32,000 bases of DNA from Delftia acidovorans NBRC 14950. GTDB lineage: Bacteria; Pseudomonadota; Gammaproteobacteria; Burkholderiales; Burkholderiaceae_C. Both the position numbers and the translations under genes were made by a program. This document shows, in pieces, positions 1 to 32,000 of the stretch; the stretch's first letter is position 1; the number at the start of each line of letters is the position of its first letter. The notes beneath the pieces were generated by a model. That model had not been told where the DNA came from. It was given only the letters and a program-made list of their open reading frames with translations, and ran no database searches. Where the stretch lies: assembly GCF_001598795.1 (NCBI RefSeq), contig NZ_BCZP01000026.1, positions 44,283 through 76,282 on the forward strand, given 5' to 3'.

Positions 1-564
1 CTGCTGCGCTCGGTCTGCGAGGACTTCTGGCTGGTCGGCCGTGGCGTGGTCGGCCCCTTCGACGGCGACCTGGACGACTACCAGCGCTACCTGCTGGAAG
101 AATCCCGCCGCCTGCGCGAGGAGGCCCGCAAGGCCGAACAGGCGGCTGCGGCCACCAGCAAGGCGGCAGCGCAGGTGGAGCCTGCAGCACATGCAGCACC
201 TGCAGTGCAGGCCCCCGCGACTGCTGCGCTGGCCCCGGCCCCCGCTGCCCCGTCCACGCCGCCGGCCGCCAGTGCCGGAGACCAGCGCGAGCAACGGCGC
301 CTGGCGGCCCTGGCCCGCCAGCAGATGGCCGAGAAGACCCGGCCGTTCAAGAAGGAACTGGAACAGCTGGACAAGCGCCTGCCCCAGCTGCAGGCCGAGC
401 GCACGCGGCTCGAAGGCCTGCTGAGCCAGCCCATCTCGCCCGCCGACATGGCCGAGACGGGCCGCAGCCTCAAGGCCTGCAACGACGAGATCGACAGCCT
501 GGAAGAGCGCTGGCTGGAACTGAGCGAGCAGATCGAGCAGCTGTCGGCCGCGATCTCCGACTGA
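1..564 (+). CDS. ABC-F family ATPase (YheS/Uup-like), C-terminal fragment; the 5' end lies upstream of the window
   Basis: Frame 1 is open from base 1 to TGA 562-564. It starts LLRSVCEDFWLVGRGVVGPFDGDLDDYQRYLL, matching the end of the second ABC domain of YheS-type ABC-F proteins. An Ala/Pro linker and a coiled-coil C-terminal tail (ELEQLDKRLPQLQAERTRLEGLL...LEERWLELSEQIEQL) follow. Confidence 0.8.
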   Translation: MLRSVCEDFWLVGRGVVGPFDGDLDDYQRYLLEESRRLREEARKAEQAAAATSKAAAQVEPAAHAAPAVQAPATAALAPAPAAPSTPPAASAGDQREQRRLAALARQQMAEKTRPFKKELEQLDKRLPQLQAERTRLEGLLSQPISPADMAETGRSLKACNDEIDSLEERWLELSEQIEQLSAAISD

Positions 565-584
565 TTCCAGTCGTTCTCGAAAAT

Positions 585-608
585 CAGGCGGTCCCATGGG
601 ACCGCCTG
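585..608 (+). terminator. Perfect 24-nt palindrome (caggcggtccca/tgggaccgcctg) 21 nt after the ABC-F stop; hairpin terminator candidate without a clear U-tract
   Basis: Read directly: 585-596 is the exact reverse complement of 597-608. There is no T-run downstream, so the call is tentative. Confidence 0.4.
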
Positions 609-735
609 CCACAAGCGTCGTCCCGCGTGAAGACGGCGCTCCACTTCGGCTCAGCCGAAGTGCGCCCCTGAGGCCCCCCCCACTCCCCTCACGCCCCCAA
701 CTCCCCCACAGCCAGCGGAACGCATAGATCGTTTG

Positions 736-813
736 ATTCAGGGTTTCTCCTGAATGAAAGATTTCATTCTTAAAAAATAATGAATGAAAGAGACCATTCA
801 CTTTCATTCATTC
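736..813. promoter_or_regulatory. AT-rich promoter/operator region with four TGAATGAAAG-type half-sites arranged as two inverted repeats, directly at the rpiR-family gene start
   Basis: GAATGAAA(752-759)-ga-TTTCATTC(762-769). TGAATGAAAG(781-790)-N10-CTTTCATTCA(801-810). Also ATTCAGG(736-742)/CCTGAAT(749-755). GC content is strikingly low for this genome. Confidence 0.5.
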
Positions 814-1770
814 ATGGAACTCCACCCCCACCCCGCCGTACAGGAACTGCTGCGCGCCAGCGTCGATGGCTCGCCCGCTGTCGCCCGGGTCGGCCGCTGG
901 ATGGCCGCGCATCCGGTGCTGGCCGTCACGCTGAGCGCCGAGGAAGTGGCCAATGCCTGCGGCGGCTCCCTGGCTGCCGTCAACCGCTTCGCCAAGCATG
1001 CCGGCTACGAAGGCTTTGCCGATTTGCGCCTGCACCTGGGCCGCCAGCTGCAGCAGGCCCTGGAACCCGTGAACAAGCTGCGCGCGGCGCATGGGCCCGA
1101 AGCCGCCACGGCAGGCGCTGCGGGCGCCGTGGGCACCATGGGCGCGCAGGCCTTCGGGCATACGCAGCGCAACCTGCAGGCTGCTGCGCAGGCCTGCGAC
1201 CCCGGCCTGCTCGACCAACTGGCCCAGCGCATCTGCCGCGCACGCCGTGTGCTCTTCATGGGGTTTGGCAGCTCCCACCATGTGGCGGCCTTTGGCGCCG
1301 ACGTGCTGCAACCCTATCTGCAGCAGGTGGTGGAAGTGACCTCCGCAGGCGGATCGGAACAGGCGGTACGCCGCATGACAGGGCTGACGGAGCAGGACGT
1401 GCTGATCGCCATTTCACTGCCGCGCTACTCGCGCGAAGCCGTCGCGCTGACGGCGCACGCACGCCAGCGGGGCGCCCTGACCATCGCCATCACCGACGAG
1501 TCCACGAGTCCGCTGGCCCGCGAGGCCGACTACACGCTGCTGGCGCCCGCCTCGCATCCCCTGCTGCCTTCATCGCCAATGGCGGCCATGGCCATGGTCG
1601 AGGCACTGGCCACCCAGGTCATCCGCGCCACACCCCAGGCCGTGCGCAGCCTGGTCGAATTGTCCGAGTCGGTACTTCCCTACCTGACTCCGGACGCCGA
1701 TACCGCTTCGCCGGCGGCAGGCAAGCCGCAACCCCAGGCCCCTCATCCCGCTGGAAAGGATTCACCATGA
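784..1770 (+). CDS. RpiR/MurR-family transcriptional regulator (N-terminal HTH_6 plus C-terminal SIS domain)
   Basis: HTH region: LSAEEVANACGGSLAAVNRFAKHAGYEGFADLRLHL. SIS region: ARRVLFMGFGSSHHVAAFGADVL...DVLIAISLPRYSREAV...GALTIAITDESTSPLA. Alternative start at ATG 814 (MELHPHP...). The stop overlaps the next ATG (ATGA at 1767-1770). Confidence 0.85.
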   Translation: MKETIHFHSFMELHPHPAVQELLRASVDGSPAVARVGRWMAAHPVLAVTLSAEEVANACGGSLAAVNRFAKHAGYEGFADLRLHLGRQLQQALEPVNKLRAAHGPEAATAGAAGAVGTMGAQAFGHTQRNLQAAAQACDPGLLDQLAQRICRARRVLFMGFGSSHHVAAFGADVLQPYLQQVVEVTSAGGSEQAVRRMTGLTEQDVLIAISLPRYSREAVALTAHARQRGALTIAITDESTSPLAREADYTLLAPASHPLLPSSPMAAMAMVEALATQVIRATPQAVRSLVELSESVLPYLTPDADTASPAAGKPQPQAPHPAGKDSP

Positions 1771-2804
1771 ACGCCCCTGCCCGTCTGCGCCTTGCGCTTG
1801 CATCGATGGCCGCCCTCTTCACACTCGCTGCCGCGCCCGCCCACGCTGGCAAGACGCTGGACGGCATCAAGCAGCGCGGCGCCGTGGCCTGCGGCGTGCA
1901 CACGGGACGCGCAGGCTTTGCGCTCGCCGACGGCAGCGGCAACTGGTCCGGGCTGGACGTGGATCTGTGCCGTGCCGTGGCTGCAGCCACCCTGGGTGAC
2001 GCCAGCAAGGTCAAGTTCATTCCCACCAGTGGCCAGACACGCATCACGGCGCTGCAGTCCGGCGAGATCGATCTGCTGGCACGCAACACCACCTGGACCT
2101 TCACGCGCGACAACGGCCTGGGCCTGATGTGGGCGGGCATCAATTTCCACGACGGCCAGGGCTTCATGGCCAGGAAGAAGCCCGGCCTGAACAGCGTCAA
2201 GCAGCTCTCTGGCGCCACCATCTGCGTGATCAGCGGATCCACCACGGAAAAGACCCTGTCGGAGTACTTTCGCGCCCACAAGCTCAACTACAAGGCGGTG
2301 GTGTTCGACAACCCCGAAGCCGCCCTGCAGGCCTTCAGCAGCGGACGCTGCCAGGCCTATACAGGCGACCTTGGCGCCCTGGCCGTGCTGCGCGGCAAGG
2401 AACTGGCCAACCCCGACGACTACGTGATCCTGCCCGAAGTCATCTCCAAGGAGCCAGCCGGCCCGGCCGTGCGACGCGGTGACGACGAATGGTTCGCCGT
2501 CGTGCGCTGGACACTCAACGCCATGATCGAGGCCGAGGAACTGGGCATCACCCAGGCCAATGCCGACGAGCTCAAGACCCGCTCCGACAGCATCCAGGTC
2601 AAGCGTTTCCTGGGCCAGAGCGACGACCTGGGCAAGCAGCTGGGGCTGGACAAGGAATGGGCCCTGCGCATCGTCAAGGCCGTGGGCAACTATGGCGAGA
2701 GCTATGAGCGCAACCTGGGCGCCAGGTCGGGCCTGAACGTGCCGCGCGGCAAGAACGCGCTGTTCACCAAGGGCGGCCTGATGATGTCGCCGCCGATGAA
2801 CTGA
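1767..2804 (+). CDS. Polar/general L-amino-acid ABC transporter periplasmic substrate-binding protein (AapJ/BztA-like)
   Basis: Internal ATG of ORF 780..2804, preceded by AAAGGA. Signal peptide MNAPARLRLALASMAALFTLAAAPAHA. The mature part (GKTLDGIKQRGAVACGV...LDVDLCRAVAAA...IDLLARNTTWT) is typical of AapJ-type binding proteins. Confidence 0.9.
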   Translation: MNAPARLRLALASMAALFTLAAAPAHAGKTLDGIKQRGAVACGVHTGRAGFALADGSGNWSGLDVDLCRAVAAATLGDASKVKFIPTSGQTRITALQSGEIDLLARNTTWTFTRDNGLGLMWAGINFHDGQGFMARKKPGLNSVKQLSGATICVISGSTTEKTLSEYFRAHKLNYKAVVFDNPEAALQAFSSGRCQAYTGDLGALAVLRGKELANPDDYVILPEVISKEPAGPAVRRGDDEWFAVVRWTLNAMIEAEELGITQANADELKTRSDSIQVKRFLGQSDDLGKQLGLDKEWALRIVKAVGNYGESYERNLGARSGLNVPRGKNALFTKGGLMMSPPMN

Positions 2805-2824
2805 CGCGCCGAAGGCACCCTGCC

Positions 2825-3874
2825 ATGAACGCCGCGAACGCCGTGAATGCTGCGAAAGCCGTGAATGCCATCGACGCCGGGGCACGGCAGCCGCCGGCCC
2901 CCACCCGGCCACGCTGGGGCAGGCTGGCCTTGCAGCTCGCCATCGGCTGGCTGCTGATATTGCTGCTGGGCTGGCTGGCGCACAACGCCAGCCGCAACAT
3001 GGCCGCGCGCGGCATTGCCGGGGGCTTCGGCTTTCTGGAGCAGACGGCCGGCTTTTCCATCTCCGAAGGGCTGCTGCCCTACGAGCCCGGCGACAGCTAC
3101 CTGCGTGCAGTCGCGGCCGGCGTGACCAACACGGTTCGCGCCGCCGTGCCCGCGCTCGCGCTGGCCACCGTGCTGGGCCTGCTGCTGGGCGTGGCCGCCG
3201 TGGCAAGGCATCCGCTGCTGCGCGGCGCCGTGCGCCTCTATGTCGATGTGGCGCGCAACATCCCGCTGCTGGTGCAGGTGCTGCTGTGGTATTTCGCGCT
3301 GACTTCGCTGCTGCCCGACGTGGACCGCCCTCTGGCCATCGGGCGCCTGGGCTTTCTGAGCAAGGCGGGGCTGGCCCTGCCCGGCCCGGTGTACGACAGC
3401 GCGGCTGGCTGGCACTGGAGCTCTCCGCAACCGGGCATGTTCGGCATCGACGGAGGACTGGCGCTGACGCCTGAATTCCTGGCCCTGGTGGGAGCCCTAG
3501 GCCTGTATGCCGCCGCCTATTGCGCGGAAATCGTGCGCGCCGGTCTGCAGGCCGTGCCGCGCGGGCAATGGAATGCCGCCTCGGCCCTGGGCATGCGCCG
3601 TGGCCAGCAGCTGCGCCTGGTCGTGCTGCCGCAGGCCCTGCGGGTGATCATTCCGCCCTATACCAACCTGGCGCTCAGCACCATCAAGAACTCCTCGCTG
3701 GCCGTGGCCATCGGCTACCCCGACGTGGTGATGGTCGCCAACACCGCCATGAGCCAGACCGGCCAGGCCATCGAGTGCGTGACCATCATCGCGGTGGTCT
3801 ACCTGGCCATCAACCTGCTGACCTCGCTGGCATTGAATGCCTTCAACCAGCGCAGTGCCTTCATCACAGGCTAG
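2825..3874 (+). CDS. Amino-acid ABC transporter permease (AapQ/BztB-like)
   Basis: ARGIAGGFGFLEQTAGFSISEGLLPYEPGDSYLRA matches the AapQ N-terminal region. Multiple TM segments. EAA-like loop: AEIVRAGLQAVPRGQWNAASALGMRRGQQLRLVVLPQALRVIIPP. Confidence 0.9.
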   Translation: MNAANAVNAAKAVNAIDAGARQPPAPTRPRWGRLALQLAIGWLLILLLGWLAHNASRNMAARGIAGGFGFLEQTAGFSISEGLLPYEPGDSYLRAVAAGVTNTVRAAVPALALATVLGLLLGVAAVARHPLLRGAVRLYVDVARNIPLLVQVLLWYFALTSLLPDVDRPLAIGRLGFLSKAGLALPGPVYDSAAGWHWSSPQPGMFGIDGGLALTPEFLALVGALGLYAAAYCAEIVRAGLQAVPRGQWNAASALGMRRGQQLRLVVLPQALRVIIPPYTNLALSTIKNSSLAVAIGYPDVVMVANTAMSQTGQAIECVTIIAVVYLAINLLTSLALNAFNQRSAFITG

Positions 3875-3891
3875 CCGGGAAAGACCTGCCC

Positions 3892-4974
3892 ATGAGTGCC
3901 GTACTCCGCGCACCGGCCCTGCCGGTGGCCCCGCCCCGGGTTCCGCTGGCACAGCGCCTGCGCGCCAGCCTGTTTCCGGATGCGCTCTCCGGGCTCATCA
4001 CCGCCACGCTGCTGCTGGCCGCGCTGTGGGCGGGCTGGAAGCTGCTGGCCTGGGGCCTGCTCGACGCCGAAACCGCAGCCAACCCCGACACATGCCGCGC
4101 TGCGGCCGGCGCCTGCTGGGGCGTGGTGCGCGACAAGTACCGTCTGGTGTTCCTGGGGCGCTACCCCATGGCCGAACAGTGGCGCCCCGTCGCCGCCAGC
4201 CTGCTGCTGCTGGGCAGCGTGGGGGTGGCGGCACTGCCGCGCTTCTTCGGCCGCGCCGGCATGGCAATGCTGCTGGCCGGGTTGACCGGCTTTGGCGTGC
4301 TGATGGCGGGCGGTGTGGCCGGCCTGGCACCCGTGCCCAGCGATCTGTGGGGCGGCCTGCCGCTGACCCTGTTCCTTGCCGTGATCGCCTGCCTGGCCGG
4401 CGTTCCGCTGGGCATTCTGCTGGCGCTGGGCCGGCGCTCCAGCCTGCCTTTGCTGCGCGTGCTCTGCACGTTGTTCATCGAAGCGGTGCGCGGCGTGCCC
4501 CTGATCACGCTGCTGTTCTTCGGGGCCTTCGTGCTGCCCATGCTGGTGCCCGCGCAATGGCGGGTGGACCCCATGGTCCGCATCGCCGTCTGCCTGGCGG
4601 CCTTCAGCGCCGCCTATCTTGCCGAGGTGTTTCGCGGCGGGCTGCAGGCCGTGCCCCAGGGCCAGGTCATGGCGGCCCAGGCCATGGGCTTCACCAGGGT
4701 GCAGGTGTTGCGCCACGTGGTCCTGCCGCAGGCACTGCGCGTGACCATCGCGCCCACGGTGAGCAACTTCATCGGCGCGGTGAAGGACACCTCCCTGGTG
4801 GCGATCGTGAACATCTACGACATCACCGGCTCCCTGAAGATGGCCATGAGCGACCCCCACTGGATTGCGTACTTCGTGGAGATGTACATGGTGGTCTGTG
4901 CCGTCTACCTGCTCATCGGCCTGGGCATCGCCCGCTATGGCCGCTTCCTGGAATCGCGCTACGCACTCCAATGA
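3892..4974 (+). CDS. Amino-acid ABC transporter permease (AapM/BztC-like)
   Basis: Internal ATG of ORF 3520..4974 (MSAVLRAP...). Contains CRAAAGACWGVVRDKYRLVFLGRYP, as in AapM-type permeases. EAA loop: AEVFRGGLQAVPQGQVMAAQAMGFTRVQVLRHVVLPQALRV. Confidence 0.9.
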   Translation: MSAVLRAPALPVAPPRVPLAQRLRASLFPDALSGLITATLLLAALWAGWKLLAWGLLDAETAANPDTCRAAAGACWGVVRDKYRLVFLGRYPMAEQWRPVAASLLLLGSVGVAALPRFFGRAGMAMLLAGLTGFGVLMAGGVAGLAPVPSDLWGGLPLTLFLAVIACLAGVPLGILLALGRRSSLPLLRVLCTLFIEAVRGVPLITLLFFGAFVLPMLVPAQWRVDPMVRIAVCLAAFSAAYLAEVFRGGLQAVPQGQVMAAQAMGFTRVQVLRHVVLPQALRVTIAPTVSNFIGAVKDTSLVAIVNIYDITGSLKMAMSDPHWIAYFVEMYMVVCAVYLLIGLGIARYGRFLESRYALQ

Positions 4975-5945
4975 ACATGTCCCAGAACTTCCGCAAATTT
5001 TCCATTGCCGTGCACGGCGGCGCAGGCACCGTCATCCAGGGCCAGGCCGACGAGGCCCCCTACCACGCCGCGCTGGCCCAGGCGCTGGATGCGGGCGCCG
5101 CCCTGCTGCGGCGCGGCGCCAGCGCGCTGGACGCAGTCCAGGCTGCGTGCCAGTCCCTGGAAGACTGCCCGCTGTTCAATGCCGGGCGCGGCTCCGTCTA
5201 CACGCGCGACGCGCGCCACGAGATGGACGCCGGCCTGATGGACGGCAGCAACCTGCGGGCCGGCGCAGTCGCTTCCGTCAGCCAGGTGCGCAACCCGATT
5301 GCGCTGGCACGGCATGTTCTTGACGACGGCCAGTGCGTCCTCCTGGTCGGCGAAGGGGCGCAGAGGTTTGCCGATGAGCGCGGGCTGGCGCGGATGGATG
5401 CAGGCTACTTCGACTCTGCCGAGCGCCTGGCACAGCTGCGCCGGGTGCAGGCGCAATCCGGCCAGACCGCGCTGCTGGACCACGACGCAAGCGGACTGGC
5501 GGCGCACCCTGCTCCGCTGAACGAGAACGGCAAGATGGGCACGGTCGGCGCCGTGGCGCGCGATGTGCATGGCAACCTGGCCGCCGCGGCATCCACCGGC
5601 GGGCTGACCAACAAGCGCCCCGGGCGCGTGGGCGACACGCCCGTGGTGGGCGCAGGTTTCTACGCCGACAGCACCACCTGCGCCGTGTCGGCCACCGGAA
5701 CCGGCGAGCATTTCCTGCGCGCAGCCATCGCGCACGACATCCATGCGCGCATGCGCTACCTGGGGCAAAACCTGGAACTCGCAGCCGACGCCGCAGTGCG
5801 GGGCACGCTGACACACATCGGTGGCCAGGGCGGCGTGGTGGCCGTGGACAGCCACGGACGCGTGCACTGCCCCTTCAACAGCGCCGGCATGTACCGCGGC
5901 TACATCGTGGACGACGCGCCTGCCGTGACCCTGATTTTTGCCTGA
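4971..5945 (+). CDS. iaaA: Isoaspartyl peptidase / L-asparaginase (Ntn-hydrolase, asparaginase-2 family)
   Basis: Internal ATG of ORF 3837..5945, overlapping the permease stop (ATGA). FSIAVHGGAGT, NAGRGSV, autoprocessing site GKMGTVGAVARD, and STGGLTNKRPGRVGDTPVVGAGFYAD are hallmark motifs of IaaA/plant-type asparaginases. Confidence 0.9.
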   Translation: MNMSQNFRKFSIAVHGGAGTVIQGQADEAPYHAALAQALDAGAALLRRGASALDAVQAACQSLEDCPLFNAGRGSVYTRDARHEMDAGLMDGSNLRAGAVASVSQVRNPIALARHVLDDGQCVLLVGEGAQRFADERGLARMDAGYFDSAERLAQLRRVQAQSGQTALLDHDASGLAAHPAPLNENGKMGTVGAVARDVHGNLAAAASTGGLTNKRPGRVGDTPVVGAGFYADSTTCAVSATGTGEHFLRAAIAHDIHARMRYLGQNLELAADAAVRGTLTHIGGQGGVVAVDSHGRVHCPFNSAGMYRGYIVDDAPAVTLIFA

Positions 5946-6142
5946 TGGACGTTTTCGCCCCGGGTTGACCTGTGCCCACGCATTGCGGGCAACGAGGCGT
6001 AACAGCATCGGCATTGGCCCGCTACGCCCGTAAGCCTCTGTCAGGAAACGGATTTTTTCTCACCGCGCCAGAAATCTGTCTTCAAACTGACAGATCACCA
6101 CCTCCGGGCTTGCAATTGCTTGCGTCCTGGGGCAATCCCTGA

Positions 6143-6169
6143 GTCAACCTGCAGCCACTTGCCCGCGTT
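6143..6169 (+). promoter_or_regulatory. Promoter-like block 1: GTCAACC-N11-GCCCGCGTT (AAC-N17-CGTT, ECF-sigma-like geometry)
   Basis: Identical motif and identical spacing to the block at 6366-6392. The distances to GCAA, AGGAG and ATG downstream match to the nucleotide. Confidence 0.3.
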
Positions 6170-6196
6170 GAACACGCAACAAAGGAGTGATTGCAC

Positions 6197-6313
6197 ATGA
6201 CCGACATCTTTTCCCACACCGCCCTGCAGACCCGCTTTGCAGCCGCTGCGCTGGCCCAAGCTGTCTGGCCATGGGATGACCGTGACCGCAAGCGCGCACC
6301 CCGCAACGCCTGA
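6197..6313 (+). CDS. Micro-ORF 1, 38 aa: MTDIFSHTALQTRFAAAALAQAVWPWDDRDRKRAPRNA (unknown function)
   Basis: AGGAG at 6183-6187, 9 nt before the ATG. About 73% GC3. The WPxDDRDRKR motif is shared with micro-ORF 2, with mostly synonymous codon differences. Below the length cut-off of the supplied ORF track. Confidence 0.45.
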   Translation: MTDIFSHTALQTRFAAAALAQAVWPWDDRDRKRAPRNA

Positions 6314-6325
6314 AAACCGGGTCAC

Positions 6326-6357
6326 AAAAAAGTTTCGACTTCCTTCGAAAATTTTTT
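6326..6357. terminator. Weak AT-rich hairpin (TTTCGA-cttcct-TCGAAA) flanked by an A-run and a T-run; possible bidirectional intrinsic terminator after micro-ORF 1
   Basis: Stem 6333-6338/6345-6350, followed by ATTTTTT (6351-6357). Only 2 GC pairs, so weak. Confidence 0.35.
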
Positions 6358-6365
6358 AAAAACCT

Positions 6366-6392
6366 GTCAACCAGCTGAATCTGGCCCGCGTT
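6366..6392 (+). promoter_or_regulatory. Promoter-like block 2: GTCAACC-N11-GCCCGCGTT
   Basis: Same motif as 6143-6169, offset by exactly 223 bp. Confidence 0.3.
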
Positions 6393-6419
6393 AAGAGAGC
6401 AATACAGGAGAAAGTTTCC

Positions 6420-6479
6420 ATGCAAACGACTGCCATCATGTCCATCTGGCCCGAAGACGAACGCGATCGCAAGCGCTGA
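6420..6479 (+). CDS. Micro-ORF 2, 19 aa: MQTTAIMSIWPEDERDRKR (unknown function)
   Basis: AGGAG at 6406-6410, 9 nt before the ATG. The C-terminal WPEDERDRKR is paralogous to the micro-ORF 1 motif. An internal ATG at 6438 is an alternative start. Confidence 0.4.
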   Translation: MQTTAIMSIWPEDERDRKR

Positions 6480-6560
6480 GGCGCTGGCTGGCGCACACGG
6501 TGCCCCAGTCTCTGACACCACCGGTCTGACGGCCTTCCGTGCAGACCACCCTCTTCCACA

Positions 6561-6590
6561 GAACCCGCTTCAGCGGGTTTTGTCATTTCT
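6561..6590 (+). terminator. Rho-independent terminator for the micro-ORF 2 transcript
   Basis: AACCCGC-ttca-GCGGGTT stem-loop (6562-6579) followed by TTGTCATTTCT. Confidence 0.7.
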
Positions 6591-6613
6591 GGGACATTTG
6601 CCGCGGGGCTGCC

Positions 6614-6642
6614 CAACAAAAAAGGAGCCCGAAGGCTCCTTT
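6614..6642 (-). terminator. Rho-independent terminator of phaB
   Basis: On the - strand: AAAGGAGCC-ttcg-GGCTCCTTTTTTGTTGGG, about 20 nt after the phaB stop. Confidence 0.8.
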
Positions 6643-6663
6643 GCAGCGCGAACCCTTGCAGGC

Positions 6664-7401
6664 TCAATGCATGTGCAGGCCACCGTTGACCGAAAAATCG
6701 GCGCCGGTGGAATAGCCGCCTTCCTCCGAGGCCAGCCAGGCGATGATCGAAGCGATCTCGCTGGGCTCGCCCAGGCGCTTGACGGGGATGGTACCCACGA
6801 TCTTCTCCAGCACGTCGGGACGGATGGCCTTGACCATGTCGGTGCCGATGTAGCCGGGGCTCACGGTGTTCACGGTCACGCCCTTGGTGGCCATCTCCTG
6901 CGCCAGCGCCATGGTGAAGCCGTGCATGCCCGCCTTGGCGGCCGAGTAATTGGTCTGCCCGGCCTGGCCCTTGGCGCCATTGACCGAGCTGATGTTGATG
7001 ATGCGGCCCCAGCCCTTTTCCACCATGTCGCCCACGACCTGCTTGGTCACGTTGAACATGGAGTTGAGGTTGGTCTCGATGACGGCCTGCCAGTCTTCCG
7101 GCGTCATCTTGATGAACATGCGGTCACGCGTGATGCCGGCATTGTTGACCAGCACATCGATGCTGCCGTGCTCGGCCTTGGTCTTGCTGAAGGCCTCGAC
7201 GGTGGAAGCCCAGTCGCCCACATTGCCGACCGATGCATGGAAGTTGTATCCCAGCGCCTTTTGCTCGTCCAGCCACTTCTGGAAGTCGCGCGACGGACCG
7301 CAACCTGCGATGACCTTGAAGCCTTCCTTGTGCAGACGCTGGCAGATAGCCGTTCCGATGCCTCCCATTCCCCCTGTGACATACGCTACTTTTTGAGCCA
7401 T
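6664..7401 (-). CDS. phaB: NADPH-dependent acetoacetyl-CoA reductase (SDR family)
   Basis: MAQKVAYVTGGMGGIGTAICQRL (TGxxxGIG). NNAGITRD. SSVNGAKGQAGQTNYSAAKAG (catalytic S...YxxxK). The C-terminal ADFSVNGGLHMH is characteristic of PhaB. Lies next to phaA/phaC. Confidence 0.95.
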   Translation of the reverse strand: MAQKVAYVTGGMGGIGTAICQRLHKEGFKVIAGCGPSRDFQKWLDEQKALGYNFHASVGNVGDWASTVEAFSKTKAEHGSIDVLVNNAGITRDRMFIKMTPEDWQAVIETNLNSMFNVTKQVVGDMVEKGWGRIINISSVNGAKGQAGQTNYSAAKAGMHGFTMALAQEMATKGVTVNTVSPGYIGTDMVKAIRPDVLEKIVGTIPVKRLGEPSEIASIIAWLASEEGGYSTGADFSVNGGLHMH

Positions 7402-7613
7402 TCTTCTCTCCTGTCAATCAATGGTTGCTTCAGATCAATCTATCCACGACAACCGGGGCATTGACTCCGGTTATCACCAAGGGTGCCTGAACCTCTGGGT
7501 CCGGCACCCCCGTATGGCTAGTATGCAGCGCGTGCGCTGCGCCTCTCTTCGGGCAGGCCCTAGGCAGGCCTAGGATCTACCCTGAAAGCTTGCTAACGTT
7601 TTCCCGGAGCCCT

Positions 7614-8795
7614 TCAGACGCGCTCCACCGCCATGGCCACGCCCATGCCGCCGCCGATGCACAGGCCGGCCAGGCCCTTCTTGGCGCCGCTGCGCTGCAT
7701 CTCGTGCAGCAGGGTGACCAGGATGCGGGCGCCCGATGCGCCGATGGGGTGGCCGATGGCAATGGCGCCGCCGTTGACGTTGACCTTGGCGGGGTCGATG
7801 CCCAGCTCCTGGTTCACCGCACAGGCCTGGGCCGCGAAGGCTTCGTTCAGCTCGAACAGGTCCACGTCCTGCGCTGTCCAGCCCGCACGCTCCAGCGCCT
7901 TGCGCGAGGCGAACACCGGGCCCAGGCCCATGGTGGCAGGGTCCAGGCCGCTGGTGGCGTAGGAGACGATGCGTGCCAGCGGCTTCAGGCCCAGGGCCTT
8001 GGCCTTGGAGGCGCTCATCACCACCACGGCGGCCGCGCCGTCGTTCAGGCCGGAGGCGTTGCCGGCCGTCACCGAGCCGGCCTTGTCGAAGGCCGGGCGC
8101 AGGCCTGCCAGGGCGTCGGCATTGGTCTTGCGGTTGATGTACTCATCGGCCGCGAACACCACGGGATCGCCCTTGCGCTGGGGAATGCTGACGGGAACGA
8201 TTTCGTCCACGAACTTGCCTGCGTCCTGTGCGGCCGTGGCCTTTTGCTGGCTGGCCAGGGCCAGGGCATCCTGCTGCTCGCGGCTGACGCTCTTTTCCTT
8301 GGCCACGTTCTCGGCCGTGATGCCCATGTGGTACTGGTTGTAGACGTCCCACAGGCCGTCCACGATCATGGTGTCGGCCATCTTCCAGTCACCCATGCGC
8401 TGGCCGTCGCGCGAGCCCGGCAGCACGTGGGGCGACAGGCTCATGTTCTCCTGGCCGCCGGCCACGACGATCTCGCTGTCGCCCGTGGCCACGGCCTGGG
8501 CTGCCAGCATCACGGCCTTCAGGCCCGAGCCGCAGACGGCGTTGATGGTGAGGGCCGGGGTTTCCTTGGCAACGCCGGCCTTCATCATGGCCTGGCGTGC
8601 AGGGTTCTGGCCTGCGCCAGCGGCCAGCACCTGGCCCATGATGACTTCACCGACCTGGTCGGTGCCGACCTTGGCGCGGTTCAGTGCCTCGCGGATCACG
8701 ATGGAGCCCAGTTCGGTGGCGGGGATCTTGGCAAGGGTGCCGCCAAACTTGCCAACGGCAGTACGGACAGCGGAAACGATGACGATGTCTTCCAT
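7614..8795 (-). CDS. phaA: Acetyl-CoA acetyltransferase (beta-ketothiolase)
   Basis: Internal ATG ([19 protein letters not shown]...) of ORF 7614..8873. Active-site motifs: [50 protein letters not shown]. Confidence 0.95.
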
Positions 8796-8918
8796 GATGA
8801 CGGACCTTTCTTTGGACTCTTGAAGGGATGCCTGGGCGCACATTGCCGCAGTCGCGGCAGCGGCACCCTGCATTCAAGCCGCAGCGTTATTGCGCTGCAG
8901 CATCGAAACGATTGTGCC

Positions 8919-10811
8919 TCAGGCCTTGACCAGTACGTAGCGGCCTGGGGCCGGCTCGATGGCCGTGTATTCCCTGCCTTTGCCATACTGCTTTGGCGCT
9001 GCGACCAGCTTGCCGCCGTGCTCGGCCAGCCAGGGGCTCCAGTCGGCCCACCAGCTGCCCGGGTACTCGTCGGCGCCGGCCTGCCACTCCTTGAGGGTGG
9101 GCGGCAGTTGGCCGTCCTCGCGCAGCCAGTAGCTGCGCTTTTTCTTGGCCGGCGGATTGATCACGCCCGCGATGTGGCCCGACGCGCCCATCACAAAACG
9201 CTTGTCGCCGCCCAGCACCTGGGTGGACGCATAGGAGCCGCCCACGGGCACGATGTGGTCCTCGCGCGAGCCATAGATATAGGCCGGCAGGCGCAGCTGG
9301 TGCATGTCGATGCGCTCGCCGCAGACGGTCAGCGCGCCGGGCTGGGCCAGCTTGTTTTCCAGGTAGAGGTTGCGCAGATACCAGGCGTAGTAGGGGCCGG
9401 GCAGGTTGGTGGAGTCGCTGTTCCAGTACAGCAGGTCGAACGGCGGGGGCGTCTCGCCCTTGAGGTAGTTGCCCACCACGTAGTTCCAGACCAGGTCGTT
9501 GGGCCGCAGAAAGCTGAAGGTGGACGCCAGGTCCTGGCCCTTCATGAGACCGCCCTCGCCCATCTGCATCTCACGGAAGCGCACCACGGATTCGTCGATG
9601 AAGACATCGAGGATGCCGGTGTCGCTGAAGTCGATGAAGGTAGTCAGCAGCGTGACGCTGGCCACGGGAAATGGCACGCCAGCTGGCGCCGTGGCGCGGG
9701 CTGTGGATGTGCGGGCGGCGCTGCGGCTGCCAGCCGCGCGCTTGGCCGCAGGCGCCTTGGCCGCCGGAGCGGCAACTGCGCCATGCTCGCGGTCGTGGCG
9801 CGCCTGCAGCACGGCCAGCGCGGTGGACAGCATGGTGCCGCCCACGCAAAAGCCCAGCACATTGATCTGCTCGGCTCCCGCGATCTCGCGCGCCACGCGG
9901 ATGCCGGTGAGCACGCCGTCCTCGATGTAGTTGTCCCAGGTCTTGCGCGCCAGACTTTCGTCGGGGTTGCGCCAGCTCATCACGAAGGTGCGATGGCCCT
10001 GGCTGACGGCGTAGCGGATCAGCGAGTTGTCGGGCTGCAGATCCAGGATGTAGAACTTGTTGATGCAGGGCGGCACCATGAGGAAGGGCCGCTCGTGTAC
10101 CTTGTCCGTCAGCGGCTTGTATTCGATGAGCTGGAACAGCTCGTTCTCGAACACCACGGCGCCTTCGGTGGTGGCGACGTTCTTGCCCACGGTGAACAGG
10201 CTCTCGTCGGTCATGGACACATGGCCCTGGCGCATGTCGGCCAGCAGGTTGGCCACGCCCTGGGCCAGGCTCTCGCCTTGGGTTTCGATGGCTTTCTTCT
10301 GAGCCTCGGCATTGAGTGCCAGGAAGTTGCTGGGCGCCATGGCCGCCAGCCATTGCTCGATGGCGAAGCGCACGCGGTTGCGCGTCTTGTCATCGGCCTG
10401 CACGGCATCGGCCAGGCCCATGAGCATGCGGCTGTTGAGCAGATAGGTCGCAGCCGTGGCCGCCGTCAGCGGATTGCCGGCCCACGACTCGGTATTGAAG
10501 CGCTTGTCCTTGGCCAGCAGCGCCTGGGCGCCGCCCTGTTCGGCCATGGCCTTGGCACCATCCAGGTACTGGCGCTGCAGCTCCAGCAGCTTTTCGGGGT
10601 CCAGCGACAGCGCGTTCTCGGGCAGGGCGCCGGGTTCGGGGACGGCCGCTTTCCAGGCCTGGGCCATGTCCGGCATGCCTGGCATGCCCTGGGTTCCCGG
10701 AAGGCCTGGTTGCCCCAGCTGCTGCAGTGTCTGCAGCGTGCGGCTCCATTGCTCGTTCCAGAATTGCTGGACGGATTGGCCTGACAGGCCAGCGAGTGGG
10801 TCAAAATTCAT
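8919..10811 (-). CDS. phaC: Class I poly(3-hydroxyalkanoate) synthase, 630 aa, with an Ala-rich insertion
   Basis: Internal ATG (MNFDPLAGLSG...) of ORF 8919..11129. PhaC N-terminal domain, lipase-box region INVLGFCVGGT, and WNSDSTNLPG are typical of class I synthases. Confidence 0.95.
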   Translation of the reverse strand: MNFDPLAGLSGQSVQQFWNEQWSRTLQTLQQLGQPGLPGTQGMPGMPDMAQAWKAAVPEPGALPENALSLDPEKLLELQRQYLDGAKAMAEQGGAQALLAKDKRFNTESWAGNPLTAATAATYLLNSRMLMGLADAVQADDKTRNRVRFAIEQWLAAMAPSNFLALNAEAQKKAIETQGESLAQGVANLLADMRQGHVSMTDESLFTVGKNVATTEGAVVFENELFQLIEYKPLTDKVHERPFLMVPPCINKFYILDLQPDNSLIRYAVSQGHRTFVMSWRNPDESLARKTWDNYIEDGVLTGIRVAREIAGAEQINVLGFCVGGTMLSTALAVLQARHDREHGAVAAPAAKAPAAKRAAGSRSAARTSTARATAPAGVPFPVASVTLLTTFIDFSDTGILDVFIDESVVRFREMQMGEGGLMKGQDLASTFSFLRPNDLVWNYVVGNYLKGETPPPFDLLYWNSDSTNLPGPYYAWYLRNLYLENKLAQPGALTVCGERIDMHQLRLPAYIYGSREDHIVPVGGSYASTQVLGGDKRFVMGASGHIAGVINPPAKKKRSYWLREDGQLPPTLKEWQAGADEYPGSWWADWSPWLAEHGGKLVAAPKQYGKGREYTAIEPAPGRYVLVKA

Positions 10812-10952
10812 GCTGCATCCTTGTTCGTGGATGCCATGCAATAGCCTGGGGCTTGCGGGGCATCCGTTTTGATTGTGACCCAGGCGAGCCCCGCCTTGCC
10901 CGGCACAGACCTCCACGAAAACCCGTGCCCCGCTCGTTTTTTTGGTTCGACC

Positions 10953-11288
10953 ATGTATCTCGTTGTTATCGCCTGGCTGTATGTCACTCTGATGATGGCA
11001 GTGGCCGAGGCCGCCAGCCCCACGGGCAGCATACTCGGCGCCGTGATCACGTTCGCACTCTATGGACTGCTGCCGCTGTCCATCGTGATCTACATCATGG
11101 GCACGCCCGCGCGCAAGCGAAAACGCCATGCACGCGAATTGGCCGAGCGCGAGGCCTGGCTGGCGCAGCAGCAGGCCTCGCAGAGCGGCCCCGGCACGCA
11201 GGCGCGCTCAGTCCTTCCAGATGCAGGCGGCGAACCGCCCGCTGCTGCCCAGGCGGGCAGCGTCGCGCCGGTGCGAAAAGAACCGTGA
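10953..11288 (+). CDS. Small hypothetical membrane protein (two predicted TM helices, then a basic/low-complexity tail)
   Basis: MYLVVIAWLYVTLMMAVAEA...ILGAVITFALYGLLPLSIVIYIMGTPARKRKRHAR, divergent from phaC. The last 81 nt overlap the 3' end of convergent pgeF, so the true C-terminus and the reality of the tail are uncertain. Confidence 0.5.
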   Translation: MYLVVIAWLYVTLMMAVAEAASPTGSILGAVITFALYGLLPLSIVIYIMGTPARKRKRHARELAEREAWLAQQQASQSGPGTQARSVLPDAGGEPPAAAQAGSVAPVRKEP

Positions 11289-12065
11289 GCCGTTGAGCAC
11301 CGTGCACCATGCGTCGCCGCCGTCATTGCCGTAGATGGCGGTGATGCCCAGCGCCGCCAGGCGCTGGCGCGCAAGCCCGGCCAGGTTGGCCAGGTACTTG
11401 GGTGCGCCCCCGCCCTCTTGCGGCACGGCGGTGAAATGCGCCCCGGCCGCCGCGTCATGCGCGATGAAGGCCGCGCGCACCTCGGCGCCCACTTCGAAGG
11501 AGCGCGGACCGATGCAGGGTCCGAGCCAGGCCAGGGTCTGCTGCGCCGCTTGCCCGGGCGGTGTCTGGATCTGGCCAGCTAAGCGCTCGAACAGCGTCTC
11601 CAGCACCCCGCCCGCCAGCCCGCGCCAGCCCGCATGGGCCGCGCCCACCACGGCACCGCTGCGATGGGCCAGCAGCACGGGCAGGCAGTCAGCCACCATG
11701 ATGGTGCAGACCACGCCCGAGGCGCGGGTCACGCAGGCATCGAAGGCCTGGCCCTGCGCGCTGCCTGCATCCAGGGCCACGACATCCACGCCATGCACCT
11801 GCTGCAGGAACACTGCGCAGGCGCCGGGCGTATGGGCACGCACGATCTCCTGCAGCCGCTGGCGGTTGGTGCGGACGGCCTGCGGGTCATCGCCCACATG
11901 GTCGCCCAGGTTCAGGCTGCCCCAGGGCGCCGTGCTGACGCCGCCTTCGCGCGAGGTGCACAGCGCGTGAACGCCGGGCGGCGCGGGCCACTCGGGCACC
12001 AGCCAGGATGCGGGGATGGTGCCGGGGAGGTTGCCGGGGATGGAGTCAGGCCGGGCCGCGCTCAT
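11208..12065 (-). CDS. pgeF: YfiH/PgeF family protein (DUF152; purine-nucleoside phosphorylase / polyphenol-oxidase-like)
   Basis: Internal ATG of ORF 11208..12329, overlapping the maiA stop (ATGA). Family motifs: LCTSREGGVS, VADCLPVLL, AHAGWRGLAGGVLE, LGPCIGPRSFEVG, CTV...FFSHRRD. Confidence 0.9.
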   Translation of the reverse strand: MSAARPDSIPGNLPGTIPASWLVPEWPAPPGVHALCTSREGGVSTAPWGSLNLGDHVGDDPQAVRTNRQRLQEIVRAHTPGACAVFLQQVHGVDVVALDAGSAQGQAFDACVTRASGVVCTIMVADCLPVLLAHRSGAVVGAAHAGWRGLAGGVLETLFERLAGQIQTPPGQAAQQTLAWLGPCIGPRSFEVGAEVRAAFIAHDAAAGAHFTAVPQEGGGAPKYLANLAGLARQRLAALGITAIYGNDGGDAWCTVLNGSRFFSHRRDAARLGSSGRFAACIWKD

Positions 12066-12727
12066 TCCGCGTCGGGGCAGGCCGAGGGATGGGCCTTCTG
12101 GAAGGCCGGCAGCGCCTCGCAGCGATCGACGATGGCCGCCAGGCGTGGCAGGCCGTCCAGGCTCACGTTGAAGCGGCGGCCGTTGAAGATCTGCGGCACC
12201 AGGCAACAGTCGGCCAGCGTGGGCGTGTCGCCCCAGCAAAACAGCGAAGGCGCCAGGCCTGCGGCCTCGCGCTCGGCGGCCAGCAGGTCCAGCTGGCGCT
12301 CGAAGGCCTCCAGGCCCGATCGCACCCAATGCACGTACCAGCCGCTCTTGGCCTCGTCGGAGACACCCAGGTTGCGCACCAGGTACTTGAGCACGCGCAG
12401 GTTGTTGAGCGGATGGATCTCGCAGGCCACCATCTGGGCCAGTGCGCGCACATGGGCACGGCCCAGGGCGTCGCGCGGCAGCAGCGGTATTTCGGCATGG
12501 GTCTCATCGAGATATTCGATGATGGCCATGGACTGGGTCAGCCAGTGGCCGTCCTCGGTTTCCAGCGCCGGCACCAGCGCATCGCCGACATGCTGGGCAT
12601 AGGCCGGCGCCCTGTGGTCGCCGCGCAGCAGGTGCACGGGTATGGATTCATAGTCCAGGCCCTTGATCTGCAGCGCAATGCGCACGCGGTAGGAGGCCGA
12701 CGAGCGGAAGTAGGTGTGGAGCTTCAT
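12062..12727 (-). CDS. maiA: Maleylacetoacetate/maleylpyruvate isomerase (zeta-class glutathione S-transferase)
   Basis: Internal ATG (MKLHTYFRSSASYRVRIALQIKGLDYE...) of ORF 12062..12862. The SSxSxRVRIAL motif and ACEIHPLNNLRVLKYL are typical of GST-zeta. Confidence 0.9.
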   Translation of the reverse strand: MKLHTYFRSSASYRVRIALQIKGLDYESIPVHLLRGDHRAPAYAQHVGDALVPALETEDGHWLTQSMAIIEYLDETHAEIPLLPRDALGRAHVRALAQMVACEIHPLNNLRVLKYLVRNLGVSDEAKSGWYVHWVRSGLEAFERQLDLLAAEREAAGLAPSLFCWGDTPTLADCCLVPQIFNGRRFNVSLDGLPRLAAIVDRCEALPAFQKAHPSACPDAE

Positions 12728-12860
12728 AGACCGCAAAGCATACCGTGCGACCCGGGGTCTGTTCCGGCTCATCCGGCCATCGCGTTGCCCCGCTGCGGGG
12801 CCACAGGCATGGCACACTTGCGACGGCGCCCACGAGACAAGGCGCCAGAGGAACACCGAC

Positions 12861-13556
12861 ATGAGCTACGTTTTCAACCCGCCCGCCGTGGCCAGCGTAC
12901 CCGTCCTGGGCCGCCCCGAGCGTTTTCCCGTGCACCGCATCTACTGCGTGGGCCGCAACTACGAAGAGCACGCCAAGGAGATGGGCTTCACTGGCCGCGA
13001 GCCGCCCTTCTTCTTCCTCAAGCCTGCCGACGCCATCGTGCCCGTCGAGGCCGGCACCACGGGCACCATGCCCTACCCCACGCTGACCTCCAACCTGCAC
13101 CACGAGATCGAGCTCGTCGTGGCCATCGGCAAGGCGGGCAAGAACATCCTGGCCGCCGACGCGCTGGACTACATCTGGGGCTACGCCGTGGGCCTGGACA
13201 TGACGCGCCGCGACCTTCAGAACGACATGAAGAAACAGGGCCGCCCCTGGTGCATCGGCAAGGCCTTCGAGCATGCCGCGCCCATCGGTCCCATCACCCC
13301 GGCAGCCGAGGCCGGCGACATCGCCAAGGCCACGATCTCGCTGCAGGTCAATGGCGCCGACCGCCAGCGCAGCGACATCGGCAAGCTGATCTGGAACATT
13401 GCCGAGACCATCGAGCACCTGTCGGCCGCCTGGGAACTGCAGCCCGGCGACCTGATCATGACGGGCACGCCCGAAGGCGTGGCCGCCGTGGTGCGCGGTG
13501 ACCTGCTGGAAGGCCGCATCGATGGCCTGAGCCCCTTGAGCGTCAAGATCGCCTGA
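12861..13556 (+). CDS. Fumarylacetoacetate hydrolase (FAH) family protein, short single-domain type, 231 aa
   Basis: Internal ATG preceded by GAGGAA. RIYCVGRNYEEHAKEMG, HHEIELVVAIGK, DMTRRDLQ, PGDLIMTGTPEGV are FAH-fold motifs. Confidence 0.9.
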   Translation: MSYVFNPPAVASVPVLGRPERFPVHRIYCVGRNYEEHAKEMGFTGREPPFFFLKPADAIVPVEAGTTGTMPYPTLTSNLHHEIELVVAIGKAGKNILAADALDYIWGYAVGLDMTRRDLQNDMKKQGRPWCIGKAFEHAAPIGPITPAAEAGDIAKATISLQVNGADRQRSDIGKLIWNIAETIEHLSAAWELQPGDLIMTGTPEGVAAVVRGDLLEGRIDGLSPLSVKIA

Positions 13557-13575
13557 GATCCCTGTGCCTGGCGAC

Positions 13576-13630
13576 AGGCCGGCAAGGCAGCGGGGAGCGC
13601 GCTCCCCGGCCTGCCGGCCTTCGTTTTTCT
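13576..13630 (+). terminator. Rho-independent terminator after the FAH-family gene
   Basis: Long GC hairpin aggccggcaaggcagcGGGGAGCgcGCTCCCCggcctgccggcct, followed by TCGTTTTTCT. Confidence 0.7.
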
Positions 13631-13703
13631 GAACCCACAGTCCGCCGCACGGAATGCCTTCCTGCCTTCCGTCTGGCGGCGCTTTCACTTCCATGGTGTC
13701 GGC

Positions 13704-14267
13704 ATGATTTTTCGCAGCCCCATCAAGTTCTGCCGAGCCTGCGGCACGGCCGTGGTCTACCGCATTCCCGACGATGGCGACACGCGCGAACGCGCCGTGT
13801 GCCCGCACTGCCACACCATCCATTACGAGAATCCGCTGAACGTGGTCGGCACCATCCCCGTCACCGACGACGGCCGCGTGCTGCTGTGCAAGCGCAACAT
13901 CGAGCCGCGCCGGGGCCTGTGGACCCTGCCTGCCGGCTTCATGGAACTGGCCGAGACCACGGCGCGCGGCGCCCAGCGCGAGACCGATGAGGAAGCCGGT
14001 GCCGACATCGAGATGGGGCCGCTGTTTTCCATCGTTGACGTGCCCAAGGTCAGCCAAGTCCACCTGTTCTACCGCGCCCGCCTGCGCAGCGAGCAGTTCT
14101 ATCCAGGCCCGGAGACCATGGAGGCCCGCCTCTTTGCCGAGGCCGAGATTCCCTGGGAGGAACTGGCCTTTCGCACCGTGCGCGTGACGCTGGAGCGCTA
14201 CTTCGAGGACCGTGCGGCCGGCCTGCTTGACGCGCACCGCGTGCACTCCATCGACCTGAGCCTGTAG
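13704..14267 (+). CDS. NUDIX hydrolase with N-terminal zinc-ribbon
   Basis: CxxC...CxxC (CRACGT...CPHCHT), then the Nudix box GFMELAETTARGAQRETDEEAGA (GX5EX7REUXEEXGU). Confidence 0.9.
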   Translation: MIFRSPIKFCRACGTAVVYRIPDDGDTRERAVCPHCHTIHYENPLNVVGTIPVTDDGRVLLCKRNIEPRRGLWTLPAGFMELAETTARGAQRETDEEAGADIEMGPLFSIVDVPKVSQVHLFYRARLRSEQFYPGPETMEARLFAEAEIPWEELAFRTVRVTLERYFEDRAAGLLDAHRVHSIDLSL

Positions 14268-14502
14268 GCGCACCACCGTGCTGCACGGCAGTGCCGGACG
14301 CGCCCCGGTGACGCCAGGCCATGCCCCGGCGTGGCGCCGATGGGGCTGCGGGTGGGGCTGTGGATGGGGGGCCGTCATCCCTGTGTCACCTTGCAGACAC
14401 ATTTAGTCACAAACTGGCCTTCTTCTTGCTCGTTGCATCAGGCTTTTCCCTGATCGGGGAAAGCGGGTTTCACCCAGCCTGAACCTGACTGCGGAGCGCT
14501 CC

Positions 14503-17421
14503 ATGGCCACATCCCTGCCAACCGACCTGATTCTTCCCCACCTGCGGGAACTCAACCGCAACGCCGCCGACCTGCGCGAAATACGGCTCATGTGGCGGCT
14601 CATCGAAGCCTCGGCCCGCATGCAGGCATCGCAGCAGGGGCAGGCCCTGGTGTCCATGCTCACCGACACGCGCCAGGGACTGGAGCAGCTGGAGCAAGGC
14701 CTGCTGCAGTCGCAGCTGGCGCAATCCGCGCAGGAGGCCATGGCCCAGCTGGGCATGCAGTCCGCCCATGCCATCGACCTGCTGGTGCGAAGCCTGTACG
14801 AGCGCACGGCCGATGTCGGCTTTCTCGCCGCCGATACCGTGCTGTGCGAGGCCATGGCCCGGCTTGACGATGGCGATGGCGATGGCGATGGCGATGGCGA
14901 TGGCGATGGCGATGGCGATGATTGTGGCCTGCCCGACATGGCGGCCGGCGGTCTGCGCGCATGGCAGGCACCGCTGCAGGCGCACTTGCAGGCCCACCTC
15001 CAGAGCTACCGAGCCAAGTACACGGTGTATGACGACATCCTGCTGCTGGACACGCAGGGCCAGGTCTGCGCACGTGCCCAGGCGCAGGCAGGCCGCAAGC
15101 CGCCACCGCCCTGTGCCGAGGCCTGGTTCCAGCAGTCCCTGCAGCAGGCCGGCCATGTCAGCCATTTCGGCGCCAGTTGCGTGCTGCCGGGCGCTGACCG
15201 CCTGATCTACGCGCAGCGCTTGCTGCACCCACGCACCATGGCGGTGCTCGGCGTGCTGTGCCTGAGCTTCGACTTCGCCGCCGAGATGCAGGCCATCTTT
15301 GCCTCGGGCGGGCCGCGCGCCCAGGTGGGACTGCTGCTGGACGACGGCGGACTGGTCATCGCCAGCAGCGACGCCCACTGGATAGCCCCCGGCAGCCGCG
15401 TGCCCATGCACCATGGTGATGCCGTACAGCCGCTGATCCATGCAGGCCGCACCTACCTGGTGCGCACGGCGCGCGCCCTGCCCTACCAGGGCTATGCGGG
15501 GCCGCAGGGCTGGCAGACCCAGGTGATGGCACCGCTGGACCTGGCCTTCGCCACGCAGCAAAGACCGCAGGTCCTGCAGGCGCTGGAGCCGGCCATTGCC
15601 GAGGGGCTGATGGCCCAGGCGCGCGGCTTTTGCCCGCCGCTGCACGCCATGGCCCGCGCGGCCGACGACATACGCCGCGTGGTCTGGAATGGCCAGGTGC
15701 TGGCTGCCAGCCAGGCGCCGGAGTCCCCGGTGCAGGGCACGGCCCACCCGGACCCGCTGCAGGCCGTGCTGGAGCAGATGGGCGAGACCGGCGACCTGAC
15801 CCATGCCGTGTTCACACGCGCCATTCACGGCCTGCACGAGACCGCGCTGTCCACCCGGCTGCAGGAGCACAGCACGCTGAACCGGCTGCTGATGGACCTG
15901 CTGGAGCGCAATCTCTATGAACGTGCCAACGACTGCCGCTGGTGGGCCCTGACACCCGGCCTGCAAAAGGTGCTGGAGGACAACAGCGGCTGCCTTGCCC
16001 TGTCGGTACAGGCCCACGACAGCGCGCAGCGGCTGCTGGAGCAGCTCAATGCGCTGTACACCGTCTATGCACGCATTGCGCTGTACGACGCCCAGGGCCT
16101 GGTGCTGGCCTGCAGCCATGAGGACGAGGCCGGCCTGCCCCTGGCTCCCGGCACGCGCGTGCAGGCATCGGCCCTGCAGGCCACTGTGCTGCTGCGCGAT
16201 GCCCAGGCCTACCACGTGCAGGAGATGGACGATGGAGGCCTGCCCGTCCATGTCTACCATGCCGCGCTGCGCGCGCCATCGCCTGGGAGTGAACAGACGC
16301 ACGGACATGCACACGGCGGCGATCAGGGCCCCGTCATCGGCGGCATCGCCCTGCTGTTCCACACGCGGCGGGAGCTGCAGGCCATGCTGCAGGCCGCAGC
16401 GCCAGAGCAGGCGACAACGGCAGAGCACGCTGCAGCCACCGATCCCGAAGACAGCGGCCTGCCGCGCCTGCCGATGGAAGCGTTCTACGTGGCGCGTGAC
16501 GGGCGCATCGTCGCTGCCAGCCATGGCGGGCGCCCGCTGGGCAGCTGCATCGCAGGCGTGGCCGGCCTGGCATCGCTGGCCGATGGCGAGGTGCGCAGCA
16601 GCATCGAGGAGATCGAAGGCCACTACTGCATCGTCGGCATGGCCGCCGGGCGCGGCTACCGCGAGTTCCGTCTGGACCAGGGCGCGGCACGCGATGCAAA
16701 AGAAAGCGCAACGGACGACACACTGGCCGGCCTCGTCAGCCTGAGCCTGCAGCGGCTGGGCCCCGTGCATGCCGATGCGCGCAACCGCGCGCTGCGCCTG
16801 GCGTCGGCCACCCGGCTGGATGGCGCCCGGCCCGCTACGCACGGGCACGGGCACGGGCACGGGCACGGGCACGGGCACGGGCGCGCCGCGCATGGCAGCG
16901 GCGACGCGCCTGTGGAACTGGCCAGCTTCTACGTGGGCGCCAGCCTGCTGGCCCTGCGCGCGGGCGATGTCTGCGAGGCCCTGCCCGCCAGCGCCATCTC
17001 GCCCGTGGCGGCAGGAAGGCTGCCGTTTTGCGTGGGCGCGCTGGCACGGCGCAGCCAGGGCAGCGTCAGCGGCTATGTCTGGGTGTTCGACCTGGCCGCG
17101 CTGCTGCAGGGCCAGCCCGGCGTGGTCACCGAGCAGTCACAGGTCATCGTGGTCCAGCATGGCGGCCTGCGCGTGGGCCTGCTGGTCAGCGCGCTGCAGG
17201 GCGTGCACCGGCTGCCAGCCAGCGCGCTGGTGGATTCGCCCATGCTGAACGCGGCCGACACCGCGACGGCCCTGGTGCGCAAGCTGGTGCATGCCGATTC
17301 GGGCCTGCCGCTGATCCAGTGCCTGGACCCCGCCGCGCTGATGCGAAGGCTGCAGCCTTCGCGCGTTGCCGCCGCCAATGCCGATCGCAATGCGGTCAGC
17401 GTGGAAAGAGAGGCGGCGTAG
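14503..17421 (+). CDS. 972-aa soluble multidomain protein: two helix-plus-Cache/PAS-like sensor modules and a C-terminal CheW-like domain
   Basis: Two repeated modules: LYERTADVGFLA...YTVYDDILLLDTQGQVCA and LYERANDCRWWA...YTVYARIALYDAQGLVLA. C-terminal region from about nt 16945 to 17368: LASFYVGASLLALRAGDVCEALP...VWVFDLAALL...VIVVQHGGLRVGLLVSALQGVHRL, matching the CheW fold pattern. I saw no TM segment, HAMP or MCP signalling domain. High GC3 in this frame. Confidence 0.8.
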   Translation: MATSLPTDLILPHLRELNRNAADLREIRLMWRLIEASARMQASQQGQALVSMLTDTRQGLEQLEQGLLQSQLAQSAQEAMAQLGMQSAHAIDLLVRSLYERTADVGFLAADTVLCEAMARLDDGDGDGDGDGDGDGDGDDCGLPDMAAGGLRAWQAPLQAHLQAHLQSYRAKYTVYDDILLLDTQGQVCARAQAQAGRKPPPPCAEAWFQQSLQQAGHVSHFGASCVLPGADRLIYAQRLLHPRTMAVLGVLCLSFDFAAEMQAIFASGGPRAQVGLLLDDGGLVIASSDAHWIAPGSRVPMHHGDAVQPLIHAGRTYLVRTARALPYQGYAGPQGWQTQVMAPLDLAFATQQRPQVLQALEPAIAEGLMAQARGFCPPLHAMARAADDIRRVVWNGQVLAASQAPESPVQGTAHPDPLQAVLEQMGETGDLTHAVFTRAIHGLHETALSTRLQEHSTLNRLLMDLLERNLYERANDCRWWALTPGLQKVLEDNSGCLALSVQAHDSAQRLLEQLNALYTVYARIALYDAQGLVLACSHEDEAGLPLAPGTRVQASALQATVLLRDAQAYHVQEMDDGGLPVHVYHAALRAPSPGSEQTHGHAHGGDQGPVIGGIALLFHTRRELQAMLQAAAPEQATTAEHAAATDPEDSGLPRLPMEAFYVARDGRIVAASHGGRPLGSCIAGVAGLASLADGEVRSSIEEIEGHYCIVGMAAGRGYREFRLDQGAARDAKESATDDTLAGLVSLSLQRLGPVHADARNRALRLASATRLDGARPATHGHGHGHGHGHGHGRAAHGSGDAPVELASFYVGASLLALRAGDVCEALPASAISPVAAGRLPFCVGALARRSQGSVSGYVWVFDLAALLQGQPGVVTEQSQVIVVQHGGLRVGLLVSALQGVHRLPASALVDSPMLNAADTATALVRKLVHADSGLPLIQCLDPAALMRRLQPSRVAAANADRNAVSVEREAA
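14869..14920 (+). repeat. Perfect hexanucleotide microsatellite (GATGGC)x8 plus a partial unit, encoding (DG)8
   Basis: Counted directly: units start at 14869, 14875, 14881, 14887, 14893, 14899, 14905, 14911. In frame in the 972-aa CDS. Confidence 0.95.
16840..16881 (+). repeat. Perfect hexanucleotide microsatellite (CACGGG)x7, encoding (HG)7
   Basis: Counted directly. In frame, just N-terminal of the CheW-like domain. Confidence 0.95.
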
Positions 17422-17456
17422 CCCGGGCCTGTCGGGTGTGCCGCGCCTTTAGCGCC

Positions 17457-18463
17457 TCAAAGGCCCCAGTGGCGCAGGCCCGGCAACGCGGCCTGCGCTG
17501 CCTCGTAGCCTTCGTCGATGGCCTCGCGGGCGCGGTGGAAGTCCAGCAGGCCCAGGTGGGACAGGCGCGGCGCGATCACCAGCTCGGGCGGGTCGCCCGC
17601 CATGCGGCTGCGCGTGATGCGCATCTGCATGATGTTGACGCTGGTCATCACCACGTCCAGCAGCGAGGGCGGACGGGGCGGGGGCTCGGTCTCGCGGCCT
17701 GCCTCGTCGCGGTGGTGGCCGGGCATCCACCCCATCACGCCGCGCTGCAGCCTGCGCACCCAGGCCGTGCCGGCCACGGCGCTGGCCTGGCCGGCCAGGT
17801 CCTCGGGCGCCACGCCCTGCTCCGCGGCAGGCGGGGCTTCCTCCAGCGGCGGCGCGGCAGCCATGGCGGCGGAGGGAGCCAGCGGCCGCATGTGGCGCCG
17901 CATGATGTCGGCATTGAGATCGACCGCGATCACGATGTCCGCGCCCATGGCGCGCGCCAGCGAGGCGGGCACGGGGTTGACGATGCCGCCATCGACCAGC
18001 AGCCGCCCCTCGCGCTGCACGGGCGTGAACAGGCCGGGCAGCGCGATGGAGGCACGCACGGCATCGGCGATGGAGCCCTTGCGCAGCCAGACCTCGGCGC
18101 CCGAATGCAGGTCGGTGGCCACGGCGCCGAAGGGAATCTTCAGGTCTTCGATGGCCGAGTCCACGAAGTGCTCGCGCCAGAACGCGATCAGCTTCTCGCC
18201 CTTGAGCATGCCGCCCGTGATGTTGAAGTCCATGAAACCGAACACCTTGCGCATGCCCAGTCCCAGCACCCATTCCTCGAAGCGCTGCATCTCGCCAGCC
18301 GCATAGGAGGCACCGACCAGGGCGCCGATGGACGAGCCGCAGATGATGTCGGGTCTCAGGCCCGCATCCTCCAGCGCGCGCAGCACGCCGAAATGCGCCC
18401 AGCCGCGCGCCGAACCGCTGCCCAGCGCCAGGCCGACCACGGGTTTGCGCGGACTCAGCGCCA

Positions 18464-18464
<1 letters not shown>
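17457..18464 (-). CDS. Patatin-like phospholipase (RssA/YchK-like)
   Basis: Internal ATG (MALSPRKPVVGLALGSGSARGWAH...) of ORF 17457..19262. Oxyanion motif GSGSARG, nucleophile elbow GSSIG, and DGG in LLVDGGIVNPVP. Confidence 0.9.
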
Positions 18465-21969
<3,505 letters not shown>

Positions 21970-22026
21970 GGAATGAAGGAATGAAACGTCGTTCCAGCAA
22001 AGGGGTTTGAAAGGTTGCGGACATGC

Positions 22027-25000
22027 TCAGGATAGCTCAGCCATGGACAGCGCGGACTCCATGTCCACGGCCACGATGCGGGACACGCCCTGCTCCTGCA
22101 TGGTCACGCCGATGAGCTGCTGGGCCATTTCCATGGCGATCTTGTTGTGGCTGATGAACAGGAACTGCGTGCTCTTGCTCATGCTGGCCACCAGCTTGGC
22201 ATAGCGCTCGGTGTTGGCATCGTCCAGCGGCGCATCCACCTCGTCCAGCAGACAGAACGGCGCCGGGTTGAGCTGGAAGATGGCGAAGACCAGGGCAATC
22301 GCCGTCAGCGCCTTCTCGCCACCCGACAGCAGGTGAATCGTCTGGTTCTTCTTGCCGGGCGGCTGCGCGATCACCTGCACGCCCGAGTCCAGGATTTCAT
22401 CGCCCGTGATGACCAGCTTGGCCTGCCCGCCGCCGAACAGTTCGGGGAACATGCGCCCGAAGTGCCCGTTCACGGTCTCGAAGGTGCCCGACAGCAGCTC
22501 GCGCGTCTCGGCGTCGATCTTGCGGATGGCATCTTCCAGCGTGTTCATGGCCTGGGTCAGGTCCTCGGTCTGCGCGTCGAGGAAGGTCTTGCGCTCGCGC
22601 GCCAGCTTCAGCTCGTCCAGCGCCGCCAGGTTGACCGCGCCCAGGGCCGCGATCTCGCGGTGCAGGCGGTCGATCTCGCCCTGCAGGCCGTGCATGCGCA
22701 CATTGGCCTCGGCAATGGACTGGGAGACGGCGGCCAGGTCGGCGCCCGCCTCTTCAAGCAAGGTGGAGTACTGCTCCAGGCCCAGGCGCGCGGCCTGCTC
22801 CTTGAGCTGGAATTCGGTGATGCGCTGGCGCAGCGGGTCCAGCGCCTTTTCCAGTTGCTGGCGGCGTTCGTCGCTGGCGCGCAGCTTGTTGGTCAGGTCG
22901 TCATATTCGCTGCGGCGCGCGGCCACGGCCTGCTCGCGCTGCATCTTCAAATCCAGCGCATCCTGCAGGCCGCCCTGGGCCGCGGCATCGGTCAGGCGCG
23001 TGAGCTCGTCCTGCGCGCGCTGCTGCTCGTCGGCCAGCGAGCGGGCCTGCTGGCTGGCGGTCTCTATGGTGCGGCTGAGTTCGCCCCGGCGCGCTTCCAG
23101 GCTGCGGCGCGAGAACGTGGCCTCCTGGGCCTGGCGTTCCAGCGTGCGCAGCTGCTCGCGCGATTCGTTCAGGCGCCGCTCGGACTCCAGCACCTTGTCG
23201 CCGAGCTGTGCATGGCGCTCCTGGCTGTCGGCCAGTTGCATGTCCAGTTCCTCGAAGCGGGCTTCGGCCGCCACGCGGCGCTCCTCGATGTCGGACAGCT
23301 GGGCCTCGACCTCGGCCAGGTCGGCGCTGATCTGGGCATTGCGTGCACGGGCCTGCTCGGCCAGTTGCGACAGGCGCAGGGTTTCGACCTGCAGCTCGTG
23401 GGCACGGCTTTGCGATTCGCTGGCCTCGCGCCGGGCGCCGACCAGGCGCTGCGAGGCCTCGGCATAGGCGCTTTCGGCACGCACCAGGGCCGTGCGCGAT
23501 TCGTCGGAGATCAGCGCCTGGGCGCGCACTTCCTTTTCAAGGTGCTCGATTTCCTGGGCGCGTGCCAGCAGGCCGGATTGCTCCGAGTCCTGCGCATAAA
23601 AGCTCACGCTGTGGCTGCTGACGGCATGGCCCGTGGGCACGTAGACGGTTTCACCGGGCCGCAGTTCGCTGCGGCGCGACAGCGCCTCTTCCAGCGTGGG
23701 CGCCGTGTAGCAGTCCTGCAGCCAGTCGCCGAGCACGGCGCGCAGGCCGGCATCGTTCACGCGCAGCAGGTCCGAAAGGTGCTGCCAGCGGCCAGCGGCC
23801 GGCGCGGGCGCGCCTTGCGGGGGGCTGAAGAAGGCCAGGCGCGCGGGCGGCGCATCGTGCCCGCCTGAGCCCAGAAAGCCACGCACCATGTCGAGCCGGC
23901 CCACTTCCAGCGCGCCCAGGCGCTCGCGCAGTGCGGCCTCCAGCGCGTTTTCCCAGCCGGGCTCGATGGCAATGCGGCTCCACAGGCCCTGCATGCCGTC
24001 CAGGCCGTGCTTGGCCAGCCAGGGCTGGAGCTTGCCGTCTGTCTTGACCTTTTCCTGCAGGGCCTTGAGCGCTTCCAGCCGCGCCGACAGGTCCGCGTGG
24101 CGCGCGGCCTCGGCATTGACGGCCTGCTGGCGCGTGCGGCGGTCCTCGTCGAGCTGGGGCACGGAGTCCTGCAGCTCGTTGAGCACGGCATCGGCCATTT
24201 CAGCCAGTTCGCGCGCCTCTTCCAGCTGGGACTGCAGATTGTTCAGGCGGGCCTCGTCGGGCGTCTCCAGCGCGTTGCGGTCGGCGCGCAGGCGCTCGAA
24301 GCGGGTCTCGAACTGGCGGCGCTGCTCATCCAGGCTGCGCTGCTCGGCGGCCAGCACCTGGATCTGCTGCTGCACCTGGACCACGCTGGCGCGCTGGTCG
24401 GTGTCGGCCTTCTGGGCATTGCGCAGGGCGTCCTCCAGGTCGGGCAGGCGCATGCTCTGCTCCTCGACCTGGGCGGCCAGCATCTCGGCCTGTTCCTCGG
24501 CGTCCATGCCGGCGCCTTCGAGGTTCTCGATCTCGGCTTCGGCTTCCTCGCGGCGGCTGTTCCACAGCAGCACCTGCTCGGACAGCTGCTGCAGCCGCTG
24601 CTGCACGCGCTGGCGGCCTTCGAGCACGTAGCGGATCTCGGCCTCCAGCTTGCCGACTTCGGCCGTGGATTCGTAGAGCTTGGCCTGGGCCTGGTTGACC
24701 TGGTCGCTGGCGTCGTAGTGGGCCTGGCGCAGGGTTTCGAGTCCGCTTTCGTTGTTGCGGATGTCGGCCATCCGCTCTTCGAGCTCGTTGACGGCCTGCA
24801 GGCCCTCAACGCGCACGCGGTCCTGCTCGGCCTCGGCCTCGGCGCGCTTGAGGAACCACAGCTGCTGCTGCTTGAGCGTGACCTGGGACTGCAGCGCGTT
24901 GTACTGGGCCGCCACCTCGGCCTGCTTTTCCAGCCGGTCGAGGTTGTTGTTGAGCTCGCGCAGGATGTCTTCCACGCGCGTGAGGTTCTCGGTGGTGGCC

Positions 25001-25554
25001 GAGAGCCGGTTCTCGGTCTCGCGCCGGCGCTCCTTGTACTTGGACACGCCTGCGGCCTCTTCCAGGAACAGGCGCAGTTCCTCGGGGCGCGACTCGATGA
25101 TGCGGCTGATCGTGCCCTGGCCGATGATGGCGTAGGCGCGCGGGCCCAGGCCCGTGCCCAGGAACACGTCCTGCACATCGCGGCGGCGCACGGCCTGGTT
25201 GTTGATGAAGTAGCTGCTGTTGCCCTCGCGCGTGAGCACGCGCTTGACGGCGATCTCGCCGAACTGGCCCCACTGGCCGCCCGCGCGGTGGTCACTGTTG
25301 TCGAACACCAGCTCCACGCTGGAGCGGCTGGCCGGCTTGCGGTGCGTGGTGCCGTTGAAGATCACGTCCTGCATGGACTCGCCGCGCAGCTCGCTGGCCT
25401 TGCTCTCGCCCAGCACCCAGCGCACCGCATCCATGATGTTGGACTTGCCGCAGCCGTTGGGGCCCACCACGCCCACCAGTTGCCCCGGCAGCATGAAGTT
25501 GGTGGGCTCGGCGAAGGACTTGAAGCCGGACAGCTTGATGGAATTCAGGCGCAC
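22027..25554 (-). CDS. smc: Chromosome segregation protein SMC (about 1175 aa from the GTG start)
   Basis: VRLNSIKLSGFKSFAEPT...GVVGPNGCGKSNIMDAVRWVLGE (Walker A). Long coiled coils with a hinge. C-terminal LSGGEKALTAIALVFAIF...PFCLLDEVDAPLD. GTG 25554 is chosen because SMCs normally begin M-R-L-x-S-I-K-L. An upstream ATG at 25641 would add 29 non-conserved-looking residues. Confidence 0.93.
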   Translation of the reverse strand: MRLNSIKLSGFKSFAEPTNFMLPGQLVGVVGPNGCGKSNIMDAVRWVLGESKASELRGESMQDVIFNGTTHRKPASRSSVELVFDNSDHRAGGQWGQFGEIAVKRVLTREGNSSYFINNQAVRRRDVQDVFLGTGLGPRAYAIIGQGTISRIIESRPEELRLFLEEAAGVSKYKERRRETENRLSATTENLTRVEDILRELNNNLDRLEKQAEVAAQYNALQSQVTLKQQQLWFLKRAEAEAEQDRVRVEGLQAVNELEERMADIRNNESGLETLRQAHYDASDQVNQAQAKLYESTAEVGKLEAEIRYVLEGRQRVQQRLQQLSEQVLLWNSRREEAEAEIENLEGAGMDAEEQAEMLAAQVEEQSMRLPDLEDALRNAQKADTDQRASVVQVQQQIQVLAAEQRSLDEQRRQFETRFERLRADRNALETPDEARLNNLQSQLEEARELAEMADAVLNELQDSVPQLDEDRRTRQQAVNAEAARHADLSARLEALKALQEKVKTDGKLQPWLAKHGLDGMQGLWSRIAIEPGWENALEAALRERLGALEVGRLDMVRGFLGSGGHDAPPARLAFFSPPQGAPAPAAGRWQHLSDLLRVNDAGLRAVLGDWLQDCYTAPTLEEALSRRSELRPGETVYVPTGHAVSSHSVSFYAQDSEQSGLLARAQEIEHLEKEVRAQALISDESRTALVRAESAYAEASQRLVGARREASESQSRAHELQVETLRLSQLAEQARARNAQISADLAEVEAQLSDIEERRVAAEARFEELDMQLADSQERHAQLGDKVLESERRLNESREQLRTLERQAQEATFSRRSLEARRGELSRTIETASQQARSLADEQQRAQDELTRLTDAAAQGGLQDALDLKMQREQAVAARRSEYDDLTNKLRASDERRQQLEKALDPLRQRITEFQLKEQAARLGLEQYSTLLEEAGADLAAVSQSIAEANVRMHGLQGEIDRLHREIAALGAVNLAALDELKLARERKTFLDAQTEDLTQAMNTLEDAIRKIDAETRELLSGTFETVNGHFGRMFPELFGGGQAKLVITGDEILDSGVQVIAQPPGKKNQTIHLLSGGEKALTAIALVFAIFQLNPAPFCLLDEVDAPLDDANTERYAKLVASMSKSTQFLFISHNKIAMEMAQQLIGVTMQEQGVSRIVAVDMESALSMAELS

Positions 25555-25687
25555 GATGCAGGCAGATGGCGGTCCGCGGCGAACGGACGAATGAGGACGT
25601 GGGGGAACAACAGGGAAGCTCGGAATGATACCGCGCGCCACCCCTGCTCAAGAATGGAAAGCGGCCCGCGCGGGGCCGTGTCGAATG

Positions 25688-28600
25688 TCAAGAATGGTTT
25701 GAGGGGGCGTCCGGCACCCCGCTGCCATCCGTGCACTCCACCACCTGGGGTCGGTCCTGCGCCTGCTGCGGCAGGTTCGCCGGGCTCAGGGCCGGAGGGC
25801 GCGACGCAATGGCCTGGCGCACCAGTGCCTCGAAGCTGCGCACGGGCACGGGCGGACTGAGCAGGTAGCCCTGCCAGGCATGGCAGTGCTGGTCTTCGAG
25901 GAATTGGCGCTGCGCCTCGGTCTCCACACCCTCGGCGATGACCTGCAGGCCCAGGCTGGTACCCAGGGCGACGATGGTGCGCGCAATGGCCGCGTCGTTG
26001 GGGTCGCTGAGCACGTCGCGCACGAAGCTGCGGTCGATCTTGAGCTGGTCCAGCGGCAGGCGCTTGAGATAGGCCAGCGAGGAGTAGCCGGTGCCGAAGT
26101 CGTCCAGCGAGAACCCCACGCCGTGTGCCTTGAGCGTGGCCATCTTGGCCGCCGTGTCGTCCACGTCGGCCAGCAGCAGGCTTTCGGTCAGCTCCAGCTT
26201 GAGCAGGCGCGGATTGGCACCGTGCTCCTTGAGCGCCTGCAGCACCTGCTCCACGAAGCGCGCCTGGTGGAACTGGCGCGGGCTGACGTTGACGGCCAGC
26301 ATCAGGCAGGCCATGTCCGGCTCCGCCGCCCATTGCGCCAGTTGCCGGCAGGCCTCGCCCAGCACCCATTCGCCCAGTTGCTGGATCAGGCCCGTTTCCT
26401 CGGCCAGCGAGACGAAGAGCGACGGAGGCACCAGCCCTTCACGCGGGTGGTTCCAGCGCAGCAGGCCCTCGGCGCCGACGATGCGCCCGTTCGCCACCTG
26501 CGGCTGGTAGTACAGGACGAATTGCGAGCGCACCAGGCCCTCGCGCATTTCCTGCTCCATGGCGGTGCGCGATCTGAGCACGGCCTGCAGTTGCGGATCG
26601 AAGAACTGCAGCGTGTTGCGCCCCATGCCCTTGGCCTGGTACATGGCCATCTCGGCACGGCGCAGGACCTCGTCGGCACTGAGTTCCTGCTCGCCGAACA
26701 GGCTGGCGCCTATGCTCAGCGTGATGTGGCAGGACTGGCCACTCAGTTGCAGCGGTTGCAGCAGCAGCGAACGCATGCGCTGGACCTCGCCTTCGAGCTT
26801 GGAGGCGGCGTGCATGGAGTCCTTGCCCAGGTCCTCCAGAAGCACGACGAAGTCATCGCCGCTGTGGCGGGCCAGCGTGGCCTCGCGGCCCAGGGACTGG
26901 GCCAGTCGCTCGGCAATCATGCGCAGCAGCACGTCGCCCAGTTCCAGCCCCAGGCTGTCGTTGAAGGCCTTGAAGTTGTCCACGTCCAGCAGCATGACGG
27001 CGCCACAGCGCCCGCGACGGCGGCTGGAGGCCAGCGCCTGCTGCAGCCGGTCCACCAGCAGGCGGCGGTTGGGCAGGCCGGTAAGCGCATCGTAGAAGGC
27101 CAGGCGGCGAATTTCCTCTTCGGCGGTCTTGCGCTGGCTCTGGTCCTGCAGGATCAGCAGGCAGCCTTCGTCCAGCAGCATGCCGCCGATGGATACGGAG
27201 CGCGCGCAGCCGTCGCTGCCTATGAGCTGGTACTCCTCGGAGTTGAGGGTGCCGCAGCTGTCGGACTCGCTGCCATGGGGGCTTTGGGCAACGCGCGCCC
27301 GCGCCTGCGCAGCCTCGAAGCGGCGCTGCATGCGCTGGCGGCGGGCTTCATCCGGGCACATGTTGCGCCACCAGCCGTCGCCATCCATGCCGGCCGTGGC
27401 GCCGTGGCCTGCCAGGCGCATGAATTCCTCGTTCCAGTAGGCGAAGCGGCCATCCTCCTGCAGCATGGCCAGGCCCAGGGGCAGGCGCTGGATGACCATG
27501 CGCAGGTGGCGCGATCCGTCGCGCTGCATTTGCTGCAAGTGGCGGCGCGCGCTGATGTCCTGCACCAGGGCCATCAGCCGCAGCGATGGGCCGTGGCCCA
27601 GCGCGGAGATGTGCAGTTCCACCCAGACCAGGCTGCCGTCGCTGCGCCGCAGCTGCCGCTCGATCTGCAGGGCGCGGCGCTGGCCCGCAGCCAGTTCCTG
27701 CAGCAGCAGCCTGTCGCCCTCCACCGTTTCGGCGGCCACCAGGGCTAGCAGGGGGCGCTGGCACAGCTGCTGTGCCTCGTGGCCGGTGATGTCGCAATAC
27801 CTGCGGTTCACATGCAGGACATTGCCGTTGGCCGCGTCGATCTGCACCACGCCCACGGCGGCCTGCTCGAACAGTGCCTGAAAGCGGGCATCGCTCTCGC
27901 GCATGCTGCGGGAAGAGGCACGCAGTTGCGCCCAGCTGGACGGATGGCGCCGCCACCAGGCTGCCGCCAGCGAGGCCAGCAGGACTGACACCAGCATGCC
28001 CAGCGCAAACAACACCAGGGGCTGGGCACGCTCGGTCCAGGACAGGGCCGTGCTCACGGGGATGAAGTTCAGCCGCCACAGCCGGTCCTGGGCCTGCAGT
28101 GTCTGCTCCAGCACCACCTGGCCGGTATCGCCCAGGCCTACCGCATCCTGCCCGCGCTCGGGCCAGGCAGCACCCAGATACAGCGGCAGCGGCGATACGC
28201 CGGCCGGCGGCAGGGGCGAGACCGGGCCTGCGTCATGCATGGCCAGCGCAAGCCGGCCCAGGAAGCCGCGCTCATGCAGGTCCTGCACCAGGTCGTGCAC
28301 ACGAATGCTGACGTCGGCCGTTCCCAGGAACAGCGGATGCGCGGCCGTGCCATCCGGAGACTGGTGGTCCGCCAGCGCAAAGACGGGCGCGCGCACCAGC
28401 ACGGCGGTGGCATGCTCGCCGGGCTGCTTCATTGCAAACGGCGCCGAGACCACGGCGGCCGCGCTGTCCCGGCTGCGCAGCATGCTGGCCATGAGACTGG
28501 GGCGGTCGTGCATGTCCAGACCGGCGATGGATTCATTGCCTTCCACCGGCCAGAGATAGTCGATGAAGAAATAGTGGGGATCGGGCCTGAACGAGGCCGA

Positions 28601-28966
28601 CGGATCCTGGCTGGCCTGACCGCGCTCCGTTGCGGCCCGCGTAAAGGTCAGCGCCTGCATGCCGGGCTGTATCTGTATGCGCAGCGCCTGCGCAATGCGC
28701 GCGAAGGCCTGCTGCCCCATCTCGGGAGAGGCGGCCAGCTGGTTGGCCACATGCTGGACCATGACGGCATAGGCATCCAGGCGCATCTCCAGCGCCTGGC
28801 GGGCAGACTGGGCCTGTTGCGTATGGCGCTGCAGGTCGATGCGCTCCAGCGCCCTCTGCTGCTGCAGGGCGAGCGCGGCGCTCAGGCACATGCCCACCGC
28901 CATGACGGTGGCGGCTGGCCAGGCGGTCCGGATGGCTACAAGCGTGCGCTGGGCAAAAGCTGACAT
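25688..28966 (-). CDS. Membrane sensor protein CHASE-TM-PAS-PAS-GGDEF-EAL (cyclic-di-GMP turnover)
   Basis: N-terminal TM, then CHASE (FFIDYLWPVEGNESIAGLDMHDRPSLMASMLRSRDSAAAVVSAPF). A second TM. Two PAS domains (FQALFEQAAVGVVQID...; LRMVIQRLPLGLAMLQ...). GGDEF domain (FYDALTGLPNRR...HSGDDF). EAL domain (AEGLLRW, DDFGTGYSSL, KIDRSFV, EGVET, QGY). Start at 28966 (MSAFAQRT...) is uncertain; in-frame ATGs at 29041 and upstream are alternatives. Confidence 0.88.
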   Translation of the reverse strand: MSAFAQRTLVAIRTAWPAATVMAVGMCLSAALALQQQRALERIDLQRHTQQAQSARQALEMRLDAYAVMVQHVANQLAASPEMGQQAFARIAQALRIQIQPGMQALTFTRAATERGQASQDPSASFRPDPHYFFIDYLWPVEGNESIAGLDMHDRPSLMASMLRSRDSAAAVVSAPFAMKQPGEHATAVLVRAPVFALADHQSPDGTAAHPLFLGTADVSIRVHDLVQDLHERGFLGRLALAMHDAGPVSPLPPAGVSPLPLYLGAAWPERGQDAVGLGDTGQVVLEQTLQAQDRLWRLNFIPVSTALSWTERAQPLVLFALGMLVSVLLASLAAAWWRRHPSSWAQLRASSRSMRESDARFQALFEQAAVGVVQIDAANGNVLHVNRRYCDITGHEAQQLCQRPLLALVAAETVEGDRLLLQELAAGQRRALQIERQLRRSDGSLVWVELHISALGHGPSLRLMALVQDISARRHLQQMQRDGSRHLRMVIQRLPLGLAMLQEDGRFAYWNEEFMRLAGHGATAGMDGDGWWRNMCPDEARRQRMQRRFEAAQARARVAQSPHGSESDSCGTLNSEEYQLIGSDGCARSVSIGGMLLDEGCLLILQDQSQRKTAEEEIRRLAFYDALTGLPNRRLLVDRLQQALASSRRRGRCGAVMLLDVDNFKAFNDSLGLELGDVLLRMIAERLAQSLGREATLARHSGDDFVVLLEDLGKDSMHAASKLEGEVQRMRSLLLQPLQLSGQSCHITLSIGASLFGEQELSADEVLRRAEMAMYQAKGMGRNTLQFFDPQLQAVLRSRTAMEQEMREGLVRSQFVLYYQPQVANGRIVGAEGLLRWNHPREGLVPPSLFVSLAEETGLIQQLGEWVLGEACRQLAQWAAEPDMACLMLAVNVSPRQFHQARFVEQVLQALKEHGANPRLLKLELTESLLLADVDDTAAKMATLKAHGVGFSLDDFGTGYSSLAYLKRLPLDQLKIDRSFVRDVLSDPNDAAIARTIVALGTSLGLQVIAEGVETEAQRQFLEDQHCHAWQGYLLSPPVPVRSFEALVRQAIASRPPALSPANLPQQAQDRPQVVECTDGSGVPDAPSNHS

Positions 28967-29247
28967 GGAGCGGCTAAGGCTGAATAGGCAGTCACGGGGG
29001 AATCGGTCCAGGAGCACGGAACCACTCGTTGCCAGCCCCATGGCCAGCCACCCGAAAAGGCCGGGCAGGCCATGTGGAGCAGAGAGCGAGGATAAATGGA
29101 TTTCGGCACCCGGCAGGCAAATCATATGTAAGACAAATCCTACAAACGCCTTTGCTCTATCGTCGGAATGCGCTCTTGCTGAAGACCTCCACGGGCAAAC
29201 CCTAGACTGCAGGCAGCAAGGTGCTTGCACCCGGCCCCCTGTGCCGA

Positions 29248-29275
29248 GCCTGCCGGGCCTGCCGGGCCTTGCCGG
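29248..29275. repeat. Three tandem copies of GCCTGCCGG (the third has a 1-nt insertion) in a divergent intergenic region
   Basis: Read directly: gcctgccgg gcctgccgg gccttgccgg. Confidence 0.85.
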
Positions 29276-29506
29276 GCACCAGGGGTGGAGGGCGAGGCAT
29301 TGCACAAGCCCTCATCCATGAAATCAGAGGCGGCAGTTTTGAAACATCAACGAAACGGATCGTGCGTCAGCAGGTGGCGCTGCAGCCCTTCAGCCTCTGG
29401 CAGCACGCTGCGGGGCTTGCACGGGTTTCCCCTTGAGTCGGATGGCATGCTGCTTGCAACAAGCCTGGTGCACTGCCAACCATAACTCTGCAGGAGACAC
29501 CAACCC

Positions 29507-30487
29507 ATGAGCATCAACCGCCGCCGCTTTTGCGCCGCCCTGCCCGCCCCGCTGGCCGGCCTTGCGCTGCCGCACCAGGGCCTGGCCCAGGAGGCCTTTC
29601 CCAGCAAGTCGCTGAAGATCGTCTGCCCCTTCGCACCCGGCGGCGGTTCGGACTTCATTGCGCGCGTGGCCTCCAACGTGCTCAACGACAGGCTGGGCCA
29701 GCCCGTGGTGGTGGAGAACCGGCCGGGCGCCGGTGGCACGTTGGGCACCGAGTACGCGCTGCGCTCGGCGGCCGATGGCTACACGCTGCTGCTGGTGGCG
29801 GGCAGCTATACGGTCAACCCTTCGCTGTACAAGCTGCGCTTCGACCCCGTGGCCGACATGACGCCCGTGATCCAGCTGTCCAAAGGCGCCTACGTGGTCT
29901 GCGTGAGCCCCCGCGTGCCCGCCAGAAACCTGCAGGAACTGCTGACCTATGCGCGTGAGAACCCGGGCAAGCTGACCTTTGCCTCGGCCGGCAATGGCAG
30001 CCATCTTCACATCGTCACCGAGTACCTGTTCGGCATGGCCAAGGTCAAGGCCACGCATGTGCCCTATCGCGGCACGGGCCCGGCCGTGACCGATCTGCTG
30101 TCAGGCAACGTGGACATGCTGGTGGCCGGCACCGAGGCGCTGATGCAGCACGTCAAGAGCGGCAAGCTGCACGCCCTGGCCGTGACCACGGCCCAGCGCC
30201 TGCCCGCCTATCCCGAGATTCCGTCGGTGGCCGAAAGCGGCCTGCCGGACTATGACGTGGTGGCCTGGCACGGCCTGCTCGCGCCCAAGGGCCTGCCGCC
30301 CACCGTGCTGTCGCGCATCAATGCGGCGTTGGACACCGGCCTCAAGGCGCCGGCACTGCTGGCCCAGCTGGAGCCCACGGGCGTGTCCCCGGCAGGCGGC
30401 ACACCGGCCCAGTTCGGCGCCCTGATCCAGTCCGAGATTCCCCGCTACGCCAAGGTGGTGAAAGACAACGAAATCCGCGCACAGTAA
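29507..30487 (+). CDS. Bug-family (TctC-like) tripartite tricarboxylate transporter substrate-binding protein
   Basis: Tat-like signal MSINRRRFCAALPAPLAGLAL. IVCPFAPGGGSDFIARV...VVVENRPGAGGTLG...YTLLLV are diagnostic Bug-family motifs. Confidence 0.9.
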   Translation: MSINRRRFCAALPAPLAGLALPHQGLAQEAFPSKSLKIVCPFAPGGGSDFIARVASNVLNDRLGQPVVVENRPGAGGTLGTEYALRSAADGYTLLLVAGSYTVNPSLYKLRFDPVADMTPVIQLSKGAYVVCVSPRVPARNLQELLTYARENPGKLTFASAGNGSHLHIVTEYLFGMAKVKATHVPYRGTGPAVTDLLSGNVDMLVAGTEALMQHVKSGKLHALAVTTAQRLPAYPEIPSVAESGLPDYDVVAWHGLLAPKGLPPTVLSRINAALDTGLKAPALLAQLEPTGVSPAGGTPAQFGALIQSEIPRYAKVVKDNEIRAQ

Positions 30488-30536
30488 TCGGCGCACAGCA
30501 ATCGGCTCACGCAGGCCCGAGAATCCATCCGCCCCC

Positions 30537-32000
30537 ATGACCTCCCGCTACAAGAAACCCCTGCCCGGCACCACGCTGCACTACATCGACGCTCGCGCCG
30601 CCGTCGATGCCCTCTCGCCCGGCGCCTGGGCACGCCTGCCCTACACCGCCCGCGTCCACGCCGAGAACCTTGTGCGCCGCGCCGATCCCGCGCAGCTGGA
30701 CAGCTACCTGCTGCAGCTCATCGAGCGCCGGCGCGACATCGACTTTCCCTGGTATCCCGTGCGCGTGGTCTGCCACGACATCCTGGGCCAGACGGCCCTG
30801 GTGGACCTGGCCGGCCTGCGCGACGCCATCGCGGCCGAAGGTGGCGACCCTGCCCAGGTCAACCCCGTCGTTCCCGTGCAGCTCATCGTGGACCACTCGC
30901 TGGCCGTGGAGTGCGGCGGCTTCGATCCCGACGCCTTTGCGAAGAACCGCGCCATCGAGGACCGCCGCAACGAGGACCGCTTCCACTTCATCGAGTGGAC
31001 GAAGAAGGCCTTCGCCAACGTGGATGTGATCCCCGCAGGGAACGGGATCATGCACCAGATCAATCTGGAGAAGATGTCCCCCGTGGTGACAGTGCAGGAT
31101 GGCCTGGCCTTCCCGGACACCTGTGTCGGCACCGACTCGCACACCCCCCATGTCGATGCCCTGGGCGTGATCGCCGTGGGCGTGGGCGGGCTGGAGGCCG
31201 AGAACGTCATGTTGGGCCGCGCCTGCTGGATGCGCCTGCCCGAGATCGTGGGCGTGCGCCTCACGGGCCGGCGCCAGGGCGGCATCACGGCCACCGACAT
31301 CGTGCTGGCCCTGACCGAATTCCTGCGCCAGCAAAAGGTGGTGGGCGCCTATGTGGAATTCTTTGGCGAGGGCGCCGACAGCCTGAGCATCGGCGACCGC
31401 GCCACCATCTCCAACATGTGCCCCGAATACGGCGCCACGGCGGCCATGTTCTCCATTGATGACCAGACGCTGGCCTACCTGCGCCTGACCGGCCGCGACG
31501 AGGCCCAGGTGCGCCTGGTCGAAGCCTATGCGCGCACCGCAGGCTTTTGGAGCGACAGCCTGGCCGATGCCCAGTACGAGCGCCTGCTGCAGTTCGACCT
31601 GTCCACCGTGGTGCGCAACATGGCCGGCCCCTCGAATCCGCACCGGCGCCTGCCCACCTCGGCCCTGGCCGAGCGCGGCATTGCCGATGCGGCCAAGCTG
31701 CAGGCTGCCCGCGCCCAGGAGGCGCAAGGCCTGATGCCCGATGGGGCCGTCATCATTGCCGCCATCACCAGTTGCACCAACACCAGCAACCCGCGCAACG
31801 TCATCGCCGCGGCGCTGCTGGCGCGCAATGCCAATCGCCTGGGTCTCACGCGCAAGCCCTGGGTCAAGTCCTCGCTGGCGCCGGGCTCCAAGGCCGTGGA
31901 GCTGTATCTGAAGGAGGCCGGGCTGCTCACCGAGCTGGAGCAACTGGGCTTTGGCATCGTCGCCTTTGCCTGCACCACCTGCAACGGCATGAGCGGCGCG
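30537..32000 (+). CDS. acnD: Aconitate hydratase family, AcnD-like (Fe/S-dependent 2-methylisocitrate dehydratase), 5' part; continues past the window end
   Basis: Not in the ORF track because there is no stop in the window; I translated it by hand from ATG 30537. MTSRYKKPLPGTTLHYIDARAAVDALSPGAWARLPYTARVHAENLVRR...RVVCHDILGQTALVDLAGLRDAIA...IPAGNGIMHQINLE...GTDSHTP...AAITSCTNTSNPRNV...FACTTCNGMSGA. The N-terminus resembles AcnD rather than AcnA/B. Confidence 0.88.
   Translation, partial: MTSRYKKPLPGTTLHYIDARAAVDALSPGAWARLPYTARVHAENLVRRADPAQLDSYLLQLIERRRDIDFPWYPVRVVCHDILGQTALVDLAGLRDAIAAEGGDPAQVNPVVPVQLIVDHSLAVECGGFDPDAFAKNRAIEDRRNEDRFHFIEWTKKAFANVDVIPAGNGIMHQINLEKMSPVVTVQDGLAFPDTCVGTDSHTPHVDALGVIAVGVGGLEAENVMLGRACWMRLPEIVGVRLTGRRQGGITATDIVLALTEFLRQQKVVGAYVEFFGEGADSLSIGDRATISNMCPEYGATAAMFSIDDQTLAYLRLTGRDEAQVRLVEAYARTAGFWSDSLADAQYERLLQFDLSTVVRNMAGPSNPHRRLPTSALAERGIADAAKLQAARAQEAQGLMPDGAVIIAAITSCTNTSNPRNVIAAALLARNANRLGLTRKPWVKSSLAPGSKAVELYLKEAGLLTELEQLGFGIVAFACTTCNGMSGA

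Follow-up and report, generated by a model that had tools for sequence, protein, structure and literature searches.

We find that an orphan gene of Delftia acidovorans NBRC 14950 encodes a soluble protein of 972 residues in which two homologous modules, each predicted to combine a helical hairpin with a dCache-like fold, precede a divergent CheW-like domain, and that in relatives from other Pseudomonadota the same module follows the signalling tip of small MCPs. The folds, the duplication, the solubility, the conservation, the co-occurrence with CheA and the presence of the module on MCP tips in relatives were all computed here. We propose, as a reading with about an even chance of being correct, that the protein is a cytoplasmic signal-input protein for flagellar-type chemotaxis that docks on arrays via its CheW-like domain. 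The window, that is the whole stretch of DNA analysed, comprises 32,000 nucleotides, and the features discussed below are as follows (+, forward strand; -, reverse strand).

13704-14267, +: NUDIX hydrolase gene
14503..17421, +: whole gene, soluble protein of 972 residues comprising two LYER-dCache sensor modules followed by a CheW-like domain (reading frame, translation, homologues, AF2 model)
14503..15717, +: sensor module 1, residues 1-405 (AF2, Foldseek, sub-threshold Pfam dCache_1 matches in homologues)
14794..14829, +: helix motif LYERTADVGFLA of module 1, residues 98-109 (invariant columns)
14868..14920, +: hexanucleotide microsatellite encoding (DG)n, within a disordered module 1 loop (TRF)
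15019..15072, +: strand motif YTVYDDILLLDTQGQVCA, residues 173-190, opening PAS-like lobe 1 of module 1 (alignment, model)
15718..16827, +: sensor module 2, residues 406-775 (hhalign, AF2)
15913..15948, +: helix motif LYERANDCRWWA of module 2, residues 471-482 (alignment)
16057..16110, +: strand motif YTVYARIALYDAQGLVLA of module 2, residues 519-536 (alignment)
16828..16911, +: disordered linker, residues 776-803 (AF2, TRF)
16839-16882, +: linker microsatellite, (HG)n (TRF)
16912..17352, +: CheW-like domain, residues 804-950 (Pfam, PDB profile matches, Foldseek, alignment)
ending at 17457: patatin reading frame, convergent with the sensor-CheW gene
18464-20575, -: ligA

Domain composition of the protein

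The reading frame is open over all 972 codons, its ATG start is preceded by GGAG, the same start methionine is found in the aligned Delftia homologues, and full-length homologues share 37-98% identity with the protein. The AF2 model has a pLDDT of 77.5 and a pTM of 0.74, and a search of NCBIfam with the protein gave no match. No transmembrane helix was found, the best 19-residue Kyte-Doolittle window scoring 1.62, containing D and E and lying in predicted beta strand, and there is no signal peptide in the 972 residues. Searches with Pfam at E <= 1 detected no HAMP, MCPsignal, HisKA/HATPase or REC domain in the protein, no CheV-type receiver and no CheA-type Hpt and HATPase_c were found by Pfam beside the CheW-like domain, and neither Pfam nor Foldseek matched a CheR/methyltransferase domain. 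The MCP signalling tip (LALNAxIEAARAGExGRGFAVVAxEVRxLA) is likewise absent, with no Pfam MCPsignal (PF00015) match in the protein and the motif in 0 of the 149 best representatives of the family. An earlier note, made from the DNA alone, had described a 972-residue soluble protein with no transmembrane helix, HAMP, MCP signalling domain, kinase or receiver, and the open frame, the hydropathy and the Pfam searches agree with that description. The flanking genes, a NUDIX hydrolase, a convergent patatin and ligA, which the note had called unrelated to chemotaxis, are as described, at the positions listed above. No -10 box like GCCGATAA (sigma-28) occurs in 14268-14502, and scanning of the Delftia locus for sigma-70 promoters and terminators gave nothing useful.

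The sensor part is internally duplicated, as comparison of residues 1-405 with residues 406-800 by hhalign gave a probability of 99% and an E of 3.9e-18 over 262 columns. In the AF2 model, module 1 consists of a hairpin of helices 15-39 and 44-109, PAS-like lobes at residues 176-267 and 275-344 and helices at 345-403, and module 2 of a long helix (418-482), PAS-like lobes at 522-632 and 658-754 and a helix at 759-774; helix 378-403, which lies ahead of module 2, belongs to the hairpin of module 2. The paired motifs, from which two repeats had been claimed beforehand, sit in invariant columns. In the helix motifs these are L98-A109 in module 1 and L471-A482 in module 2, bar the nearly invariant N476, and in the strand motifs Y173, V175, Y176 and G186, where the model has strands at 176-183 and 188-193, and Y519-Y522, Y528, D529 and G532 in module 2 (alignment A1, 30 sequences). 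The family-specific invariant motifs are LYER..D, YTVY, YQGYxGPxGW / GYREFK and IRRVVWNGQ.

Foldseek matched the sensor part to Tlp3, DctB, Mlp37, rpHK1S-Z16 and NagS (TMt 0.5-0.66, E 1e-7 to 1e-5), all of them ligand-binding domains of chemoreceptors and sensor kinases, and the hallmark of dCache domains, a long N-terminal helix and two PAS-like lobes, is present twice by AF2 and Foldseek. The Delftia protein itself has no match to Pfam dCache_1 (PF02743) at E <= 1. Most homologues score 22-42 bits on this profile and three (P0226, P0278 and P0340) reach 47-53, the gathering threshold being 45; in a sub-threshold match, residues 95-310 of homologue P0042 cover profile positions 18-228 of 240. 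Judged from the model, each repeat starts with a helical hairpin, after which comes an entire dCache-like double PAS fold. The earlier description of a helical segment followed by a Cache/PAS-like fold thus stands, with the correction that the second part is a full double PAS fold and not a single PAS-like segment, and the AlphaFold/Foldseek comparison that had been suggested for the N-terminal part returned two homologous dCache-like modules matching ligand-binding domains.

The C-terminal domain is a divergent but real CheW fold. The claim of a CheW-like C-terminus is borne out by the Pfam CheW profile (PF01584), which matches residues 807-949 with an E of 2.5e-11 and 43.8 bits (gathering threshold 23.5), against 131.5 bits for the canonical CheW of the Delftia genome, whose gene adjoins cheA. 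Only CheW was matched among solved structures in a PDB profile search (2qdl, 4jpb and 1k0s), Foldseek gave TMt values of 0.72-0.82 against 2ch4_W, 2qdl and 9a72_B, and the two-subdomain SH3-like beta-barrel fold is present, with strands across residues 804-941 (AF2, Foldseek). Alignment to the CheW of E. coli and of the same genome identifies V823, E825, G845 and R850 as the equivalents of V36, E38, G57 and R62, and members of the Delftia-Comamonas clade retain, as E825/R850, the pair E38/R62 that forms a salt bridge in E. coli CheW. Among the 114 of the 149 best representatives that retain the domain, the equivalent of V36 is kept in 77, of G57 in 108 and of G99 in 85, while that of E38 is kept in 76 and that of R62 is R/K in 36, the alignment being uncertain near a 5-residue insertion; this insertion accompanies the replacement of the NLRG motif of canonical CheW by ARR[SA].

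Two in-frame microsatellites of period 6 lie within the coding sequence, both with 100% matches in TRF. The (DG)n tract of module 1 has 8.8 copies of a unit that reads GATGGC in frame (TRF consensus CGATGG, score 106) and lies in a loop with pLDDT below 50 at residues 138-146, and the (HG)n tract has 7.3 copies of CACGGG (TRF consensus GCACGG) in the linker, where pLDDT is below 50 at residues 778-799. In a homologue of 98% identity (P0002), the loop is shorter by five DG units (10 residues) and the linker by four HG units (8 residues).

Relatives, carrier genomes and gene neighbourhoods

The family comprises 529 clusters (50% identity) at E <= 1e-3, of which 227 are found at E <= 1e-30, and a relative is encoded in no fewer than 573 species genomes, most of them from Burkholderiales. 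Members include Delftia, Comamonas, Acidovorax, Methylotenera and Noviherbaspirillum, and at the species level the family is carried by genomes of Comamonas testosteroni and C. thiooxydans. Some 17 among the 149 best representatives, proteins of 659-685 residues, have a complete-looking double sensor and neither CheW nor MCP tip, and because such relatives exist the sensor part can act without a known docking element. A literature search returned no experimental study of the family and no paper on a Cache-CheW fusion.

The sensor module also occurs in another architecture. In soluble proteins of ~350-440 residues from other Pseudomonadota it sits C-terminal to a canonical MCP tip, and seven such single-module mini-MCPs (L019-L025) carry the tip motif LALNAxIEAARAGxxGxGFAVVA; in the three of the seven that were scanned, Pfam MCPsignal matches with an E of 4e-15 to 6e-20. 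Their sensor motifs are NL[FY]ER..D..WWA, YTVY and a C-terminal GY..Y.G.GW, the helix motif that corresponds to LYERTADVGFLA reading NL[FY]ER[TS]xDVRWWATD. By hhalign, the mini-MCP profile matches residues 354-728 (module 2) with a probability of 99.8% and an E of 1.2e-27, and module 1 with an E of 1.2e-23. The hairpin turn lies ~57-65 residues before the LYER motif in each of the two modules, and likewise in the mini-MCPs (AF2, alignment). The module is found with a CheW-like domain and with an MCP tip, and therefore rides on either array-docking element; such a pairing of one sensor module with two docking elements, as read from these sequences, is new in this analysis. No mini-MCP paralogue was found in the Delftia genome, where only the tips of ~30 ordinary MCPs were matched. 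The likely origin of the family is a soluble mini-MCP, with tip hairpin and C-terminal LYER-dCache, that was duplicated in tandem, after which the tips decayed and the CheW-like domain took over docking.

Phylogenetic profiling against che systems, which the earlier note had suggested, places the sensor-CheW gene in 49 of the 301 genomes of the GTDB family, and 45 of these 49 carriers have a flagellar-type CheA (strong match to the CheA dimerisation domain), a co-occurrence that discriminates weakly because CheA is found in 257 of the 301 genomes anyway and related genomes are not independent. The four carriers with no strong CheA match are fragmented assemblies of 370-870 contigs. In the smallest carriers (G223 and G034, 2.5-2.7 Mb) the chemosensory set comes down to this single system, with CheW, a CheV-like protein, one CheA and the sensor-CheW protein. 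Pil-Chp was considered as the partner system and is unlikely, because no ChpA-type kinase is present in these two minimal genomes.

The gene had been described as an orphan with no chemotaxis neighbours, and this extends beyond Delftia, as che genes are found within 3 kb in 0 of 73 related loci, with no CheW-like or MCP-tip reading frames there. The contexts vary, from NUDIX/patatin in Delftia to groESL/H-NS in Comamonas and AraC/P450/LysR in Malikia, and one metagenome locus with a single module and CheW has yet another. A sigma-28 promoter is not general, with a crude match at 3 of 74 related loci compared with 1 control hit. In 20 of the 73 loci the gene adjoins one for a soluble PAS/GAF-GGDEF-EAL protein. 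The two genes run the same way and abut or overlap in Giesbergeria, Simplicispira and Paucimonas, and they diverge in Methylophilaceae; no GGDEF/EAL neighbour is present in Delftia.

Possible modes of action

Chemotaxis arrays are usually viewed as taking input through MCPs only, with CheWS as one exception. CheWS (TDE1492) of Treponema denticola is a sensor fused to CheW that is anchored in the array, the sensor domain lying beneath the rings (Muok et al. 2023, mBio, PMC10653840), and input at the CheW position that bypasses the MCP is a mechanism shown for this protein (PMC10653840). Its authors proposed CheW fusions as a widespread means of sensing and named CheW-CZB and predicted PAS-CheW fusions (PMC10653840); among the entries in the portions of its supplements covered here, Cache does not occur. 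The literature holds 111 Pfam architectures with a CheW-like domain, sensor fusions among them, so the premise of the earlier note that such domains normally occur alone or within CheA/CheV is out of date.

In the Delftia protein, the two tandem hairpin and dCache-like modules would bind an intracellular small molecule, the flexible linker would tether them to the CheW-like domain, and the latter would take a CheW place within the rings of CheA-P5 and CheW that underlie the chemoreceptor array. A ligand-dependent change in the sensor part might then alter CheA activity or array coupling, with the MCP bypassed. Array docking, ligand binding and the effect on CheA are the parts of this proposal that we infer. 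The idea of an array-plugged sensor, already voiced in the earlier note, gains indirect support from the precedent of CheWS and CheW-CZB, the co-occurrence with CheA and the MCP-tip relatives, while the divergence of the CheW-like domain in score and at R62, the CheW-less representatives, the lack of che genes nearby and the lack of a general sigma-28 promoter count against it. We also put forward, more tentatively, that there may be one LYER-dCache module family with two interchangeable array connectors, these being the MCP tip hairpin in mini-receptors of ~360 residues or the CheW-like domain where two copies of the module form a pseudo-dimer in a single chain.

The divergence at R62 and the relatives that keep the double sensor with no CheW would also suit a protein that works away from arrays, with the CheW-like domain re-purposed for interaction or regulation and the double dCache sensing a metabolite and controlling another target, for example the adjacent PAS/GAF-GGDEF-EAL enzymes. 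That the gene never adjoins che genes and that a PAS/GAF-GGDEF-EAL gene recurs beside it also fit such a role, but CheW-like domains are known from chemosensory contexts only, the domain is kept by most of the best representatives with its V36, G57 and G99 equivalents well conserved, the sister architecture has a canonical MCP tip with no known role outside arrays, and the Delftia gene itself has no GGDEF/EAL neighbour. We regard an array-independent function as possible, though unlikely.

A protein that is part of the array without sensing a ligand is a further option, and one that we hold to be rather improbable. In ParP, a C-terminal CheW-like domain can integrate the protein into arrays and the N-terminus is non-sensory (PMC5706961), and by analogy vestigial MCP hairpins and Cache folds might serve assembly, positioning or recruitment. 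The most conserved residues lie on helices (LYER motifs) and not in obvious Cache pockets, and the hairpins retain the MCP-tip geometry described above, as such a scaffold or adaptor would have it. Against this, dCache folds are overwhelmingly small-molecule-binding, the Foldseek matches are ligand-binding domains, and conservation across hundreds of species extends to the two PAS-like lobes of each module. That the protein is just a normal CheW coupling protein whose N-terminal extension has no relevance, as the name 'chemotaxis protein CheW' given to homologues by NCBI and JGI would have it, is highly improbable, given that the conserved non-CheW region makes up 800 of the 972 residues, that the Delftia genome has its canonical CheW, and that deletion of the canonical cheW abolishes chemotaxis in Comamonas testosteroni CNB-1 (PMC6391922), a species in which the family occurs.

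Comparison with known systems and significance

We regard the sensor-CheW family, with its putative function as an array input, as a variant on the published class of CheW-fusion sensors. Like CheWS, the Delftia protein unites CheW and a small-molecule sensor domain in one soluble chain, with the same proposed logic. The sensor of CheWS is a CheR-like SAM-binding domain, whereas that of the Delftia protein is built of two copies of a dCache-like module that includes a helical hairpin; the CheW-like domain of the latter is divergent and its gene an orphan, in Betaproteobacteria with F7-type systems, and array anchoring, shown for CheWS, is here a prediction. The fold, and in the Delftia protein the V36/E38/G57/R62 equivalents, are shared with canonical CheW (E. 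coli 2ho9/6s1k, T. maritima 1k0s/2ch4, T. tengcongensis 2qdl), which has ~160 residues compared with 972 and whose R62 has a basic equivalent in about one third of the representatives. A long helix and two PAS-like lobes are shared with dCache_1 domains (Tlp3 4xmr, Mlp37 5avf, PctA 5ltx, DctB 3by9, NagS 8w7p), but the Delftia modules, unlike these domains, are cytoplasmic, have no flanking transmembrane helices and form a tandem pair in one chain. H. pylori TlpD is a soluble chemoreceptor with an MCP part and a C-terminal CZB, and the mini-MCPs resemble it in that their sensor lies C-terminal to an MCP tip; the Delftia protein differs from TlpD in having just hairpins of matching geometry in place of a recognisable MCP signalling domain, so that docking, if any, would be via CheW. 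CZB offers a parallel to LYER-dCache as one sensor domain found on both MCP and CheW (CZB fusions, PMC10653840). ParP resembles the Delftia protein in its C-terminal CheW-like domain on a larger protein, but its N-terminus serves polar positioning by binding ParC and does not have a sensor fold, in contrast to the dCache-like N-terminus described here.

The sensor-CheW family is large and cleanly delimited and occurs in species with tractable strains for laboratory work, among them Comamonas testosteroni and Delftia acidovorans, and the occurrence of the same module on an MCP tip elsewhere offers a natural experiment for studying signal entry into arrays. Given the recurrent GGDEF-EAL neighbours, the route may link flagellar chemotaxis to an intracellular signal, for instance c-di-GMP metabolism. 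If the proposed array-input role is correct, the CheWS principle would reach hundreds of environmental and opportunistic Betaproteobacteria, array input would be taken through dCache, normally an extracellular sensor fold, and input at the CheW position would be a route widespread among Betaproteobacteria, with at least 573 species, instead of being peculiar to spirochetes.

Gene and architecture of the 972-residue protein

The open reading frame at 14503-17421 (+) comprises 972 uninterrupted codons, its ATG is preceded by GGAG, and the start methionine is common to the Delftia homologues in the alignment. The earlier note had described a soluble double-sensor/CheW-like fusion of 972 residues without che neighbours, and this observation is confirmed, together with its flanks, a NUDIX gene upstream and a convergent patatin gene followed by ligA on the other side. 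No sigma-28 promoter was seen at the gene, nor is one a general feature of the related loci. The gene contains two perfect in-frame hexanucleotide microsatellites, at 14868-14920, (DG)n, and 16839-16882, (HG)n, both in regions predicted to be disordered by the structural model; P0002, a homologue with 98% identity, has 5 DG and 4 HG units fewer, so the microsatellites differ by whole codon pairs among close strains.

The sole significant Pfam match was to a CheW-like domain (PF01584, residues 807-949, E = 2.5e-11; 43.8 bits, cut-off 23.5), as had been claimed for the C-terminus, and an NCBIfam search gave no match. The best 19-residue hydropathy window reaches only 1.62 and contains charged residues, thus the protein has no transmembrane helix or signal peptide. 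The two repeats proposed in the earlier note are real: the helix motifs LYERTADVGFLA (98-109) and LYERANDCRWWA (471-482) and the YTVY strand motifs (173-190 and 519-536) occupy invariant columns of a 30-sequence alignment, and when residues 1-405 and 406-800 were compared profile against profile, the probability was 99% (E = 3.9e-18, 262 columns). An AlphaFold2 model built from the family alignment was confident (mean pLDDT 77.5, pTM 0.74).

Elements of the protein in the AlphaFold2 model (residues)
15-39 and 44-109: opening helices of module 1, one short and one of ~65 residues
176-267 and 275-344: alpha/beta PAS-like lobes of module 1
378-403 and 418-482: opening helices of module 2, one short and one of ~65 residues
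522-632 and 658-754: alpha/beta PAS-like lobes of module 2
778-799: disordered linker
804-950: beta-rich C-terminal domain

Foldseek comparison with the PDB matched the C-terminal domain to CheW structures (2ch4_W, 2qdl and 9a72_B, TMt 0.72-0.82). For the sensor modules the matches were dCache domains that bind ligands in chemoreceptors and sensor kinases (Tlp3, Mlp37, Mlp24, PctA-C, DctB, rpHK1S-Z16 and NagS; E 1e-7 to 1e-5, TMt 0.5-0.66). With the family sequence profile CheW was the only match among solved structures, and Pfam dCache_1 matched the homologues weakly, spanning most of the profile but mostly under the gathering score. By the model and the Foldseek and profile matches the protein consists of two hairpin plus dCache-like units, a linker and a CheW-like domain, in this order, and it is cytoplasmic.

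The family and its single-module relatives

Full-length homologues of ~850-925 residues, with 37-47% identity outside Delftia, occur in Comamonas, Acidovorax, Simplicispira, Giesbergeria and Malikia, where they are labelled 'chemotaxis protein CheW'. Residues 1-800 as query in an exhaustive HMMER search brought up 529 clusters (50% identity) at E ≤ 1e-3 and 227 at E ≤ 1e-30. At least 573 species-representative genomes are carriers, among them Comamonadaceae, Oxalobacteraceae (Noviherbaspirillum, Herminiimonas, Oxalicibacterium, Paucimonas), Methylophilaceae (Methylotenera, Methylophilus) and others, the nearest named record being Delftia acidovorans at 95%. Among the best 149 representatives the CheW-like domain is present in 114 (median length of these 863 residues), and the MCP tip motif in none. 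About 17 are complete-looking proteins of 659-685 residues with two modules and nothing else, neither an MCP tip nor a further Pfam domain (P0278, P0298, P0340, P0350, P0368 and P0380, for example), and P0211 (497 residues) combines one module with CheW.

Several loci showed individual features. One Comamonadaceae copy (G006:C1:904733-906476) is an apparent pseudogene, broken across several frames and with an internal TGA, and two genomes carry two paralogues each (G178, C1:2729315-2731261 and 2763538-2765493; G083, C1:273958-275616 and 1654878-1656839). A copy 97% identical to the Delftia gene is on a contig of 5.8 kb whose title is 'MAG: Citrobacter freundii' (L030, QFQQ01000152.1) and which is probably mis-binned. 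In Nitrincola sp. an MCP is apparently broken up, with MCPsignal and HAMP on separate pieces (L011:8955-10109), convergent to the gene for P0226, a CheW-less double-Cache relative of 633 residues.

Single-module proteins came to light when 400 Pseudomonadota genomes were searched with a CheW-less family member; of nine such proteins, seven (348-441 residues; L019-L025) were extracted, for example from L025 (G586:C1:69923-73663) and L021 (G559:C1:38279-41986). All seven carry the canonical MCP signalling tip (LALNAxIEAARAGxxGxGFAVVAxEV), and Pfam MCPsignal exceeded its gathering score on the three scanned (E 4e-15 to 6e-20). The tip is followed after ~64 residues by NL[FY]ER[TS]xDVRWWATD, YTVY, a dCache-like region and a C-terminal GYExYxGLGW. 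These soluble proteins of ~350-440 residues, with a very short tip hairpin (~45-50 residues per arm) and a C-terminal LYER-dCache sensor, look like minimal cytoplasmic chemoreceptors; to our knowledge the smallest described MCP length class has 24 heptads, and their hairpin is far shorter. The Delftia genome has no such MCP-tip protein.

The profile of these mini-receptors matched module 2 (residues 354-728) with 99.8% probability (E = 1.2e-27) and module 1 with 99.6% (E = 1.2e-23). Within the module 2 alignment the tip region places IRRVVWNGQVMTAGQ opposite KMLALNALIEAARAGEQG, with low per-column confidence, and both modules have a helix-turn-helix ~57-65 residues ahead of LYER, at the spacing of the mini-receptors. 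The same sensor module is therefore joined, depending on lineage, either to an MCP tip or to a CheW-like domain, the two known elements for docking on chemosensory arrays. The family probably descends from a mini-receptor that was duplicated in tandem, lost its tips by decay and gained CheW; the reverse order is the alternative.

The CheW-like domain and genomic context

The domain was aligned with the CheW, second CheW, CheV, PilI and CheA-P5 of the same genome and with E. coli CheW. The equivalents of V36, E38, G57 and R62 of E. coli are V823, E825, G845 and R850, and the NLRG motif is ARRS, followed by a 5-residue insertion. Among the 114 representatives with CheW, G57 is conserved in 108, G99 in 85, V36 in 77 and E38 in 76, and the R62 column, where the alignment is uncertain, is R/K in only 36. 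The domain reads as clearly CheW-like yet divergent, thus canonical receptor binding is to be claimed with reserve.

The Delftia genome encodes ~30 MCPs. It has seven CheW-like domains, found in CheW and CheA, which lie together, in a second CheW, in a CheV, in a PilI/ChpA pair and in the 972-residue protein. No CheW-like or MCP-tip reading frame lies within 3 kb at 73 related loci; the neighbourhood varies between genera, and the gene is never beside che genes. The gene is present in 49 of 301 sampled genomes of the GTDB family, and in 45 of these 49 the CheA dimerisation domain is matched strongly; the remaining four (G224, G236, G240, G250) are assemblies of 370-870 contigs. This is compatible with array docking but not decisive, because CheA is common anyway (257/301) and related genomes are not independent. 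More telling are two carriers of 2.5-2.7 Mb (G223 and G034) with only four CheW-like domains, in CheW, a CheV-like protein, one ~770-residue CheA and the family protein; they have no ChpA-type kinase, so any chemosensory partner there must be a flagellar-type system.

A soluble PAS/GAF-GGDEF-EAL gene adjoins the family gene at 20 of the 73 loci (L050:22-2973, L052:625-2874, L062:654-2999, L072:510-2636 and 16 more). In Giesbergeria, Simplicispira and Paucimonas the two genes run in the same direction and touch or overlap; in Methylophilaceae (Methylotenera and relatives) they are divergent. The Delftia gene has no such neighbour. The adjacency may have arisen in four or five lineages independently and suggests a link of the family to c-di-GMP signalling.

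Functional readings and published CheW fusions

T. denticola CheWS joins CheW to a CheR-like SAM-binding domain; it modulates chemotaxis and is anchored in arrays, its sensor lying under the rings (Muok et al., mBio 2023, PMC10653840). The same authors list CheV, 2x and 3xCheW and CheW-CZB as other known architectures and 30 further undescribed ones in Pfam, of which 12 contain input domains; their proposal is that CheW-fusion sensing may be widespread (PMC10653840). PAS-CheW fusions were among the rare architectures that Vass and colleagues left out of their analysis, and ParP demonstrates that a C-terminal CheW-like domain can build a protein into arrays (PMC5706961). Our literature search found no published description of a Cache-CheW fusion.

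The proposal of the earlier note, a cytoplasmic sensor that docks on the array through CheW without an MCP, has this published class as precedent and the kinship with mini-MCPs as an evolutionary argument; we regard it as the best-supported reading, at about even odds. A role independent of arrays, for which the CheW-like domain would have been re-purposed, is a good deal less probable, and a scaffold role is less probable still. C. testosteroni CNB-1 cannot perform chemotaxis without its canonical cheW (PMC6391922), which argues against the family as a redundant coupling protein, assuming that CNB-1 carries a family gene.

The Delftia protein belongs to the known class of sensors fused to CheW; unlike CheWS with its CheR-like domain, it has a duplicated cytoplasmic dCache sensor, and this sensor and the kinship with mini-MCPs are what is unusual in it.
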